Made by a program: the position numbers and the translations under genes. Source: Minisyncoccota bacterium (GTDB taxonomy: Bacteria; Patescibacteriota; Minisyncoccia; UBA6257; 2-01-FULL-56-20). Taken from it: a stretch of 64,000 nucleotides of DNA. The notes under the pieces were generated by a model. That model worked only from the letters and a program-made list of their open reading frames with translations. It was not told where the DNA came from and made no database searches. The stretch is taken from assembly GCA_022843285.1 (NCBI GenBank), contig JALHNY010000005.1, forward strand, positions 10,315 to 74,314. Direction: 5' to 3'. Positions 1 to 64,000 of the stretch are shown here, one piece after another; within the stretch, counting starts at the first letter, position 1, and every line of letters starts with the position of its first letter.

Positions 1-128
1 CCGTCGAGCGTGGTGACCTCGAAGTACGTGCGGCCGAACCACGCCTCTCGGAAGAGGTGAACGCTCACGCCGAGGCCATCAGCTCTCTGGAGGCCCGGCG
101 CGTAGAAAATGCTGTTTCTGGTGCTCAT
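1..128 (-). CDS. hypothetical protein, N-terminal fragment (gene continues past the window start)
   Basis: ATG at 126-128 overlaps the stop of the upstream gene (ATGA). The reading frame stays open to position 1. Confidence 0.4.
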   Translation of the reverse strand, partial: MSTRNSIFYAPGLQRADGLGVSVHLFREAWFGRTYFEVTTLD

Positions 129-478
129 CGGTCCTTCACTTTCTTCTCAAGTGCTTCGAGGTACCGCGTGAACTGCTGCAGCGCCCAGTCCCAGCTCGAC
201 CCGAAGCGCTGACCCTCGAGGTCCTTGAGCAACCCGCGCAGGTGGCCCACGTCGAAGTTGCGGCCGAGGTCGGCCTCGACGCGCACCTCGCCGAGTTCCT
301 TGAGCTGCATCCGATGGAGCGGACACAGGTACATCGTCTTGTTCGCGACCGAGAACACCTGCGCCCAGGCGTCGGCACGCGGGTACTCCAGCTCGAACTC
401 CACCAGCTTGATGTTGGCGCGACACTTCTTTGCCGAGCACCGGACGCGCGGAGAGCGTCCACCGCTGCCTGTGTTCAT
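125..478 (-). CDS. hypothetical protein
   Basis: Internal ATG start (MNTGSGG...) overlaps the stop of the upstream gene as ATGA. The longer N-terminal extension in the ORF track reads like overlap-frame noise. Confidence 0.5.
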   Translation of the reverse strand: MNTGSGGRSPRVRCSAKKCRANIKLVEFELEYPRADAWAQVFSVANKTMYLCPLHRMQLKELGEVRVEADLGRNFDVGHLRGLLKDLEGQRFGSSWDWALQQFTRYLEALEKKVKDR

Positions 479-882
479 CGGGGCATCCTCGCGAAGCGTG
501 CGTGCTGCATCGGATTCTTCCTGCGCTTGCTGTTCCGGTACGCCTCGCGATTTATCTCGGACCTCACGGCGGCAGCGTGCGCGCGCTCCAGTTCCGTCCG
601 AGCCCACTTCGGGTCAGCCGTACGCAGCACCTTCGCGATGTCGCAGTTCACGTTGTGCAAGGCCCGACCGTCGTCCGTGACGCCGCAGTCGGGGCACTGG
701 GCGTTGTCCCAGTTGTCGCGGTCGCTGAACTCGGCGAGGTCGACGGTATTGACCGCCAGCTGAGCTGCCTTCGCGAAGCCCACCACGCGGTCGTACGGCA
801 TGTCGATGGGGAACGCGTCGGCCAGCTCGGCGAAGCCGTTCTCCCGCAGCAGGTCCTGCAGCACCGGCCAGCGGTCGTTCAT
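475..882 (-). CDS. hypothetical protein (CPDC Cys motif)
   Basis: ATG (MNDRWPVL...) is preceded by a GAGGGGA RBS and overlaps the upstream stop as ATGA. Confidence 0.55.
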   Translation of the reverse strand: MNDRWPVLQDLLRENGFAELADAFPIDMPYDRVVGFAKAAQLAVNTVDLAEFSDRDNWDNAQCPDCGVTDDGRALHNVNCDIAKVLRTADPKWARTELERAHAAAVRSEINREAYRNSKRRKNPMQHARFARMPR

Positions 883-1220
883 GAATGTCCCCTCGAGATG
901 GTAGTGAGAAGGCGGACCAGCGTGAGGTGCAGCACGCCCGTCATCACAGCGTGGATTTGATGTCTGCGGTCGACGTCGGCGTGCTCGTGCATGAAGTTCG
1001 TCGACGGGAACGCACACGCCCAGCAGCCGTTGGCGCGAAGGAGATGGACCATCTCGTTGAAGAGCGCTGCCTGCTCCTTCGGGACTGCAAGTGCGCGCTC
1101 CTCAAGCACGTCCTTGAGGACGAGCTTCAGCTGCTCCATGTCGACACGCAGGAGCCGTAGCTCTCGCTCGCAGGAGGATTCTTCGCCAGGGCCCGGCGAG
1201 TAATCGCGGGGCTTCGTCAC
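879..1220 (-). CDS. hypothetical protein
   Basis: GTG start (VTKPRDY...) overlaps the upstream stop as GTGA. The N-terminal 180 aa of the long ORF is Arg-rich shadow sequence. Confidence 0.45.
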   Translation of the reverse strand: MTKPRDYSPGPGEESSCERELRLLRVDMEQLKLVLKDVLEERALAVPKEQAALFNEMVHLLRANGCWACAFPSTNFMHEHADVDRRHQIHAVMTGVLHLTLVRLLTTISRGHS

Positions 1221-1579
1221 GGCACCCACCCCTGTTCGCGTGCGTGGTCGAGCAGCACCTGCTCCGTCGTCGCGTACGCCTCGATGCTCGGGTGAACGAA
1301 GAGCACCTCGACGTAGTATTCGGGCGCTTCGCTCGTGCTGAAGCGGTCCGTGTTGTTGCCCGTGTCGTACGGGTTGGGCGCTTCGAGGATGGAGTAGTCG
1401 AAGTCCGACTCGTCGAATGCCTTCACGCGCCTCTCGCCTTCGGCCTGCGCCAGCTCGCGGTGCTTCTCCGCGAGCGTGCGGTCCAGGTACGCCGCGACCG
1501 TCCACGTGCGGCGGTCGGAGTACGAACCCCACGTCGCCGAGACGACGTGCAGCACGGTGCCGGGGAGCGGCGCGCTCAC
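1217..1579 (-). CDS. hypothetical protein
   Basis: 120-aa ORF with protein-like composition, joined to its neighbours by ATGA overlap. Confidence 0.55.
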   Translation of the reverse strand: MSAPLPGTVLHVVSATWGSYSDRRTWTVAAYLDRTLAEKHRELAQAEGERRVKAFDESDFDYSILEAPNPYDTGNNTDRFSTSEAPEYYVEVLFVHPSIEAYATTEQVLLDHAREQGWVP

Positions 1580-1950
1580 GTTCGGCTCTTTTCGTCGATG
1601 AACGCGATGCGGTCGAGCGTGAGACGCAGCGCTTCATTCTCTTCGCTCTGCACCGATGCCAGTGCGTCGAGACGTCGCCCCGACGGGTCGAGCGCCTGTG
1701 CGGCTGAACGCACGGCCTCGCTGTGGAGCGCGGTGATGTTCGCCGCGTGCGCCTTCGCCATGACGACGAAGAACCGGCGCGCATCGGTGAGGTTTCCGAA
1801 CTGCTTCAGGAGGTCTTGCATCACGGGGTCGGTGGGCATCGTCTTCTTTCCTTGGCAGGTGTCGCAGTTGAATTTGTCGGTGCGGGGTTCGATGGAGCCG
1901 CACTCCCAGCAGGCCTTCGCGAAGGCCTGCCAGAGTTCGGTCTCGGTCAC
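1576..1950 (-). CDS. hypothetical Cys-rich protein (CWEC...CDTC)
   Basis: GTG start overlaps the stop of the 1947-2177 gene as GTGA. Contains paired CxxC motifs. Confidence 0.5.
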   Translation of the reverse strand: MTETELWQAFAKACWECGSIEPRTDKFNCDTCQGKKTMPTDPVMQDLLKQFGNLTDARRFFVVMAKAHAANITALHSEAVRSAAQALDPSGRRLDALASVQSEENEALRLTLDRIAFIDEKSRT

Positions 1951-2177
1951 AGCGTCACGTGCCCTTCGCGAGCCACGCGCTGGTACGCGTGCTGCCACCA
2001 CGCCAGCTCCTCCGCGGCAGGACGAGGAGGAACCACTTCGATACCGAGCCCCACAAGCGTGAGTGCGAACACCATGAAGCAGCCGTGCTCCAACGAGGGC
2101 CCGCCGGAGCAGAGCCCCTGAAGCTCGTCGAGCTGTGAGAGAGGACCGCCACACCGCATGCACCGTTGGAGCGCCAT
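1947..2177 (-). CDS. small zinc-ribbon-like protein
   Basis: 76 aa with CxxC...CxxxxxC near the N-terminus. It is the first gene of the leftward operon, next to the divergent promoter region. Confidence 0.45.
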   Translation of the reverse strand: MALQRCMRCGGPLSQLDELQGLCSGGPSLEHGCFMVFALTLVGLGIEVVPPRPAAEELAWWQHAYQRVAREGHVTL

Positions 2178-2334
2178 GAGCGCCTTCTACCGAGACTCCC
2201 CACGGAAGGTCAACACATAGTTGTATTGACTCTGTTTGATTGATAAATAAGTTTTATTTATTTGACGCTGTTTGGCCCCTCGACCGATAAGAGTGCGGCC
2301 GCACTTCCCGTGCGTGCACTACGAGGAGCAAACC
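2178..2334. promoter_or_regulatory. divergent intergenic control region
   Basis: The only AT-rich stretch in the first 5 kb. It separates two outward-facing operons and carries TTGAC-type motifs and direct repeats. Confidence 0.45.
2226..2274. repeat. two 13-bp direct repeats TTGAC(T/G)CTGTTTG flanking an AT-rich core
   Basis: Read directly: TTGACTCTGTTTG ... ATTGATAAATAAGTTTTATTTAT ... TTGACGCTGTTTG. Confidence 0.5.
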
Positions 2335-2829
2335 ATGGCGAAGAACGACGTCGAGAACGAAGTGGCGCGGAACGACCGAGGCGAAGCGTACGTGACCGAG
2401 CTGCAGGAGTGGGCGAAGACGGTGTGGAAGGAGGGCTGCCTGCAGGGTGACCTCGCTCGCGACGAGAACCTCACCAACGATGAGGTCGCGATGCTCGAGT
2501 GCGCACGTGAGGGCTACCTCGCGGTGGTCGCCGCGCATGGCACCGAGGACTCGGCAGCTGACGTCATCCGCATCGTGAAGACGCGCATGGCGTCGGGACG
2601 CGACCAGTTCCTCGTGACGCTCCCCCGCAACGCGTTCCTCGTCGACGTCATCGCGTCGTGGCGCGCGCTCACCGACGTGCTCGCGAACCAGCAACACCCC
2701 GACATGCGCAGCCTGTTCGGCGACCTGGCCCGCCGCTTCGATGCGACGCTCGCGCTCGACGTGAACGGCAACCTCACCGGCCCGACTGCCGAAGCGATGG
2801 AAGCTGCGCGGAAGGGGCCGAAGCAGTGA
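2335..2829 (+). CDS. hypothetical protein
   Basis: ATG (MAKNDVENE...) preceded by a GGAGCA RBS. First gene of the rightward operon. Confidence 0.6.
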   Translation: MAKNDVENEVARNDRGEAYVTELQEWAKTVWKEGCLQGDLARDENLTNDEVAMLECAREGYLAVVAAHGTEDSAADVIRIVKTRMASGRDQFLVTLPRNAFLVDVIASWRALTDVLANQQHPDMRSLFGDLARRFDATLALDVNGNLTGPTAEAMEAARKGPKQ

Positions 2830-3113
2830 GTCGCGCGAAGACGCTTGTCGACGTCGCGATGAAGCGCAGCGCCGCGCTCTCGAAGGAGCGTCGCGCGTTC
2901 AAGAAGCTCGACGAGGTGACACGGGAGCACGAGGCGGTCGAACGTGCGGTGGAGTACGTGCGTCGGCGGCCGACGTTGGTCGCGGCGGCCGGCGGGCTCG
3001 AGAATCTCGAGCGCGCCTACGCGCGCGTCGACACCCGCCTCGACTCGGCGCGACTCGCCTGGCTTCGCGCGGTCAACGCCCTCGCGAAGCTCGAGGTGGA
3101 GAAGAAGGCGTGA
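2826..3113 (+). CDS. hypothetical coiled-coil protein
   Basis: GTG start overlapping the upstream stop (GTGA). Confidence 0.45.
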   Translation: MSRAKTLVDVAMKRSAALSKERRAFKKLDEVTREHEAVERAVEYVRRRPTLVAAAGGLENLERAYARVDTRLDSARLAWLRAVNALAKLEVEKKA

Positions 3114-3418
3114 AACCCTTCTCGACCGAACTGCGCGTGGCGCTCGACATCCTCAATGAGCGCGTGCCTGAGGCTGCGAAGGAGGTGGAGGCCGCGCTGG
3201 TGGCCTTCACGCTCCTGAAGCTGTTCGGCTCTTCCCTGCGTTACGACAATGGCAGCGGGTGGGGCCCGGACTTCGGCTCGCTGCGCATGGAGCTTCTTCG
3301 GGAAGCGTTCTTCCCCATTCACGTCGGCTACCATCCGCTGCACGCCGTCATCACCGGCGGCGAGTCGGTCGACGAGCAGCTGAAGGCCGTGCGCGCATGG
3401 CTTCGGGGTACGCCGTGA
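3110..3418 (+). CDS. hypothetical protein
   Basis: ATGA overlap with the upstream gene. 102 aa. Confidence 0.55.
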   Translation: MKPFSTELRVALDILNERVPEAAKEVEAALVAFTLLKLFGSSLRYDNGSGWGPDFGSLRMELLREAFFPIHVGYHPLHAVITGGESVDEQLKAVRAWLRGTP

Positions 3419-4005
3419 GCTCGTTCGACGAGCTGCACCTCAGCGTGCGCGCGGTCGAGTGGCTGCGTGATACGAGGTGGCCGCTGGTGAAGTACCGACA
3501 CCCCGTCGGACTGCCAGCGTGCTGGGGCGCGATGCACACGAAGGAGCAATGCGCCGAGCGCGGCTTCAAGGTGCCTGAAGACGTCACCCCGTGCCCCGAG
3601 TGCAAGGGGAAGCGCCGCGTGCAGGCTGCGTACTTCGAACGCGAGTACGACGAAGACGGCGAGCCTGAGTACGCCCGCCCAGTTCTCCGCGTGACGGACT
3701 GCGCGGCGTGCAAGGCCTCGGGGCTCGCGCTCCCGAAGCGCATGCTCGTCGGGGTTGTCGACGTGCGCGCCATCGTGCGTTCGAGAACGCCCGGCGCGAG
3801 CGGCCTGGTCTGGTACGAGGACAGGCACGGACAGCGGAAGGGCATGGCACCGCGCACGCCGACGTGCTCGCTCTGCGCCGTCATCTTCGACGAAGAGCTC
3901 ACAGCGACGAAGCAGCGGTGGGAGCTGATGGAGCGCGACGAGAACGGCGAGTGGGTGAAGGTCGAACGCGTCGCACCATTCGACGTGGAGTTCGTCAAGC
4001 CATGA
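3397..4005 (+). CDS. hypothetical Cys-rich protein (CPECKGK, CAAC, CSLC)
   Basis: ATG inside the longer ORF. Several CxxC pairs suggest zinc binding. Confidence 0.5.
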   Translation: MASGYAVSSFDELHLSVRAVEWLRDTRWPLVKYRHPVGLPACWGAMHTKEQCAERGFKVPEDVTPCPECKGKRRVQAAYFEREYDEDGEPEYARPVLRVTDCAACKASGLALPKRMLVGVVDVRAIVRSRTPGASGLVWYEDRHGQRKGMAPRTPTCSLCAVIFDEELTATKQRWELMERDENGEWVKVERVAPFDVEFVKP

Positions 4006-4337
4006 GCAGCAAGCCCGTCATGCCGAAGAAGCCGTGCTTCGGGTGCCCGTGGACGAAGGACTCCATTGTCGAAGCGGACACGCTGCGCTCCATCGTCGAG
4101 GGGCTGCGCAAGGACGACGTCCACTTCATCTGCCACAAGAAGCAGACGGAGCCCGAGTTGCACGACACGACCGTCGTGTGCCGCGGGTACTTCGACGGCG
4201 AGTTCCTGAAGCGCGGCACGGGCAACCTCATGCGCATCTACATGCGCCTGGGTGGCGTCACCGAGGTCGACTTCACGAAGTACGACCGCCGCGCGAAGAA
4301 GAAGATGATGCCCGCGCGACTCTGGAGCAAACGATGA
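4002..4337 (+). CDS. hypothetical protein (CFGCPW motif)
   Basis: ATGA overlap. In frame with ORF 3708-4337. Confidence 0.5.
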   Translation: MSSKPVMPKKPCFGCPWTKDSIVEADTLRSIVEGLRKDDVHFICHKKQTEPELHDTTVVCRGYFDGEFLKRGTGNLMRIYMRLGGVTEVDFTKYDRRAKKKMMPARLWSKR

Positions 4338-4666
4338 GCAAGTACGTCGACGCGATGCGCGAAGGCGTGAAGGCTGCTGCGGACGCGCAAGCGAACCGCC
4401 CTCGAGCCGCAGACCGCGTGGTGCAGCTCCTCGCCGAGCTGAACGACGCGGTGGTCGCCGCGCACGCGGAGCACTGGGAGACGACGCCGTTCGGATGGCA
4501 GCCGCTCGCCACAGCGCCGAGGGACCGTCCCATCCTCGCGTGGACGTCGGAGTCACGCGTCGTCATCGTGGAATGGGACAACGGGTTCGTCACGAAGATG
4601 CGGCACAACCCTCACGCGGAAACCATCACGCACTGGTGCTCGCTCCCGCCCCCGCCGTCGAAGTAG
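4334..4666 (+). CDS. hypothetical protein
   Basis: ATGA overlap. In frame with ORF 4034-4666. Confidence 0.5.
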   Translation: MSKYVDAMREGVKAAADAQANRPRAADRVVQLLAELNDAVVAAHAEHWETTPFGWQPLATAPRDRPILAWTSESRVVIVEWDNGFVTKMRHNPHAETITHWCSLPPPPSK

Positions 4667-4675
4667 AAGAGAGCC

Positions 4676-4996
4676 ATGGCCCGCCCGCGCACTCGACTGC
4701 CGACACCAGGTGAAGACTTCATGATGAGCGTCGCGCTCGACAGCGAGCTGGCGACCACCGTGCTGAACATCGCGCGGCGTGACGGCGTGAACGCGTCGCG
4801 CGTGCTGCGCGAGCTGGTGGCCGAAGGGCTCGCGTCGCGCGGCAACCGGGTGAACCACAGCCTGCTGCAGCGGCGTGAGGCGGTGCGTGAGGTGAAGGCG
4901 CAGGTGCTCGGCGAGGTGCGCGGTGCGGTCGCTGAGGCGATGAACCGTACGTGGGCCGCCGGGGAGCCCGGGCCCAAGCGCCGCCCCGGGCGGTGA
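4676..4996 (+). CDS. putative ribbon-helix-helix (CopG/Arc-like) DNA-binding protein
   Basis: GAAGAGAG RBS. The segment SRVLRELVAEGL resembles an RHH helix. It sits immediately upstream of a palindrome-rich region. Confidence 0.4.
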   Translation: MARPRTRLPTPGEDFMMSVALDSELATTVLNIARRDGVNASRVLRELVAEGLASRGNRVNHSLLQRREAVREVKAQVLGEVRGAVAEAMNRTWAAGEPGPKRRPGR

Positions 4997-5070
4997 CCAA
5001 CGAATCCGTTGGCCGGGACCAACGAAGTCGTTGGACCTACATGTAGGTGTATTCCTACCCGCACCTACAC
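4997..5070. repeat. operator-like palindromes: two copies of CCAACG-N4-CGTTGG, the perfect 12-bp palindrome CCTACATGTAGG, and CCTAC iterations
   Basis: Read directly from the sequence. The two 16-bp inverted repeats are centred about 22 bp apart. Confidence 0.55.
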
Positions 5071-5162
5071 GCACATACCCTTTCACCCCTGCAACCGAGT
5101 AACCCCTTGATTTAACAGGGGTATTGCAGAAACGAAAAACGCCCCTTTCAGGTTTGCAATCT

Positions 5163-5178
5163 TGGCACGGCCGGTGCT
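5163..5178 (+). promoter_or_regulatory. sigma-54-like -24/-12 element (TGGCAC-N5-GTGCT)
   Basis: TGGCACggccgGTGCT has one mismatch to TGGCAC-N5-TTGCW. It lies about 90 nt upstream of the 5271 gene. Confidence 0.25.
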
Positions 5179-5270
5179 CCGCTAACCCCATAGAAAAAGA
5201 GGGGTAGGGGGTTGGTCTGTCAAATGCAATACACCCCGTCACACAGCGCAGGTGACGAAAGGTCCTCTCG

Positions 5271-5702
5271 ATGAACACTCCTACCCTCCCCGCTCTCCTC
5301 GCGTACGTTCGCCGTGAAGCGCTCGTGCTGCAGAAGGAAGTCGAAGACGACGACGGCACCGTCCACTCGCTGCGCGTGTGCGCCGCCATGGTCGTCCGCC
5401 ACACGCGGCACCAGCGCGGCCAGGAACTGCCCCCGTACCCCCGCATCACGCGCCGGGAGCGTGAGCGGCGGGCGACCCTCAAGGAGCAGCGTGCAGCGCG
5501 CGCTCTCGTCGACGCCGCGCTCGAATTCCGCCGGGCGCTCACCAAGGTCTCTGACAGCGTCCTCCTCGACGGGTACACGAAGCTCGCCCGCCTCTCGCAG
5601 GACTCGTCGTTCGCCGACTCGCACGAGCCGCTCGCACGCCTCGCCGAGGCCGTGCTCACGGAGCAGAAGCAGCGCAACTTGAAGCGCACGGGGGAAGCAT
5701 GA
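5271..5702 (+). CDS. hypothetical protein
   Basis: 143-aa ORF that opens the next co-directional run after the control region. Confidence 0.55.
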   Translation: MNTPTLPALLAYVRREALVLQKEVEDDDGTVHSLRVCAAMVVRHTRHQRGQELPPYPRITRRERERRATLKEQRAARALVDAALEFRRALTKVSDSVLLDGYTKLARLSQDSSFADSHEPLARLAEAVLTEQKQRNLKRTGEA

Positions 5703-5917
5703 CGTACATCGCCGCTGTCGCCGAAGTGATGCGCGCGAAGCTCTACAACGAGACGGCGCTGCCGTGCCCTGAGTGCGACGCACCCGGCCCGCACGACTGC
5801 AACAGCGACCGCATCGAGCCCACGGCCTGCTGCACACGGTGCGGCGCTCACTTCGACCTGCACGACCACCCCACGATTCGCGAAGCCTTCGCAGAGGACC
5901 GCCATGCCGCCCACTGA
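5699..5917 (+). CDS. small zinc-finger protein (CPEC...C..C..CTRC)
   Basis: ATGA overlap with the upstream gene. Cys-rich. Confidence 0.5.
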   Translation: MTYIAAVAEVMRAKLYNETALPCPECDAPGPHDCNSDRIEPTACCTRCGAHFDLHDHPTIREAFAEDRHAAH

Positions 5918-6170
5918 CCGTCAACGCGCCCGCGCCATCGTGAGCGCCGCCGCCGCCCGCTTGAAGAAGTTCCCCTCGCTGCACGCCGCCCTCTTGGAAG
6001 ATTCGCGTGGGGTGTTCGAGCGAGACGTGCTCGCCCGGCTCGACAAGGTCACGGTGGTCACGACCCAGAAGAGCATCAGCGACGCCGACGTCGACGTGTA
6101 CCTGCGCGACGAGCTGTGCCTCGACGTGCTGCAGGCCGAGACCAACCGCCTCACGAAAAAAGGAGCTTGA
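5904..6170 (+). CDS. hypothetical protein
   Basis: 88-aa ORF in the co-directional run. Confidence 0.5.
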   Translation: MPPTDRQRARAIVSAAAARLKKFPSLHAALLEDSRGVFERDVLARLDKVTVVTTQKSISDADVDVYLRDELCLDVLQAETNRLTKKGA

Positions 6171-6174
6171 CCCC

Positions 6175-6774
6175 ATGACGACCTCCACCCCGTACACCCC
6201 CGCCGACGTTCGCTTGCTCGCGCCGCAGAAGCACGCCTTCAACGAAACCGTCGTCGTCGGGTACCACCGCTTGCTCGCCACCGCCGAGGCGCACGCCGCC
6301 GCGAAGACGCTCGTCGAGAACCTGAAGGTGACTGATTCGCTCAAGGTCTGCGAGACGCTCGACACGATTCGCCACCTCATCGAGGTGACGATGGCCGAAG
6401 ACGACGAGGGCGAGGCTGACCTGGCCGCGACGCTGGAGCGCGTGGCCTCGCTGCTCAGCAGCCCGGCGCTCGCACCCCTGACCGTCGTAGTCGTCGACTC
6501 GCTCACCGCGATGGGTGACCCGTCGTTCGGGAAGCCTGCTCCGCTCGCAGCGCAGACCGACACGACCGACCCGCACACCGGCCGCCGCACGCGTATCGAA
6601 GGCAAGCTCCGCTTCATCGGGGAGGCTTCGCAGAACCGTCACCCCGACAACGCGTGGAAGGTGGTCGGGTACCGCGACACGAAGGCTGGAGCCGCCGGTC
6701 TCGGGTACGGCTACGGCCACACGTTCGATGCTGCCGTCGACGACCTGAAGAAGCAGCAGAAGAAGGGGAGCTGA
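6175..6774 (+). CDS. hypothetical protein
   Basis: AAAGGAG RBS ahead of the ATG (MTTSTPY...). In frame with ORF 6007-6774. Confidence 0.55.
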   Translation: MTTSTPYTPADVRLLAPQKHAFNETVVVGYHRLLATAEAHAAAKTLVENLKVTDSLKVCETLDTIRHLIEVTMAEDDEGEADLAATLERVASLLSSPALAPLTVVVVDSLTAMGDPSFGKPAPLAAQTDTTDPHTGRRTRIEGKLRFIGEASQNRHPDNAWKVVGYRDTKAGAAGLGYGYGHTFDAAVDDLKKQQKKGS

Positions 6775-6777
6775 CCC

Positions 6778-7116
6778 ATGCGCTACACGATGCACGAGAA
6801 GGCCCCCGGCGAGAGCCCCAAGGGCACCGAGACGGTCTGGCACGGCGAGCCGAGCGACGACTTGGGCGACCGCGTGGGTGCCTTCGAGCGCGAAGCGATG
6901 CTCGCGGTCACCGCCGGGCTCACCAACATGAAGCCGGTGGCGGGCTCGGCGCGCTGGGCCACGAACACCGACACGGGCGAGTTCATCTTCGGCGCCTGCT
7001 TCATCACGTCGCGAGGCATGCGCCGCCCCGAGTGGCGCTGCTTCACCCCGACGACCGCACGCGCGTACTTCACCGACGGCGTCACCAATCCCTTCACCGC
7101 AGGAGCCCCGTCGTGA
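6778..7116 (+). CDS. hypothetical protein
   Basis: 112-aa ORF with a short intergenic gap. Confidence 0.5.
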   Translation: MRYTMHEKAPGESPKGTETVWHGEPSDDLGDRVGAFEREAMLAVTAGLTNMKPVAGSARWATNTDTGEFIFGACFITSRGMRRPEWRCFTPTTARAYFTDGVTNPFTAGAPS

Positions 7117-7328
7117 AGAAGCAGCGCAGCACCACGAAGGTCATCACCTGGTCGGCCACCACCGACGGCAGCAACATGAACACGAAGGTGTCCCTCTGTG
7201 CGAACCACGGGAACGGCGGAACGCTCGACCCGAGGCTTCCCCGCCCGGTGCAGGTCAGCCACGGCTTCCACGTGGGCGTCTGCGACGCCTGCGCGCTGAA
7301 CAACGACGTCAAAGGAGATGCACGATGA
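7113..7328 (+). CDS. hypothetical small Cys/His-rich protein
   Basis: GTG start overlapping the upstream stop (GTGA). Confidence 0.4.
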   Translation: MKKQRSTTKVITWSATTDGSNMNTKVSLCANHGNGGTLDPRLPRPVQVSHGFHVGVCDACALNNDVKGDAR

Positions 7329-8710
7329 GCCCCCCGCTTCGAAACGATGGACGCCTCGGCAAGCAGCTCGACCGTGTGGAGCGCGTGGTGAAGGCTCGCT
7401 TGAGTGGACTGCTGCGCGCACTCGATGGCCGGTACATCGATGGCGCGCTCGACGTGAACCCTCCACGCACGGCGCTCGTCGCGCTCGCGCCTTGGGCTCA
7501 GCCGTCCGAGGGGCACCCGGTCACCGCGCGCACCGAGTGGGTGGATGCCATCGAGCGCGACGTGCTCGACGACGTGCGCATCGAAGACCTGCACTCGCTG
7601 TGCATTGACCCTCGCGACGGCGCGCTCATCCGCGAGGGCGGCCGGGGCGGTGGTCTCGCCGTCACGCCGAAGGCCTTCGGTCAGGCCGTCAATCTGATGC
7701 TCGATGCGGGCTCGAGGGTGCGCGGCGTGGCTGGGGTGCTGCACCACCAGCTGCACCCGCCCGCGCGGTCGGTTGCGTTCGAAGACGTTCGCGCTGACGG
7801 CGTGCAGAACAAGGTGAAGCCCGCGCTGCTCCGCACCTACCGGCACACCGAGACCGGCCTGCGCACGGTGCGCGCAGTGCTCTCGCAGAAGTACCCGACG
7901 AACTACTTCGACGACCTGCAGCTCCTCCCGCACCTGGACGCCGTTCTCGAGCCCACCGCTCGGGCTCGCATCAGCCGAGGCGTCGACGAGACCTTCGGCG
8001 TGGCCACGGTGAAGCTCGACGGCGTGAAGCACGTCGAGGGTGCCCTGCACTGGCGCAACAGCGAGACGGGCGCCGCACGCTTAGGCTTCTACGCAGGCCT
8101 CCGCATCACCGCGCTCGACGCCATCGTCTCAGCGCCGGCGCGCGGCGTGACGGTCGACGTCGACGACGTCACGCGCGCCACCCGTGAGGTGGAGGTGACG
8201 GTCGCGCACACGTCGGGCTCGAAGGCCATCAGCCACACGCTGCCGTGGTCGGGGTGGACCGAAGAAGAGCGCCAGGTCGAAGCGCGGCGCCGCATCACGA
8301 ACGCGCTGGAGACGGGCCTGCTCGAGGTGCGACGCCTCGCTCACTTGTGGAACATCGCGCTCGTCGACTTCCCTCTGCACTTCGCCGGGTCGGCCAATCG
8401 GACCGAGACCGTCGACGTGCTGATGGATTTCCTCGAAGAGGCGGGCGCACTGGGCGCCGACTCGAAGTTCCGGGCGCCGCTCGCCGAGGTGCTCGCCAAC
8501 GAAGAGCGTCTGAGGCTGCTCCCGTTCGCCAGCGCGGCCCACGTCGCTGCCGCCTGGGCGGTCATCGGGCGGAACTGCAAGACGCACGACGAGCAGGTCG
8601 AAGCGCAGGAACTCGGCGGCCTGTGGGTCTCCGAGGGTTGGCGTGGCACCGGTACCGGTCGCGACGCTCGTTCAGCACTCACGAAGTCTTTCCGGGGAGT
8701 CGCATCATGA
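7325..8710 (+). CDS. hypothetical 461-aa protein
   Basis: Long ORF with ATGA overlaps at both ends. Confidence 0.6.
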   Translation: MSPPLRNDGRLGKQLDRVERVVKARLSGLLRALDGRYIDGALDVNPPRTALVALAPWAQPSEGHPVTARTEWVDAIERDVLDDVRIEDLHSLCIDPRDGALIREGGRGGGLAVTPKAFGQAVNLMLDAGSRVRGVAGVLHHQLHPPARSVAFEDVRADGVQNKVKPALLRTYRHTETGLRTVRAVLSQKYPTNYFDDLQLLPHLDAVLEPTARARISRGVDETFGVATVKLDGVKHVEGALHWRNSETGAARLGFYAGLRITALDAIVSAPARGVTVDVDDVTRATREVEVTVAHTSGSKAISHTLPWSGWTEEERQVEARRRITNALETGLLEVRRLAHLWNIALVDFPLHFAGSANRTETVDVLMDFLEEAGALGADSKFRAPLAEVLANEERLRLLPFASAAHVAAAWAVIGRNCKTHDEQVEAQELGGLWVSEGWRGTGTGRDARSALTKSFRGVAS

Positions 8711-9060
8711 AGCACCCATCACCGTGGCGAGAAGCGCAGTCCCGGGGAGCACGAACAAAGGTCTACGACGCAGACGGCAACCGTGTGGGGCTCGGCTCTG
8801 CGGGCATTCGCGCTCGCATCGTGAAGGCAGTCAACGCAGCAGAACAGCCCGGGAGCGTGAAGAACAAGGTCACCTCAAGGGTGTCTCTGGCGGTGAGCAT
8901 CAGCACGGTGAAGCAACGTGAGTTCCTCATGCCGGCCGATGGACGCGCGGCGCTCGCGCACATCCTCACGGTGCTGGAGGAACTCCTCGAAGCCGAAGAC
9001 GAGCGTCAGCTCGAGGACAAGCGCGCCCGAGAGAAAGAGCCCCGGGGGAGAGCACCATGA
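8707..9060 (+). CDS. hypothetical protein
   Basis: ATGA overlap with the upstream gene. Confidence 0.5.
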   Translation: MKHPSPWREAQSRGARTKVYDADGNRVGLGSAGIRARIVKAVNAAEQPGSVKNKVTSRVSLAVSISTVKQREFLMPADGRAALAHILTVLEELLEAEDERQLEDKRAREKEPRGRAP

Positions 9061-9281
9061 CGACCGCGAAGAAGAAGGCCCCCCTCATCCCCGTGCGCGA
9101 CCTCTTCAGCGGGGACGTGCTCCTGGCGCGGTGTCGTCGGCCGGCGCTCAAGGCAGGGTGGACCCAGGAGGACTGGGACGAATTCCTCAAGGAAGCGAAG
9201 ACCGGGAACCGCAGCTCGCAGAGTGACTACGACCACCTCGTGCAGACCATCATGACGTTCTTCGAGGAGACCGACGAATGA
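9057..9281 (+). CDS. hypothetical protein
   Basis: ATGA overlap with the upstream gene. Confidence 0.5.
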   Translation: MTTAKKKAPLIPVRDLFSGDVLLARCRRPALKAGWTQEDWDEFLKEAKTGNRSSQSDYDHLVQTIMTFFEETDE

Positions 9282-9514
9282 CCCGCGCCGAAGCTGCAGC
9301 TGTGCTCCGCAAGATGGCCTCCGAGTCGAAAGCTCTGGTGGCGATGGTGGAGAAGGACCTCGCGGACAACGCCTCGAGCCCCACCGCCGAGCAGCTCGAC
9401 GAGCACCGCGTGCGGCTCGCCGTCGCGAAGTTCTTCACTTTGAAGGCTGCCGTCTGGGAGAACACGTGCCGCAACGGCTCGTGTCAGTGGAAGCCGGAGG
9501 ACCTGCTGCCGTGA
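9278..9514 (+). CDS. hypothetical protein
   Basis: ATGA overlap with the upstream gene. Confidence 0.5.
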   Translation: MTRAEAAAVLRKMASESKALVAMVEKDLADNASSPTAEQLDEHRVRLAVAKFFTLKAAVWENTCRNGSCQWKPEDLLP

Positions 9515-9708
9515 CCCTCCTTCAGCGAAAGCTCGACCGCGAAGGGCCCTACGGCGAGGAAGAGTTCGAAGCGAGCGCGCACCCCGAAGTCTGGGTGCGG
9601 CTCGACGTCGCGCTCAACGCCCTGAAGGCGATTCGAGACGACGTCGACGCCAGTGCGAACGTGCTGCGCGAGCTGGCCGCTGCAGCGCTCAAGGCTGGTG
9701 GCCGATGA
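9511..9708 (+). CDS. hypothetical protein
   Basis: GTG start overlapping the upstream stop (GTGA). Confidence 0.4.
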   Translation: MTLLQRKLDREGPYGEEEFEASAHPEVWVRLDVALNALKAIRDDVDASANVLRELAAAALKAGGR

Positions 9709-9989
9709 GGACGGTGAAGAAGAGCGCCAACGGGTGGACGCGCCGCATCGCGCTCATCTGTGATGCCCCTGGCTGCATCGAAGAAGTGAAGTGGGACGTC
9801 GGCACAGGGGCGCAGGTCATCCCCGAAGGCGGAGTCCAGCACCCCCGCGAGCGGTGGCTCACGCTCAAGCGCGGAACGACGTCGTCGTACGAAGAGAAGA
9901 CCATCGATTACTGCCCGACGTGCGCTCCCGTCGTGCTTGACGTCTTGCGTGAGCGCGGTCTCGTCAACGCTGGAACCACCATCGAATGA
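9705..9989 (+). CDS. small zinc-ribbon protein (C..C...CPTC)
   Basis: ATGA overlap with the upstream gene. Confidence 0.5.
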   Translation: MRTVKKSANGWTRRIALICDAPGCIEEVKWDVGTGAQVIPEGGVQHPRERWLTLKRGTTSSYEEKTIDYCPTCAPVVLDVLRERGLVNAGTTIE

Positions 9990-10327
9990 AAGGAAGTCTT
10001 GTGCCGAACACCTCTCCGCAGCACCTCTCCCCTACCCCACTCACTCGAGCTGAAGTCGAGGCGTGGCCTCCCCTGGGCCCCATGAGCATCGACAAGGCGC
10101 GCGTGCTCGCGCTGTTCGACCGACTCGAACCACTCGAAGCTGCCTTCGCTGCAGCGACACCGAGCTTGGAAGCCGAAGCGCTCGACGCCGTGCAGGCCGC
10201 GAACGAACTGCTCACGCACCTGTACAAGGTGGTCCCTTGGGGAGCCACCTTCGACCTGAACATCTCGCAGCTCAACTCGGTGACGTGCCTTCTTCCGACG
10301 GTCTTGGCCAAGGCAGGTCGCCGATGA
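9986..10327 (+). CDS. hypothetical protein
   Basis: ATGA overlap with the upstream gene. Confidence 0.5.
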   Translation: MKGSLVPNTSPQHLSPTPLTRAEVEAWPPLGPMSIDKARVLALFDRLEPLEAAFAAATPSLEAEALDAVQAANELLTHLYKVVPWGATFDLNISQLNSVTCLLPTVLAKAGRR

Positions 10328-11070
10328 ACGCCCTCAGCGTGAACAACCACGCCGTCCTCCGGTTTCGTGAGCGCGCCAACAGCTGGCTCGACATGCAGCC
10401 CAAACCGCGTGGGTTGAAGGGGAAGAAGAGCTCTGTCGAGGAAGAAGCTCGCGTCATCCTCGCTGAGGTCATCACCGCCGCGCTGAAGAGCCCGGAGCGG
10501 GCCCAGGTCGTCTACGATTCCCGCGAGCGCCGGGAAATCTGTGTGGTCGACCTGTACGAGGCCCTTGGCGATTCGTTCGACCTTCACGCCGTGCTCTCCG
10601 TCGAGCGTGACGCCGTCATCACGGTGCTCGACGGCACGATGGTCGACACCAACTGGGAGTCGAAGCGCTGGCTCAAGAAGGACGGGACGCCCCGAGGCAT
10701 GGGGACGCTCGCCGACAAGCTCAAGGGCATCACCCTCCCCCCGATTCCGAAGCTCGCTCCCATCCTCACCCCTCTCCCTGCTCCCACGGTTCCAATGCCC
10801 CCTCCGCACCACCCGCCTGTCGTTCCCACGCCGAAACCCGCCATCATCACCGCGCTCGAAGACGCTGAAGAGGCGCGGCAGCAGCGAAAGCAAAACTCGA
10901 AGGAGGAGCGGCTCGTCGAAATCCTCGTCGCCGGGAAGGAGAAGTACACGCACTACGAATCAAAGGAGGCTGCGGCCGACGCCATCGCGCGGCTGAAGCT
11001 CGACGGCACACCGTACGCCGTGTGGAAGCGCGTCATCGTGAAGGTCACCGTCGCTGTGGAGGAGGAATGA
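10324..11070 (+). CDS. hypothetical protein with a Pro-rich linker
   Basis: ATGA overlap. Contains the stretch PPIPKLAPILTPLPAPTVPMPPPHHPPVVPTPKP. Confidence 0.55.
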   Translation: MNALSVNNHAVLRFRERANSWLDMQPKPRGLKGKKSSVEEEARVILAEVITAALKSPERAQVVYDSRERREICVVDLYEALGDSFDLHAVLSVERDAVITVLDGTMVDTNWESKRWLKKDGTPRGMGTLADKLKGITLPPIPKLAPILTPLPAPTVPMPPPHHPPVVPTPKPAIITALEDAEEARQQRKQNSKEERLVEILVAGKEKYTHYESKEAAADAIARLKLDGTPYAVWKRVIVKVTVAVEEE

Positions 11071-11609
11071 ACTATTCAGGCACCGTCGAGCTGGAAAACT
11101 CCGAAGTCGCAGGCCACCTCATCGACTACCTCGAGCTGGCGGTCGAGGCGCGCGAACTGCTCCGGGCACTCATCCTCGTGGGGAAGTGGCCCGATGCGGT
11201 GGACGTCATGGGCGCGCTTCAGGCGCGCGAAATCGAGAAGAAGCGTGCGCTGCTCACTCATCTGAGGGTGACCCTCAACGACAAAGAGCGCGCGAAGCTC
11301 ACCGAGCAGCTGCAGCTCGACCGCATCGACAACCCGGAGTACCGAGGACTCATCTTCGAGGAGTGGAACGCGCTGTCGCACCGCTGGACCGAAGCAGTAC
11401 GCGAGGAGGAAGTGAGGCGAGGCGAAGGCCCTCGCCCGGTGCTCGAGGAGCTGAAGAACGCACGCCTCGTCATCGCGGTGCTGCTCGAACTCATCAACGA
11501 GCTCATCCACCTCAACGGGGTCTATGCCGCGATGCAGGCGTCGAAGTCAGCAGGCCCGGTGCTGCTCAAGGCGCTCACCTGGCACAGTCGCGCCCGCCCG
11601 GGGTACTGA
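11067..11609 (+). CDS. hypothetical protein
   Basis: ATGA overlap. Last gene of the plus-strand operon. Confidence 0.55.
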   Translation: MNYSGTVELENSEVAGHLIDYLELAVEARELLRALILVGKWPDAVDVMGALQAREIEKKRALLTHLRVTLNDKERAKLTEQLQLDRIDNPEYRGLIFEEWNALSHRWTEAVREEEVRRGEGPRPVLEELKNARLVIAVLLELINELIHLNGVYAAMQASKSAGPVLLKALTWHSRARPGY

Positions 11610-11618
11610 AACGAGAAA

Positions 11619-11645
11619 GGGCCCCGCAGTCGCCCGCGGGGCCCC
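11619..11645. terminator. GC-rich hairpin (GGGCCCCGC ... GCGGGGCCC) between convergent operons
   Basis: Perfect 9-bp stem. A T-rich tail follows only in the minus-strand reading. Confidence 0.45.
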
Positions 11646-11682
11646 ACGAAGGTTGAAGGAACGAGGACTGAAGCCCCGCACC

Positions 11683-11788
11683 TTAGCGCTTGCTGCGCTT
11701 GTTCTTCAGGCACTGGCCCTTGCGCTTTCCGCGCTTGACCACGCCGTGCTTGCAGTGACGCTTCTTCCTGCGGTGCATGATTTCCATG
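11683..11788 (-). CDS. 34-aa highly basic micro-protein (MEIMHRRKKRHCKHGVVKRGKRKGQCLKNKRSKR)
   Basis: Not in the ORF track, which omits ORFs under 60 aa. AAGGAGG RBS 7 nt upstream of the ATG; ends in a TAA stop. Confidence 0.6.
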
Positions 11789-11850
11789 TCGTCGTTCCTC
11801 CTTTTCTTTCAGAGTCGCTCAGTACGTGCAGCGTTGCGAGAGCGCGGACC

Positions 11851-11979
11851 TTAGCGCTTGCCCTTCAGGCACTTCTTCGCGTGCGCGCGGTAGCTGTGAG
11901 TCGACTTGTACTTCGCCGACTTCGCGTTCCACTCGCGGGCGCACTTCTTCATCTTCGAGCCCTGTTTCGCCATGGTCAT
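11851..11979 (-). CDS. 40-42-aa highly basic micro-protein (M(TM)AKQGSKMKKCAREWNAKSAKYKSTHSYRAHAKKCLKGKR)
   Basis: AAGGAG RBS. Its ATG overlaps the upstream stop (ATGA). Confidence 0.55.
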   Translation of the reverse strand: MTMAKQGSKMKKCAREWNAKSAKYKSTHSYRAHAKKCLKGKR

Positions 11980-12281
11980 TTCTCCTTCAGCTTGTCGTTC
12001 GCGAACCATCCGCCGGCGCCGCCCAGGACAGCAGCAGCGAGCAGCCACCCCCACAACGGGAGCGTGATGTTGAAGAGCGTGACCGGCGTCTGCAGCAGCT
12101 CGGTGGTGGTCGGTTGCGCGCTGGGCTGAACCGAGGAGCCCGTCGACCCGACACCCGAGAGCATCATCACCGCGCTGTCGTCGCCGAGCGCGCCGCCGCT
12201 CGCCTCGCCGAGGCCGGAGATGAACCGTCCCCCGGTGGGCGTGACGTTCAGCATGCCGAGCAGGTGCGCGTTGTTCGTCAT
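11976..12281 (-). CDS. small membrane protein (C-proximal TM helix)
   Basis: Hydrophobic segment LPLWGWLLAAAVLGGAGGWF. Confidence 0.5.
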   Translation of the reverse strand: MTNNAHLLGMLNVTPTGGRFISGLGEASGGALGDDSAVMMLSGVGSTGSSVQPSAQPTTTELLQTPVTLFNITLPLWGWLLAAAVLGGAGGWFANDKLKEK

Positions 12282-12287
12282 GAGCTC

Positions 12288-12728
12288 TTACCGGCGCAGG
12301 GCGACGACGAGGCCGAGGCCGAGGGCCGCAGCGAGGGCGAGACCGACCGGCACGGCGACGTTGGACCAACCGGCGGCCGAAGCGTTCGCCTCAGCGATGC
12401 GGGCCTGCGTCTGGAGCGCGGCGTAGTCGGTGGCCGCCTGCGCCTGGTCTCGAGCTGCGCCTCGACCGGTGACGGAGTCGACGATGCCCGTGACGCCGCC
12501 GGTGATGGAACCGACCGCGTCGGTGAACCAGTCGCCGAAGCCCCGGAGGCCTCCACCGCGAACGCCGCCGAAGGCAGCACCGCTGGTCGCGACCGCGAGG
12601 TCAGGGCGCTGCGTGCGGCGCAGGCCCATCGTGGGCCCCTTGGGCACGTACTGCGCCTGCGTCGCGGGCGAGAACATGCCGAGCGCGGCGGGGCTCATGT
12701 TCGGATTGGCGCAGTAGAGGTGAGCCAT
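12288..12728 (-). CDS. membrane-anchored Gly/Ala-rich protein (C-terminal TM helix)
   Basis: Hydrophobic C-terminus VAVPVGLALAAALGLGLVVAL. Confidence 0.5.
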   Translation of the reverse strand: MAHLYCANPNMSPAALGMFSPATQAQYVPKGPTMGLRRTQRPDLAVATSGAAFGGVRGGGLRGFGDWFTDAVGSITGGVTGIVDSVTGRGAARDQAQAATDYAALQTQARIAEANASAAGWSNVAVPVGLALAAALGLGLVVALRR

Positions 12729-12771
12729 AGTGCCTTGACCGTAGCAGGTGGACGTGCGGGGACCTACAAAC

Positions 12772-13167
12772 TCAGCGCTTGCCGAGCTTCGAGACGCCCC
12801 ACACCGCGAAGCCGAGCGCGCCGAGCGCGAACAAACCGCCGCCCACCATCTTCAGGGTGCGGCTGCGCTCGCGCGCCGCCTCCTGCGCGGCAATCGTCGC
12901 GACGGAGTTCTGGAACCCGGTGGCCGCGGTGCCGCCCTGGTTGAAGATGTTCTTCACGAAGTCGAGAGCACCGCCGCCGAGAAGAGATTCCATACCGCCG
13001 CCTTTGGCGTCTGCACCGTACGCCGGTTGAGTTCGAATCGTCGTGCTCGTGCCGCCACGGATGCTCGCGGGGTCGATGCCTTGAGACTTCGCCTGCGCGT
13101 CGAGGAGCGCGAGGTCCTCGTCGAGACCTCGAAGACCTGCAGAGGCGATGAACACGGGCGCGCTCAC
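12772..13167 (-). CDS. membrane-anchored Gly-rich protein (C-terminal TM helix)
   Basis: Hydrophobic C-terminus LFALGALGFAVWGV. Confidence 0.5.
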   Translation of the reverse strand: MSAPVFIASAGLRGLDEDLALLDAQAKSQGIDPASIRGGTSTTIRTQPAYGADAKGGGMESLLGGGALDFVKNIFNQGGTAATGFQNSVATIAAQEAARERSRTLKMVGGGLFALGALGFAVWGVSKLGKR

Positions 13168-13781
13168 GTGACCACCTCTTCACCTTCGGCTGCATCGAAG
13201 TCGGGCGTACGCCGGCACTTCTTCTTGGTGACTTCGCCCTCGATGGGCTTGGCGTGCGCGCCGACGTCGCCGAAGACGTCGTCGCCGAGAATGACGGCGT
13301 CGCCGTTGGCCATCTTCCGGCCTCGACCACGACCTCGAGCGCGTCGAGGTTCAGCGTCCCCCTCCGAGGTCCCGCTGAACGCCGACGTCTCGTTTTTCAG
13401 AACGAAGAAGGCCACGCCCATCAGCGCGGCGACCCCTAAGCCGATGAAGAGCGGCTGCTTCCACAGCGGCTGCTGCACGAGCCCGGTGTTGGTAGCACCG
13501 GTCACGCTCACGGGACCCGGCGCCTTCACCGGCGCGCGGTGACCCGAGCCCGCGAGCTTCCGCAGCTGCTCGAGCACGTTCGCGTCGACGCTGCCCACCG
13601 ACTGCTGCAGCGCGCGCGTCACTTCTGCGGAGGTGTTGGACCCGAAGATGCCGTCGACCTTGAGCGGCCCGTAGCCCATCGCGTTGAGCAGCGTCTGCGC
13701 TTCAGCGACCGTCGGAGAAGACACGTTCCCCACCGGCGCCACGCGCTGACCTGCGAACTGATGGACGTACGCGGGGTGCAT
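13164..13781 (-). CDS. peptidoglycan-binding-domain protein with a TM helix
   Basis: AEAQTLLNAMGYGPLKVDGIFGSNTSAEVTRALQQ matches the PG_binding_1 fold pattern. Central TM helix LFIGLGVAALMGVAFFV. Confidence 0.55.
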   Translation of the reverse strand: MHPAYVHQFAGQRVAPVGNVSSPTVAEAQTLLNAMGYGPLKVDGIFGSNTSAEVTRALQQSVGSVDANVLEQLRKLAGSGHRAPVKAPGPVSVTGATNTGLVQQPLWKQPLFIGLGVAALMGVAFFVLKNETSAFSGTSEGDAEPRRARGRGRGRKMANGDAVILGDDVFGDVGAHAKPIEGEVTKKKCRRTPDFDAAEGEEVVT

Positions 13782-13787
13782 GGTGCG

Positions 13788-14714
13788 TCACTTCTTCCGG
13801 GTGAGGAAGAACACGCCGACGCCGATGGCCACGACGGCAGCAGCGCCGCCGATGTAGAGCCCGGTGTTCGACGCCGGCGCTGCAGCGGCGCCGCGCGGCC
13901 CCATCGTATTGTTGATGAGCGGCCCGAGCTGGTCGGCGAGCGAGTTGGTGCCGGTGGGCGTGTTGGGCGCGATGTACTGGTTCTCGGCCTGAATGCCGCC
14001 ACCGGGCGTGGTGTTCGACGTCGACGTGCTCGAGGGCACGCGGAACGCCATGATGTTCTCCATCTGCTCCTGAATCGCTTCGAACGCGGCGACTCGCACC
14101 TGCTCGTCAGCTGACGTGCGGCGACCGGCGAAGAGGACGTTCCAGGGGCGCTTCGTACCGGCGTCGGCCTGCGCGATGGCGCCCTTGATGGCGTTGCGGA
14201 CCCCGGTCATGAAGTTGCGCGTCGCCGTGTCGCGCGACGAAGCGGCCTTGAGCTGGTTCCACTTCAGCCCGACCTGCGCGGCGAAGCTCGAATCAGCGGG
14301 CGTGTACGGCACGGGCCCGTAGTTCGGGTCCTTGATGCCGAGCACGTCGTGCTGCTTGTTGACGGCGGTCACCCACGCGCGGTTGGTGCCGAAGAAGTCG
14401 GCCGCGCTCCACGCTTCGTCGAACTCGAACTCGTCGAAGAGCGGGGTGGCGCCGAAGCTCCCGGCGCCGGCCGAGCTGAGCGCACCGAAGCCGCCCGCTC
14501 CTGCGAGACCGCGTGACGTCGGACCGACGAGGCCGTACGCGCTCGGCTGCACGAGCATGCCTCGAGCCTGCGAGGCGTTGCCGAAGAGCTTGCTGACCTG
14601 CGGCGCTTTGACGGGCACCTTCTGCTGCACACCGCGGGCGTTGGTGAGCAGCCGCTGGCCGAGCTGAGAAGAGCTCGGGGGCTTCGCACGAAACTGGTTG
14701 AAGAGGTTGAGCAC
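13788..14714 (-). CDS. membrane-anchored Gly/Ala/Pro-rich protein (C-terminal TM helix)
   Basis: C-terminus YIGGAAAVVAIGVGVFFLTRKK. Confidence 0.55.
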   Translation of the reverse strand: MLNLFNQFRAKPPSSSQLGQRLLTNARGVQQKVPVKAPQVSKLFGNASQARGMLVQPSAYGLVGPTSRGLAGAGGFGALSSAGAGSFGATPLFDEFEFDEAWSAADFFGTNRAWVTAVNKQHDVLGIKDPNYGPVPYTPADSSFAAQVGLKWNQLKAASSRDTATRNFMTGVRNAIKGAIAQADAGTKRPWNVLFAGRRTSADEQVRVAAFEAIQEQMENIMAFRVPSSTSTSNTTPGGGIQAENQYIAPNTPTGTNSLADQLGPLINNTMGPRGAAAAPASNTGLYIGGAAAVVAIGVGVFFLTRKK

Positions 14715-14725
14715 GGCGGAGCCTT

Positions 14726-15565
14726 TCAGCGGAAGACGAGGTAGCCGACGACCGCCACCAGGGCGACACCGCCGATGATGTACGGGAGCTTCGAGCTGCT
14801 CGGCGCGACGCCGGTGGTGATGAAGCTGTCGGGAGCAAGGCGACCCGGCGTCGAGGTCGTGGTGCCCTCACCCGTCGTGTAGTCGGGGACGAAGTCCTGA
14901 CGGCTCGGAGGCGGCGCGGAAGGCAGGCTGGGCAGGCCAGCGCCCGTCGCGCTCGAACCCGTCGCTGCGGTCTTCATGTCCTTCGCGGCGTCGATGATGC
15001 CCTGGTCGCGCGAGTTCATCATCGCCTCACGCGCCTTGTCCGCCGTGAGCCCGCCGCTCGAGGGCGGCGTCAGCGTCAGCGGCTTGTTGCCGAACGACGG
15101 CGGCTGCAGAGGCGTGATGGGCACGAAGCCCGTCTTCGGCGTGTTGATGATGCCGGGGTTGCTCGGCGTGATGTTCGAACCCGGCAGGTTGAGCGCGGGA
15201 GGCGCCGGGTTGAAGAGCGAGTTGCTCTTCGTGTTCAGCTTGTCGAACGAAGGCGTGAGCTGCTTCGTCGCCGCTGCGTTGCGCAGGTCGATGGGCGCGC
15301 TGATGCCGGAGCCCACGTTCGGCTGCTGGAGCGTCCCACCGACGAGGTTCTTCATCGTGCTGGGAGGTGCGAGCGTGTTGGCCTTCATCAGCGGCGTGAA
15401 GTTGGTGGTGACGCCGTTGGTCTTCGTGTCGAAGCCCTGCGCGCTGGGCAGGAGCGCCATGTTCTTGTTGAGCCCCGTGGTGGGCGGGTTGACGAAGCCC
15501 AGGGTGCCCAGCCCCGCGAGCATGCGCTGCTTGTGGCCCATGCGGCTGTGCTGGAACGGGGTCAT
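14726..15565 (-). CDS. membrane-anchored Pro/Thr/Asn-rich protein (C-terminal TM helix)
   Basis: C-terminus YIIGGVALVAVVGYLVFR. The body of the protein is low-complexity. Confidence 0.55.
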   Translation of the reverse strand: MTPFQHSRMGHKQRMLAGLGTLGFVNPPTTGLNKNMALLPSAQGFDTKTNGVTTNFTPLMKANTLAPPSTMKNLVGGTLQQPNVGSGISAPIDLRNAAATKQLTPSFDKLNTKSNSLFNPAPPALNLPGSNITPSNPGIINTPKTGFVPITPLQPPSFGNKPLTLTPPSSGGLTADKAREAMMNSRDQGIIDAAKDMKTAATGSSATGAGLPSLPSAPPPSRQDFVPDYTTGEGTTTSTPGRLAPDSFITTGVAPSSSKLPYIIGGVALVAVVGYLVFR

Positions 15566-15576
15566 CGTCTTCTCCT

Positions 15577-15756
15577 CAACCGCAGGAACACGCTCCTGCT
15601 GCGAACTGCTTCACCTGCACCATGCCACGGTCGGCCTCGCGTGCTCCGAGCCACCGACCATCAGGAAGACGCCACCATTCGATGCCGTCCTTCTTCACCA
15701 CGAAGGTCGCGCGCTGCTGTGCGACCTGAACTGAGAACTGCGCTCGAGTCATCATG
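15577..15756 (-). CDS. small hypothetical protein (about 59 aa)
   Basis: ATG-initiated ORF found by hand translation; it is not in the ORF track. It fills the gap between two genes. Confidence 0.3.
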
Positions 15757-15770
15757 CTCGAGGTTCTACA

Positions 15771-16256
15771 TCACCGCGTGGGGATGAGCCCACCGGGGTT
15801 GGGCTGAAACGCCCACGCGGGGATGGTGCCCTTCACGGCACCGTCGGCGTCGATGTACGCCCCGAGACCCTTCACGCCGCCGTCGTCGCCGTACGCGACC
15901 GCCGTCTTCGCGCCCACGCTGAAGCCGACTGCCGTGGCGACCGCTCCGAGCAGCGCCGCGATGGCGCCCTTCTTCGTCTTGCCGGTCGCGAGCAGGTAGA
16001 CGCCGGTGAGCAGCGTTCCTGCCCCGCCGGCCACGAGCCCCGAACCGAGGTTGAGCCCGAAGCGGAAGTTGTTCGCGCCGAGCGGGTTGGCCGCGTCCCA
16101 CGCTGCGTTGGTGTTCGCGACCCACTGCTCGCGCGTCACCTGCGTCGGCGTCTTCGCCTGCACCTCGAGCGGGTAGAACTTCCCGTCCGGGCCGAGGCTG
16201 GAGCCCAGGCCACCGAAGCCGGTACCACTGTTGAGGACGAAGGTCGGTGCGCTCAT
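15771..16256 (-). CDS. Gly-rich membrane protein
   Basis: TM segment GAIAALLGAVATAVGF. Confidence 0.5.
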   Translation of the reverse strand: MSAPTFVLNSGTGFGGLGSSLGPDGKFYPLEVQAKTPTQVTREQWVANTNAAWDAANPLGANNFRFGLNLGSGLVAGGAGTLLTGVYLLATGKTKKGAIAALLGAVATAVGFSVGAKTAVAYGDDGGVKGLGAYIDADGAVKGTIPAWAFQPNPGGLIPTR

Positions 16257-16263
16257 GGGTGGA

Positions 16264-16731
16264 TTACTTCTTCAGTGCGACGAAGCCGATGCCGAGAACG
16301 ACGATGCCGCCGAGGACCCAGCCGCCGATAGGAATGCCGAGCGGACCGGGCGAGGGCGCGTTGATGACCGTCGTCGCGGCCGGCGGCGTGCTGTTCGAGA
16401 AGAACGAGCCCGTGGCGCGGCTGAGGCGGTCGAAGAAGTCGGCGACCGTCTGTCCGCCCTGGGTGACGTCACGCGCACCTTCGACGGGCGTGCTGCCGCC
16501 GATGGTGGGCTGCGGCTGCTGCTTCGCCCACGTCGACCAGTCATCGGCCGAGGGCGCGTTGCCGAAGCCGCTGACGCGCATGCCGCCGAACGCTGCGCCT
16601 GCGGCGCCAGCTGCCGCACCGGCCGCGAGACCGGAGCGCGTGGCGTTGGCGCGCGCGAAGTACGACAGCTTCGAGGGGTCGCTCACGATGAGCGGGCGAC
16701 GGGGGGCCCAACCGGGGACGTTGTTGCTCAT
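16264..16731 (-). CDS. membrane-anchored Gly/Ala-rich protein (C-terminal TM helix)
   Basis: C-terminus GGWVLGGIVVLGIGFVALKK. Confidence 0.5.
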   Translation of the reverse strand: MSNNVPGWAPRRPLIVSDPSKLSYFARANATRSGLAAGAAAGAAGAAFGGMRVSGFGNAPSADDWSTWAKQQPQPTIGGSTPVEGARDVTQGGQTVADFFDRLSRATGSFFSNSTPPAATTVINAPSPGPLGIPIGGWVLGGIVVLGIGFVALKK

Positions 16732-16744
16732 GGTGACGGCTCCT

Positions 16745-17602
16745 TCACTTCCAGAAGTAGTAGCCCGTCGCGAGTGCGACAGGGAGCAGCCACCAGGGGA
16801 GCCAGGTGCGTGCTGCGGAGTTGACAGACTTCGTCTGCTGAAGCTGAAGGTCCTGCATCAGCGCCGGAATTTCGGCAGCCACCGACGCGCTGCCCGGTTC
16901 CTGGCTCACGATGGGCTCGACGGCGCGCGCGGCTTCAGCGAAGCCCGAGAGCACCCCTTGAGTCTGGTACTGCAGGTACGAGTCCCACCAGTTGTTGGGG
17001 TCGAGGTTGCCCAAGCCGCTGAGCGCGCCTGAAGCACCGGCAGCGACGCGAACATCTTCGGGGAAGAAGAGGTTCGTCCGGCCGACCCACGAGGGCGGTC
17101 GCCACTGGTCCTTCATGTTGAGGGTCACCTGCTCGTTGCCCTTCGCCGAAGCGCGGAGCAGCGGAGGGAGCGCGGGCGCCTTGAAGTTCTTCTCGGCCGT
17201 CTCCATCGCTTGCAGCATGACGTTGCGGCGCAGGGTGGCGAACTTCGCCGTCTCGACGAGAATCTTCTTCTCCGAGGCGGAGTTCGCCTTCGCAGCGGCC
17301 TGCTGCGCGGTGATGGCCTTGTCGCCTTCGCGTGACGCCATCAGCGCGTAGGCCGCCATCATGCGGCCCTTCTCGCTCGAGACGCGGTGGTCGTACGCGT
17401 CCTGGGCGAGCGCGGCGCGGCGCATCTTCATCGCGTCCGTCTGGTCCTTGCCCGCTGCGACGTTCGCTTCCCACGCCTTCGCGAGGTACGCGCCCGACAC
17501 GGTCGCGCCTTCGTCCATGCGCTTGAGCGCACGGAGCGCGAGCTGGGACGCCTGCGTGTCCTTCGAGCCCTTCAAGAACTGAATCGCCGCTGACGTGCTC
17601 AC
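16745..17602 (-). CDS. alpha-helical protein with a C-terminal TM anchor
   Basis: GTG start overlapping the upstream stop (GTGA). The Arg/His-rich N-terminal extension in the ORF track looks like shadow sequence. Confidence 0.5.
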   Translation of the reverse strand: MSTSAAIQFLKGSKDTQASQLALRALKRMDEGATVSGAYLAKAWEANVAAGKDQTDAMKMRRAALAQDAYDHRVSSEKGRMMAAYALMASREGDKAITAQQAAAKANSASEKKILVETAKFATLRRNVMLQAMETAEKNFKAPALPPLLRASAKGNEQVTLNMKDQWRPPSWVGRTNLFFPEDVRVAAGASGALSGLGNLDPNNWWDSYLQYQTQGVLSGFAEAARAVEPIVSQEPGSASVAAEIPALMQDLQLQQTKSVNSAARTWLPWWLLPVALATGYYFWK

Positions 17603-18315
17603 TTGAGCACCTTCGCGATGGTGGCGACGTTGCCGGTGATGACCGCGAGCGCGATGACGCCCGCGAGGCCCGCGCCGGCGATGAGGCCGACCTTCACCCA
17701 CGGGTTGAGCTCATCGGGCTTCTGCCCTTCCGGCGGAGTGAGCAGCGCGGTGCCCCCTGGAGGAGGGGTTCCGTTGCGCGTCATGTCGGCGCGCAGCGCG
17801 GTGAGGGTCTCGGTGAGGATGCCCGTGTCGCGGTCGCAGCCGCCGGTGCCCGGCAGGTACGTGATGCCCGCGTCCATCTCCTGGAAGACGAAACGCGCGC
17901 GCGTCACGACGTCGCTGGAGTAGTTCACCTTGCCCAGCAGCCACTCCAGCTCCGCGAGCATCGTGCGGACCGGTGCGCAGAGCGCAGGGAAGGAGCGCGA
18001 CTTCGGGCCGTCGACGTCGCCGAGGTAGCCGAGGCCGCTCAGCGCCGCCTGAGGCACGCCTTCATCGCAGGGCGGTGCGCCGGGGATTCCGCACGTTCGA
18101 GGCAGGAGCCCCGACGAGAAGAACCGCGCCGAGGCGCGAGCGTTGGCGTCGTTGGTGACGGCCTTGAGCCCTTGCGGGCCCATGCCGAGGTACGGGCGGT
18201 CGTTGACCTGCGCCCACTTGAGCGTGGTCGAGGGACGCCACGCCGCGGGCGCTGCCCGGCTCGGAATGAGCGAGCCCAGGGAACCGAACGAACCTGAGGT
18301 GACGACCGCGCGCAT
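17599..18315 (-). CDS. Cys-containing protein with a C-terminal TM anchor
   Basis: 238 aa. C-terminus VGLIAGAGLAGVIALAVITG. Confidence 0.55.
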   Translation of the reverse strand: MRAVVTSGSFGSLGSLIPSRAAPAAWRPSTTLKWAQVNDRPYLGMGPQGLKAVTNDANARASARFFSSGLLPRTCGIPGAPPCDEGVPQAALSGLGYLGDVDGPKSRSFPALCAPVRTMLAELEWLLGKVNYSSDVVTRARFVFQEMDAGITYLPGTGGCDRDTGILTETLTALRADMTRNGTPPPGGTALLTPPEGQKPDELNPWVKVGLIAGAGLAGVIALAVITGNVATIAKVLK

Positions 18316-18329
18316 TCACGACCTCGCTC

Positions 18330-18875
18330 TTACGTCCGCTTCGGGATGAGAATGCCCTCGAGCAGGAGGCCGTAGTCGGCGTCGTTGCCCGCGATGGCCG
18401 CTGCGACGCTCTGCAGCGTGAAGCTGGCGCGCAGCTGGTGCGTGGCGGGGAAGAGCAGCGGCGCCTGCACCGGGAACTGCAGCTTGCTGCCCATCGGCGA
18501 GCTGATGGCGCCGAGCACGACCGCGCGCGCGTCGAAGACGGCGAGGTTGCGGTCCTTGTTCTCGAGCGAGGCGATGCAGTTCGAGAGGCGGGCGACCTGC
18601 AGGTCCGACGGTGAGAGGCTCAGGTTGGCGTTGAGCACGGGCTCGGTCGCGAGGTTCGTCGACCGGTAGTACCCCGAGATGCCGTAGACGACCAAGTCCT
18701 GGTCGGAGGGCACGTTGTAGTTGTCGGTGGCCTGCGGAGTCGTCTGCCCGAGCCGCACGCGCAGGTCGATGCCCACACCACGCAGCTGTGCGGGCGAGAG
18801 CCGGAGCAGCTCGCGGAGGTAGTCCGCGACGCCGGCGCCGGAAGGAGACTGGGGAAGGCCGGGAGGACAGTTCAC
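18330..18875 (-). CDS. beta-rich structural protein; second candidate coat protein
   Basis: GTG with a GGAGCA RBS was preferred over the longer ATG form. Adjacent to the capsid-like gene. Confidence 0.45.
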   Translation of the reverse strand: MNCPPGLPQSPSGAGVADYLRELLRLSPAQLRGVGIDLRVRLGQTTPQATDNYNVPSDQDLVVYGISGYYRSTNLATEPVLNANLSLSPSDLQVARLSNCIASLENKDRNLAVFDARAVVLGAISSPMGSKLQFPVQAPLLFPATHQLRASFTLQSVAAAIAGNDADYGLLLEGILIPKRT

Positions 18876-19088
18876 GGTGGTGTGCTCCGAAAAAGGGAAG
18901 GTCGGTGCCGTCCGACCAGCGGCAGGGTCTGGTGTGTCCCCGCCCGCCGAAGGGTCCCGTGTGCAGACGGGAGAGCCCAAGGCGTTGCACTGCTATGTGG
19001 TCGGGAGGTTCTGCACCACGTTCCCGACTTCCGAGGAGACAGCCCGGCCGCCTTGGCGAGGCTGAACAGATTGGTTCGCTGGCGCGGC

Positions 19089-19733
19089 TTACTTGCCGAG
19101 CGGGCTCTTGATGACGCCGCGCAGGAAGAGCGTCACGAGCACGCCCGTGGTGGTCGTCGGCGCGGTGTAGCCGCCGGCAATCCAGGCCGCGTCGTTGAAG
19201 CGCATCTTGCAGCTGATGTCATCGTTATCCCGGAGCTGCTGGGGAACGAAGAGCGTCGGGGCTGCGGCGACCGAGGGCACGCCCACCGAGGCGGCGGCCT
19301 GACCGGCACCGGCGACCTCGTTCGAGAAGCCCGAGAGGCCGTACCCGCTGGGGTACTTGATGACCGGGCCGTTCGTGATGATGCGGCGGTTGAACCGGAG
19401 GTCCAGCGACGCGTTGCCCGCCAGGCGGCGGAAGTCGGTGAACGCGGTCAGCACGTTGCCGATGGCCTCGCGCGGGTGGAGACCGACGCGGAACACGGCG
19501 ACCTCGTCACCAGCGGCGATGCGGCCCGACTGGGGGAGGTTGCAGTGCTGGTCGTTCTTGTTCTGGATGTCGCGGAAGAAGATGAACTCGGTGCCGTTGG
19601 CGATGGCGCCAGCCGGGATGAAGACCGAGTCGTACACGTCGTCTTCGCGCAGCTCGACCTGCTGAATGGCCTTGCCGAGGGCGGGGATATACAACTCACC
19701 GGGCTTGTTCGTGGGGACGGCAATCTGGTTCAT
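19089..19733 (-). CDS. beta-rich structural protein; candidate major capsid protein
   Basis: 214 aa. Its N-terminus, VP(T/S)....PG(E/Q)LYIP, is shared with the paralog at 39741. The function is inferred only from context and composition. Confidence 0.45.
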   Translation of the reverse strand: MNQIAVPTNKPGELYIPALGKAIQQVELREDDVYDSVFIPAGAIANGTEFIFFRDIQNKNDQHCNLPQSGRIAAGDEVAVFRVGLHPREAIGNVLTAFTDFRRLAGNASLDLRFNRRIITNGPVIKYPSGYGLSGFSNEVAGAGQAAASVGVPSVAAAPTLFVPQQLRDNDDISCKMRFNDAAWIAGGYTAPTTTTGVLVTLFLRGVIKSPLGK

Positions 19734-19849
19734 GATGTTCTTTCGGGTACAGCGCGTTGACGACGAGGGACGACGTTCGACTGCATTTCGCGAGCGGTGT
19801 GCTGCTCATCAGGACCTCGAAACATTTCTGCTCGAGGTGCTGACGAGCA

Positions 19850-19874
19850 GGAGCTCTCTTTCGAGGAGAGCTCC
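19850..19874 (-). other. perfect 9-bp stem-loop (GGAGCTCTC-N7-GAGAGCTCC) in the intergenic leader
   Basis: Read directly. No T-run follows it on the minus strand. Confidence 0.4.
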
Positions 19875-19891
19875 CGTTCGGGTTCGGCTCG

Positions 19892-20479
19892 TTACATCAG
19901 CGCGCCAGCGAAGCTGCCGGGCGACTCGATGGCCACCGTGGCGCCGTTGAAGCCGCCCGGCTGTTCGACGGCGACCGTTGCGCCGTTGAACATCGAAGCG
20001 CCGCTCAGGTCGGGGGTGCCGACGCCGAAGAGGAGCGACTGGTCGGCCGCGCCGAAGCCCGCGAGCCCGCGACCGAGCGGGTTGACGCCGGACATCTGCG
20101 AGACGCCCGTGGCCGCTTCGGCCGCGTTCACCGCGTCGTTCGCGGCGGCTGCGGTGCGGTTCACCATCGGGGCGAGCACGTCCTGGGCGACCGAGCCGAC
20201 CGCCGAAGCGACCATGCCGTCACCGACCGAGCCGCCGAGGTACTTGCGGCTCGCCCCGCCGAGCGCGAGGCCCGCGAGGATGCGGAGGCCGTACTCGGCC
20301 GCGCCCTTCTGCGCGAACATCGGGCTCATCCGGAGCAGCCACGACTGCAGCATGCCGTAGACGAACGGGAAGGCGGCGGCACCAGCTCCGAGCTTGAGCG
20401 CCTCCATGAGGGACGACTTGGAGAGCCCCAGCATCGACGTGAGGCTCCCGAGGGACATGCGGTGAGTGGCGTTCTTCAT
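19892..20479 (-). CDS. Gly-rich hypothetical protein
   Basis: ATG (MKNATHRM...) with a GGAGAG RBS. First gene of the minus-strand structural operon. Confidence 0.5.
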   Translation of the reverse strand: MKNATHRMSLGSLTSMLGLSKSSLMEALKLGAGAAAFPFVYGMLQSWLLRMSPMFAQKGAAEYGLRILAGLALGGASRKYLGGSVGDGMVASAVGSVAQDVLAPMVNRTAAAANDAVNAAEAATGVSQMSGVNPLGRGLAGFGAADQSLLFGVGTPDLSGASMFNGATVAVEQPGGFNGATVAIESPGSFAGALM

Positions 20480-20588
20480 TGAAAGGCTCTCCGAGGGAGT
20501 TGGTGTTGCGCGGTTGGTGCGACGGAGAGAACAGTACAGCGGAAAAAAAGTGGACCCAGACCGCAGAGGGCCGGTAAGGTTTTCCGCC

Positions 20589-20891
20589 ATGGCGAAAACC
20601 TTCATTTCTCTCTCGCTGCCTCAGCTTCCTCACTGCGTCGCGACTGACTGCAAAGAGACGCGAATCAAAGGCCGCGGCCTGTGCCATCGGCACTACGTGC
20701 TCGAGTGGACACGCGGCGAACACGTGTTCCGCCCGAAGGCGGTACAGAAGCCCATCACGCAGGTCCGCTCGTTCCTCTACGACACCGACTTGAAGGTCGT
20801 CGACAAGCTGGCGAAGAGCGCGGGCCTGACGCGCAGCGAATTCATTCGAGACGTGATGCACAGCGTGGTGACTGCTGCTCTGGAGGAGTGA
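20589..20891 (+). CDS. zinc-ribbon plus ribbon-helix-helix-like regulator
   Basis: N-terminal CVATDC...CHRH motif. The C-terminal LTRSEFIRDVM is CopG/Arc-like. Confidence 0.45.
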   Translation: MAKTFISLSLPQLPHCVATDCKETRIKGRGLCHRHYVLEWTRGEHVFRPKAVQKPITQVRSFLYDTDLKVVDKLAKSAGLTRSEFIRDVMHSVVTAALEE

Positions 20892-20893
20892 CA

Positions 20894-21220
20894 ATGCGAC
20901 GACTGGAAAAAGTGGATGTGTCGAAGGTGACGAAGGCGGACATCGCGGCGGGCGTGCGCTTCCTCGACGAGGGCGGCTCGGTCGCGAAGGCCTTCATGAA
21001 TTCGCTCGCGGTGGGCGGCGTCATTCGCGACGACGTGATGAAGGTGGCCGGCGCCGTGACCGCGTTGATGAACTGCGGCCTCACGCGAGAGGCCGTCATC
21101 CTGCTCGTGCAGGCGAAGTGCCCGAACCAGCGGAACGGCCGCCCGATGCAGGACTACGTCATCGAGAACGTGCTCGACGCGCTCGGCAAGCTCGACGAGT
21201 TCGTGGTGAAGCCCAAGTGA
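20894..21220 (+). CDS. hypothetical protein
   Basis: GGAG RBS. In frame with ORF 20681-21220. Confidence 0.5.
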   Translation: MRRLEKVDVSKVTKADIAAGVRFLDEGGSVAKAFMNSLAVGGVIRDDVMKVAGAVTALMNCGLTREAVILLVQAKCPNQRNGRPMQDYVIENVLDALGKLDEFVVKPK

Positions 21221-21669
21221 ACACGTGCGAATGCGGGAGTCAGGAGTTCGGTCACCTGCAGGTGTACGGAGGCCGATGCTTCGTCTGGACGACGGACCGG
21301 CGCACGCTTCGAAACGCCCGAGCGCTTTCCCGCGAGGAGTACGCGCAGGCCCGAGAGAAAGCGCATCAGGAGTTTTGCGAACACGCGCGAACGCTGGCGG
21401 CAATTCGTGCGGTTGGTTCTCCGCTCGAATTCATCGCAGACGGTACGGCACTCGCCGAGGTCACGAAGCGCCTCTCCGATGTTCGACGAAAGTACGCGCA
21501 GCTCGTCCAGGACGAAGGCCTGCCCTTCATCTACTGGCTACGAGCCAACGGTGAGCTCGTCATCGCCGAGAAGGACGCGGGCACTGCCCCTTCGACCGCG
21601 CCTTCACCGGCGGGCGCGGGAACGTCTGCCCCGCCTGCACCGACGTCAGATACGCGCCCCACTGAGTAG
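21217..21669 (+). CDS. hypothetical protein with a low-complexity Ala/Pro/Thr tail
   Basis: GTG start overlapping the upstream stop (GTGA). Confidence 0.45.
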   Translation: MNTCECGSQEFGHLQVYGGRCFVWTTDRRTLRNARALSREEYAQAREKAHQEFCEHARTLAAIRAVGSPLEFIADGTALAEVTKRLSDVRRKYAQLVQDEGLPFIYWLRANGELVIAEKDAGTAPSTAPSPAGAGTSAPPAPTSDTRPTE

Positions 21670-22303
21670 CCATCGCGGTCGCGATTCCGTCGTACGTCTT
21701 CGCGCGCATCTTCCACCGCTCCGCCGACGGGCCAATCTTGTTCTGGCCCGAAGGCGTCTGGTTCTCCCAGTACCCCACGGAAGGTAGCGGCAGAACGTTG
21801 GTGGGGCGGAGCAGCGGCAGGTTCTTCAACCACAGCCACGTCGCCTTGCTCTCAGGGTGACCGAACTGCCACGGTTGAATGCACTGGTCCTTCGGACGAA
21901 TGCGTGTGCTGATGATGCTCTGCGGGTTCTCCAGCGCGATGTGCGGGATGTTCGCGTCCATCAGCGCGCGGGCGAAGTCGAGCGCCTGTTCGGTGAGCTT
22001 CGCGCGTTCGCGGGGCGGGATTTTTTCCTTCCGGCCGGGCACGTGCGTGTTCCAGTGAATGCCCGACGTCGACAGGTACGTGCAGGGCGGGTGGGCGACC
22101 ATTGCGTGGAAACCGCTGCCGCCCGGCGTGATGAGCTTCTGGTCAGCAATCACCTCGAGCACGTCACCTTGAATGTGCGGGCCGGGGCGCTCGGTGGGGA
22201 GCAGGTCGCAGCTGATGGCGTTGAAGCCTTGAGCACGGAACGCCTCACGCACGTTGCCGCTGTACTCACAGGCGATGAGGATGTTGATGTCTTGAGGACG
22301 CAC
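21560..22303 (-). CDS. putative DNA (cytosine-5) methyltransferase-like protein
   Basis: PPC(T) and ENP segments resemble C5-methyltransferase motifs IV and VI. GTG start with an AAGGTGA RBS. Confidence 0.45.
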   Translation of the reverse strand: MRPQDINILIACEYSGNVREAFRAQGFNAISCDLLPTERPGPHIQGDVLEVIADQKLITPGGSGFHAMVAHPPCTYLSTSGIHWNTHVPGRKEKIPPRERAKLTEQALDFARALMDANIPHIALENPQSIISTRIRPKDQCIQPWQFGHPESKATWLWLKNLPLLRPTNVLPLPSVGYWENQTPSGQNKIGPSAERWKMRAKTYDGIATAMATQWGAYLTSVQAGQTFPRPPVKARSKGQCPRPSRR

Positions 22304-22314
22304 GGGTCACCTTG

Positions 22315-22947
22315 TCAAGTACGGCTTGAACGCTTCTTGCGCTTCCTGGCAAAGAAGCCGCCCCGGTTCAAGTTGTTCTCGGTGCCGGTGACGACGCGCA
22401 GGTTCTCGCGCCGGTTGTCGAGGCGGTCCCGATTCTGGTGGTCGACGTAGAGGCCCGTGAGCTTCTCGCCGCCCTTCAGCTCGCGGTGCAGGAGACGCGT
22501 CTTGCGGCCGTCCTGGTAGCTCGCGTAGCCCTCGGTGACGCGCAGCGGGAAGTGGATGCGCTCAGCGTCATGCAGGTCGACCGACGTCCACCGTCCGTCG
22601 GCGAGCTGCAGCTCGGCGAACTTCCCCTTCGTGCGCATCTTCGGGGGCACGCCGCACTTGGCGACCTTCCGGCCCCAGTTGCGCAGCGCGATGACGGCCT
22701 TCCGAGAGCAGCCGTGCTGCTTCACCATGCCCTCCATGCGCGCGTTGAAGGAGAGCGCGCGCTGAGCGAGCGCTTCGTCGGCCGGCGTCCACCTCGAGCA
22801 CTTCTTCCGCTTCAGCTCGGCGAGCCGCGGAAGTCGTGCACGCGTGGAGTCTTCGCTGGCCTCTTTCGAACGCGCGTCACGCGCCCACGCCTTGATGGCC
22901 GCAGGCGTCATGTTCACCGACTTCTTGAAATCCCCGCAGAGGCTCAT
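22315..22947 (-). CDS. HNH endonuclease
   Basis: The motif VDHQNRDRLDNRRENLRVVTGTENNLNR is an HNH motif. Confidence 0.6.
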   Translation of the reverse strand: MSLCGDFKKSVNMTPAAIKAWARDARSKEASEDSTRARLPRLAELKRKKCSRWTPADEALAQRALSFNARMEGMVKQHGCSRKAVIALRNWGRKVAKCGVPPKMRTKGKFAELQLADGRWTSVDLHDAERIHFPLRVTEGYASYQDGRKTRLLHRELKGGEKLTGLYVDHQNRDRLDNRRENLRVVTGTENNLNRGGFFARKRKKRSSRT

Positions 22948-23468
22948 GCGGTGGAGCGTACATCACCGATGGCTTCGTTCATCCCCCGGAGGTACTGCTG
23001 GTAGGCGTCGACCGCCGCGTGGATGCCCCGCAGCTTCCACACGCTGTGGTTGTGGTCGATGTAGCCTTCGAGGAACTCACACGCGTGCGCCATCTCGTGC
23101 GCCAGCGCGGCGAGGTCCGAGCCGACGTAGAGGATGAGCCCGTCGGCCATGCCTGCGATTTTTCCGCCGTGCGCGGGCGAATCCCAGTCCACCGTCTTCT
23201 GCACGATGATGGAGATGGTCGACGCCATCTTCGCTCGAGTGAGCGGCGTGAAGTCGGTGTGCCTGAGCGAGAGCACGGCTGCGTTGTATGCCTCGCGAAG
23301 CATCGTCTCGTTCACCCACGCGCCCTCGACGATGTGGTACCGCGCTGTCGAACCGGGGAGCTGCTTCCACGGGATTTTCTGGCGCAGGTACGCAGGAATC
23401 ATGAACGCTGCCGCGAGGGCGAGCGTGCCGAAGATGAGCGCGACGATGAGCCACGTGGTGACGGTCAC
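22944..23468 (-). CDS. membrane-anchored putative zinc metalloprotease (HExxH)
   Basis: N-terminal TM helix. The HEMAH motif is followed by His and Glu residues. Confidence 0.45.
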   Translation of the reverse strand: MTVTTWLIVALIFGTLALAAAFMIPAYLRQKIPWKQLPGSTARYHIVEGAWVNETMLREAYNAAVLSLRHTDFTPLTRAKMASTISIIVQKTVDWDSPAHGGKIAGMADGLILYVGSDLAALAHEMAHACEFLEGYIDHNHSVWKLRGIHAAVDAYQQYLRGMNEAIGDVRSTA

Positions 23469-23827
23469 AGCTTCACCGGGGGTGAGAACACCGAGTCGAG
23501 CAGCCGCGTCATGACGTCGTGCAGCCCCTGAGCGAAGAGTGGCGCCTTCGCCGTGACGCTCACGTAGCGCGGGTCCTTGTTCAGCTCGATGAGGAAGCGC
23601 AGCTCCTCGGACGTGTACACGCGTTCGGCGATTTCGATGATGGCCGGAACCTCGGCCTTCACCGCAGCCACGTGACGTTCGTGGAACGCCTGGTACTTCT
23701 CCAGGTCGAACATGCCGACGGGGATGGTGTGCACGTGGCCGGGGATGTCGAGCAGCTTGATGTACTCGATGGCGAGCTGCTGGTGCTCGGTCACCGGGGC
23801 GATTGTTAATTCAGTCATGACAAGCAC
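23465..23827 (-). CDS. hypothetical protein
   Basis: 120-aa ORF, contiguous with the flanking genes. Confidence 0.5.
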   Translation of the reverse strand: MLVMTELTIAPVTEHQQLAIEYIKLLDIPGHVHTIPVGMFDLEKYQAFHERHVAAVKAEVPAIIEIAERVYTSEELRFLIELNKDPRYVSVTAKAPLFAQGLHDVMTRLLDSVFSPPVKL

Positions 23828-23836
23828 CCTACAGCA

Positions 23837-24268
23837 TCAGGCCACGGTGTTCACAGCACGACGTTGACACTTTCGACGCGCGCTGGCCGTCGACTCGACG
23901 AGGTTGGGCCTCACGCAATCGCAGTGGGAGGTCGCGACCTTCACGGCCTCTTCGACAGAGTCGACCGGCACGAAGTCGCCCTCGAAGGAGCCGGGGCGTA
24001 CGCACTTGTGGATGTACACGCGCTTCGCCGGGTCGAGCTTGAGCTTCGCGATGTCCTTGTCGTTGGGGAACTCGATTTCGCTCTGGCACTCGAAGCCGGG
24101 GCGACCGACGTTGGTGCACACGAGCTTCTCGGAGCCGACGCCGCGCGCTTCGCGGTACAGCTCGGGCTGCTGCACCGTGAGGTTCTTCGGGCGCAGCGGC
24201 GCAGAGAGCTCCGGCCCGAGAGCGGTCGGTGCGGGGCGAGCCGTGCGTGCTTGTTTTGAGCGAGCCAT
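23837..24268 (-). CDS. hypothetical Cys-rich protein
   Basis: 143-aa ORF. Confidence 0.5.
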   Translation of the reverse strand: MARSKQARTARPAPTALGPELSAPLRPKNLTVQQPELYREARGVGSEKLVCTNVGRPGFECQSEIEFPNDKDIAKLKLDPAKRVYIHKCVRPGSFEGDFVPVDSVEEAVKVATSHCDCVRPNLVESTASARRKCQRRAVNTVA

Positions 24269-24281
24269 GACGTTCTATTCC

Positions 24282-24779
24282 TTACTTCAGGTGAGCCCAT
24301 CGCTCACGCTTGATGATGTTCCACACCGTTCGGACGTGGAGCTTGAAGCGCTTCGACAGGACGGTGGGCGTCGTTCCGGCGTCGTAGGCTGCTCGAATCT
24401 GAAGGACCTGCTTCGAGGTGAGCTTTCCGTGTACCGCGCGCTCGCCGTGAACGTGACGTCCCTTGGCGACCATGTCTCGAGAGTTGTCGAGCGGCGTTCC
24501 CAGAAAAAGGTGAGTGGGCCGAACGCACAGAGGCGTGTCGCATCGGTGGCAGACGCTCAAGCCTTTGGGGATAGCTCCGTTGTAAATGAGCCAAGAGGCT
24601 CGGTGCGCCGTGGTAGCCGACGGCATCGAACGGAGCTTGAAGACCCCGTACTTGGGACCGGTCCGAGCACCGACTCGTCCTGTAGGTCGCCACAGCCAGC
24701 ATTTTGCTCCCTTGATGAACTTCGTCGTGAAGCGCTGCTTTTCGGCTGCCGTGATGTTCATCCCGGCAGTGTGCCCCAT
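24282..24779 (-). CDS. HNH endonuclease (HNH_3 type)
   Basis: The motif CHRCDTPLCVRPTHLFLGTPLDNSRDM matches the HNH_3 pattern. Confidence 0.55.
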   Translation of the reverse strand: MGHTAGMNITAAEKQRFTTKFIKGAKCWLWRPTGRVGARTGPKYGVFKLRSMPSATTAHRASWLIYNGAIPKGLSVCHRCDTPLCVRPTHLFLGTPLDNSRDMVAKGRHVHGERAVHGKLTSKQVLQIRAAYDAGTTPTVLSKRFKLHVRTVWNIIKRERWAHLK

Positions 24780-24782
24780 CTG

Positions 24783-33870: not shown

Positions 33871-36171
33871 TTACGGTGCGCGCGCGGGGACCGTCGGCCG
33901 GGGTTCGTTCGAGATGAACTCGAGCACCTTGCCCGTGTCCTTCACTTCTTGAGTGAGAGGAATCGGCGGAGACGCGGGCGCCTCGATGATGTCGACGGTG
34001 GGCTCGATGGCTTCGACGGTGTTCGCGACCAGCTGCGGTGCGGGTTGCGGTGACGGTGCCGGCGCGGGAGGCGGTGCAGGGGGCTGTGCGACGGCCTGAG
34101 CGATGCTGCCGTCGAGCAGGACGACCGGCGGGGCTCCCGCCTTCCAGACGAGCGCGCCCCGAGCGTCGATGAGCCAGAGGCCCTTCGTCTGCGTGAGCGT
34201 CGCCGGAGGCGTTGCGACGCCGAACCGCTTGGCGAGCGCGACGAGCGCGTCGTCGACGAACTCCGGCGTGGCGTGCTGTCCGACGGTGTCGGCCGCGAGG
34301 AAGAACGCGGTGACGCGCGCCGGCGTGAGGAACTCGACGCCCTTCTCCGCCTGGTTGAGGCCTTCGAGCGCGGGCTGAAGCTTCGCCGAGTAGTACGGGT
34401 CGGCCGACGTGAACATCGTCTGCACGATGTCGAGGAAGCGCTCGACGCGAACCTCGTGCGTCTGGGCCACCTGCGCGGCGCGCACAGCCTCGAGCACTGC
34501 CGCCGGGGGAGGCGAGGGCGGTTTGTTCGGGTCACGTGCAGCCGGTGCGGCCGGAGCTGCGGGAGCGGTCCCTTGCGCGGCCGGAGCCTGAGCGCCCTGC
34601 TGCTGCGCCTTCTGCTTCTCGATGCCTCCGGCCAGCGCGTCACCGAGGGCCTGACCGAGCTTCGGGGTGATGATGTTCTGCAGCGCCGAGCCGATGCCCG
34701 CGCTCTCACCGCCACCACCGACCTGCGGAGCGAGCGCCTTCACCATCGTGCCGACCTTCTCGAACGTGGCGACAGCTTCTTCGAGCCCGCTCACGCGTCC
34801 CGCGGCGGGCGCGCCCTTGAGCGCAGCGACCTCGTGCACGAGCTGCGTGAGCAGCGTGTTCTGCTGACCGCCGCCCATCAGCTGCTGCAGCGTGACCATC
34901 TCCTTGAGCTGGTCGACGAAACTGGGCGGGTTGACGAGCTTTGCGAGCGCGATGTCGAGCAGCTTGCTCTCGGCGGCCGGCGGGGGCGGGGGCGGCATGG
35001 GCATGGGCGGCATGCTCCACATCGGAGGCGGTGCGGGCGGGCCGAAGTCGGGTGACGGCGAGTTCGGGCGGCGACCTTCAATCTTGTCGAGCCGCTCGAG
35101 GACCATCTTCAGGAGCTCACCGTCGTTCGACGCCTTCGGCGCCATCGACTTCTCCATCATCATGAGCATCATCAGCGACATCATGTCGCCGCCCGCGACC
35201 GCCTTCTGCTGCGCGGCCTGGAGGAGCGGGTTCGGGGGCTCGGCCTGCGTGGTGCTGGCCTTGAGCGTGTTCATCAGGTCGACCGCGCGGTGAATGGTCG
35301 AGAACGGGTCGTTGCTGCTCTGCGGCGGGTTTCGGGAGTGCACGGTGAACTCGTGCACGGGCGGCAGCTCGCGGTCGGTGCGCGGGTCGACCTTGTAGGC
35401 CTCGTACTTCGTCGTGCCCGACTCGTTGCCGTACTCGGGGTCGACGTACGCGGTGATGAACTCCTTCACCTTCATGTCGCCGAGGTCGTCGAGCGAGTAG
35501 TCGTTGACGAGCTCTCGCTGACCGTTCTCCAGGCGCACGAAGATGCGGAGCTTCTCCGGCGTGGGGAGGAGCGAGTCGAGCGTGCGACGCTGCGGTGCGG
35601 CAGGCTGAGCCTGCGTGCGACGTCGACGCGAGCTGCCGGGTGCGGGCGCCTGCACGTAGACGGTCTGCACCGGAATGGCCTGTCGACGCGGGCGCGGCTG
35701 CTGAACGACTTCCTCTTCCTCGGGGGGTAGCTCGTCGTCTTCGAACTGCTCATCGTTCTGCGGCTGCTGCGCCATGTCGTCCTCGGTGTCGTCTTCAGCG
35801 GGGGAATCTTCGTCGTCTTCGGTGTCGTCGGTGTCGGCTTCACTGTCAGCATCGCCGACTGGCTCTTCGACCTTCGGCTTCTTCTGCTTCTTCTTGCCGA
35901 TGGCGGGGAGCGGCTCGAGCGCCTCACCCTTGAGCGCCCGGGCGACGCGGTCGATGGCCAGCTCGGCGATGACGGCGAGCTTCTCGTCGGTGAAGAGCGG
36001 CGCGAGCAGGTGACGGCCCGTGTCGGTGCTGAACGACGCAGGGTCGGCCGCCGACTCTTCGAGGGTCTTCGTGAGTCGCTTGAGCGTCGACTTGAAGCGC
36101 GTGTACTGGTCAGCGGTGAGGCCGCCCTTCTTCAGGGCGAGGATTTCTTCGGTGACGGCTTCCCAGCTCAT
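33871..36171 (-). CDS. 766-aa low-complexity protein (acidic block, Pro-rich and Gln/Ala-rich regions)
   Basis: Long ORF with the runs DADSEADTDDTEDDEDSPAEDDTEDD and MPPMPMPPPPPPAA. Confidence 0.6.
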   Translation of the reverse strand: MSWEAVTEEILALKKGGLTADQYTRFKSTLKRLTKTLEESAADPASFSTDTGRHLLAPLFTDEKLAVIAELAIDRVARALKGEALEPLPAIGKKKQKKPKVEEPVGDADSEADTDDTEDDEDSPAEDDTEDDMAQQPQNDEQFEDDELPPEEEEVVQQPRPRRQAIPVQTVYVQAPAPGSSRRRRTQAQPAAPQRRTLDSLLPTPEKLRIFVRLENGQRELVNDYSLDDLGDMKVKEFITAYVDPEYGNESGTTKYEAYKVDPRTDRELPPVHEFTVHSRNPPQSSNDPFSTIHRAVDLMNTLKASTTQAEPPNPLLQAAQQKAVAGGDMMSLMMLMMMEKSMAPKASNDGELLKMVLERLDKIEGRRPNSPSPDFGPPAPPPMWSMPPMPMPPPPPPAAESKLLDIALAKLVNPPSFVDQLKEMVTLQQLMGGGQQNTLLTQLVHEVAALKGAPAAGRVSGLEEAVATFEKVGTMVKALAPQVGGGGESAGIGSALQNIITPKLGQALGDALAGGIEKQKAQQQGAQAPAAQGTAPAAPAAPAARDPNKPPSPPPAAVLEAVRAAQVAQTHEVRVERFLDIVQTMFTSADPYYSAKLQPALEGLNQAEKGVEFLTPARVTAFFLAADTVGQHATPEFVDDALVALAKRFGVATPPATLTQTKGLWLIDARGALVWKAGAPPVVLLDGSIAQAVAQPPAPPPAPAPSPQPAPQLVANTVEAIEPTVDIIEAPASPPIPLTQEVKDTGKVLEFISNEPRPTVPARAP

Positions 36172-36689
36172 TCGTTCACCGGCGTCGTGGGGTTCGAGTC
36201 GAGTGCCAGGGGAGTTCCGGTCGAGTCGAGCAGAACGGGAGCGGGCGTGGCGGGCGCCTGTCCGACCGAGATGGCATTGAGCTTCGCCGCTGCGGCTTGA
36301 GCGCGCGCCTCTTCAGCGACCGGGTCCAGCTTCTGTGAGCGGAGCCACGCCTCGTGACCGGCGAGCATCTGTTGAATGCTCTGGTCGCCCGCAGTGCCGA
36401 TGGCACCGCCTCGACGAAGCGCCTCGAACGCTTCCTTGGAGATGTCGAGGCCCTCTCCGGGTTTGTGCAGGCCAAGCACCGTGCCCTTGGACTGGTACAT
36501 GCGCATCGTCGCCTCGGGGTGGCGCCGCTGCAGAATCTGGATGGCCTGCACGAAGTCGTCGTCTGCTTTGAGGTGCAGAGGGACTTCGACGTTCGCGCCC
36601 CGGCTGATGTGGAACCACAGCTGGTCGGCCGCATCTTCGAGGCGTTTTCGGCGGGCGGCTTTTTCGCGATAGCTGCTGAAGAGTCCCAT
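36168..36689 (-). CDS. hypothetical protein
   Basis: ATG (MGLFSSYREK...) inside the longer ORF. ATGA overlap with the upstream gene. Confidence 0.5.
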   Translation of the reverse strand: MGLFSSYREKAARRKRLEDAADQLWFHISRGANVEVPLHLKADDDFVQAIQILQRRHPEATMRMYQSKGTVLGLHKPGEGLDISKEAFEALRRGGAIGTAGDQSIQQMLAGHEAWLRSQKLDPVAEEARAQAAAAKLNAISVGQAPATPAPVLLDSTGTPLALDSNPTTPVNE

Positions 36690-36786
36690 GCGGCGCAGGG
36701 TCAGACAGCTACACGGGCGAGTCAAGCGACAACGTCCTTCGCCCCTCGTGAGTCAGACCGTCAACCCACGCTTGATAGAACGGGGC

Positions 36787-36993
36787 ATGCCTGACGAAGT
36801 CGATTGGCTGAGCCTCTCGGTACTCGACCTCGTCGACGCTGCAGCGGAGCGCATCACGACGCTTCGGCTGGAGGCAGAAGACGGGACGACCGTGCTCGTC
36901 ATCGTGGTGAAGGGCGCCGACGTCGACGCCTTCGAAGCACAAATCACTCGCAGCACCAACTCCGTGAAGGCCATCCAATGCAAAGCAAACTGA
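36787..36993 (+). CDS. small hypothetical protein
   Basis: ATG with a GAACGGGG RBS. Plus-strand ORF embedded in a minus-strand block. Confidence 0.35.
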   Translation: MPDEVDWLSLSVLDLVDAAAERITTLRLEAEDGTTVLVIVVKGADVDAFEAQITRSTNSVKAIQCKAN

Positions 36994-37484
36994 CCACCCT
37001 GAAGCTCTTCGTCGCACGTCTCACCCCGCTGTTCGTGATGGCCGTGCTGTTCGTCGCGATGGTCGCGAGCGCCCAGGAGTCCACCGTGGTGGACCTCACG
37101 AGCGAGGAGGCAGTCGCGAAGCTCCTCCTCGACAGTGTCGTAAACAAGCAGTGGGGGCTACTCGCCTCGCTGGTCCTCACGGCGGTGGTCTGGTTCTCCC
37201 GCAAGTACGTTCCGGAGAAGACCGTCGTGGGCGCGTGGCTGCGAACGAAGGCAGGTGGCGCGCTCAGCTCGCTGCTCTTCGCGCTCGGCACCGGCTTCGT
37301 GACTCAGTTCCTCGCGGGCGTTCCGTTCGGTGGAGCGATGGTCATCAAAGCCATCTCGGTCGCGCTCGGCGCCAGCGGCATCTGGTCCATCGTGAAGAAC
37401 CTGCGAGAGTCCGCTGAAGAGTCGAAGGCCCAGGTCGACGGCAAGGCAGCTGAGACGAAGCCCACCGACACCCTCAACCAGTGA
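36978..37484 (+). CDS. multi-pass membrane protein (holin-like candidate)
   Basis: ATG (MQSKLTTLKLFVARLTPLFVMAVLFVAMV...). At least 4 predicted TM helices. Confidence 0.5.
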   Translation: MQSKLTTLKLFVARLTPLFVMAVLFVAMVASAQESTVVDLTSEEAVAKLLLDSVVNKQWGLLASLVLTAVVWFSRKYVPEKTVVGAWLRTKAGGALSSLLFALGTGFVTQFLAGVPFGGAMVIKAISVALGASGIWSIVKNLRESAEESKAQVDGKAAETKPTDTLNQ

Positions 37485-37801
37485 CACTCCTCCTCGCACT
37501 CATCATCGGCGTGACAGGCGACGGTGGAGTCGATGGCGGAGCTGCCGTCGACTTCACCGCGCCGCTGTACGGTCAGTGCTCCGAAGCACCGCCGGTGGAG
37601 CGCGTCGACGGGGGTGTGTTCATGCCGGCCGCAAGGGAAGCTCGCGTGGCCTGCCTGATGGTGACGTGCGAGAGCGACCGGCAACGAAAGTCACGGCTTC
37701 TTGACGAACAGCCGATTCCCCCCGCGTGGTACCTGTGGGCCGTGGGCTTGAGCGCAGCGCTCGCACTCGGCGCCGTCATCGGTCGTTGGTGGCCTTGGTG
37801 A
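37481..37801 (+). CDS. membrane protein (N- and C-terminal hydrophobic segments, Cys-containing)
   Basis: GTG start overlapping the upstream stop (GTGA). C-terminus WYLWAVGLSAALALGAVIGRWWPW. Confidence 0.45.
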   Translation: MTLLLALIIGVTGDGGVDGGAAVDFTAPLYGQCSEAPPVERVDGGVFMPAAREARVACLMVTCESDRQRKSRLLDEQPIPPAWYLWAVGLSAALALGAVIGRWWPW

Positions 37802-37805
37802 CGCT

Positions 37806-38102
37806 TCAGTCCTTCGGTGTGAACTTCCAGAAGGGCTCGTAGGAGCTCTCGTTGAACCCGGGCTTGTCGTACGCGACATCCCAACCCCTACGTCGGTACG
37901 CGCCTTCGAAGTCGAGCCACTTCTCTTCGAAGACCTGTTCGCGTGTGACGCCGAATTTCTTGGTGAGCATCTCCATCACGTCGCACTGTCGGACGATGGT
38001 CGACTTCGTGAGCAGCAGGTTCACCACCTCGAAGACCGCATCGGGCAGCGCGGACTCCTTCGCGACTTTCAGTTCGGCAGGACTGAGCGGCTTCACCTTC
38101 AT
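37806..38102 (-). CDS. hypothetical protein
   Basis: ATG (MKVKPLSPAEL...) with a GGAGG RBS. Confidence 0.5.
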   Translation of the reverse strand: MKVKPLSPAELKVAKESALPDAVFEVVNLLLTKSTIVRQCDVMEMLTKKFGVTREQVFEEKWLDFEGAYRRRGWDVAYDKPGFNESSYEPFWKFTPKD

Positions 38103-38281
38103 TTGCGACCTCCACGTGACAACGCGTTCTTGACAGAGGGGTAGGGGTTCTTTACTTTCACCCTGCCGCTGTGTTCTGGCCCTGGGCCGCGTCGGAGTCC
38201 CCCCCTCCCCTTCGACGCGGCCCGACTTTTCTCTCGTCATCCGTCGCCAGAGCTTGTCGTACACCTCGGTCGAGACCGTGC

Positions 38282-38569
38282 TCAGCATGCTGGGCAACCT
38301 TCACCGCCACAGTTCGCGCAGACGTCGGACTCCGAGAGGTCTGCGGCATGATGGCCGAGACTCTCGATGGTGGTCGCCTCTTGCTCGAGGACGAGCACTG
38401 CGTCGTGGGGTGTTCCGCGAATCGCGGCAGCTCGGGTGCGGAGATGCTCGACGACGAGTGCCCGTTCAGCGGCTGAGGTGTTGAACTTGAGGCACTCGAT
38501 GCACCGCCCTTGGACCAACAGGTCTGCGGCCTCGTCACAGTCGGCGCACTTCAGAGCGGGCTCAATCAC
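38282..38569 (-). CDS. double zinc-ribbon protein (CADC...CIEC; CANCGGEGCPAC)
   Basis: 95-aa ORF. Confidence 0.45.
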   Translation of the reverse strand: MIEPALKCADCDEAADLLVQGRCIECLKFNTSAAERALVVEHLRTRAAAIRGTPHDAVLVLEQEATTIESLGHHAADLSESDVCANCGGEGCPAC

Positions 38570-38798
38570 CTCGAGCCGCCTTCACCATCGCCGGAACGTC
38601 GGCGAGAGACGTCGTCACGTTCGTCCCGGTGAGCGCGATGGCCAACGCAGACCGAAGACGGTGGAAGCTGATGCTGTCTTCGGAACTCACGTCGATGTTT
38701 TGTGCAGCTTCGAGCGCGGCATCGAGACCGCGAAGAAGCAGCGCAGCTTCCGCACTGTTCACGTTGATGGCCAGCTCTACGGATGAAGTGATTTTCAC
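38562..38798 (-). CDS. hypothetical protein
   Basis: GTG start overlapping the upstream stop (GTGA), with an AGGTG RBS. Confidence 0.4.
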   Translation of the reverse strand: MKITSSVELAINVNSAEAALLLRGLDAALEAAQNIDVSSEDSISFHRLRSALAIALTGTNVTTSLADVPAMVKAARGD

Positions 38799-39682
38799 GG
38801 CACACCTGCCTTTCGAATTTGAACAGCGACAGCCTCGGCGAGCTTCGCGTACGGCTTGCCGCGGTACTTCGCCCACTGGCCGACCTTCTTCGTGTCCCTG
38901 AAGAGCAGCGACTCGGGCGCCTTACCCCAGCACCGGTTGTAGTATTCGCAGGGCCCGTACTTGCCGACGCAGCCGGTGAGGTTGCGGGGGAAGGCGGCGT
39001 TCGCCGACGTTCGACGCTCCGCCACGCTCTTCAACCGCCGGTACACCTCGTTCCAGAAGTCGGCCACCATGTTGAAGAGCGCATCACTCTTCGCCGCTGT
39101 CAGCTCTACCTTGACAAGCTTCGTCTCGGCCAGCCCTGTCTTGCGTTGGATGTCGACGATGCCCTTGGTCGCGTTGACCGCGATGAGCTCACCCAAGATG
39201 CCGCCGTCGACGTTCCACTTCTGTTCGTCCCACTCCGAGAGCTGCATCGCGGTCTTGTAGTCGCGCGCGACGATGGAGCCGTCGGAGCGCTTCTCCACGC
39301 GGTCGGGCTTCGACGACATGGTGCCGCCGAAAATCTTCACGGTCTCTTCGACGACTTCGGCCTCGGGAATCGGCGGACCCTTCTCCATGCGAGCGCGGTA
39401 CAGCGACATCGCGGTCGCCGCCTGCTCGGGGAAGTCCTTGAGCACCTTCTCGGGCGAATCGCCCTCGAGCAACGCGTGATACGCGGAGCCGGTGAGCAGG
39501 TTCTCGTTCACCTGGGCCGGGTAGATGCCCAAGATGTAGCGGTACAGCCACTTCAGCCAGCACTGGTACGACGTGCTGATGAAGGTCCACCCGATGGGCG
39601 TTCCACCTTCACCGCCATCGACTCGACGCTTCGTCTTCGGTGCTGCGGGAGCGTTCTTGAAACCGTTCGGTCGAATCGGCAT
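38795..39682 (-). CDS. PD-(D/E)XK nuclease, Cas4/RecB-like with a C-terminal Cys cluster
   Basis: SKPDRVEK...SIVARDYKT gives the PD...DxK pattern. An N-terminal Cys plus CVGKYGPCEYYNRCW gives four Cys, as in Fe-S nucleases. Confidence 0.5.
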   Translation of the reverse strand: MPIRPNGFKNAPAAPKTKRRVDGGEGGTPIGWTFISTSYQCWLKWLYRYILGIYPAQVNENLLTGSAYHALLEGDSPEKVLKDFPEQAATAMSLYRARMEKGPPIPEAEVVEETVKIFGGTMSSKPDRVEKRSDGSIVARDYKTAMQLSEWDEQKWNVDGGILGELIAVNATKGIVDIQRKTGLAETKLVKVELTAAKSDALFNMVADFWNEVYRRLKSVAERRTSANAAFPRNLTGCVGKYGPCEYYNRCWGKAPESLLFRDTKKVGQWAKYRGKPYAKLAEAVAVQIRKAGVP

Positions 39683-39740
39683 GCCCCCGACGTACTGGCG
39701 GAATCGGGTTGACGTCAAGCGGAAGTTGACAGAGAACTCC

Positions 39741-40124
39741 ACCGTGCCCTCACGCATCGACCAACCCGGCCAGCTCTACATCCCTTCGCTGGGGAAGAGC
39801 TTCAAGGTGGTTCAGCTGGGACCGTTCTCCACGTCGATGCTCGTCGACCTGAAAGCGGAGTACCGAACCGGCACCGAGCAATCCGTGTTCGCCATCGCAG
39901 CTCAAGGGGCGAGTGGCGTGCAAGACACGGTTCAGCTGCGAGTCCCGACGGGGCTGCCGCTCGCAGAGTTCTCGGCACACCACCTCACGCAGCTGTGGCC
40001 GGAGCCACACCTGTTCCATGACCGCCTTCCCCTGCAGTTTCGAGAGGGCGACGTCATCGAAATCGAGAGCACTGTGCCACTCGTCGTCGTGCTCTTCGGC
40101 GTCTTCAAAGTCCCAGCGAGGTAA
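39741..40124 (+). CDS. capsid-like paralog
   Basis: VPSRIDQPGQLYIPSLGKSFKVVQL parallels the N-terminus of the 19089-19733 protein. The start (GTG at 39741 or ATG at 39681) is uncertain and would overlap the 5' end of the nuclease gene. Confidence 0.4.
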   Translation, partial: TVPSRIDQPGQLYIPSLGKSFKVVQLGPFSTSMLVDLKAEYRTGTEQSVFAIAAQGASGVQDTVQLRVPTGLPLAEFSAHHLTQLWPEPHLFHDRLPLQFREGDVIEIESTVPLVVVLFGVFKVPAR

Positions 40125-40128
40125 CGCA

Positions 40129-40413
40129 ATGAGTAGAGGGTTCTGCAACGTCGTCGACACCAACTGTGAAGCGCCTCCCGCATTCCGAACGGGGTCGGGT
40201 TCGTTCAGCGCGCCCGCGTCCACGAAAGTCCAGACGAAGTGTTACGACTGCGGGGAGCATGTCTGCAAGGCGTGTTCGAAGTTCATCCTCACCGACACCT
40301 CCGTCAGCACGACGACTCCCACGTCCAGGATTCGCGTCTGCGCGGATTGCCTTGAGCTGAGAGCGCGTGCGCGTGAGCGGAAAGAGAAGCGGCAGGACGT
40401 GAGGGTCGGCTGA
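40129..40413 (+). CDS. zinc-ribbon protein (CYDCGEHVCKAC...CADC)
   Basis: ATG in frame with ORF 39913-40413. Confidence 0.45.
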   Translation: MSRGFCNVVDTNCEAPPAFRTGSGSFSAPASTKVQTKCYDCGEHVCKACSKFILTDTSVSTTTPTSRIRVCADCLELRARARERKEKRQDVRVG

Positions 40414-40414
40414 C

Positions 40415-40783
40415 TCACTCCTGGATGCAGGAGTCGAGGAACGCGTCGTCCTCGGAGCGCTGGTGGTCGCGCAGCGTCTTGCTGACGCGCCGACGTTGAC
40501 GGCTCATCGCGAGCTGCATGCCCTCGAGCACGCGGCCTCGAGAGAGCACGGCCTGCACCTCGGTCGACTGGATGATGTCGGCGAAGTCTTCCTGAATGAA
40601 GTAGGTCGCGAGGCTCTCCAGCTCCTCATCGATGCGCTCACCGACGTACTTGTAGAGCCAGTACGCAACGTCCTGTGGCGTGCGGCTCTGAGCGACCTTG
40701 ATGAGGTCCGAGACGGCGGCAGAGACGGGAATGGCGCGGCGAGGCTTCCGGCCACTCGCAAGGCGGGGGACGACGGCAGACAT
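40415..40783 (-). CDS. hypothetical protein
   Basis: 122-aa ORF. Confidence 0.5.
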   Translation of the reverse strand: MSAVVPRLASGRKPRRAIPVSAAVSDLIKVAQSRTPQDVAYWLYKYVGERIDEELESLATYFIQEDFADIIQSTEVQAVLSRGRVLEGMQLAMSRQRRRVSKTLRDHQRSEDDAFLDSCIQE

Positions 40784-40807
40784 GCATACCCTTCATCCCC
40801 AGCCCGG

Positions 40808-42325
40808 TTACAGCCCCAGGTCCATCAGCCGCTCATGTCTCGCGGTTGCCCGCTCGACGAAGGCGGAGAGTAGGTCCTCATCGCCGAGCTTCGCAAGTGA
40901 ATCTTCCTCCTCCGCCAGCGGGCCGAGGAATTCACCGAACGAGCCCGCCAGCTTGTCCTTGAGCAGCTTCTGGCTCTCGCGGATTTTGTACATGAGCGCC
41001 TCAGCGACGACTTCGTCGGGGCCGTTCCGCGTGAGGAAGTAGTGGTAGGCGACGGGAGCGCGTTCGTTGATGGGTTGCCGAGCTGGGTCGATGCGGCCTT
41101 CGCACTGGAGCACCTTCACGAAGCGCCAGTCGAGGTCGACGAAGACCATGTTCTTCGAGCGCACGAGCGTGGCTGACTCTCGAAGCGCATCCATCGTCGA
41201 GACGATGTGGTCGAACTTTCCGAGCTTCCACTCTTCGATGAGCGCCGTGCGCTTCTTCACGGGAATGTCGCCGTGCGAGAGCACGACGCTGAAGCCGCGC
41301 TCCTCGAGCATCTTGGCGAGCTTCTCAGCGTCCTCCTGCTTGTACGTGTACGCGACGACGGGCCCGCTGATGTTGTTGAGGATGAAGTCAGCCGCCGCTC
41401 GCATCTTGTAGCGCACCGACTCGCGAAGTATCTCGTCGAGCTTGCTCCCCTTCTTGAGCACGTTGATTTTGGCGGGGCTCATGCGCACGGCGGCCGGCGC
41501 GTCGACCAGGTGCATGTGGCGAAGGCGCGCGGGCAGGTTGGTGAAGACGTCCTGCGCGGTGCGCCGGAGGTAGATGGCCTTGTACGCCTCGCGCAGCTCG
41601 TCGGGCCGGAGCAGGTCGTGCACTTCACCGGGGCCCCACGTCGAGTTCGACACGAGGAAGTACGTGTTCACGAACTTGTGGAACGAGCCGAAGCGGCCGG
41701 GGCCGCAGAGGTCGAGCAGGTTGAAGAGCTCGTGGGCTCGGTTGTCGATGGGCGTCGCGGTGAGCAGCATCGTCATACGGCTCGCGCCCGCAATGGACCG
41801 CACCAGCCGCGCCGGCTGTGACGTCGAGCGCTTCAGGTTGTGCGCTTCGTCGACCACGATAGAGTCGCCGAGCAGTCCGTTCTCCTTCCAGAATTCGGTG
41901 ACGCGGGGCAGGTTCTCGTAGTTCACGAGCAGCAGCTTCGAGGTGTCGGCCGTCTTGAGCGCCTCCTGCCACGGGCCTTCGGTGCGGTTCAGGAAGTCGG
42001 CGTCGCTCTCGGTCTTCTTCTGGTACGCCGCTGAGGCTCCGCCGGGCTGGCACACCGTCAGCTCGGGCCAGAAGCGTCGAGCCTCCGCCGCCCAATCGAT
42101 GCGTGCCGTCGCTGTCGTCACGACGACGGCCGGTGCGTCGAGTAGGCCCTCCTCCTTGCGGTAGCGGATGGCCGCGAGCGCCTGCCGCGTCTTACCGAGC
42201 CCGAGACCGTCAGCGAGCAGCTTCCCGCGAAACGGGAGGCCCCGGTCGTCGAAGGTGCCCTGCGAGAGCCACTTCCCTGCGGTGACCTGGTAGTCGCGCA
42301 GCTCCTTCTCCCACGGGAAGCTCAC
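40808..42325 (-). CDS. SNF2-family helicase
   Basis: Motifs LADGLGLGKT (I), VVDEAHNLK (II), LLTATPIDN (III) and QCEGRIDPARQ (VI). GTG start with a GGAGGAAGG RBS overlapping the upstream stop. Confidence 0.7.
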   Translation of the reverse strand: MSFPWEKELRDYQVTAGKWLSQGTFDDRGLPFRGKLLADGLGLGKTRQALAAIRYRKEEGLLDAPAVVVTTATARIDWAAEARRFWPELTVCQPGGASAAYQKKTESDADFLNRTEGPWQEALKTADTSKLLLVNYENLPRVTEFWKENGLLGDSIVVDEAHNLKRSTSQPARLVRSIAGASRMTMLLTATPIDNRAHELFNLLDLCGPGRFGSFHKFVNTYFLVSNSTWGPGEVHDLLRPDELREAYKAIYLRRTAQDVFTNLPARLRHMHLVDAPAAVRMSPAKINVLKKGSKLDEILRESVRYKMRAAADFILNNISGPVVAYTYKQEDAEKLAKMLEERGFSVVLSHGDIPVKKRTALIEEWKLGKFDHIVSTMDALRESATLVRSKNMVFVDLDWRFVKVLQCEGRIDPARQPINERAPVAYHYFLTRNGPDEVVAEALMYKIRESQKLLKDKLAGSFGEFLGPLAEEEDSLAKLGDEDLLSAFVERATARHERLMDLGL

Positions 42326-43530
42326 AGGCCTTCCTCCTCTTCGGGCGTGGGCTCTTCGTCGAGCATCTTCTCGATGGTCTGCTCGTCGAGGTCGCCTTCG
42401 CTCTCCTCGACAGTCACCTCGGACGGGGGCGGGAGGTTGTTTTCGAGCCCGTGCTTCGGACAGTCGGGGTGTGCGTAGGCGATGGGGTTGCCCACGATGC
42501 TCACGCCGACGTCGGTGCCTCGGAGACATTCTCCGGAGCACACGGGCTCGGTGGGCTCGACCTCGGTGGAGTCGTTGGCGGGCTCAGAGCGAAGCGCGGC
42601 GGTGTAGCTGTCGTCGCCGTCGGTGCTCGAGATGGGGCGGTGACCTTCTTCCGGCACTTCACGCTCAGCGCGGTCTTCTGCGGAGAGCGCGAAATTCGAG
42701 TAGCCGTCGTGCGTCGGCGGCAGTCCGGCCTTCTCGCGAAGACGTGCTCGGATTTTCCGGACTCCGTTCCCCTCGTCATCGTCAGCACGAAGAATTCGAT
42801 TCTTCAGCTCGCGTGAAAGAGGTGAAGGCGTCGAAGTCACGTAGCGGTCGCCGTACTCGGCAAACAGTGCCCCCAGGGCGACCCGGTACTCGTCGGTGAG
42901 TTCCCCGAACGTCTTGTCCAGCGTCGGGAGGTCGACGTGCCGGAGATGCCCGACTGCTTCTGCGAGGTCGGCGAGACGGTCAGTGAGCGGACGCGCGGAG
43001 AGGAGCTTCAAGTTGCGACTCGGGCCGTACGTGTGGGGGGACGCCTGCAGGGAAAGGAAGTAGCCCCCGGTCAACGGCCGAGGGTCGTGGAAGAGCGCCA
43101 AGCAGTTCCCCTGAGAGAACTTCGAAGCGTAGTTCCGGCGCGTGTAGTTGGAATCGCGAACCGAACTCGCTGCGCGGCTCTCGTAACCCTCCACCGTCTT
43201 CGTGGGCGACCGAATCCATCGCAGGTCAGTGTCAGGGAGAGCCCAGGTGCGCAACGCATGACGAAGGCCTCGGTCGCTCACGATGCAGGGGAATGAGTCC
43301 CAGTTGCCGTCACCGTGACGGAGAGAGAGCCACGAGGTGTTGGGCGCCCATGATGGCGTGATGAAAAGCTGAAAGCACTTCAACGGGTCAGCGTTCCACC
43401 CGAGCACCATGGCCGAGAAGGCCTTGCCTCCGAGCACGACGTGCTGGTCGTTCTTGTCGACGATGACGGCGTTGAAGAGATTCCGAAACCCGTTGTCGTG
43501 CATGCCGCAGATGTTGAGCTTTCGACCCAT
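42322..43530 (-). CDS. hypothetical 402-aa protein with an acidic C-terminal tail
   Basis: ATG (MGRKLNICGMHDNG...) with a GGAGG RBS. First gene of the operon. Confidence 0.55.
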   Translation of the reverse strand: MGRKLNICGMHDNGFRNLFNAVIVDKNDQHVVLGGKAFSAMVLGWNADPLKCFQLFITPSWAPNTSWLSLRHGDGNWDSFPCIVSDRGLRHALRTWALPDTDLRWIRSPTKTVEGYESRAASSVRDSNYTRRNYASKFSQGNCLALFHDPRPLTGGYFLSLQASPHTYGPSRNLKLLSARPLTDRLADLAEAVGHLRHVDLPTLDKTFGELTDEYRVALGALFAEYGDRYVTSTPSPLSRELKNRILRADDDEGNGVRKIRARLREKAGLPPTHDGYSNFALSAEDRAEREVPEEGHRPISSTDGDDSYTAALRSEPANDSTEVEPTEPVCSGECLRGTDVGVSIVGNPIAYAHPDCPKHGLENNLPPPSEVTVEESEGDLDEQTIEKMLDEEPTPEEEEGL

Positions 43531-43785
43531 GAAGTGCCTCCAGAATTGATTTGAGCGGGGAACCGGACTCCCACGCCCCATTCGACCCCCCTCCTACTCA
43601 AATTCTCGTGAGGACGTGAAAGAATTAGTAGAGTGAGAGAGGTGAGGGACTGAAATCAATCCATTTCTTCTGTGATTCCGAGGAGTTGCGACGCTAGATT
43701 TCGACGAAATTCCGCAACCGACTCGCGAAAGTCCACATTTGTGAAAACCGGTCTCCGCGACACATAGTCTTGGACGGTTTCAAAA

Positions 43786-43815
43786 TAAGGGTGGACTTGG
43801 AGGGTCCAGCACCCT
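43786..43815 (-). terminator. hairpin followed by a T-rich tract on the minus strand
   Basis: TGGAC...GTCCA stem. On the minus strand it is followed by TTATTTTGAAA, just after the stop of the 43818-45128 gene. Confidence 0.35.
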
Positions 43816-43817
43816 TT

Positions 43818-45128
43818 TCAGTTCCGACCGTTTTTCGCAGCGCTTGCCTTGAGCACTTCGGGCGACGGAACTCGCGCGGCGGAGAGCAGGATTTCGCTGT
43901 CCGTGTCGTTCCTCACCGCGCTCAGCAGCGTCACTTCACCCTCGGCTGTGCGCTCGACGTCGGAGTGCAGCATGCCACTCTGTTGAAGCGATGCGACGGC
44001 CGCGTTGAACGCGTTCGCGTTGATGGCCGAGCTGCGCATCACGAGGCGCATGTCGAGCGGCTCCTTCGAGTCGTTCAGGATGCGGTAGATGCGCAACGCG
44101 AGCTTGTCGCCGCCGAGGTCGTTCTGAGAGCGCGAGAAGCACGAGCGCACCAAACCCGGCGAGTCGTCCCACCACTGCTGCCACAGCTCGCGAGCGCGGC
44201 GCACGGCCTTCACCGTGATGACCGGCGACTCAGGGTCCATGTCCACCTGTTCGATGGCAGCCATCTTCGCCAGGTGCGCCTTCGAGCGGCCGAGCGTGAA
44301 GTTCAACGACGGGTCGACGTGCTCGGCCGGCGTGGTGCCCCACACCTTCCGAGCCTCGGGCTCGAAGTCGAAGATGAAGTTCTTGAAGCCCTTCGCGAGC
44401 CACGTGCCGCGGTTCTTGAGGCGCGTCTTCCTCTGCACGACGAGCCGCTCCAGAAGCTTCCGAGAGAGCTCACGAAAGAGCGACTCGGGCACCGGCGTCG
44501 GGTCCTCGAGCACGCGGCTGCGCACGCCGTGGATGAGCATCGTGCGCGACATGAACCCGCCCTGCCAGTCAGCGGTGTCCGTGTGAGACGAGAGCAGCTC
44601 GGGCGCGATGCCGCCGAGGAGGCTCACGCGAGGGAGCTTCACCTCGAGCGTCGACTTCGAGAGCTGCCGACGGAACGTCTTCACGTCGTACATGCTCATC
44701 AGCATCGACTTGTTCGCTGACGCGTACTGGCGTTGCGCCTCCAGCAGGAACTGGCTCATCTCGGTCAGCGCGATGAGCGCGGCTGGGCCGTTCTCTTTCG
44801 GCTTCGTGAGCTGCAGGTTGTAGAGGTAGCTCGCGAACCCCTCGGGCGTGAACGAGTCGGGCGCGATGATGAGCTTGTCGACGGCGGTCGCGATGCTCGT
44901 CGCGAAGTGAATCGACGTGCTCTTGCGCGACTGCGCGCTCCCGCCGACGAGGACAATCCAGAGGTTCGGCCACATCGGCTCGGGCCCCGAGGCGATGCGC
45001 AGCCGGTTCATGTTCCTGGAGAGCAGTGCGCCGTACACTGCGTACGCTGCTGCCCGGTGGAACTGTGATGGCGCATCGCAATAATCGCCCATGCGCTTCT
45101 CGTACGACCGGAGAAACCCCTCGCTCAT
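43818..45128 (-). CDS. P-loop-like protein (possible replication initiation or helicase-loader family)
   Basis: WIVLVGGSAQSRKSTSIHF resembles a degenerate Walker A motif. 436 aa. Confidence 0.5.
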   Translation of the reverse strand: MSEGFLRSYEKRMGDYCDAPSQFHRAAAYAVYGALLSRNMNRLRIASGPEPMWPNLWIVLVGGSAQSRKSTSIHFATSIATAVDKLIIAPDSFTPEGFASYLYNLQLTKPKENGPAALIALTEMSQFLLEAQRQYASANKSMLMSMYDVKTFRRQLSKSTLEVKLPRVSLLGGIAPELLSSHTDTADWQGGFMSRTMLIHGVRSRVLEDPTPVPESLFRELSRKLLERLVVQRKTRLKNRGTWLAKGFKNFIFDFEPEARKVWGTTPAEHVDPSLNFTLGRSKAHLAKMAAIEQVDMDPESPVITVKAVRRARELWQQWWDDSPGLVRSCFSRSQNDLGGDKLALRIYRILNDSKEPLDMRLVMRSSAINANAFNAAVASLQQSGMLHSDVERTAEGEVTLLSAVRNDTDSEILLSAARVPSPEVLKASAAKNGRN

Positions 45129-45286
45129 GTCACGCCCTCGGAATCACAGCGTTCCCACAACGGGCCTACGTCAGCCCGATGCCCTCACACTTCACGTTGA
45201 TGCCATCAGGATCGAAGGACGTCAACGACCGTCGTGAGGCTGTCAAGTTGAGCTTGTCACTGGTTCCAACCCGCACTACAGGTAGC

Positions 45287-45571
45287 GGTATGAACCGTTC
45301 AGTGGCCACAACGTCGACGAAGAAGGCACCGCCCCCCACCGCAAAGTACCGGGCTGCCGTCACCGTGGGGAAGAAGGTGAAGGCGTATCGGCTCAAGCAG
45401 AAGCTCACCCTGCGTGAGGTCGCCGAGAGGGCGAAGCTCTCGTATGAAGCGGTGCGGCTCGTCGAGACGGGGCGGTCCGGTTTCCGCGCGCTCACCAAGG
45501 TACTGCAGGCGCTCTCGGTACCGAAGGCTGCCCGCAACGTGCTCGTCTCCCTCTACGCGGTCGAGGTCTGA
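45287..45571 (+). CDS. XRE-family helix-turn-helix regulator
   Basis: LTLREVAERAKLSYEAVRLVETGRSG has the HTH_XRE pattern. AGGTAG RBS. A TTGTCA-N17-TACAGG promoter-like element lies upstream. Confidence 0.55.
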   Translation, partial: GMNRSVATTSTKKAPPPTAKYRAAVTVGKKVKAYRLKQKLTLREVAERAKLSYEAVRLVETGRSGFRALTKVLQALSVPKAARNVLVSLYAVEV

Positions 45572-45574
45572 ACC

Positions 45575-46027
45575 ATGCGCACCCAGGAAGAAATCGTCGA
45601 GCAGGTGAAGAAGAAGAGTCTGGCTCAGCCCTCGCTCCTTCACTTCGAGGTCGACGCGCTCATCAGCTGCCTGACCTTCGAGAACGCGAAACCGTGGCTC
45701 AAGGAAAATGTCACCGAGGAAGACTGGGAGTGCGAAGAGGACGTGCGGGCGACGGCGGTGGACCACCTGAGGTTCGCGTGGGACAAAGCCTCCGGCCACC
45801 GCGGCATCTCCGCCAGCCGCTCGGTTGACAAACTGACCGCGTACTGCTGGGTGCTCGGGCTTGAGACGAGCCTCATCGCTGATGCGCCCTACGCACAGTA
45901 CGGCTGCCCTCAGCTCAAAGTCATCGCGGAGCTTCTCGGTGAGCCCCTGCCGACGGACAAAAAACTTCTCCGCATGATGGCGGGCCAGTCCTGCGTGTCG
46001 CATTGCGAGCAAGGCTGCGGCAGCTGA
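45575..46027 (+). CDS. hypothetical protein
   Basis: 150-aa ORF. Confidence 0.5.
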   Translation: MRTQEEIVEQVKKKSLAQPSLLHFEVDALISCLTFENAKPWLKENVTEEDWECEEDVRATAVDHLRFAWDKASGHRGISASRSVDKLTAYCWVLGLETSLIADAPYAQYGCPQLKVIAELLGEPLPTDKKLLRMMAGQSCVSHCEQGCGS

Positions 46028-46069
46028 CGTTGCTCGGTCGTTCCGCCGCGCAATGGTACCTTCGAGCGC

Positions 46070-46450
46070 ATGGCGAACGAGACGACCATTCCGGCGGTGT
46101 TCATCGCGCCTCTGCGGCTCGCGCTCACGAGCCAGGGGTTCCCCGCTGAGACCATCACGAACGACGGCCGCATCAACCCGGCGGGTCTGCTGGCCGGCGC
46201 GTACGACACCATCGAGATTCGCAGCAACGTCAGCCCGCCCATCATCATCGACACGCGCGAGCTGCTCAAAGACGGCGGCCCCAACCCGCTGATGAACACC
46301 ATCAAGCCCACCATCGTGCTCAGCGGAGCGTCGGGCCGAAACCTCATCGCGCCATACGGCGTCGCAGACTCGGGTGGCTGGATTGTCCCGCTGTTCGTCG
46401 CGGGCTTCCTGCTCGGCGTCGGCGTGCTCGTCGGGAGGGCCACCGCATGA
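46070..46450 (+). CDS. membrane-anchored protein (C-terminal TM helix)
   Basis: C-terminus WIVPLFVAGFLLGVGVLVG. Confidence 0.5.
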   Translation: MANETTIPAVFIAPLRLALTSQGFPAETITNDGRINPAGLLAGAYDTIEIRSNVSPPIIIDTRELLKDGGPNPLMNTIKPTIVLSGASGRNLIAPYGVADSGGWIVPLFVAGFLLGVGVLVGRATA

Positions 46451-46623
46451 ACCAGCGTCCACTCAGGGGCTTCCAGACGGACGCCCAGAAGGCCATCACG
46501 TCGAACCCCGACTACTTCGTCTGGTGGTACACGGTGAAGAGCGTGGGCCTGGGGCTCGTCGCTGCGTACGCGGCGTACCTGCTCGGCCGTGAACACGGCC
46601 GAGCGAAGTGCTCACGGCGCTAG
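46447..46623 (+). CDS. 58-aa single-TM micro-protein
   Basis: ATGA overlap. Below the ORF-track size cut-off. Hydrophobic segment VGLGLVAAYAAYLL. Confidence 0.35.
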   Translation: MNQRPLRGFQTDAQKAITSNPDYFVWWYTVKSVGLGLVAAYAAYLLGREHGRAKCSRR

Positions 46624-47064
46624 AGCAGCCTTCCGCGCCTCATCGAGCCTGCGAATGTCATCGGAGACCGGCGACTTCTTCCACTCGTCGTGCATCAGCC
46701 GCGCTTCGTGCATGCACGCGTGAATCGTGTCCTCTTTGAAGAACGGGTCGATGTCCATGAGCAGGTTGCCGATGGCGCATCGGGGCGAGTGCACGACGGT
46801 CGATTGCCGGTACGAGTAGTACCCGTCATCGGGTGACCGCTCGCGCTCGACTCTGAACGGCACGAGCGGCGGCCCATCTCGGTGCCAGTCGCTGCAGAAC
46901 GGACACCGCTCGGAGTTCGCCGCAGAGCGCAGCACCTTGACCAGCTCGGCCTTCACTGCCTTCCAGTGATGGAGCAGTCCGATGAACGCGTCGGGGTCCG
47001 ACACGCCGTACCCCTTGAGCGTGTCGAACACCACCTGCAGCTCAGGCTCGAGGTCGCGGCTCAC
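46612..47064 (-). CDS. Cys/His-rich hypothetical protein
   Basis: GTG start overlapping the upstream stop (GTGA). CPFCSDWH...C...C. Confidence 0.5.
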   Translation of the reverse strand: MSRDLEPELQVVFDTLKGYGVSDPDAFIGLLHHWKAVKAELVKVLRSAANSERCPFCSDWHRDGPPLVPFRVERERSPDDGYYSYRQSTVVHSPRCAIGNLLMDIDPFFKEDTIHACMHEARLMHDEWKKSPVSDDIRRLDEARKAALAP

Positions 47065-47306
47065 TTCTTCTTCGCCTTGGAGTTGGCCTTCAGACCTTCG
47101 CGAAGCCCTCGGGCGTAGGCCATCTCTCGACCGTACTCTTCGGAGAGTTCGCGCGCGACGTTCCACATCTTCTGGGCGTCGACGAAGTGGCCGTTCATCA
47201 GGTTGTCGGAGGCTCGGTTCGTGTGCCACAGGATTCGACGTCGAGTTTGGTCCGCGAGTTCTTCGGCTTCTTTGAGCGTCATCGTTCTCTCCTCGTAGAG
47301 CGTCAT
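47061..47306 (-). CDS. hypothetical protein
   Basis: ATG (MTLYEERTMTLKEAE...) with a GAAGG RBS. Confidence 0.45.
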   Translation of the reverse strand: MTLYEERTMTLKEAEELADQTRRRILWHTNRASDNLMNGHFVDAQKMWNVARELSEEYGREMAYARGLREGLKANSKAKKK

Positions 47307-47581
47307 TTTCGGACCTTCTTCGGCGGCTTCAACTTCAATGCGTTCGCGACGGCTTCGTCCCACGTGAAGCCGGTCGCCAATTGCGTCTTCCCGTGCATCA
47401 CGAGGTAGGCCCACGTGCCCTGGGGCGTGTAGTAGCCCCTGATGGCGACGCCCGGAAAGCGCTTCCAGAGCCGGTCGAGCTGGAAGTTACTCTGCCGTCG
47501 CACCTCATCGCCGAGCTGTTCCCGGCGCTTGATGCGCTCCTTCTCTTCCTTGGCGAGCGGACCATTCCCGAACGAAGCCAT
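47303..47581 (-). CDS. hypothetical basic protein
   Basis: ATG (MASFGNGPLAKEE...) with a GAGGAAGGAG RBS. Confidence 0.5.
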   Translation of the reverse strand: MASFGNGPLAKEEKERIKRREQLGDEVRRQSNFQLDRLWKRFPGVAIRGYYTPQGTWAYLVMHGKTQLATGFTWDEAVANALKLKPPKKVRK

Positions 47582-47877
47582 CAGCCGTGCTCCTTCCTCA
47601 AGTTGAGTGTGAAGTCGCGAGGCCTCAGCTTGAGGCTCTGCACGGTGCTCCACGTCAGGTAGCACATGTGACAGTCGCTCTTTCCGCGGTACGCAGGGCC
47701 GCCCTGCGCATGTTCATTGTCGTCGAGCGAGAGCCCACAAAGCGTGTGATAGTTCCCGGGCATCTCGACCTTGATGTGGACCTGGTCTTCGGTCCCGGTG
47801 TCGAGCACAGCGTGAACGAGCACGACCCACGGCTGCTGCATCTTCATCGGTGAGGGCAGAGGGCGCATGCGAATCAA
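47581..47877 (-). CDS. hypothetical protein
   Basis: 98-aa ORF. Confidence 0.45.
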   Translation of the reverse strand: MIRMRPLPSPMKMQQPWVVLVHAVLDTGTEDQVHIKVEMPGNYHTLCGLSLDDNEHAQGGPAYRGKSDCHMCYLTWSTVQSLKLRPRDFTLNLRKEHG

Positions 47878-47894
47878 CGTGCATCAACTCTTCC

Positions 47895-47926
47895 CTTGAC
47901 GTCAAGAACAGATTGACAGAAAACCG
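47895..47926 (+). promoter_or_regulatory. promoter-like tandem TTGACG / TTGACA elements upstream of the ATPase gene
   Basis: cTTGACGtcaagaacagaTTGACAgaaaacc sits immediately 5' of the ATG. Confidence 0.35.
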
Positions 47927-47933
47927 CGCACCC

Positions 47934-48764
47934 ATGCCGCTCATCCGCCTCGACAAGAAGCACGTCATCGACACCGACTCGAAGGAAGTGAAGGGTGACG
48001 GTCTGCGCGTGTGGATTGGCGGCGAGCCCGGCTCAGGGAAGTCGAACGCGTGCATGCTCATCGTCGCGCAGTACATCGAGCAGGGCGGGCAGGCGCTCAT
48101 CCTCGACGTGCACGGCGAGTACAGCGCGCTCTGGTCGCTCCGCCCCGGCGGAAAGCGGCGCATCGTCACCTACGGGTACGGCGACGGGCACCCCGTCGGC
48201 GAAGAGTCAGTCGAGCTGGTGATGAACCACCTGCGCGACGGCCACTCGGTGGTGCTCGACCTCTCACACTGGGCGCTCAAGCCTCGAGTGTGCGCCGCGT
48301 TCGTCGGCGACCTCATCCATGAGCTCTACGTGTACCGGCAACAGAACCCGAAGGGGAACACGCTCGTGCTCGTCGAAGAGGCTCACATCTTCGCGCCGCA
48401 GAACCAGTCGGTCGGCGACGCCGACAACATCCGCACCTTCGTGCTCGCGCTCACCGGTGGCCGGAAGTTCGGCCTGCACGTCGTGATGGCCTCGCAGCGC
48501 CAGTCGCTCGTCGACATCAACGTCGTGAGCCAGTGCAACGTGCGTCTGTTCTTGCGCGTCTCAGAGCAGAAGGACTGGCGCAACGTGGTGCGGAACTACC
48601 TGCCGCCGAAGTGCTCAGTCACCTGGTACAAAGACGACAAGACTGACCTCAACAAGTTCGATTCGGGCGACGCCATTCTGGTGTCGCGCTGGTTTCCGGT
48701 CGAACGTGTCCACCTGAACCAGTCGGCCATCCCGGTCGACGTCACCGTCGAGCGTGCATCGTGA
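47934..48764 (+). CDS. FtsK/HerA-superfamily ATPase, candidate genome-packaging ATPase
   Basis: Walker A GEPGSGKSN, the HerA-type LDVHGEY motif, and Walker B LVLVEEAH. About 277 aa. Confidence 0.65.
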   Translation: MPLIRLDKKHVIDTDSKEVKGDGLRVWIGGEPGSGKSNACMLIVAQYIEQGGQALILDVHGEYSALWSLRPGGKRRIVTYGYGDGHPVGEESVELVMNHLRDGHSVVLDLSHWALKPRVCAAFVGDLIHELYVYRQQNPKGNTLVLVEEAHIFAPQNQSVGDADNIRTFVLALTGGRKFGLHVVMASQRQSLVDINVVSQCNVRLFLRVSEQKDWRNVVRNYLPPKCSVTWYKDDKTDLNKFDSGDAILVSRWFPVERVHLNQSAIPVDVTVERAS

Positions 48765-49144
48765 ACTTCTCTGACCTTCCCCAGTGGCTGATGCTCGTCC
48801 CCTTCATCGTGCTCGCCGTCATCGCGGTGCTGCGTTACCTGCGCGAGCGCAACGCGCCCGAAGGCTCGCCGGATGAGTCGTGGGCCATCGCTGAATGGCG
48901 CAAGCACGGTGAGCGGGTGTTCGAGATGCACCGAGACACCGCCTCCATCTCGACGCGCATCACGTGGGCTCACCTCGCCGAGGCCGCCGAGCGAGACGCG
49001 AAGCGACGGGTCTGTGCGTGGTGCGGCACCGACGGGCACGGCTCCCACAAAGAGGGCATCACCAACGTGAAGGGCTCGACGCGCTCCTGGTACTGCAGCA
49101 ATCGCTGCTACCAACAGGGGCACACGTTCGAGGCCACGACGTGA
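48761..49144 (+). CDS. membrane-anchored Cys/His-rich protein
   Basis: GTG start overlapping the upstream stop (GTGA). N-terminal TM helix. CAWCGTDGHGSH...CSNRC. Confidence 0.5.
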   Translation: MNFSDLPQWLMLVPFIVLAVIAVLRYLRERNAPEGSPDESWAIAEWRKHGERVFEMHRDTASISTRITWAHLAEAAERDAKRRVCAWCGTDGHGSHKEGITNVKGSTRSWYCSNRCYQQGHTFEATT

Positions 49145-49353
49145 AGGCTGAAGACCTCTGGCAGGAGTTCATCGTCAACGTCAACTACAGCGGCATCTCC
49201 GTGCCGATGTGCGGGCTGTGCGGCAATCACGGCTTCATCGACACCACGTTGTACGTGAAGACGCCTGCAGGCTACTCGTGTGGCATTAAGGCGCCGTGCA
49301 TCTGTCCCAACGGTCGCAGCATCAAGCACCAGCGTGAGCGGAAGCCGGGTTGA
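49141..49353 (+). CDS. small Cys-rich protein
   Basis: GTG start overlapping the upstream stop (GTGA). CGLCGNHG...CGIKAPCICPNG. Confidence 0.4.
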   Translation: MKAEDLWQEFIVNVNYSGISVPMCGLCGNHGFIDTTLYVKTPAGYSCGIKAPCICPNGRSIKHQRERKPG

Positions 49354-49407
49354 GCGGTCCGACAGCGCACCTCTGATACCCTCGACGCCACACCCCGGAG
49401 GGGGAAC

Positions 49408-50205
49408 ATGTCGAAGAAGCCACGGAAGACCGTCGTACCGAAGAAGTACATCCCCGACGAAGAAATCCTTGCCGCGCAGGCCGGAGACGTCGCCGCACGA
49501 AACGCCATCATCGTGCGCACGATGCCCCTCGCTCGGTTCCTCGTGAGGCGTGTTCGCCCCCGCTCGGAAGCTGAAGCCGAAGACCTCCAAAGTGAGTCCG
49601 TGTTCGCATTGATGCGGGCCATCGACACGTACAAGTTGAACGCAGGAACGACCTTCGGGACCTGGGCCGGGTGGTGGATTCGCGCACGGCTCACACGCCA
49701 GCGTTGGCCCAAGACCGCTGAGGGTGTCGCGAGCCGTCGAACGGTGTCGCTCAACAAGAAGCTCCCCGACGACCAGACCGAATTCATCGACCTGCTCGAG
49801 GACAACGGGCCCATCCCCGATGAGCAGCTCGTCGAGAAGAGCGAGCAGAAAATCCTCGCCCGCCTCATTGCGACGTTGCCTGAGCACCACCAGCGCGTCA
49901 TCACGCTGCGATTCCAGGGTAAGACACTCGAGGAGATTGGTGACCAGCTCGACGTCACGCGCGAACGAGTGCGTCAGCTCCTCGACATGTACATCATCCC
50001 CAACCTCACTCAACGCGCCCGCGCCTTCGAGGACAACGATGCCGTCAACACACTGGTTCACCTGCCCCGCATGCAGCGTCGAAGTCGGAGCCAGCTCCGC
50101 GTGGCAAAGAGCTCACCAGAAGTTCTGTGCCCTGCGCCCCGTGACCGCCGTGACGGTGAAGAAGAAAGCTCGCAGGGAGAAGGTGCGCGTCACGACGCTG
50201 CCTGA
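49408..50205 (+). CDS. sigma-70-family RNA polymerase sigma factor
   Basis: Region-2-like GTTFGTWAGWWIRARL and region-4.2-like TLEEIGDQLDVTRERVRQL. The real C-terminus is probably shorter than the ORF. Confidence 0.65.
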   Translation: MSKKPRKTVVPKKYIPDEEILAAQAGDVAARNAIIVRTMPLARFLVRRVRPRSEAEAEDLQSESVFALMRAIDTYKLNAGTTFGTWAGWWIRARLTRQRWPKTAEGVASRRTVSLNKKLPDDQTEFIDLLEDNGPIPDEQLVEKSEQKILARLIATLPEHHQRVITLRFQGKTLEEIGDQLDVTRERVRQLLDMYIIPNLTQRARAFEDNDAVNTLVHLPRMQRRSRSQLRVAKSSPEVLCPAPRDRRDGEEESSQGEGARHDAA

Positions 50206-50254
50206 CCCGGGCGACGAGAACTTCCTGTCGAAGCTGCGCAAGGCACTCCGCTAG
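50039..50254 (+). CDS. possible small zinc-finger protein overlapping the 3' end of the sigma-factor ORF
   Basis: Alternative frame reads MPSTHWFTCPACSVE...HQKFC... and ends ...SKLRKALR. Speculative. Confidence 0.2.
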   Translation: MPSTHWFTCPACSVEVGASSAWQRAHQKFCALRPVTAVTVKKKARREKVRVTTLPDPGDENFLSKLRKALR

Positions 50255-50265
50255 TCAACTTCTGC

Positions 50266-50295
50266 TTGACAGGTGGAATGCCCGTCCCGTAGAAG
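50266..50295 (+). promoter_or_regulatory. promoter TTGACA-N18-TAGAAG ending 6 nt before the ATG (leaderless transcript likely)
   Basis: Read directly. The same motif occurs at 53052. Confidence 0.4.
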
Positions 50296-50301
50296 TCGCG
50301 C

Positions 50302-51453
50302 ATGAGCACTTTCGCGAATCCGGTCGTGGTCATCGACAATCTTCGTCCCAACCCCAACAGCGACACCCTCGACATCTGGGACGGCCCCCAGGGCCCGTGT
50401 CAGGTGAAGCGCGGGAGCTTCCAGCTGCACGACCTCGCCATCTTCGTGCCGGCCGACTCACTCGTCGACACCACGCGGCCCGAGTTCGCTCACCTCGCCA
50501 AGCTCGCCGACGGTCCGAATGGACGCTTCCCCGGCATGTTCCTCCTGCGCGGCGTCAAGCTGAGGGGGCAGCTCTCGGTCGGTCTGCTGCTCCCCCTCCC
50601 TCCCCAGTTCAGCTCGATGCCCGTCGGCACCGACATGAGCGAAGTGCTCGGCACCGTGAAGTGGACGCCCGTCGTCACGCAGGGCCACACCGACTACCCA
50701 CGTGCGCGAGCGGCCGACGAAGTTCCCCTGAAGGTACGCAGCGTGCCCGCGTACGACGTCGAAAACGCGTGGCGCTTCGCACGCTACGCCGAGACGGATA
50801 CCACGAAGCGTCAGTGGGTCATCTCCGAGAAGATTCACGGCATGAACTTTCGCATGTGCATGACGACCGACGGGAAGATTCTCGTCGGCTCGCGCACGCG
50901 ATGGCTCCGCGACGAGTGCGCCGACAAGCCCGGCGAGTGGTGGCACGAGGTGCTCAAGACGTACGACGTCTACCTCTGCTCGATGTTCGACTACGCCGAC
51001 AAGCACGGCTTCACGCGCAGCTCGCTCACGTTCTACGGCGAGGTGTTCGGGCCTACGCAGGACCTCAAGTACGGCTCCCCGAAGCTCGCCACGCTTCGGC
51101 TCTTCGACATCTACGACGGCGACCTCCAGACGTTCCTGGGCTGGTCGAGCTTCTTCGAAATCGCCTCACTGGGCCGGAAGGTGCCTGAGATGGTCGCACC
51201 GGCGCTGCAACAGACCGGCCTGCTCACGCTCAAGGAGGCCGTCGTCCGTGCTCGAGAACTCGCCCCCGGCCTGTCGACGCTCGGCCCCAACATGCGCGAA
51301 GGCGTCGTCGTGCGGCCTGAGCTGGAAGAGGTCGTCACGCTCACGGACACGGCGCCCGACGGTATGGTGCGCACGAAGCAGCAGCGCCTGCAGTTCAAGG
51401 TCATCAGCCCCGAGTACCTCTCCCGCAAGGACGGCTCCGAGGGGCAGGAGTGA
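50302..51453 (+). CDS. RNA ligase (Rnl2/Rnl5-like nucleotidyltransferase) with an N-terminal tRNA-binding-type OB domain
   Basis: Ligase motif I EKIHGMNFRM (KxHG) and motif IV/V-like EGVVVRPE. The N-terminal VVVIDNLRPNPNSDTLDIWDG matches the tRNA_bind (CsaA/Trbp111) pattern. Confidence 0.55.
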   Translation: MSTFANPVVVIDNLRPNPNSDTLDIWDGPQGPCQVKRGSFQLHDLAIFVPADSLVDTTRPEFAHLAKLADGPNGRFPGMFLLRGVKLRGQLSVGLLLPLPPQFSSMPVGTDMSEVLGTVKWTPVVTQGHTDYPRARAADEVPLKVRSVPAYDVENAWRFARYAETDTTKRQWVISEKIHGMNFRMCMTTDGKILVGSRTRWLRDECADKPGEWWHEVLKTYDVYLCSMFDYADKHGFTRSSLTFYGEVFGPTQDLKYGSPKLATLRLFDIYDGDLQTFLGWSSFFEIASLGRKVPEMVAPALQQTGLLTLKEAVVRARELAPGLSTLGPNMREGVVVRPELEEVVTLTDTAPDGMVRTKQQRLQFKVISPEYLSRKDGSEGQE

Positions 51454-51692
51454 TGTCCGAGGCTGCGGCCATGATGACGCTGGCCTGGGTGCTCGCCGCG
51501 TTCATCCTCGGCATCTTCATCGGTCACGTGGGGACGTACGTTCCGCCCGACAAGCAGTCGAACTTCTTCGTCGAGTGGCTTCGCACGCGCCACGAGTACC
51601 GCATGCGGCTCCTCGCCCACCGCGAACGATGGTTCGAGGTCGACAGCGCTCGACCGCGCCCTGGTGAGTGGCGGCAGGAGACGAAACCGTGA
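51450..51692 (+). CDS. small membrane protein
   Basis: Overlaps the upstream stop. TM segment MTLAWVLAAFILGIFIGHV. Confidence 0.45.
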   Translation: MMSEAAAMMTLAWVLAAFILGIFIGHVGTYVPPDKQSNFFVEWLRTRHEYRMRLLAHRERWFEVDSARPRPGEWRQETKP

Positions 51693-51928
51693 ACCCCACC
51701 ATCCCCATTCCGCACAGCGTGCTGCGGTTCGACTTCCGCTACACACTGCAGAGCATGCCGGTCGGCAACGAAACCGTCGTGACGTACATTGTCGAGATGA
51801 GCGACGAGACGCGCTCGCTCGTGGCCCGCGGTTCCTCCGGTGTTTCGTTCCAGGACGCGGAGCACGCACTGCTCAACAGCGGCGCCGCGCGCATCGCACT
51901 CGCAGCACTCAGGGAGAGGCACTCATGA
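51689..51928 (+). CDS. hypothetical protein
   Basis: GTG start overlapping the upstream stop (GTGA). Confidence 0.4.
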   Translation: MNPTIPIPHSVLRFDFRYTLQSMPVGNETVVTYIVEMSDETRSLVARGSSGVSFQDAEHALLNSGAARIALAALRERHS

Positions 51929-51956
51929 ACTGGCAGAAGTACGTAGGGGGTTCGAA

Positions 51957-52259
51957 ATGAAGCGCCTCAAGATGCTCAAGGTCAGCGTCGAGCACCCGAC
52001 GCTCGTGAAGATTCCTGCGCCCGGCGAGGAGGCGGACCTCGAGCGCGTCTCCGGGCGCATCCGCATCACGTGGCCCCACAACTGGTCCGAGCTGCCGCCG
52101 CTCTGGAAGGCCGTCCTCCTCCGTGAGCTCACGCTGATGCTCGTGCACAACGTGCTGCGGGGCAGCCCCGACCGCGAGGCCACCATCGAAGAGCTGAAGG
52201 CGCAGAACGTGTTCGGTCCTCCGCCCCCCGAGCCAAAGAAGAAGGAAAAGAAGACGTGA
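51957..52259 (+). CDS. hypothetical protein
   Basis: ATG in frame with ORF 51840-52259. Confidence 0.45.
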   Translation: MKRLKMLKVSVEHPTLVKIPAPGEEADLERVSGRIRITWPHNWSELPPLWKAVLLRELTLMLVHNVLRGSPDREATIEELKAQNVFGPPPPEPKKKEKKT

Positions 52260-52459
52260 GTCGCCCGAACCGCAGCAGCAACATTCGTCGCTGTCAGAAG
52301 CTCGGTCGACACCACTGGCGGCCCATCACGACCACCACGCTCATGGACGAACTCACTCACGGCGCGTATTTCGCGGGCGCCGGTGTTCGGAAGTACCTGC
52401 GCACCTGCACGCGCTGCGGCGTGCGCCAGTGGGTGACGGACAACAGGACCTACCGATGA
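52256..52459 (+). CDS. small zinc-ribbon protein (RRCQKLGRHHW...CTRCG)
   Basis: Overlaps the upstream stop. Confidence 0.45.
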   Translation: MSRPNRSSNIRRCQKLGRHHWRPITTTTLMDELTHGAYFAGAGVRKYLRTCTRCGVRQWVTDNRTYR

Positions 52460-52707
52460 CGCACCCCAACGGCTTCCACGAGCGCGCTCCAAGGCGCATC
52501 GTTCGACCTCACCGTCGCGTACGCCTCGCGCATCCGCATCTTCAGCACCCCCACCTCATCATCGATGTCGATGCGATGTACCGCGTGCTCAAGGGCCCAG
52601 CTCGTGAGCGCGTGAAAATGACCTTCCTCGGTCAGCGGTACGGCGCGAGCCCTGAGACCGTGATGCGCATGTTTCTCCAACAATCGGTGCAGAGAATCGT
52701 GCGATGA
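52456..52707 (+). CDS. hypothetical protein
   Basis: ATGA overlap with the upstream gene. Confidence 0.4.
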   Translation: MTHPNGFHERAPRRIVRPHRRVRLAHPHLQHPHLIIDVDAMYRVLKGPARERVKMTFLGQRYGASPETVMRMFLQQSVQRIVR

Positions 52708-53048
52708 CGACTCGAAGCGTCGCAGACCAACTCCTCGGGCTCGCGCGCGAGTACCATCTCAATCGAACCGAGAACCTCGGTCAGCGTCATCGCCCCGCGA
52801 AGGGACCGCTGCTCGCCCGTGAAGTCCAGGAGCACCTCATCAAGAGCGGCTACTTCCGACCTGAGTCCGTCGCAGTGTTCGCCGACGCGCTCGAGGTGCT
52901 GCTGCAGACTGCGCAACCGAAGTACGTCGCCAAGCCGAAGCAGAAGTTCGGCGAGAAGCGCGCGCCAACGATGACGTTCGAAGAGCGCCTGACGGCGGCT
53001 GAGAAGGAGGTGCTCAAAACGCCTCACCTCGAAAATAAAATCAAGTAG
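52704..53048 (+). CDS. hypothetical protein
   Basis: ATGA overlap with the upstream gene. Confidence 0.5.
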   Translation: MTTRSVADQLLGLAREYHLNRTENLGQRHRPAKGPLLAREVQEHLIKSGYFRPESVAVFADALEVLLQTAQPKYVAKPKQKFGEKRAPTMTFEERLTAAEKEVLKTPHLENKIK

Positions 53049-53051
53049 CGC

Positions 53052-53080
53052 TTGACACAGAATTCACATCTCAATAGAAG
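53052..53080 (+). promoter_or_regulatory. promoter TTGACA-N17-TAGAAG
   Basis: Read directly. It lies in the 126-nt gap ahead of the Sak4-like operon. Confidence 0.4.
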
Positions 53081-53174
53081 CGCGTCGAACACAGCAGCAC
53101 CGAACACCGCTGGACAGTCCAGCAGCCAAACCAAACCCATTTAGTCCTGCAGCATCCTACGAGGGGAACACCAC

Positions 53175-54050
53175 ATGGCAGCGAAGAAGTCGAAGGAACC
53201 GGCGCGCGAGGCGCCGGCGGCGAGCATTTCTGACCTCCCACCCGGAGGCGGAACGAAGGCCGTGAAGACTCGCCTCATCGGCATCTACGGGCCCCCGAAG
53301 TGTCGCAAGACGACCTCGGTCGCGTACCTCCCGATGGGCCGCACGAAGTGGCTCGTCAGTGACTCGAACTGCGCTGCGACGCTCGAGGCGCTCGACCGCA
53401 TGCCTGACTCGACCGACTTCTACGAGATGAAGTCGGTGGAGATGGCCAACGAGTGGATGAAGAAGCTGCTCGACCTCGTCGAGGCGAACGGCCCAGAGTC
53501 TCTCGGCATCGACTACCTCATCATCGACTCCCTCACGCAGTTCTACGAGTGGCACGCAACGGACGTCGCGGCGGCCACCGGTCAGACGTACCTGGGCCAG
53601 CTCAAAGGCTGGGACTCGAACGGCTACATGCAGTTCAACGCCACGTTCCTCCAGTTCCTCGACCTCATCGCCAGCGTCTCGAAGTACGTCACGGTCTTCT
53701 GCATCGCGCACAGCAAGGAGCTGCACGAGAAGCAGAAGAAGGGCGAGTTCGGCGGCCTGAACCTCGGCGGTCAGATGAGCATGGCGTTCGGCCGGAAGTG
53801 CAACTGGCTCCTGCTCAAGACGCTCACCATCCTCCCCGACGACGGCACGGTGAAGGAGTCCGAGACCATCACGAAGTACACGCGCGAAGACGGCATCGTC
53901 GAGTTCGAGGAGGACGTGCTCCACACGAAGTCCCTCGTCGACGGCTACTTCGCGGTCGCCAGCCTGAAGCTCAAGAACCGCGACCGCACGAAGTGGCCCG
54001 GCGACATCCGCGTGCTGCTCCGCGCCGAGGGGCTGCTCGACGATGAGTGA
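53175..54050 (+). CDS. Sak4-like (AAA_24) RecA-fold ATPase
   Basis: Walker A GIYGPPKCRKTT and Walker B YLIIDSLT. Confidence 0.6.
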   Translation: MAAKKSKEPAREAPAASISDLPPGGGTKAVKTRLIGIYGPPKCRKTTSVAYLPMGRTKWLVSDSNCAATLEALDRMPDSTDFYEMKSVEMANEWMKKLLDLVEANGPESLGIDYLIIDSLTQFYEWHATDVAAATGQTYLGQLKGWDSNGYMQFNATFLQFLDLIASVSKYVTVFCIAHSKELHEKQKKGEFGGLNLGGQMSMAFGRKCNWLLLKTLTILPDDGTVKESETITKYTREDGIVEFEEDVLHTKSLVDGYFAVASLKLKNRDRTKWPGDIRVLLRAEGLLDDE

Positions 54051-54339
54051 CTCCGTCTCGGTCAAGGTCACGCACCTGGAGTTCGAGGTGAAGCTCGCCT
54101 CTGACGGTGGTGGTGCGTTTCAGCTGCCCTCGAAGACCGTCAAGTTCATCTACGACGGCCGAGCGCTCGTCACCATCGACGAGGGCCGCATCGTCCAGAC
54201 GCTCACGAAGCCGAACGTCTCCCTCATCAACCTCAAGGTCGAAGAGCAGCTCGAGGAGCTCGCGCTCGACGTCAACGAATTCATCCGAGGTCTCCTCGGC
54301 GAACGGACCGGGCCGCCCCCGGGAAAACCGACGACGTAG
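54043..54339 (+). CDS. hypothetical protein
   Basis: Overlaps the upstream gene. Confidence 0.5.
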   Translation: MSDSVSVKVTHLEFEVKLASDGGGAFQLPSKTVKFIYDGRALVTIDEGRIVQTLTKPNVSLINLKVEEQLEELALDVNEFIRGLLGERTGPPPGKPTT

Positions 54340-54393
54340 TCGGACATCAGGTCAACACCCAAACCAACAACCAACACCCAGGACACAACCATC

Positions 54394-55002
54394 ATGGCAA
54401 TTCAGAACACGGGGAAAGCGGAAGTCGAAATCATCGCAGGCGGCAAGACCTCGAGCGGCACGCCGAAGGGCGTGTACCACATCGTCGTCACCGAGAGCGG
54501 CACCGACCAGAGCGCCGGTGACGCGAACGCGACGCCCCCGAAGCCCCAGCGCGGCTGCATCGTGCTGACGCTCGCCGTCACCAAGAAGGACAAGCTCAAC
54601 GTCAGCAAGCAGGGCAAGAAGCTGATGCAGGACCGCACGTACTTCGGCGCGAAGGAAGACGACGAAGACAAGTTCGCCATGATGCAGGGCATGGTGAAGA
54701 AGAAGCTGTACGCCGGGTTCAACCTGCCGTGGCCGAAGGACGGCAAGAAGGTCGACCCCCGCATCTTCCAGAACAAGGAAGCCTTCATCTGGGTCGACAA
54801 GGGCTCGAAGCCGGACGAGAACGGCGACTTCCGCACCCAGGTGCAGGCCGTCGCGGTCACCGAGGACAAGCTCCCCAAGAAGGCGAAGGAGTGGCTGGCT
54901 GCAGCTCGCAGCGGCAAGCTCCCCAAGGCCGACGAGGATGGCGAGACGTCGGGCGACGCTGAGACGACGACCGAGACGCCCTCGAAGCCGCCCCGCCGCT
55001 GA
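54394..55002 (+). CDS. possible ssDNA-binding protein (DUF669-like position after the Sak4-type ATPase)
   Basis: 202 aa. The functional call rests mainly on gene neighbourhood. Confidence 0.35.
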   Translation: MAIQNTGKAEVEIIAGGKTSSGTPKGVYHIVVTESGTDQSAGDANATPPKPQRGCIVLTLAVTKKDKLNVSKQGKKLMQDRTYFGAKEDDEDKFAMMQGMVKKKLYAGFNLPWPKDGKKVDPRIFQNKEAFIWVDKGSKPDENGDFRTQVQAVAVTEDKLPKKAKEWLAAARSGKLPKADEDGETSGDAETTTETPSKPPRR

Positions 55003-55272
55003 AGAATTCGTGTCACGGTTCCGAGAAGGCATGCTCGGCGTGACGCGGTGAGAGAAGCATCGTGCCGGTCTGATGTGTCCGGCCGTTCTCGGTCCCGTAG
55101 AGCGTCTCTCGAACGGGCATCTCTCCAACAGGAAGAGCGAGGCTGAGTCGGTCAGTCCATGAAGCAGGCCCTGAGGTGCTCCCCCGCATCTCGCCCTGAC
55201 TTCAGCTCCTCGTAGCCCCGTCTGCAGGGGAACCGTACAGGCAGCGCCCCCCGACGAGACCGGGGATTCGAT

Positions 55273-55356
55273 GGGCACGATGCTCTACTGGACTGAGCGC
55301 CGGGCTGTAAACCCGGTGAGCGCAAGCTCAAGCAGGTTCGATTCCTGCCGGGCCCA
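55273..55356 (+). tRNA. tRNA-Tyr (anticodon GTA), type II with a long variable arm, no encoded CCA
   Basis: Acceptor stem GGGCACG/CGGGCCC with one A-G mismatch. D-stem GCTC/GAGC. Anticodon stem CCGGG/CCCGG with loop CTGTAAA. Variable arm GAGC-GCAA-GCTC. T-arm GCAGG-TTCGATT-CCTGC. Confidence 0.55.
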
Positions 55357-55380
55357 CTCCTTCTACGAGGAGAAACACCA

Positions 55381-55674
55381 ATGGCGAAGTTCCCCAAAGC
55401 AACCCTGAAGCAGAAGACCGCCCTCATGCAGTTGGAGGCCATTCGAAAAGGCCGCTGCCTCGGATACTTCCGGGCGGCGACAGCTGAACTCTCCAGCTGC
55501 CCCGAGCGTGACCTTCTCCTGATGCTCTCCAAGGCGCAGGTGAAGAAGTTCCTCGACGCGGTGGACGTCCTGAACGACCTGGACACCGTCGCGCACGACA
55601 ACGTCTTCGCGTCCCTTGACCGCGTCATCAACCCCGGGCTTCCCCGGGGTCAGTACAGAGGCAGCCAGCGATGA
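55381..55674 (+). CDS. hypothetical protein
   Basis: GAGGAG RBS. Confidence 0.5.
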   Translation: MAKFPKATLKQKTALMQLEAIRKGRCLGYFRAATAELSSCPERDLLLMLSKAQVKKFLDAVDVLNDLDTVAHDNVFASLDRVINPGLPRGQYRGSQR

Positions 55675-55931
55675 AGAAGCTCACCAACACCGATGTGACG
55701 ACGTACATCCGACGTCTCGTCAAATCGCACGGCATCGACATCGTCATCTGGGACGCCCACAACACCGGGCTGCTCGGCCTGCGGGGCAAGAAGGAAACCG
55801 CCCTCATCTTCGACCTGCTCTCGTCGCTCCGCACGGTCGCGACGACCGGAGTGCTCCCCGTCTTCACCGAAGACCTGGCTGAGTCCGCCAAGAAGGCGGT
55901 GAAGACGAAGAAGAAGGTCCCCTCGCCGTGA
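55671..55931 (+). CDS. hypothetical protein
   Basis: ATGA overlap with the upstream gene. Confidence 0.5.
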   Translation: MKKLTNTDVTTYIRRLVKSHGIDIVIWDAHNTGLLGLRGKKETALIFDLLSSLRTVATTGVLPVFTEDLAESAKKAVKTKKKVPSP

Positions 55932-56680
55932 AGAACTCCGACGATGACGTGCGCCTCACGCGCCCGCACCCGCGAGGGCCCGAGGCGATGGGCGCGAAGT
56001 GCTCCGAGTGCCCGCTGAAGAACCGTCCGACCGTCTTCGGTGACGGGGACCCGAACGCGAAGTTCGCCATCATCGGCGACTACCCCTCGGGCAAGGACGC
56101 CGACCGGGGCATCCCCTTCCTCGCTCGAGGCGGAGAGACGCTCGAGCTGATGCTCCAGAAGCTGGGGCTCTTCCGCAAGCACGTGTGGCTCGACAACGCC
56201 GTCATGTGCTTTCCGCCCGACGGTGACTTGAAGAGCTTCCTCCAGGTGCAGCGCAAGCTGCTCAAGAACGACTTCCGGGACCCCGTCGACTGCTGCCGTC
56301 CACGGCTGCTCACCGCGCTCCGCGTGCCGAAGTGCGGCGCGTGCCACCAGTTTCTCGCAGGGCCTGATGCCGAGCGCTGCGCGTGCAAGACGCCCATCAT
56401 CAGCTCGAAGCCTTCGGTGCCGCCGGTGGCGGTGCTCTACACCGGCAACACGGGAATGCTCGCGCTCCACGGCACCACCGGCATCACCGAGAAGCGCGGC
56501 TACACTGACTGGAACGGTCGCCCCGAGAAGCGCCCCATTCCGAGCCAGAGCCCCAACGGAAAGCGGCTCAAGGCGAAGGAGTGGCTCGACCTGTACTGCG
56601 CGCCTGAGGGCGGCGTTCGAGGCGTGGTGAAGACCGCGAAGACCGCTCCGGTGAAGGCGAAGAGGAAGCAGCGGGCGTGA
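55928..56680 (+). CDS. uracil-DNA glycosylase, family 4/5-like
   Basis: KCSECPLKNRPTVFGDGDPNAKFAIIGDYPS...GIPFLARGGETL matches the UDG family-4 pattern of Thermus UDGa (C..C.L..R..VFGEG.P.AK.MIVGEAPG...G.PFVG.AG..L). Confidence 0.6.
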   Translation: MKNSDDDVRLTRPHPRGPEAMGAKCSECPLKNRPTVFGDGDPNAKFAIIGDYPSGKDADRGIPFLARGGETLELMLQKLGLFRKHVWLDNAVMCFPPDGDLKSFLQVQRKLLKNDFRDPVDCCRPRLLTALRVPKCGACHQFLAGPDAERCACKTPIISSKPSVPPVAVLYTGNTGMLALHGTTGITEKRGYTDWNGRPEKRPIPSQSPNGKRLKAKEWLDLYCAPEGGVRGVVKTAKTAPVKAKRKQRA

Positions 56681-56877
56681 CCTACTACGAGGCCCGACGC
56701 CAGGCGCGCGCCATCCTCGGTCCGGCCGCCGACGTCGAAGAGGCGAAGAGCAAAGCGTTTCCGTTTCGGGTCGGCGTGATGACGAAGGTCGACCGGGGCC
56801 TCCCCCGCTTCGTCATCGTGGCCGCTGCAGCGAGCTGGGATGAGGCGCTCGAGGAAGCGCGTCGTCGACAAGAGTGA
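56677..56877 (+). CDS. hypothetical protein
   Basis: GTG start overlapping the upstream stop (GTGA). Confidence 0.4.
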   Translation: MTYYEARRQARAILGPAADVEEAKSKAFPFRVGVMTKVDRGLPRFVIVAAAASWDEALEEARRRQE

Positions 56878-56900
56878 AGTCCACCTACGAGGAGCAGCAC

Positions 56901-58700
56901 ATGGCAGCGAAGAAGGCAGCACCCCTGAAGAAGCGTCCGAAGAACAAAGGCGTCGAGGTCATTCCGTGGGAGGGCACGGGCCGTACGCCGACCGAGAAAG
57001 CGTCCGAGCCTGAGGTCATCGCGACAGACGGTGAGAGCAAAACCACCTTCAAGGTCCTCACGCCCCCCAAGCTCTACAAGCGGCCGAAGCTCACCGCCGA
57101 AGCGGTGCTGAAGTTCTTCCCGTTCCCGAAGGTGCGCGACATCCAGAAGTACGCCCTCGAAGAGCTCGTGAAGTTCTACAACGCGGGCGCGAAGTACGTC
57201 TTCGTCGAGGCGCCCGTGGGCACCGGCAAGTCGGGCATCGCCGTGGCGTTCGCGCGAGCCATCGAGGCGGCCGGCGGGAACACCTTCATGGTGACGCTCA
57301 CCGAGCACCTGCAGGACCAGTACATGCGCGACTTTGCCGAGCACGGACTCAAAGCGCTCAAGGGCCGCGGGAAGTACCGCTGCGACAAAGCGGGCGGCTC
57401 GTGCGCTGTCGGTCGTACGCTCAAGCTCAAGTGCAACGACTGCCCGTACCAGACGGCGAAGGTCCAGGCGTTCGCGGCGCCGCACATGGTGTGCAACTAC
57501 CACTCGTTCCTCGCGAACACTGGTGGCCCCGGGTACACGCGCGCGATGGAAGCGTTCGAAGCGAACTCGACGCCCGAAGACGGCCCCGCCGCACGTGACG
57601 TCGCCATCTGGGACGAAGCCCACACGATGGAGGCGTTCCTCCTCGAGCAGATGGGACTCGACGTCGACCTCTCGAAGCTCGGCATCGCCATCGCGTCGCC
57701 GCTGCCTGACACGCAGTCGGACCCCACGCCGTACTTCGACCTGCTCAAGGGTCAAATCCTCCCGGCCGTCGAGAAGGAGCTGAAGGCCACCGTCGACCCG
57801 AACGAGCGCGAGCGGCTCGAGCTGTTCCAGCTGGCCGCGCTGAGCGCCCTCTCGCGCCGTGAGACTGACGACTGGGTGCCGGAGCGCCCCGAGCTGCGCG
57901 GTGGTCAGCTCGACCCCTCGCGCTTCATCATGAAGCCCCTCAAGGTCGCTGCGTACGGCCCGCAGCTTCACGGCTGGGCCGACTTCAACATCTTCATGTC
58001 GGGCACCATCCTCTCGGCGTGGCAGATGGTGATGAACCTCGGACTCGACGCTGACGCCGGAGAGCACATCGTCGTCCCTTCGCCATTCCCCGCGAAGAAC
58101 CGCCCCATCTTCGCGACGCGGCTCGACATGACGTTCAAGTCGCGCGACGAGAGCTGGCCCATCGCCTTCAAGCTCATCGACCGCCTGATGACGCTCCACG
58201 CGAAGGACAAGGGCATGCTGCTGGTGCCCTCGAACGCAATGCTCGACGCCATCAAGAAGGGCCTCTCTCCGGCGAACGCGGTGCGCATCATCACGGCGAG
58301 CGGTGACACGCGGCTCAAGAAGTACCAGGAGCACATCGACAGCCGGTCCCCCACGGTGCTCGCCGCGCCGGGCATGTGGGAGGGCGCCGACCTGAAGGGC
58401 GACGCGTCGCGTTTCCAAATCATCCCGGCCATCCCTCGCGCGTTCTTCAAGGGGCAAATCGCGGCCCGCGCGAAGGTCGACAAGCAGTGGTACCGCTGGC
58501 TGAACTACACCAAGTTCCTCCAGGGCACCGGCCGCTCCATTCGCGATGAGAACGACTTCGCGGCCACGTACGTGCTCGACCAAGATTTGTTGATTGAAGC
58601 CGAGCGCGACGACTCGCTCATCCCCGCGTGGTGCCGCGAGGCCATCATCGACGGGCTCCCGAAGCTGCCCGAAGTGGCGAAGCCGGGGAGGGTGCGATGA
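56901..58700 (+). CDS. DinG/XPD-family (Rad3-like) Fe-S helicase
   Basis: Walker A VEAPVGTGKS. Four-Cys Fe-S insert YRCDKAGGSCAV...KCNDCPY. DEAH-like box WDEAH. Motif VI GRSIR. GAGGAG RBS. Confidence 0.7.
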   Translation: MAAKKAAPLKKRPKNKGVEVIPWEGTGRTPTEKASEPEVIATDGESKTTFKVLTPPKLYKRPKLTAEAVLKFFPFPKVRDIQKYALEELVKFYNAGAKYVFVEAPVGTGKSGIAVAFARAIEAAGGNTFMVTLTEHLQDQYMRDFAEHGLKALKGRGKYRCDKAGGSCAVGRTLKLKCNDCPYQTAKVQAFAAPHMVCNYHSFLANTGGPGYTRAMEAFEANSTPEDGPAARDVAIWDEAHTMEAFLLEQMGLDVDLSKLGIAIASPLPDTQSDPTPYFDLLKGQILPAVEKELKATVDPNERERLELFQLAALSALSRRETDDWVPERPELRGGQLDPSRFIMKPLKVAAYGPQLHGWADFNIFMSGTILSAWQMVMNLGLDADAGEHIVVPSPFPAKNRPIFATRLDMTFKSRDESWPIAFKLIDRLMTLHAKDKGMLLVPSNAMLDAIKKGLSPANAVRIITASGDTRLKKYQEHIDSRSPTVLAAPGMWEGADLKGDASRFQIIPAIPRAFFKGQIAARAKVDKQWYRWLNYTKFLQGTGRSIRDENDFAATYVLDQDLLIEAERDDSLIPAWCREAIIDGLPKLPEVAKPGRVR

Positions 58701-58897
58701 GCGATGAATCTGACCCTCCGATGTTCCTCGTCGTCGTGATTGTCGTCGGGCTGTTCGTCATAGGGGCCATTGTCGGCAGCTCCTGTGAAGGCGGGCGGGC
58801 TCGAGAACGGGGCTACCGCGAAGGAATCGAAGCGGTGTGCGCGCCGTCGACACCGCTCCTCACGGCTGATGGGAAGTTCGCGAGGTGCTCACCGTGA
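58697..58897 (+). CDS. small membrane protein
   Basis: ATGA overlap. TM segment MFLVVVIVVGLFVIGAIVG. Confidence 0.4.
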   Translation: MSDESDPPMFLVVVIVVGLFVIGAIVGSSCEGGRARERGYREGIEAVCAPSTPLLTADGKFARCSP

Positions 58898-59151
58898 GCA
58901 CGCCCGACCTCCCCGTCATCTCCGACATCTCTCTCATGGTCGAACCGAGCGGGGACTACTTCACGGCCCGCGTCGTCAGCATCTCCGGCAAGCTCGGCAT
59001 CGGGCTCCCCGAAGACGACATGGACCAGCTCAAGGGCCTCCAGGCGCTCCGCACGCGCGTGGTGAACCTCGTCGCCGTTTCTCGCTCGAAGCGCAAGGCA
59101 ACCGTCTACCTGCTCCGCGCCATCGCGGACGAACTCGAGGCCATCCGATGA
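58894..59151 (+). CDS. hypothetical protein
   Basis: GTG start overlapping the upstream stop. An alternative GTG lies at 58885. Confidence 0.4.
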   Translation: MSTPDLPVISDISLMVEPSGDYFTARVVSISGKLGIGLPEDDMDQLKGLQALRTRVVNLVAVSRSKRKATVYLLRAIADELEAIR

Positions 59152-59456
59152 GAGTCAAAATCGTCACCGAGGTGCAGCTCGCCGACGACGAGGCCAACCG
59201 CATCTTCCGGCGCAAGCTCCACGCGCTGACGGAGCAGCCCGCTCATTGGGTCAAGAACGGGAAGGTCTGGCAGGACGACCCGGAGTGGCGCCACGGCTCG
59301 GTCTCCGAAGAAGAGGTGAAGCTCTCAAAAACCGAGCTGCCCAAACGCATCGCGTACCTGAAGTGGCGGGCGAAGCTCGCCGACGCTGCGCAGACCCTCA
59401 TCGACACGCTGAACGCAGAGCCGAAGACCAAGGAGAAGGAGCAATTCGATGACTGA
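59148..59456 (+). CDS. hypothetical protein
   Basis: ATGA overlap with the upstream gene. Confidence 0.45.
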   Translation: MRVKIVTEVQLADDEANRIFRRKLHALTEQPAHWVKNGKVWQDDPEWRHGSVSEEEVKLSKTELPKRIAYLKWRAKLADAAQTLIDTLNAEPKTKEKEQFDD

Positions 59457-60036
59457 CGTCGACATCAACGGCTGGTGCAAACGCAACGTGCCCTTCACGT
59501 CGTGCGCCGCATGCATGAAGGACCTGCAGAAGGACCTCGTCACGCCCAAGGAGCTGCAGGAGCTCGCTGACACGGCGCGCGAACTCTCCAGCTCCCCCTT
59601 CCCCTTCCCCCATTCGCCGTACGTCGCGGTCTCGCGAAAAGCGCTTCAGAACCTGCTCGCTGCGTTCGCCGTCAAGTCGCAGCAGCTGTTCAACCTCGAG
59701 CAGCAGCAGGGAGCACTCTCTGCAGCCGCCCAAGTCGCGCAGAAGCTCATGCCCCAGACGCCTCCGGCGCCACAGCGCCCAACCATCGGTCGCGTGCTGC
59801 ACATCACGGAGTACCGGGAGACGGGTTTCGGGAAGCATGAAACCGCCATCATCTTCCCGGCCATCGTCTACCGCGTCACCGACGACCAGATGGACGTGGC
59901 GGCGTTCAGCCCCGAGGCCTGCGGCATTCAGCTCAAGGGCCTCCACCCGACCGAGCCCGGCCTCATCACGCTCATCGAGCACACCGACGGCGTGCACCAC
60001 TCGTACAGCTGGGACTGGCCCCCGAGGGCGTCATGA
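59449..60036 (+). CDS. hypothetical protein
   Basis: Overlaps the upstream stop. 195 aa. Confidence 0.5.
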   Translation: MTDVDINGWCKRNVPFTSCAACMKDLQKDLVTPKELQELADTARELSSSPFPFPHSPYVAVSRKALQNLLAAFAVKSQQLFNLEQQQGALSAAAQVAQKLMPQTPPAPQRPTIGRVLHITEYRETGFGKHETAIIFPAIVYRVTDDQMDVAAFSPEACGIQLKGLHPTEPGLITLIEHTDGVHHSYSWDWPPRAS

Positions 60037-60353
60037 GCGGCACCACTGAAGGTCCATCGTTCTTCACCCTGTCACCCGACACGTGGAGCGCGCAGAACGG
60101 AAAACGCATTCCGCTTCCCGGCGAGACGTGGCGACACATGAAGAGCGGCAAGGCGTACACCGTTCTCCACCTCGCCACCGACGAGGCGACGATGGAGACG
60201 CTCATCGCGTACCAGAGCGCGTACGACGGTGAGCGCCGGGTGTGGGTTCGCACACTGGAGAATTTCCTCTGGCGCGACCTCTCTGAGAACACGCCGATGA
60301 AAGACCGCGAGCCTCGCTTCCGTCCGGCCGAACTGCATCCCATCGGGAAGTGA
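60033..60353 (+). CDS. DUF1653-like protein
   Basis: The pattern WRHMKSGKAYTVLHLATDEATMETLIAYQSAYDGERRVWVRTLENF resembles DUF1653. Confidence 0.4.
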   Translation: MSGTTEGPSFFTLSPDTWSAQNGKRIPLPGETWRHMKSGKAYTVLHLATDEATMETLIAYQSAYDGERRVWVRTLENFLWRDLSENTPMKDREPRFRPAELHPIGK

Positions 60354-60616
60354 TGGACGGCCGCATCAAAGGCGTGCTCGAGGACCTGCTCCGCCAGTAC
60401 GGGCTCCACGAGCTGGCGAACAACATCGAGTGGGCCGCTGAGGCGGTCGAGTACCGCGAAGACATCGAGAAGCTCATTCACGAAGACACCAACCAAGCCC
60501 TGCGCGCAGGGCGTTGGAACGACCTCGGCCTCACCGTCAATCAAGCGCACACCGGCCGTGAGCGCGCGATGAAGATGGCTCACACGCTCACTCGAAGAAA
60601 CGTGAGAAAGACCTGA
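60350..60616 (+). CDS. hypothetical protein
   Basis: Overlaps the upstream stop. Confidence 0.45.
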   Translation: MMDGRIKGVLEDLLRQYGLHELANNIEWAAEAVEYREDIEKLIHEDTNQALRAGRWNDLGLTVNQAHTGRERAMKMAHTLTRRNVRKT

Positions 60617-60620
60617 CGCA

Positions 60621-64000: not shown

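Follow-up and report, generated by a model that had tools for sequence, protein, structure and literature searches.

Analysis of the window (the whole 64-kb stretch of phage DNA considered here) indicated that the 275-bp gap following an RHH-like gene is a control region, which is present in a single copy in the window and is kept in eight related phage lineages. There is about an even chance that this gap is a single-copy transcription-control region from which the operon at 5271 is started, and its best reading, held with moderate confidence, is that of an activator-type promoter region acting at the DNA level. The gap is the sole large low-GC trough (GC 0.46-0.56 versus about 0.68) in a tightly packed row of co-directional genes; no second copy of the module was found within the 64-kb window, and the module is single-copy in each genome. 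The first-pass annotation had described a regulatory hub at this place: all the motifs that it listed were found where it had put them, and the comparison of eight lineages supported the view that a genuine cis-regulatory cluster accompanies the RHH-like gene. The features of the region are listed in Table 1.

Table 1. Features of the RHH-like gene, of the gap that follows it and of the start of the downstream unit (positions in the window)
Feature	Position	Strand	Description
RHH-like DNA-binding protein gene (putative)	4676..4996	+	ORF, 106 aa
Twin 16-bp perfect palindromes CCAACG-N4-CGTTGG	4997..5034	.	CCAACGAATCCGTTGG (4997-5012) and CCAACGAAGTCGTTGG (5019-5034), 22 bp start to start, within a 22-bp tandem duplication beginning at the stop codon
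TGTAGG/CCTACA half-site array	5036..5069		sites at 5036 (-), 5042 (+), 5054 (-, variant CCTACC) and 5064 (-, CCTACA); 12-bp palindrome CCTACATGTAGG at 5036-5047
First CCCTTTCA-N5-TGCAA copy	5078..5094	+	repeat family; other copy at 5143
IHF-consensus site 1	5100..5123	-	AATCAAGGGGTTA (5100-5112) matches consensus WATCAANNNNTTR
Conserved block CCTTTCAGGTTTGCAA	5144..5159	+	second TTTCA-N5-TGCAA copy
P1, sigma-54-like TGGCACG-GCCG-GTGCT	5163..5178	+	TGGCACGGCCGGTGCT; 11/12 consensus positions
Second unit TAACCCC-N11-GGGGTA	5183..5206	+	in relatives, second IHF-like site YAANNNNTTGAW
P2, bipartite TGG(C/T)C-N6-(A)TGCA	5213..5230	+	TGGTCTGTCAAATGCA(AT); GG-N10-GC at 5213-5228
Short leader	5238..5270	+	hairpin GTCAC-N9-GTGAC (5238-5256), Shine-Dalgarno-like GAAAGG (5257-5262), ATG at 5271
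First gene of the downstream unit	5271..5702	+	143 aa, no known family; position varies between lineages

The comparison set was composed of the window and of seven lineages from public assemblies (L008, L017, L018, L019, L022, L023 and L025), all relatives being obtained through exact-protein look-ups only; no relatives came from searches in which the RHH protein or its alignment, the 143-aa protein, the alignment of a 461-aa protein and the module DNA pattern were compared with viral, metagenome and genome contigs. The eight lineages share the following order of elements: the RHH gene, the TGTAGG array, a TGCAA, IHF-like site 1, CCTTTCAGGTYTGCAA, a variable GC-rich spacer, IHF-like site 2, GGGGTATGG and a TGCAAT. 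The RHH-like gene, the TGTAGG array, the IHF-like sites, the CCTTTCAGGTTTGCAA block and P2 are conserved in all or most lineages; the twin palindromes (window only) and P1 are lineage-specific or unconserved. A megablast of positions 4000-7000 against phages gave no match, and tblastn with the polymerase, helicase and methylase found only distant matches in phages of mixed hosts. The phage, which encodes a DNA polymerase, helicases and an RNA ligase of its own, appears to be novel, high-GC and of temperate type, with no characterised relatives.

The RHH-like gene probably starts at 4676 and not at 4721, since the N-terminal arm of its product is conserved in homologues. The predicted protein begins with a basic N-terminal arm (MARPRTRLPTPGEDF), followed by what may be a beta-strand (MSVALD) and by two helices placed around G37-x-x-x-S41; its C-terminal part has a long helix and then a basic tail. 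Invariant residues (S18, V19, L21, G37, V38, A40 and L44) fit the RHH pattern, and the putative recognition strand MSV(A/P)LD is invariant in the members that have the array. Pfam RHH_1 aligns in the correct register (residues 18-52 with profile positions 3-37 of 39) at a score below threshold (E=0.058, 13.8 bits, cutoff 20.5) and in one of four members; hhalign with CopG and Mnt also gave correct registers, with scores that are not significant. No PHROG, NCBIfam or PDB sequence match and no above-threshold Pfam match was obtained for this protein. Its AF2 monomer is poor (pLDDT 57), with helices at 23-36 and 40-56 and with the expected strand (17-22) drawn as a low-confidence helix, and Foldseek with this model returned no match at E<=0.001. 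The family is small, as only about 10 members were found among billions of proteins. The CopG-like assignment made in the first-pass annotation could be retained as a putative one, resting on the sub-threshold RHH_1 match and the motif register, with a fold that is not statistically established. By established knowledge and the review cited in PMC12117103, Arc and Mnt of phage P22, CopG and the omega regulators are likewise small proteins with a basic N-terminal arm, a beta-strand, two helices and a G-x-x-x-S turn, and Mnt has an extra C-terminal helix like the one seen here, which could join dimers; unlike in a member of these groups, no significant sequence or fold match was found for the RHH-like protein.

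The TGTAGG array lies directly 3' of the RHH-like gene in 8/8 lineages. Indeed, 26 exact TGTAGG/CCTACA sites are present in 820 bp (the distance from the RHH stop codon to the first IHF-like site, summed across the eight lineages) versus 6 in 96 kb elsewhere; 0.05 would be expected (Poisson P about 1e-60), an enrichment of several hundred-fold beside the gene. Spacings between sites are 10, 6, 13 and 22-23 bp. The palindrome CCTACATGTAGG is unique in the window, and a single match of this type is not rare by itself (27/100 shuffles). The first-pass annotation had read the CCTAC repeats as operators or iterons; they behave like an operator array, and their co-occurrence with the gene in eight lineages makes them the proposed operator of the RHH-like protein. 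As with the omega heptads and CopG, the target would consist of short 6-7 bp sites, direct and inverted, about one helical turn apart; unlike in the Arc, Mnt, CopG and omega systems, the array here follows the regulator gene and precedes the likely start by ~170-200 bp, instead of covering a -35/-10 pair. The twin palindromes just before the array are the only exact CCAACG-N4-CGTTGG matches in 64 kb (0.02 expected; two reached in 0/100 shuffles). The pair reported in the first-pass annotation is present, 22 bp start to start, and rare by chance, but it is absent from all seven relatives, L023 having a different 22-bp palindrome at this position. It may be either a second operator type or a pair of 3' hairpins.

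Downstream of the array, the TGCAA of the first CCCTTTCA-N5-TGCAA copy is located 10 bp upstream of IHF-like site 1 in 6/8 lineages. This site (TAACCCCTTGATT) matches the IHF consensus at 13/13 positions, is the sole WATCAANNNNTTR match in the 64-kb window and is embedded in an inverted repeat ACCCCT-N9-AGGGGT (5102-5122); its TAACCCCTTGAT(T/A) is kept in 8/8 lineages. Its four central bases are more conserved than IHF itself would require, which suggests that another protein could bind there, and no HU/IHF-family gene was found among the scanned window proteins, a subset of the ORFs. The TTGAT block, compared by eye with the sigma-32, FNR, CtrA and Caulobacter-type consensus sequences, fitted none of them. 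The CCTTTCAGGTTTGCAA block has no other match in the window with up to 3 mismatches allowed, and it is near-invariant across lineages. TAACCCC-N11-GGGGTA, which occurs at 5100, is repeated at 5183, where the relatives have their second IHF-like site: this site is perfect in L008, L018 and L019, has one mismatch in L017, L022, L023 and L025, and is degenerate in the window (5183-5195), its TTGAT part having decayed to ATAGA. It is found 83-94 bp (about 84) downstream of site 1, and in L017, L019 and L022 a constant 42 bp separates site 2 from the -12-like TGCA, though the intervening sequence differs. The IHF consensus at 5100-5112, the TAACCCC-N11-GGGGTA repeat, the CCCTTTCA-N5-TGCAA repeat and P2 were not among the features of the first-pass annotation.

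Promoters of the sigma-54 class depend on a host activator that senses a signal, and they are inactive in its absence. Their consensus is TGGCACG-N4-TTGCW, in which G-24 and C-12 are near-invariant (PMC3538637). P1, the site chosen in the first-pass annotation, has the highest sigma-54 score in the window, a score not attained by any shuffle of the gap, and no further sigma-54-like site was found in the 64 kb; it can also be read as a GCAC-N5-GTGC palindrome. If functional, it would have a predicted start near 5189, placing IHF-like site 1 at an acceptable position (about -89 to -77). P1 is the sole TGGCAC-N5-KTGCW match in 64 kb, at least one equal match being given by 16/100 shuffles; with one more mismatch allowed, 4.2 matches are expected by chance and P1 alone is observed. 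L008 and L023 keep TGGCACG and the GC at the right distance, so that GG and GC are both kept in 3/8 lineages only (these two and the window); L017 and L018 no longer have the -12 part, L022 and L025 carry TGGCAC in the inverted orientation, and L019 lacks the site. As regards the earlier proposal, the 11/12 match at 5163-5178 is real but is not the conserved element, and it is unlikely that P1 is the promoter with the twin palindromes and the CCTAC repeats as its operators or enhancer, given this lack of conservation, palindromes restricted to one lineage and the shuffle frequency. As the comparison shows, the match that looked best against the consensus within one genome was not the conserved element.

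To judge from the aligned lineages, the conserved part of the gap is indeed not P1. In P2, TGG and TGCA are invariant in the 7 aligned lineages, the 5-6 nt between them vary, no indels occur, and the GG-N10-GC spacing, which is that of a -24/-12 promoter, is invariant. The start predicted from P2, near 5239, is the point where the lineages diverge, P2 being just upstream, and in L019 and L022 it is the onset of a strongly structured GC-rich stretch. P2 was picked out post hoc, and TGGYM-N6-WTGCW has one match in the window (P2) where 0.9 are expected by chance, so that its support is conservation and not rarity; against the sigma-54 consensus it scores only 8-9/12 (8/12 in the window), and no lineage convincingly beats shuffles. 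The overall layout, with upstream repeats, an IHF-type site and a -24/-12-like element, fits an enhancer-type promoter, as proposed in the first-pass annotation. Indeed, IHF-assisted sigma-54 promoters (nifH, glnHp2, Pu) share the upstream repeats, the IHF consensus, GG-N10-GC and the lack of sigma-70 hexamers, and in the relatives the IHF consensus is at about -44 to -56 with fixed spacing to GG-N10-GC. Unlike in these systems, the conserved element reaches only the score given above, no enhancer-binding protein motif occurs in the coding frames of the window (a GAFTGA plus Walker-A regex on the six-frame translation gave one match only, in a non-coding frame) and the RHH protein, which has no AAA+ domain, cannot itself activate sigma-54. 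It is a tentative and somewhat doubtful suggestion that a host sigma-54, IHF-dependent enhancer-type promoter controls a key operon, with the phage RHH protein gating it via the TGTAGG array. Sigma-54 dependence is unproven, as the phage also encodes its own sigma-70-family factor, which could serve this promoter instead.

This factor (49408-50205; Sigma70_r2 E=4.6e-10, r4 E=5e-12) bears on a possible, though doubtful, alternative, in which the regulatory region is the same and its promoter is read by a sigma-70-family factor, either the host sigma-A with an activator or the phage sigma. GG-N10-GC would then consist of coincidental parts of protein-binding motifs, and the 'IHF' sites could be -35-like TTGAT elements or sites for a phage protein. 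Such a promoter would agree with the modest consensus score of P2, with the occurrence of TGGCAC inside small palindromes in several lineages (inverted in two) and with a TTGAWT that precedes TATGGC by 15 bp in the second unit of several lineages. However, no acceptable -35/-10 pair at normal spacing is present: a sigma-70-type promoter scan of 4400-5700 found none, and hexamers fitted by hand on both strands of the gap gave only poor or wrongly spaced pairs. The clear sigma-70-type sites found elsewhere in the window look different (GCTTGACA-N16-18-TAGAAG), and a promoter class read by the phage sigma should recur, whereas TGCAAT is present in no other intergenic region of the window and GGGTAT in one.

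The single copy per genome, and two IHF-like sites flanking a variable GC-rich palindromic spacer, would also suit a nucleoprotein site for a DNA transaction (attP-like, oriT-like or replication origin, or packaging) formed by the RHH protein and IHF, comparable to TraY and IHF at F oriT or to Int, Xis and IHF at lambda attP. In the F-plasmid relaxosome, the RHH protein TraY occupies several adjacent sites and, together with IHF-bent DNA, builds the complex at a single-copy oriT locus of ~250 bp (PMC12117103). Tyrosine integrases are encoded 2-4 kb upstream in L008 and L022, an integrase adjoins a distant RHH homologue in L024, and a 51-kb contig of L022 ends 613 bp past the RHH gene. This explanation is nevertheless improbable: the module itself never adjoins an integrase and is uninterrupted in all contigs that cover it; the L022 sequence past the module is not a host junction, because it is homologous to phage sequence in L019; the weakly terminase-like gene is encoded on the opposite strand, at a distance of 20 kb; and, unlike for F, the context is that of a phage, with neither a relaxase nor a nic site nor transfer genes found. 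No relaxase or Rep family was detected among the proteins scanned. An iteron-type origin, also raised in the first-pass annotation, was rejected, as the repeats are 6-7 bp long and of mixed orientation, the lowest GC is 0.46, no Rep family is nearby, no large-scale GC-skew feature is present and a reading of the gap revealed no DnaA box.

Finally, a structured non-coding RNA or a 5' leader is a very improbable explanation for the conserved block. The gap folds better than shuffles (z about -3) and a structured GC-rich stretch directly follows the module in L019 and L022, but similar z-scores on both strands fit DNA palindromes, and conservation is in blocks of primary sequence and not in paired arms. 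The gap has no conserved RNA fold: the consensus fold over 7 lineages is weak (-8.6 kcal/mol) with an unfavourable, positive covariation term, and the covariance models of Rfam 15 gave no match at E<=1 over 4950-5320. On these grounds the RNA reading was rejected.

Beyond the module, the leader GGTCAC..CGCAGC..ACGAA is common to the window, L008, L017 and L023. The gap is followed, depending on the lineage, by a gene of 143, 129, 231 or 455 aa or by a long gene-free stretch, and a conserved 461-aa orphan protein (7325-8710) is always encoded further downstream. The 143-aa, 202-aa and 461-aa proteins and their neighbours had no Pfam, PHROG or NCBIfam match above threshold, PDB sequence searches gave no match, and the AF2 model of the 461-aa protein (pLDDT 41) is too poor for use.

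In the proposed activator-type region, the RHH-like protein would bind the TGTAGG half-sites at 5036-5069 as cooperating dimers, the sites being mostly one helical turn apart, and one or two IHF-type bends would form downstream of the array, at site 1 and possibly at the decayed site 2. The promoter would lie where the conserved block ends on its 3' side; there P2 offers GG-N10-GC, a start near 5239 and no sigma-70 -35/-10 pair, P1 being a stronger but non-conserved match of this lineage. Through the bends, proteins bound upstream could reach RNA polymerase, as at sigma-54 enhancer-type or other IHF-assisted promoters. In this scheme, the conservation, the clustering, the fixed spacing, the single copy and the absence of an RNA fold are observed, and the binding partners, the sigma factor and the sign of the RHH protein's action are inferred. 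At the algD promoter, the AmrZ site is far upstream and IHF sites occur as well. AmrZ, an Arc-like RHH protein of Pseudomonas aeruginosa, is described in PMC3325190 as an activator or a repressor, and the phage protein could be either; AmrZ is a host chromosomal regulator with no sequence relationship shown to the phage RHH-like protein.

In these phages, the downstream genes are exchanged, and the putative promoter module of fixed geometry in front of them stays the same. If the sigma-54 reading is true, the developmental decision of the phage would be tied to a host enhancer-binding protein and hence to a physiological signal of the host; if the conserved GG-N10-GC element is genuine, these phages would have one control point at which a signal from the host is read directly. 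To our knowledge, phage developmental promoters of the sigma-54 type are essentially undescribed. Even without sigma-54, the region would represent a compact system composed of a new small DNA-binding family (~10 members) and its probable 6-bp site.

The window has a GC content of 65% and a phage-like gene content, including a family-A DNA polymerase, SNF2 and DEAD-type helicases, an RNA ligase, a DUF3987 primase-like protein, a RadC/JAB fusion, a DNA methylase, a tRNA-Tyr and a sigma-70-family factor; no close relative was found among deposited phages. The methylase has its best matches in Rhizobium and Sinorhizobium phages (about 51% identity); taken with a weak small RNA match (Table), they hint no more than faintly at an alphaproteobacterial host. 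The + strand genes from about 2272 to 11609 overlap or abut for the most part, and the 274-bp gap behind the ribbon-helix-helix (RHH)-like gene is the sole large break in this row, with a GC content down to 0.46-0.56. This gap is very probably a cis-regulatory DNA region.

Exact-protein look-ups led to contigs of seven further related phage lineages (L008, L017, L010/L018, L019, L022, L023, L025) and of a distant one (L024). With that of the window, the comparison rests on eight lineages, several of them as short contigs. In every close lineage, a gap of 245-990 bp directly follows the RHH-like gene. The local gene order runs from a 202-211-aa protein, present in several lineages, through the RHH-like gene and the gap to small genes that vary and then to an orphan protein of 441-478 aa that is conserved. 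Identity between lineages is about 76% in the gap core, equal to that of the adjacent coding sequence, and the flanks and a spacer are not conserved.

For the 106-aa product of the RHH-like gene, a space of billions of predicted proteins contains about 10 homologues, all of them unnamed and without a domain; the start of the gene was set at 4676 because the N-terminal arm MARPRTRLPTPGEDF is conserved in the homologues. Membership of the RHH superfamily is plausible from sequence comparison: Pfam RHH_1 aligns below threshold in the correct register (E=0.058), hhalign alignments to CopG and Mnt are in register and not significant, and the invariant residues of the family match a strand, helix, G-x-x-x-S turn, helix pattern. 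The long C-terminal helix (residues 61-94) is reminiscent of the tetramerisation helix of Mnt. The AF2 monomer model was of poor quality, and Foldseek on it was uninformative.

All the elements listed in the gap by the first-pass annotation are present where it placed them. The twin CCAACG-N4-CGTTGG palindromes far exceed chance expectation (two exact matches versus 0.02 expected) and are confined to the lineage of the window; in L023, an unrelated palindrome occupies the same place (Table). The 12-bp palindrome is indeed single-copy in the window, but one such match by itself is not rare. The conserved blocks are largely others. A TGTAGG/CCTACA array starts right behind the RHH stop codon. 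Together, such zones span 820 bp and contain 26 exact sites (0.05 expected), versus six in the other 96 kb compared; orientation varies by lineage, and spacings are 10 bp (direct repeats), 6 bp (palindrome), 13 or 22-23 bp. We consider it rather probable that the RHH-like protein binds TGTAGG. Three further features had been overlooked: the sole exact IHF consensus of the window, and two duplicated units, TAACCCC-N11-GGGGTA and CCCTTTCA-N5-TGCAA. TGCAA lies 10 bp 5' of TAACCCCTTGAT(T/A), the reverse complement of WATCAANNNNTTR. A conserved GGGTAT (+19) and CCTTTCAGGTYTGCAA (about +45 to +60) are followed by 22-32 bp of variable, GC-rich spacer. Next comes a further YAANNNNTTGAW site, the second, at +83 to +94 (+124 in L019, with an extra unit copy), which is perfect in three lineages, has one mismatch in four and is decayed to TAACCCCATAGAA in the window. 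The chances that these IHF-like sites are real bending sites appear even. The last conserved block is GGGGTATGG(C/T)C-N6-(A)TGCAAT(AG)CCCCCGGT, past which the lineages diverge.

The sigma-54-like site proposed earlier (P1, TGGCAC-N5-GTGCT) is the only such 16-mer in the window, but 16% of shuffles yield one somewhere in 64 kb, and it is placed in the variable spacer. TGGCACG is found in the window, L008, L017 and L023, is AGGCACG in L018, has the reverse orientation (CGTGCCA) in L022 and L025 and is missing from L019; the -12 GC is at the correct distance in the window, L008 and L023 only, and the motif forms part of small palindromes, GCGTGGCACGC (L017) and CACGCGTG (L023). When all gaps were scored against TGGCACG-N4-TTGCW with GG and GC mandatory, a GG-N10-GC element (P2) was found in the last conserved block, at an identical alignment position in every lineage (Table). 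Its TGG and GCA do not vary between lineages, unlike the five bases that separate the halves, and indels are absent, as expected for a bipartite site with strict spacing. P2 was noticed post hoc; it matches only 8-9 of 12 consensus positions, is not significant in any single lineage, and chance alone would give its degenerate pattern about once per 64 kb. The start predicted from it, 12 nt past the C of GC, coincides with the end of alignability between lineages and, in L019 and L022, with the beginning of a long gene-free GC-rich stretch. Relative to this start, the first IHF-like site spans -139 to -127 and the second about -56 to -44, with the TGTAGG array farther upstream at about -203 to -170, as in the classical succession of an enhancer, an IHF site and a -24/-12 promoter. 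A sigma-54-type promoter in the gap is nevertheless a tentative reading, somewhat short of even odds, and such a promoter is very unlikely to be P1. As the main alternative, the gap promoter could be read by a sigma-70-family factor, for which the phage-encoded one is a candidate; a scan found no sigma-70 pair in the gap, and the GCTTGACA-N16-18-TAGAAG promoter-like motifs found elsewhere in the window resemble nothing in it.

Features of the window and of related lineages
Feature	Location	Strand	Details
AT-rich trough	2162-2325		deepest of window (GC 0.35), between divergent gene blocks; several TTGA(C/T)T and TAAAT-like hexamers; probably early divergent promoter region
RHH-like gene	4676-4996		106 aa
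Gap	4997-5270		downstream operon begins at 5271
IHF consensus	5100-5112	-	exact
P1	5163-5178
P2	5213-5228		TGGTCTGTCAAATGCA
P2	L008		TGGCCCCGACAATGCA
P2	L017		TGGCCCTCAGAATGCA
P2	L023		TGGCCCCAACAATGCA
P2	L022		TGGCCTCCCGAATGCA
P2	L019		TGGTCCCAGAACTGCA
P2	L018		TGGCCGCTAAATCGCA
Predicted P2 start	near 5239
Orphan protein	7325-8710	+	461 aa, 3' of module; 40-48% identity in lineages with long enough contigs; no match in Pfam, PHROG, NCBIfam or PDB; AF2 pLDDT 41
BjrC68-like match	11610-11692	-	Bradyrhizobiaceae sRNA, weak (23.6 bits, E=0.013, below gathering); convergent gap between + and - gene blocks
799-aa protein	24783-27182	-	weak PHROG matches: terminase large subunit (E=3e-4), HNH endonuclease (E=4e-4); may be terminase with inserted HNH domain
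609-aa protein	29754-31583	-	weak GNAT acetyltransferase match fused to C-terminal RadC-like JAB domain (E=5e-27)
Sigma-70-family factor	49408-50205	+	265 aa; Sigma70_r2 E=4.6e-10, r4 E=5e-12, r3 weak
Promoter-like motif	50266, 53052, 63128	+	5' of replication-block genes; TAGGAC at 63128
tRNA-Tyr (GTA)	55273-55357	+	inside replication gene block
Hammerhead candidate	L018 4467-4523	+	type III, RF00008, 38.2 bits, E=5.4e-5 (gathering score 48.5); CUGACGAG...CGAAAC core
GC-rich stretch	L019 1190-1848; L022 4497-4895		gene-free, right after module
Palindrome	L023 1303-1324		GAGTTCTCTCCGGAGAGAACTC, perfect, 22 bp, overlaps RHH stop codon

On both strands, the gap has a more stable fold than its shuffles, as for palindromic DNA; the consensus fold over seven lineages reaches only -8.6 kcal/mol, its covariation term is unfavourable, and an Rfam search of the gap gave no match. 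Since conservation consists of sequence blocks and fixed distances, protein-DNA recognition is indicated. Separately, the GC-rich stretches of L019 and L022 share 70% identity over about 215 nt and have a strong consensus fold (-107 kcal/mol, several compensatory pairs, from only two independent sequences) and no Rfam match; they may be a structured leader or non-coding RNA. The below-threshold hammerhead candidate of L018 lies about 290 nt past the module, within a called 131-aa ORF; no equivalent was found in the window between 2000 and 12000.

Less probably, the gap could be where a nucleoprotein complex forms for recombination, transfer, replication or packaging. There is a single copy of the locus, and RHH proteins plus IHF assemble such complexes (PMC12117103); in the intergenic regions of the window, the core blocks, the IHF consensus and TGCAAT have no second occurrence, and GGGTAT recurs once. 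L008 and L022 encode tyrosine integrases 2-4 kb upstream, but the module adjoins neither integrase nor terminase and was never found split. In L022, a thioredoxin gene likewise lies 2-4 kb upstream, and the contig (SRR22184539_12750, 51,410 bp) stops within a GC-rich hairpin 613 bp past the RHH gene, where either the genome may end or the assembly may break off; two similar contigs of 50-200 kb are reported.

In the preferred, regulatory reading, the RHH-like protein would occupy the TGTAGG array, IHF-type bends would lie between the array and the promoter, and the downstream operon would be started from a promoter at the region's 3' edge that depends on an activator.

Follow-up and report, generated by a model that had tools for sequence, protein, structure and literature searches.

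We found that a minus-strand operon within a 64,000-nucleotide stretch of contig JALHNY010000005.1 (assembly GCA_022843285.1; hereafter the window) most likely encodes the shell and inner-membrane proteins of an uncultured bacterial virus of roughly 85 kb that has no tail. Its two small coat proteins, which are predicted to be single jelly rolls, resemble those of the much smaller SH1, P23-77 and SSIP-1 viruses, and the genome would be by far the largest known for this virus architecture. We consider a new, large-genome lineage of single-jelly-roll membrane phages to be probable, although this rests on computation only, as no particle, proteome or lipid data exist.

To determine whether the operon described in an earlier note is real, we called genes by third-position GC, which gave 13 co-directional genes between 20479 and 11976 (Table 1). 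The order is a multi-pass membrane protein, two adjacent beta-rich proteins, and then ten small proteins. The two adjacent proteins are real and conserved; note that the longer 216-aa ORF is not used by the homologues. The earlier note had claimed that about 13 small proteins each end in a hydrophobic transmembrane (TM) anchor, and this is somewhat overstated. In particular, of the ten genes downstream of the coat pair, six have a strictly C-terminal TM followed by basic residues, one has a near-C-terminal TM, two have a central TM, and one (16745-17604) has only a weakly hydrophobic C-terminus. Nevertheless, 9 of these 10 genes have a TM segment compared to 8 of 70 other window genes (Fisher p = 9e-7).

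Table 1. Features of the operon and of other genes of the element (window positions)
Position	Strand	Product	Features	Proposed role	Supporting observations
19892..20479	-	195 aa	2-3 Gly/Ala-rich TM helices; conserved C-terminal GATVxxE-type tail; first gene of the operon	Major virion membrane protein linking membrane to shell, in the position of SH1 VP12	Called as 195 aa in near-identical contigs; no Pfam or PHROG hit
19089..19733	-	214 aa	Predicted single jelly roll; most conserved protein of the lineage	Major capsid protein	
18900..18917	-		Weak terminator-like hairpin followed by a T-rich tail, between the two predicted jelly-roll genes	May attenuate transcription after the most abundant protein	Consensus match only; no function shown
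18330..18875	-	181 aa	Predicted single jelly roll with an N-terminal helix	Second capsid protein or penton protein	
17599..18315	-	238 aa	C-terminal TM anchor	Candidate virion membrane protein	Conserved in the fetched loci L013 and L014
16745..17604	-	Roughly 286 aa	Ala-rich, probably helical; Trp-rich C-terminus		Start overlaps the stop of the upstream gene by 4 nt, as in related contigs
16264..16731	-	155 aa	Gly/Ala/Pro-rich; C-terminal TM anchor followed by KK		Anchor region conserved in 6 loci
15771..16256	-	161 aa	Gly/Ala-rich; central TM		
14726..15565	-	279 aa	Pro/Thr/Ser-rich; C-terminal TM anchor		
13788..14714	-	308 aa	C-terminal TM anchor followed by RKK		Homologue in L013
13164..13781	-	205 aa	N-terminal peptidoglycan-binding domain, central TM, charged C-terminus	Virion-associated wall-binding factor for entry or exit	PF01471 (PG_binding_1) E 8.2e-6, above the Pfam cut-off; matches to endolysin PHROG binding domains; relatives carry PG_binding in the same position
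12772..13167	-	131 aa	C-terminal TM anchor		
12288..12728	-	146 aa	Ala/Gly-rich; C-terminal TM anchor followed by RR		
11976..12281	-	101 aa	Near-C-terminal TM; last gene of the operon		Conserved in 5 loci
11618..11645	-		Strong terminator-like hairpin (12-bp stem, 10 G-C pairs) that closes the operon		
28990..29754	-	254 aa	Transglutaminase-core (papain-like) protein in the same late gene string	Virion-associated	PF01841 E 9e-11
33871..36171	-	766 aa	Conserved; near the head of the conserved late block (36725 down to 11976)	Unknown	Conserved and syntenic in L013 and in the fetched locus L178; no Pfam, PHROG or PDB hit
47934..48764	+	276 aa	HerA/FtsK-superfamily P-loop ATPase without a TM or HAS-barrel domain	Genome-packaging ATPase	Start supported by the alignment of homologues

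To test whether the two adjacent proteins might be coat proteins, we predicted their structures and searched the models against known structures. Both were confidently modelled as single jelly rolls, and among viral hits the top-ranked were capsid proteins of membrane-containing tailless viruses. The earlier note had read the combination of genes as the signature of PRD1-adenovirus-lineage phages; the predicted folds are instead of the SH1/P23-77/SSIP-1 type (kingdom Helvetiavirae, now realm Singelaviria, PMC12714852) and not the PRD1 double jelly roll. Note, however, that there is no sequence similarity to any known capsid protein, including gp44-46 of SSIP-1. The 214-aa protein shows conservation typical of a major capsid protein, with 105 cluster representatives at 33-92% identity, 103 metagenome loci, and 3 IMG/VR viral contigs of 80-102 kb. 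The second jelly-roll family was detected by sequence only in the closer relatives (27 loci).

The architecture of the module is also conserved. An iterative profile search (jackhmmer) within the fetched loci found the 195-aa membrane protein in 75 loci, always immediately upstream of the coat gene, and the second jelly roll and arrays of C-terminal-TM proteins lie downstream in relatives. SH1 has the same order, namely VP12 (membrane), VP7 and VP4, followed by structural and membrane proteins. Moreover, the transglutaminase-like protein, which was found within 1-10 kb upstream of the coat gene in 40 loci, has as its only match in 50,697 phage records SSIP-1 gp34 (E 5e-7), which is annotated as a structural protein of that tailless membrane phage.

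We next asked whether genes typical of tailed phages are present. No terminase, portal, HK97 capsid or tail family of Pfam or PHROGs matched any ORF scanned, a set that includes every ORF of 250 aa or more. Nor was any found in about 20 kb of flanking genome recovered from near-identical contigs (L004 and L010). The window plus these flanks accounts for about 84.3 of about 84.9 kb, and two independent assemblies gave contigs of 84,632 and 84,912 bp. Five of the flank proteins (186, 478, 635, 233 and 671 aa) start with signal-peptide-like segments and none of the flank proteins examined has a Walker A motif; they are therefore not terminase or portal. We entertained the idea that the element is a tailed phage whose terminase, portal, HK97 capsid and tail genes have diverged beyond sequence detection, in which case the jelly-roll proteins would be decoration, cement or receptor-binding proteins and the TM proteins would be lysis or superinfection-exclusion factors. 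In keeping with this idea, the 233-aa flank protein matches a PHROG called 'virion structural protein' and shares a short motif with a tail-fibre gene, and eight large ORFs remain without any assigned fold. However, TerL is normally the easiest phage gene to detect, the only packaging-type ATPase is HerA/FtsK-like, and an invariant membrane protein directly upstream of the most conserved protein is not a tailed-phage pattern. We thus regard this possibility as unlikely.

The ATPase at 47934-48764 was confirmed as HerA/FtsK-type (DUF87, E 2.5e-8; phrog_2666, E 5.5e-17). A tblastn search hit the SH1 and HCIV-1 packaging ATPases, and the family profile hit HerA at 1e-29 and the STIV2 packaging NTPase B204 at 6e-4. 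The earlier note considered it odd that the ATPase is far from the coat-protein genes. Although in this genome the ATPase is 28 kb away and on the other strand, this is less odd than it seemed, as a 50%-identical homologue sits on the same 77-kb contig as a 67%-identical coat protein, where it is co-directional and 14 kb upstream, at the head of the homologous late block. In SH1 the ATPase is also on the opposite strand. Note, however, that the family of the ATPase is closest to cellular and defence HerA, and that distant homologues occur in many viral contigs, several of which are probably tailed phages.

It remains possible, though we think it unlikely, that the capsid reading is right but the HerA-like ATPase is a replication, recombination or anti-defence helicase, and that the genome is enclosed during assembly, as proposed for SPV1 and for the ATPase-less Odin and FLiP groups. 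In the window the ATPase opens a plus-strand cluster that carries RNA ligase, AAA_24, UDG, a DinG-like helicase and PolA, and its best solved relatives are HerA helicases. In addition, the best structural match of both coat proteins is VP4 of SPV1 (Portogloboviridae), which appears to be a ~20-kb virus of an archaeal hyperthermophile with no identified packaging ATPase and with which there is no sequence similarity, and some groups of prokaryotic jelly-roll viruses lack a packaging ATPase (PMC5894146). Against this, the protein is short and lacks the N-terminal HAS-barrel of HerA, as viral packaging ATPases do, it matches the packaging ATPases noted above, and in a relative it heads the late structural string. 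Some homologues also seem to carry inteins (about 600 aa, two matched stretches).

We also considered whether the element might be non-viral, such as a conjugative or vesicle-mediated transfer element in which the ATPase and the many membrane proteins form a DNA-transfer apparatus and the jelly-roll proteins have some other role. The ATPase has weak P-loop matches to TrwB and TraG and to VirB4 and FtsK, there are many small membrane proteins, an integrase lies next to the window, and homologues are binned into MAGs. However, no relaxase, coupling protein with TM domains or VirB-like set was seen, and the ATPase is a short, soluble HerA-clade protein rather than a VirB4/TraG fragment. Phage-type replication genes, a tRNA, endolysin-type domains and the SSIP-1 structural-protein homologue point to a virus. 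Furthermore, relatives are in IMG/VR, many come from 0.1-um groundwater filtrates as autonomous contigs of 60-100 kb, and contig size is uniform at about 85 kb in two assemblies. We therefore consider a non-viral element to be very unlikely.

Taken together, these observations lead us to propose that the operon is the core virion module of a dsDNA bacteriophage whose particle is a tailless icosahedral shell of small single-jelly-roll proteins around an internal lipid membrane; the capsid role, the membrane, the packaging role of the ATPase and the morphology are all inferred. In this model, the long minus-strand transcription unit (about 36.7 kb down to 11.9 kb) is expressed late in infection, and the 195-aa multi-pass protein and the roughly ten tail-anchored or single-pass proteins insert into the host cytoplasmic membrane. 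The 214-aa protein would assemble on this virus-specific membrane patch, with the 181-aa protein acting as its capsomer partner or as the penton, and together they would enclose the patch as a vesicle. The ATPase would then pump the genome into the preformed membrane-lined procapsid through a unique vertex. The PG-binding membrane protein and the transglutaminase-like protein would travel in the virion and, with the M15/VanY peptidases seen in relatives, help cross the cell wall at entry or exit. A separate cluster just outside the window encodes large Ser/Thr/Gly-rich proteins, each with an N-terminal signal or anchor sequence, that probably supply the vertex spikes.

Among known viruses, members of the Halopanivirales (SH1, HHIV-2, HCIV-1, SNJ1, and Thermus phages P23-77 and IN93) likewise encode two small single-jelly-roll proteins side by side, preceded by a small membrane-protein gene and followed by membrane and structural genes, as in SH1, and there are weak but direct matches between the ATPase and those of SH1 and HCIV-1. 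They differ in that their genomes are 16-31 kb, their coat proteins share no sequence similarity with those described here, and the element studied here has an ATPase that is distant from the coat genes and closest to HerA proper and far more membrane proteins, mostly with C-terminal anchors. Replication here uses PolA, a DinG-like helicase, SNF2, a primase and an RNA ligase. Of the accessory genes listed in the earlier note, PolA, the DinG-like helicase, SNF2, an intein (in a GP88-family protein) and the RNA ligase were confirmed, but we could not locate the sigma factor.

SSIP-1 shares, in addition to the transglutaminase-like protein, a comparable late-gene layout, with three structural proteins of 210-241 aa (gp44-46) followed by small proteins with C-terminal TMs, as well as a large genome for this morphotype and an integrase. 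At 43.8 kb, SSIP-1 shows that known bacterial examples are not limited to the 10-20 kb stated in the earlier note, although the genome described here is about twice that size. No similarity was detectable between gp44-46 and the 214- or 181-aa families, similarity of the ATPase to gp40 is marginal (hhalign probability 80%), and the host and habitat differ (a halophilic Bacteroidota host as opposed to high-GC sequences from groundwater and sediment). Tectiviridae, Corticoviridae and other prokaryotic double-jelly-roll viruses (PRD1, PM2, Bam35, Toil) differ in that the coat candidates here are single jelly rolls, the genomes of prokaryotic double-jelly-roll viruses are about 7-18 kb (PMC5894146), and replication here uses PolA rather than a protein-primed PolB.

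Because the window has a G+C content of 65%, mechanical ORF lists are full of spurious frames, and we therefore filtered the reading frames by third-position G+C. This left a clean string of 13 minus-strand genes that is closed by a strong terminator-like hairpin. Gene starts were corrected using near-identical contigs and homologues. In particular, the first gene encodes a protein of 195 aa rather than 237 aa, the second beta-rich protein is 181 aa rather than 216 aa, and the ATPase starts at 47934; the last two agree exactly with the coordinates in the earlier note. Of the ten genes downstream of the two beta-rich proteins, nine encode a hydrophobic segment of TM length (six strictly at the C-terminus followed by Arg/Lys, one near the C-terminus and two centrally), compared with 8 of 70 other genes in the window (Fisher p = 9e-7). 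One of the ten carries PG_binding_1 (E 8e-6), and none of the others has any Pfam or PHROG match. Thus, the description in the earlier note is correct, except that its claim of about 13 proteins each ending in a TM anchor overcounts. (Note that the sigma factor reported in the earlier note was not located in the ORFs that we scanned.)

Coordinates of the features described in this section (window positions unless a locus is named; L004 and L010 are fetched loci that extend beyond the right and left ends of the window, respectively, and L175, L177 and L178 are loci of relatives)
Coordinates	Strand	Feature
11976-20479	-	String of 13 genes
11645-11618	-	Strong terminator-like hairpin
15576-15755	-	59-aa ORF in the gap between two membrane-protein genes
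18330-18875	-	181-aa predicted single jelly-roll protein
19892-20479	-	195-aa protein, first gene of the string
24783-27182	-	799-aa GP88-family protein (PF17338) interrupted by an intein with a LAGLIDADG homing endonuclease
28990-29754	-	Transglutaminase-core protein
29754-31580		608-aa GNAT plus RadC/JAB protein
39573-40124	+	ORF with a C-terminal TM (39741-40124 in the earlier note)
47934-48764	+	276-aa HerA/FtsK-superfamily ATPase
48761-49144	+	127-aa protein with an N-terminal TM and a Cys/His-rich C-terminus
55273-55357	+	tRNA-Tyr (GTA anticodon)
L010 11733-12641		Tyrosine integrase (PF00589), about 150 bp to 1 kb left of window position 1
L004 19243-22313 and L010 15444-20363		Cluster of large Ser/Thr/Gly/Ala-rich proteins, just outside both window ends
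L175 5205-5795, L177 5591-6226, L178 19616-20206		VanY or Peptidase_M15 cell-wall peptidase
L178 974-3655		SNF2 helicase with faint Hom_end and LAGLIDADG hits

To determine whether the two adjacent beta-rich proteins might be coat proteins, we collected their homologues and predicted their structures. The 214-aa protein has 105 cluster representatives at 33-92% identity, none of which has a Pfam domain or carries an informative name, and the 181-aa protein has 28. AlphaFold2 with these alignments gave confident models of single jelly rolls for both the 214-aa protein (pLDDT 88.4, pTM 0.83) and the 181-aa protein (pLDDT 82.8, pTM 0.74). Note that the scores of their structural matches are what unrelated jelly rolls often give each other, and they establish the fold, not a family; that the two proteins are the major capsid proteins is inferred from conservation and context. 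Foldseek against BFVD was not informative, as it gave only weak, non-specific jelly-roll hits with low TM-scores, mostly to CRESS-virus capsids. At the level of sequence, profiles of the two families searched against all PDB chains, including 3ZMN, 3ZMO, 6H9C and 6H82, gave no hit to any capsid protein at E up to 10, and thus no homology to VP4/VP7 or VP16/VP17 of the Helvetiavirae (Halopanivirales, realm Singelaviria) was detected. Moreover, there was no PHROG hit, tblastn of the 214-aa protein and megablast of the operon gave no match in 50,697 phage records, and alignment of the two family profiles with hhalign found no similarity between them. The 181-aa protein may be either a capsomer partner, as in Helvetiavirae, or a penton; its high scores against pentameric nucleoplasmin-type barrels, and its poorer conservation, would fit a penton. 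A third candidate in the earlier note (39741-40124) has a C-terminal TM and no PHROG hit; the ORF overlaps the 5' end of the minus-strand PD-(D/E)XK nuclease gene, and it is unclear whether it is a real gene.

We next asked whether the genome encodes a tailed-phage apparatus. The window carries PolA, a DinG-like helicase, SNF2, a DUF3987 primase, AAA_24, UDG, a PD-(D/E)XK nuclease, an RNA ligase, a RadC/GNAT protein, a methyltransferase, a tRNA-Tyr embedded in the plus-strand replication cluster, and a GP88-family protein split by a LAGLIDADG intein. Every ORF of 250 aa or more, and most of those of 140 aa or more, were scanned against Pfam and/or PHROGs, and no terminase, portal, HK97 capsid, tail tube, tape-measure or baseplate family appeared. 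PDB sequence searches of the large unknown ORFs (766, 582, 478 and 671 aa) found nothing. We entertained the idea that the GP88/intein protein might be a hidden terminase, but the weak terminase-PHROG hit lies at the extein/intein junction, and the exteins match the GP88 family with no P-loop. (The intein is inserted after '...RSICQS' and the extein resumes at 'CYAEGG'; the homologue in the relative L013 appears to lack the intein.) Using exact-protein look-ups we recovered 8.9 kb beyond the right end of the window (L004) and 8.8 kb beyond the left end (L010). Counting the two genes that run off those loci, the window plus flanks account for about 84.3 kb, and the same coat protein sits on contigs of 84,912 and 84,632 bp from independent assemblies. 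So essentially the whole genome has been seen.

The flanks encode an integrase followed by thioredoxin-domain and response-regulator-domain genes, together with a second methyltransferase and an exonuclease. The element may be temperate, although no att site or integrated copy was found in the sequence at hand, which did not include the full 84.9-kb contig. The flanks also encode a cluster of large Ser/Thr/Gly/Ala-rich proteins of 186, 478, 635, 735, 233 and 671 aa, the two parts of which would be adjacent to each other if the genome is circular, followed by three small coiled-coil or N-terminal-TM proteins. All of the large proteins except the 735-aa protein, whose N-terminus lies beyond the fetched locus, begin with a signal-peptide-like hydrophobic segment, and none has a Walker A motif. 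They are unlikely to be terminase or portal. The 233-aa protein matches phrog_10330 ('virion structural protein', E 4e-13) and shares a short motif with a tail-fibre gene. We interpret these proteins as candidate spike or host-recognition proteins, although N-terminal signal sequences are unusual for virion proteins that assemble in the cytoplasm. While these tests for terminase, portal, HK97 capsid and tail proteins were made at the level of sequence only, we consider it improbable that the element is a tailed phage with undetectable hallmark genes.

The coat family occurs in 3 IMG/VR contigs of 80-102 kb (at 32-36% identity), in 2 MAG-binned contigs, in 103 metagenome contigs, many of them from 0.1-um groundwater filtrates and freshwater sediments, and in long contigs of 61-91 kb in the protein collection; the contigs are abundant in Hainich-type groundwater 0.1-um fractions. 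The two MAG assignments (Myxococcales, Salinibacterium) and one Patescibacteria label disagree with one another and probably reflect binning. Synteny with the window is conserved in relatives at 54-70% coat identity, the order being 766-aa protein, RadC or M15/VanY peptidase, transglutaminase-like protein, GP88, 195-aa protein, coat protein, second jelly roll, TM-protein array and PG-binding protein. Of note, the relatives L175, L177 and L178 carry a VanY or Peptidase_M15 peptidase upstream of the transglutaminase-like gene, whereas the window has the GNAT plus RadC/JAB protein at the corresponding place. An iterative search within the fetched loci found the 195-aa protein in 75 loci, always immediately upstream of the coat gene, the transglutaminase-like protein in 40 loci, and the 181-aa family in only 27 loci. 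One distant relative has two tandem paralogues of the 214-aa type instead, and the gene after the coat gene in the distant relative L007 matches neither jelly-roll family. The 195-aa protein has two or three Gly/Ala-rich TM helices and a conserved C-terminal tail. Arrays of C-terminally anchored proteins follow the coat genes in relatives too, although in the most distant ones they are partly replaced by very large C-terminally anchored proteins, one of which has PG-binding domains.

The 276-aa protein is a soluble P-loop ATPase of the HerA/FtsK superfamily, with matches to DUF87 (E 2.5e-8) and phrog_2666 (E 5.5e-17) and weak TrwB and TraG P-loop matches. In the phage collection it hits the packaging ATPases of SH1 and HCIV-1 (E 2e-4 to 6e-4), among only six records. 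A full scan of 1.84 billion representatives found 16 close relatives of 268-301 aa. Some close homologues (proteins P0138, P0139 and P0143) are about 600-650 aa and match in two separated stretches, which suggests intein insertions; taken with the faint hits in the SNF2 helicase of L178, inteins seem frequent in this lineage. A family profile is closest to HerA (E 1e-29) and also reaches STIV2 packaging NTPase B204 (6e-4), FtsK, TrwB and VirB4. We consider it very unlikely, however, that the element is a non-viral transfer element.

To test whether the ATPase is linked to the coat gene, we examined its position in relatives. It does not lie within 10 kb of the coat gene in any of 94 loci, a single-sequence scan of the loci found nothing, and a profile scan returned 80 other viral contigs, none of which was one of the three IMG/VR coat-bearing contigs. 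However, a 50%-identical homologue lies on the same 77,369-bp contig as a 67%-identical coat protein, where it is on the same strand, 14 kb upstream, at the head of the homologous late block. A second ATPase/coat pair shares a longest contig of 61,628 bp. So the ATPase appears to belong to the lineage, and its separation in this genome, where it is 28 kb away on the other strand, looks like a rearrangement. In SH1 the ATPase is also on the opposite strand from the coat genes, but only 2.4 kb away. Distant HerA-like homologues occur in many other viral contigs, so a non-packaging role cannot be excluded; we nevertheless regard the combination of a correct capsid reading with a non-packaging ATPase as unlikely. 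The gene that overlaps the ATPase stop codon by 4 nt might encode a membrane partner of the ATPase, but it is not conserved next to the ATPase in L178.

The order of membrane protein, jelly roll, jelly roll, then membrane and structural proteins is that of SH1, in which VP12 (TM) is followed by VP7, VP4, and so on to VP10, which has a C-terminal TM. [quoted passage not shown] SSIP-1 is a 43.8-kb tailless internal-membrane phage whose late region has three structural proteins of 210-241 aa (gp44-46) followed by small proteins with C-terminal TMs. We could not demonstrate homology between these and the coat proteins of the window; hhalign, hmmsearch and a profile built with the single extra gp46 homologue that we could find gave nothing significant. 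Similarity of the ATPase to gp40 of SSIP-1 is marginal. With respect to the Tectiviridae (PRD1-type, Bamfordvirae), both coat candidates are single barrels of 181-214 aa, and the other ORFs, checked by sequence only, gave no MCP family hit. Moreover, the polymerase is of family A (PF00476, E 4e-46) rather than a protein-primed family-B enzyme, and the genome is about 85 kb, compared with the small (~15 kb) linear genome of that group.

Taken together, these findings suggest, with reasonable though not full confidence, that the 13-gene string is the capsid-and-membrane core of a tailless, internal-membrane icosahedral phage of about 85 kb, the internal membrane and the morphology being inferred from sequence. 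It is embedded in a longer late block (about 36.7 to 11.9 kb) that also carries the GP88-family gene, the transglutaminase-like protein and large conserved unknowns; the HerA/FtsK ATPase is the probable packaging motor, and the signal-peptide proteins outside the window are the probable spikes. On this reading the element works like a Helvetiavirae/SSIP-1-type virus, but it lacks detectable sequence homology of its coat proteins to those of the Helvetiavirae and differs in genome size, replication module and ATPase linkage.

There is a substantial chance, which we put at about even, that these sequences represent a previously undescribed lineage of high rank (family to class level, possibly outside Singelaviria) of membrane-containing, tailless icosahedral bacteriophages, widespread in groundwater and sediments, with coat proteins that are single jelly rolls without sequence relatives, a full phage-type replication apparatus, and genomes of 60-100 kb, two to five times larger than any known prokaryotic virus of this architecture. 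Tailless, membrane-containing jelly-roll viruses of bacteria and archaea are thought to be confined to small genomes: prokaryotic double-jelly-roll viruses have genomes of about 7-18 kb (PMC5894146), Halopanivirales have genomes of 16-31 kb, and the outlier SSIP-1 has a genome of 44 kb. Genome expansion in jelly-roll viruses is otherwise known only in eukaryotic giant viruses. We found no description of bacterial single-jelly-roll viruses with genomes of this size in the incomplete body of literature searched, which is absence of evidence and not proof of novelty. A widespread bacterial lineage of about 85 kb (up to about 100 kb) with this architecture would show that the capsid-plus-membrane design scales in prokaryotes, with the implication that such capsids scaled up to large genomes in bacteria independently of the giant viruses of eukaryotes. 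It would also add a deep new branch, or an independent origin, to the single-jelly-roll viruses (Helvetiavirae) that ICTV recently moved into their own realm, Singelaviria (PMC12714852). Moreover, it would expose a blind spot in virome annotation, as every coat-family member found carries either no name or 'hypothetical protein', some are binned into bacterial MAGs, and marker-based classifiers would probably call these contigs tailed phages on the basis of their replication genes.

Of note, ORFs of 58-60 aa occur in several relatives (L013, L019, L025, L032 and L175) at the position equivalent to that of the 59-aa ORF of the window, which has no TM, so this ORF may be a real small gene.

Follow-up and report, generated by a model that had tools for sequence, protein, structure and literature searches.

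The window, that is, the whole stretch of 64,000 nucleotides that was analyzed, encodes two microproteins, pep1 and pep3, that are genuine conserved genes within the structural module of a virus. From their sequences, we place both of them in an undescribed "polybasic Cys-loop" family, in which C-[KR]-[FH]-G is followed by 5-9 mostly basic residues, by G-x-C and then by a K/R tail. According to the alignments, the conserved feature of these peptides is the two-cysteine loop and not the C-terminal ending. This conserved and unannotated microprotein family belongs to the structural module of an uncharacterized, widespread virus group. We tentatively propose, as the best of several readings, that pep1 and pep3 are virion-internal DNA-binding polycations.

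The Virus and Its Late Operon

Viral content was observed throughout the window, whose G+C content is 65%. The proteins encoded include a family A DNA polymerase, SNF2-type and other helicases, a primase-like protein, an RNA ligase, a uracil-DNA glycosylase family protein and a HerA/FtsK-type ATPase, and there is one tRNA-Tyr. A long late/structural operon runs on the minus strand from ~36.7 kb down to 11.68 kb and holds the genes of all three peptides (pep1, pep2, and pep3) that a previous sequence-only reading of this DNA had described as protamine-like. The proteins of this operon have almost no match in Pfam or PHROGs. Two features bear on the type of particle:

19089..19733, minus strand: 214-aa single-jelly-roll protein, probable major capsid protein, the hallmark gene of the group
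47850-48764: DUF87/HerA P-loop ATPase, assigned below the curated cut-offs

The 214-aa protein is encoded by the most conserved gene of the group, with 92% identity to that of the relative L011, the adjacent proteins being ~60% identical. Its homologues form more than 100 clusters, on contigs of up to 91 kb. The best structural matches were SPV1 (Portogloboviridae), P23-77, HHIV-2, and HCIV-1, and a BFVD fold search with the model of the capsid protein recovered weak generic jelly rolls only. The jelly-roll major capsid protein by which internal-membrane vertical single-jelly-roll viruses are recognized is probably represented here by this 214-aa protein. The 216-aa protein encoded next to the capsid gene is beta-rich in sequence, as judged by eye, and a profile comparison of the two recovered no similarity between them.

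About 10 tail-anchored membrane proteins are encoded in the operon that also holds the peptide genes, and Pfam/PHROG-type searches gave no match anywhere for the hallmarks of tailed phages (portal, terminase, HK97 capsid). Together with the HerA/FtsK ATPase, these two observations suggest a non-tailed, probably membrane-containing virus of ~85 kb. The SD (Shine-Dalgarno) sites, a sigma-70-type factor and peptidoglycan-binding domains in relatives are signs of a bacterial host. Exact copies of the source virus are present in several sequencing runs, and more divergent relatives were reached via the 165-aa, 308-aa, and 214-aa proteins. Known phages gave no match to a megablast of 20 kb; in tblastn searches against them, the 799-aa protein was matched by its intein only and the 766-aa and 214-aa proteins had no match. 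IMG/VR was likewise scanned without a match, using the 308-aa and 165-aa proteins and the pep3 alignment, and the literature searched contained no description of the virus group and no phage protamine-like proteins relevant to prokaryotic viruses. The peptide genes are located on the same strand and in the same operon as the genes of the jelly-roll capsid-like protein and of the membrane proteins, and the structural block is the constant place of the peptide genes found.

Pep1 and Its Family

The gene of pep1 closes the late operon and is flanked by well-defined signals:

11683..11787, minus strand: pep1, a 34-aa polybasic Cys-loop microprotein of net charge +15; an ORF with orthologues and the last gene of the late operon
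11797..11803, minus strand: SD site AAGGAGG of pep1, 9 nt from the ATG
11618..11645, minus strand: intrinsic terminator hairpin of 12 bp, 10 of them G-C, with a T-rich tail (fold z = -3.5)

The hairpin lies directly after pep1, between convergent genes, and terminates the operon. An RNA element in place of a gene in the pep1 region was rejected, the Rfam matches being sub-threshold only and due to this hairpin. Pep1 (MEIMHRRKKRHCKHGVVKRGKRKGQCLKNKRSKR) has a gene-like GC3 of 0.89, against 0.61-0.67 for the long ORFs of the opposite strand, and both the 34-aa pep1 and the 40-aa pep2 were also predicted by a metagenome gene caller. We confirmed the three ORFs of the sequence-only reading at their sites, all on the minus strand and all with gene-like GC3 values (0.81-0.93). 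The strong ribosome binding sites attributed to the first two also proved correct, since AAGGAGG (pep1, 9 nt) and AAGGAG (pep2, 8 nt) are among the strongest SD sites of the operon.

In the relatives L011 and L048, a 32-aa orthologue of pep1 (MELMHKKRKCRFGVAKRGKRKGQCLKRRRSKR and MEIMHKKRKCKFGVAKKGKRKGQCLKSKRRKK, respectively) is again the last gene before a terminator, the adjacent proteins of the relatives with such orthologues being ~60% identical. Between pep1 and the L011 gene, 19 codons are identical, 6 are changed synonymously and 7 non-synonymously, and the only indel is an in-frame one of 6 nt; the flanks are divergent, with gaps out of frame. Pattern scans from these orthologues, seeded with RGKRKGQC and C[KR][FH]G, recovered similarly designed ORFs of 27-35 aa from 2 IMG/VR and 25 metagenome loci. 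The family consists of 27-37-aa peptides from ~30 metagenomic viral loci of 32-70% GC, with abundant synonymous change, and has the consensus MAKK-x-C[KR][FH]G[VK][VA]KRG[KR]RKGQCLKxKR, followed by a K/R tail.

We defined the pep1 type from 24 loci, as a 27-37-aa ORF with C-[KR]-[FHYN]-G-x4-G-[KR]-R-K-G-Q-C-[LR]-K (13 residues between the cysteines) and a K/R tail, a definition that fits pep1 from end to end. The 24 core sequences share the residues C, G, G, R, K, G, Q, C, and K without exception, with 2-5 codons per position; per pair of sequences, 5.0 of the 17 core codons differ synonymously and 3.0 non-synonymously. This variety of codons and the occurrence of the pep1 type at 32-33% G+C (two loci) as well as at 60-70% indicate that the protein sequence is conserved across independent genomes, but the apparent conservation of the loop is partly a matter of ascertainment because the scans used the two motifs as patterns.

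The family also has tandem forms: P0117 has two pep1-type loops, and a 75-aa protein of L046 has a pep1-type loop and then a shorter Cys pair that is pep3-like by eye (z = 3.0 vs pep3). In L025, ~650 nt separate the pep1-type gene from the capsid gene downstream of it, and in 11 distinct loci the gene directly after a pep1-type gene codes for a conserved membrane protein that carries a poly-Arg tail. In L045 and L047, no pep1-type gene lies less than 10 kb from the capsid gene, and none was recovered from species-representative genomes; one pep1-bearing contig reaches 138 kb. Against 1.8 billion representatives, pep1 had only 4 matches (E <= 1e-3) in a full HMMER search, a small number explained by the limits that a 34-aa query sets to such a search.

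Profile searches had been suggested as a check of the peptides; pep1-like ORFs emerged in ~30 loci from the pattern scans, and no known family was matched. None of the three peptides had a match in Pfam (E <= 10), PHROGs or NCBIfam, and PDB chain sequences gave nothing beyond a chance kinase Gly-loop at E = 0.8. Small basic ribosomal proteins (bL34, bL36, bS22, and similar) were rejected as candidates, with no Pfam/NCBIfam match, as was the AT-hook: the loop K-R-G-K-R-K-G has no Pro and no R-G-R, and there is no Pfam match.

Because pep1 and pep2 close the late operon and lie ~1.4-2 kb downstream of a PG_binding_1 domain protein, the peptides could be taken for cationic membrane-active lysis or entry peptides damaging the host envelope, similar to disulfide beta-hairpin antimicrobials or to the phage "disruptin." The cationic loop bracketed by two cysteines and the VanY and M23 peptidases encoded in the same region of relatives are in line with such an activity. 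However, the peptides have no signal peptide and almost no hydrophobic face, no recognizable holin or endolysin gene adjoins them, and elsewhere the gene adjoins the capsid gene or heads the structural block, instead of being part of a lysis cassette. We consider a lytic function very unlikely.

Pep3 and Its Transglutaminase-Like Neighbor

The third peptide is encoded in the middle of the operon, next to a putative enzyme:

28850..28993, minus strand: pep3, a 47-aa polybasic Cys-loop microprotein of net charge +22, with an aromatic, hydrophobic C-terminus
28990..29754, minus strand: transglutaminase-core (papain-like Cys-His-Asp) protein, Pfam Transglut_core 9e-11

Pep3 (MKTPRRRKCKHGRRRNGRCPSKSRASVKRRVKRRAPKKSWFKKLFSW) has a gene-like GC3 of 0.81 and starts in an ATGA overlap with the stop codon of the upstream transglutaminase-like gene (translational coupling). 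Its orthologue in L041 (MMHRRPKKKCKFGRRKDGLCRKRRRARRAPRKKRGLFAWLFGR; z = 7.9) occupies the same ATGA-coupled place after a transglutaminase-like gene, and in L049 the pep3 module forms the N-terminus of a 181-aa protein (z = 7.4). The orthologues, the codon evidence and the GC3 values of pep1 and pep3 thus rule out that either is a spurious ORF. Pep3 and its L041 orthologue share an aromatic end (WFKKLFSW vs LFAWLFGR), although the hydrophobic moment of the pep3 C-terminus is not above that of shuffles.

Pep1 and pep3 have in common a C-K-[FH]-G...G-x-C loop, which is shorter in pep3 (9 residues between the cysteines). The Smith-Waterman comparison of the two peptides inside the window gave z = 3.0 vs shuffles, and that of pep1 with the L041 orthologue of pep3 gave z = 6.3, with 0/2000 shuffles scoring as high; the pep1-family profile detected the two pep3 sequences with shuffle p = 0.01 and 0.0025. 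On these scores, pep1 and pep3 are taken as distant paralogues.

In L041, a homologue of the transglutaminase-like protein is encoded beside pep3; in L017, L030, and L031, homologues are encoded upstream of pep1-type genes, within ~1-1.5 kb. Overall, Cys-loop peptide genes adjoin or lie near such a gene in five lineages. In L048, the transglutaminase-like gene is not followed by pep3, despite a capsid protein that is 87% identical. The coupling of pep3 to this gene in two lineages and its proximity to pep1-type genes in the three others could mean that the peptides are cofactors or DNA-sliding tethers of a maturation protease, like pVIc of adenovirus, with putative cleavage at L-x-G-x-G. The polybasic segments would then hold precursors and protease on the DNA, and the peptide cysteine would activate the papain-like enzyme or link to it. 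The motif [LIMF]-x-G-[LFIMV]-G is indeed present 16 times in the late proteins, for 2.8 expected (z = 8), and is not enriched in the other 59 genes. Its position is conserved between orthologues, it often stands directly before poly-basic C-terminal tails (e.g., LPGLGRARRKRRRK and SLAGLGLFGRKRRRRRRSRR), and it matches the consensus of the adenovirus protease, (M/I/L)XGX-G. However, pep1-3 of the window have no L-x-G-x-G site, the enzyme may equally be a true transglutaminase or have another role, its fold differs from that of adenain, and L048 has the enzyme gene without an adjoining pep3. A part of the peptides in protease function therefore seems highly doubtful to us. The motif does occur in the peptides of some relatives (P0117 begins with MFAGLG..., and a 51-aa protein of L045 contains ...SLAGLG...).

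Pep2, a Lineage-Specific Peptide

Pep2 is encoded immediately upstream of pep1:

11851..11973, minus strand: pep2, a 40-aa basic ORF with two cysteines (MAKQGSK...KKCLKGKR); 42 aa if the start is at 11979

The second ATG (40 aa) is the more likely start, with proper spacing to the AAGGAG of the SD site (11982-11987, 8 nt upstream), and the start forms an ATGA overlap with the upstream stop codon. Pep2 has a GC3 of 0.93 and a net charge of +13. The three peptides had been said to contain more than 40% Lys/Arg, which is true of pep1 and pep3 (47%) and not of pep2 (33-35%). They had also been grouped in one family, and this grouping did not survive: pep1 and pep3 are related (z = 3.0-6.3), whereas for pep2 no comparison was significant, be it with pep1, with pep3 or with the proteins encoded in the same slot in relatives (pep1-profile p = 0.27). 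As far as sequence comparison can tell, pep2 is lineage-specific and no detectable member of the pep1/pep3 family.

The pep2 slot is occupied in relatives by basic proteins of 103 aa (L011), 85 aa (L048), 46 aa (L047), and 67 aa (L049), with only the position and the "small, basic, two-Cys" design recurring. Those of L011 and L048 are mutually homologous, and pep2 alone might be a fast-evolving or degenerating remnant of such an 85-103-aa basic protein, without conserved function of its own. The traces that pep2 and the slot proteins would retain from a common origin are MAK... and CARE[WF] only, with scores not above shuffles. The GC3 of 0.93, the good SD site and the ATGA-coupled start speak against degeneration. 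In addition, other lineages close the operon with a small basic two-Cys protein (46 aa in L047, 67 aa in L049, 51 aa in L045), which suggests that the role of pep2 is kept while the sequence turns over. We thus regard a remnant as unlikely.

The RSKR Ending and Basic C-Termini

Two larger proteins of the operon end like pep1:

33295..33792, minus strand: 165-aa basic protein; its N-terminal M-x-MHRR is invariant in the family and its C-terminal GGGKRSKR (33298-33312) is lineage-specific
31584..33284, minus strand: 566-aa protein ending in RQRRSKR; the RRSKR at 31587-31601 is absent from orthologues

The sequence-only reading had noticed a shared (K/R)RSKR or KGKR ending, which we recovered in pep1, in pep2 (KGKR) and in the 165-aa and 566-aa proteins; pep3 ends in KKLFSW instead. 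RSKR is present 4 times in the 85 predicted proteins, and 3 of these occurrences are C-terminal (pep1, 165-aa, and 566-aa proteins). Three such ends have a P of ~1e-4 in a column shuffle of all C-termini of the 85 proteins, so that the recurrence is real in this genome. When the shuffle was limited to the 16 basic tails, P was still ~1e-3.

RSKR is nevertheless not a conserved signal, because the orthologues of both larger proteins lack it: the last residues are KLGGK/KLGSK or GGGL in six orthologues of the 165-aa protein and REPR, RPPE, or GWVK in those of the 566-aa protein. The ends of the pep1 family also vary (RSKR, RRKK, RARKRR, RRRK), any K/R-rich string being acceptable. The earlier proposal of an incorporation or processing signal is thus not supported, and we read the KRSKR and RRSKR tails of the 165-aa and 566-aa proteins as recent lineage-specific polybasic additions. 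A DNA repeat was also considered as the origin of RSKR. The genes of pep1 and of the 165-aa protein share AAGCGCAGCAAGCG[C/A]TAAGG, which merely corresponds to preferred codons, a repeat being neither shown nor needed; a simple DNA repeat does not explain the tail of the 566-aa protein, because its codons differ from those of pep1.

K/R-rich C-termini as such are in excess clade-wide, roughly 5- to 25-fold. In the window, at least 3 of the last six residues are K/R in 16/85 proteins, for 2.9 expected (p = 3e-8); in the related loci with a canonical peptide, 27/148 proteins have at least 4 K/R at the C-terminus, for 1.1 expected (p = 2e-29). The tails in the related loci are long Arg runs, often with L-x-G-x-G just before. 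Around half of the basic tails of the window directly follow a C-terminal transmembrane helix and may reflect ordinary membrane topology.

Such tails after a transmembrane helix (LTRKK, KLGKR, ALRR, KLKEK) are also what one would expect if the peptides and the K/R tails were membrane or capsid tethers, binding anionic lipids or acidic patches of the shell and gluing virion parts together. The aromatic patch conserved at the ends of pep3 and its orthologue (WFKKLFSW, LFAWLFGR) and the pairing of the pep1-type gene with that of a membrane protein in 11 loci would fit such a role, as would the location of the poly-Arg tail, which should stay on the cytoplasmic, capsid-facing side because it is unlikely to cross the membrane (positive-inside rule). 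In contrast, pep1 is devoid of any hydrophobic anchor, the hydrophobic moment of the pep3 end does not exceed that of shuffles, and the internal membrane is itself a presumption. We consider tethering rather unlikely, although less so than lysis or protease function. From a topological argument, if the membrane forms as in PRD1, poly-basic tails behind a transmembrane helix would point to the shell, away from the DNA, which counts against a core role for these tails.

A Possible Role in the Virion Core

The sequence-only reading had suggested that the peptides could be DNA-condensing core proteins. The part of this suggestion that stands is the presence of genuine basic genes in the structural module of an apparently non-tailed jelly-roll virus; from it we infer a place in the virion, binding to DNA and a role for the cysteines. 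DNA condensation in the core is the most economical reading because the basic microprotein genes are located in the structural module of a non-tailed, jelly-roll-like virus. The charge density of the peptides is extreme (+15 per 34 aa in pep1, +22 per 47 aa in pep3), with almost no hydrophobic core, and therefore calls for a polyanion partner.

According to this proposal, pep1 and pep3 would be abundant late products, synthesized along with the capsid and membrane proteins and ending up inside the particle. The polycations would bind the packaged double-stranded DNA, neutralizing its charge and condensing or organizing it. After the particle has left the reducing cytoplasm, the invariant cysteine pair could lock the loop or form cross-links between peptides, and the aromatic end of pep3 might hold the DNA to the presumed internal membrane.

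In assessing a core role, we counted in its favor the reality of the genes, their structural module, the strong SD sites and ATGA coupling, the extreme charge, the type of virus, and the basic C-termini of the whole clade. On the other side, KRGKRKGQCLK is stricter than a non-specific polycation needs, which hints at a specific partner, although the seeded scans exaggerate the conservation; protamines, for their part, evolve fast. The peptides are also not universal, pep3 being missing in L048 and no pep1-type gene being present near the capsid gene in L045 and L047. Condensing proteins are not required for motor-driven packaging, and to our knowledge, none has been described for PRD1, PM2, or P23-77.

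Genome-bound polycationic peptides are a hallmark of adenoviruses, baculoviruses, and chloroviruses and are outside the usual view of bacterial viruses, whose DNA is generally assumed to be packaged naked. If the peptides are core components, the strategy of DNA-condensing peptides would extend to prokaryotic jelly-roll viruses. Genes of less than 50 aa, which are dropped by routine annotation, can rank among the most conserved of a virus. At 30-47 aa, the peptides can be synthesized, which provides an easy experimental handle.

Comparison with Known Systems

Thanatin, arenicin, tachyplesin, and disruptin are likewise very small, with a cationic loop closed by two cysteines; unlike them, the peptides described here have no export signal, no amphipathic hydrophobic face and no lysis-cassette context. 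A cationic disulfide beta-hairpin antimicrobial was rejected as a candidate, the N-terminus not being hydrophobic, the hydrophobicity of the pep1 loop being -0.54 and its moment not being above shuffles.

SPV1, P23-77, HHIV-2, and HCIV-1, the best structural matches of the capsid protein, are icosahedral viruses with an internal membrane and FtsK/HerA-type ATPases, and the DNA of SPV1 is wrapped with a basic protein.

In mammalian protamine P1, the cysteines form cross-links. Compared with protamines, pep1 and pep3 have only 21-26% Arg for 47% K+R, and they have a strictly conserved loop instead of low-complexity Arg runs, with no homology. A P1-type protamine was excluded as a candidate, the composition not being Arg-dominated (7/34 R and 9 K in pep1, 12/47 R and 10 K in pep3) and Pfam giving no match. 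Passages of the sources on protamines, baculovirus P6.9, and the basic proteins of chloroviruses and ascoviruses present these as small polycations that condense dsDNA for encapsidation (PMC6163548, PMC3281028, PMC6669607). In eukaryotic dsDNA viruses, the DNA is usually condensed by small protamine-like proteins (PMC6163548), and small protamine-like condensers are present in chloroviruses (PMC3281028). In a bacterial virus, the new peptide family plausibly fills the role that protamine-like core peptides have in viruses of eukaryotes.

The closest parallels are with adenovirus, and the comparison already drawn in the sequence-only reading fits better than its author had grounds to expect. 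Mu (pX), VII, and V are likewise short and extremely basic and bind the packaged genome of an icosahedral dsDNA virus of the jelly-roll lineage, a binding that we only presume here. Unlike Mu and VII, the peptides of the window contain much K as well as much R, and their Cys pair is invariant; there is neither sequence similarity nor a Pfam match. They are also encoded directly by genes of 30-47 aa and not cut from precursors, the host is bacterial, and the candidate protease has a different fold. An origin as adenovirus Mu/pX or VII by precursor cleavage was dismissed, pep1-3 being stand-alone ORFs without (M/I/L)XGX-G or (M/I/L)XGG-X. Adenovirus pVIc is a basic, cysteine-containing peptide working with a viral cysteine protease, and, as in adenovirus, the late proteins are enriched here in L-x-G-x-G, which resembles the cleavage consensus of adenain. 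By analogy, one could imagine an entire adenovirus-like core and maturation system in this bacterial virus group, with DNA-bound peptides and tailed precursors, a papain-like or JAB protease cutting at L-x-G-x-G, and the peptides acting as cofactor like pVIc for adenain. We give this scenario very little credence; if true, chromatin-like genome organization and maturation logic would either be older than the jelly-roll viruses of eukaryotes or have evolved twice.

A virus group defined by the jelly-roll protein

The 214-aa single-jelly-roll protein, the probable major capsid protein (19089-19733, minus strand), defines a large uncultivated virus group. Its homologues form more than 100 clusters; the contigs that carry them measure 40-91 kb and come from soil, groundwater and freshwater (cited metagenomic loci: L011, L025, L045-L049), and one copy carries the bin label 'Patescibacteria'; no match to this group was found among deposited phages. 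In the distant relative L046, whose capsid protein is 37% identical, two genes of the IS605 OrfB/TnpB type lie near the capsid gene, as does a phage-integrase gene (cited coordinates 1163-2347 and 13363-14547).

An intein bearing a LAGLIDADG endonuclease interrupts the GP88-family protein (24783-27182); it is also present in L011, L041 and L048 and absent from the 427-aa orthologue in L007. A UvrD helicase of L015 likewise bears an intein. Further features of the window were as follows.

22315-22947: HNH_3 homing-endonuclease gene inserted in the structural operon
24282-24779: second such HNH_3 gene in the structural operon
55273-55357: tRNA-Tyr (GTA), the sole such gene, amid replication genes

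Polybasic peptides and their neighbours

In 11 loci, genes of the type of pep1, the 34-aa polybasic microprotein of the window, belong to a conserved gene pair: directly 3' lies the gene for a protein of 100-150 aa that has a single transmembrane helix, carries an L-x-G-L-G motif and ends in poly-Arg, followed by more small proteins with RRRR or KRRRK ends. Eight more loci carry the pair in addition to those listed.

L014, 4399-4701: peptide/100-150-aa protein pair
L015, 10183-10506: same pair
L023, 6137-6457: same pair

Members of the family were also found in contigs of 32-33% G+C (L028, 911-1006; L034, 279-371), and its range therefore extends well past the high-GC virus group. Near the L034 member lie one AbrB-like and one transposase-like gene.

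An M-x-(x)-M-H-[RK]-[RK] N-terminus is common to pep1, its orthologues, the L041 orthologue of the 47-aa peptide pep3 and the entire family of the 165-aa basic protein, in which M1, M3, H4, R5 and R6 are invariant.

11776-11787: start of pep1
33781-33792: start of the 165-aa protein
L041, 6242-6260: start of the pep3 orthologue

A recurrent motif in the late proteins

The 566-aa and 608-aa proteins each contain two copies of a module whose end reads ...(L)VWLDxLxxxGxLxGLG. A GNAT domain is also present in the 608-aa protein, as is a RadC-like JAB domain at its C-terminus. These repeats and the JAB domain could represent a polyprotein-like layout with its own protease.

In the 26 late proteins (11600-36700, minus strand), [LIMF]-x-G-[LFIMV]-G occurred 16 times versus 2.8 expected (z = 8), and in the remaining 59 genes of the window 2 times versus 2.1 expected. 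Examples lie in these genes:

12288-12728, minus: late protein
11976-12281, minus: late protein
31584-33284, minus: 566-aa protein
29754-31580, minus: 608-aa protein

The motif keeps its position across orthologues (MMLSGVG/MMISGLG, LRGFGDWF/LAGLGDWF, FFGLG/MFGLG). It agrees with the consensus of the adenovirus protease site, and it may mark places of maturation cleavage in the late proteins.
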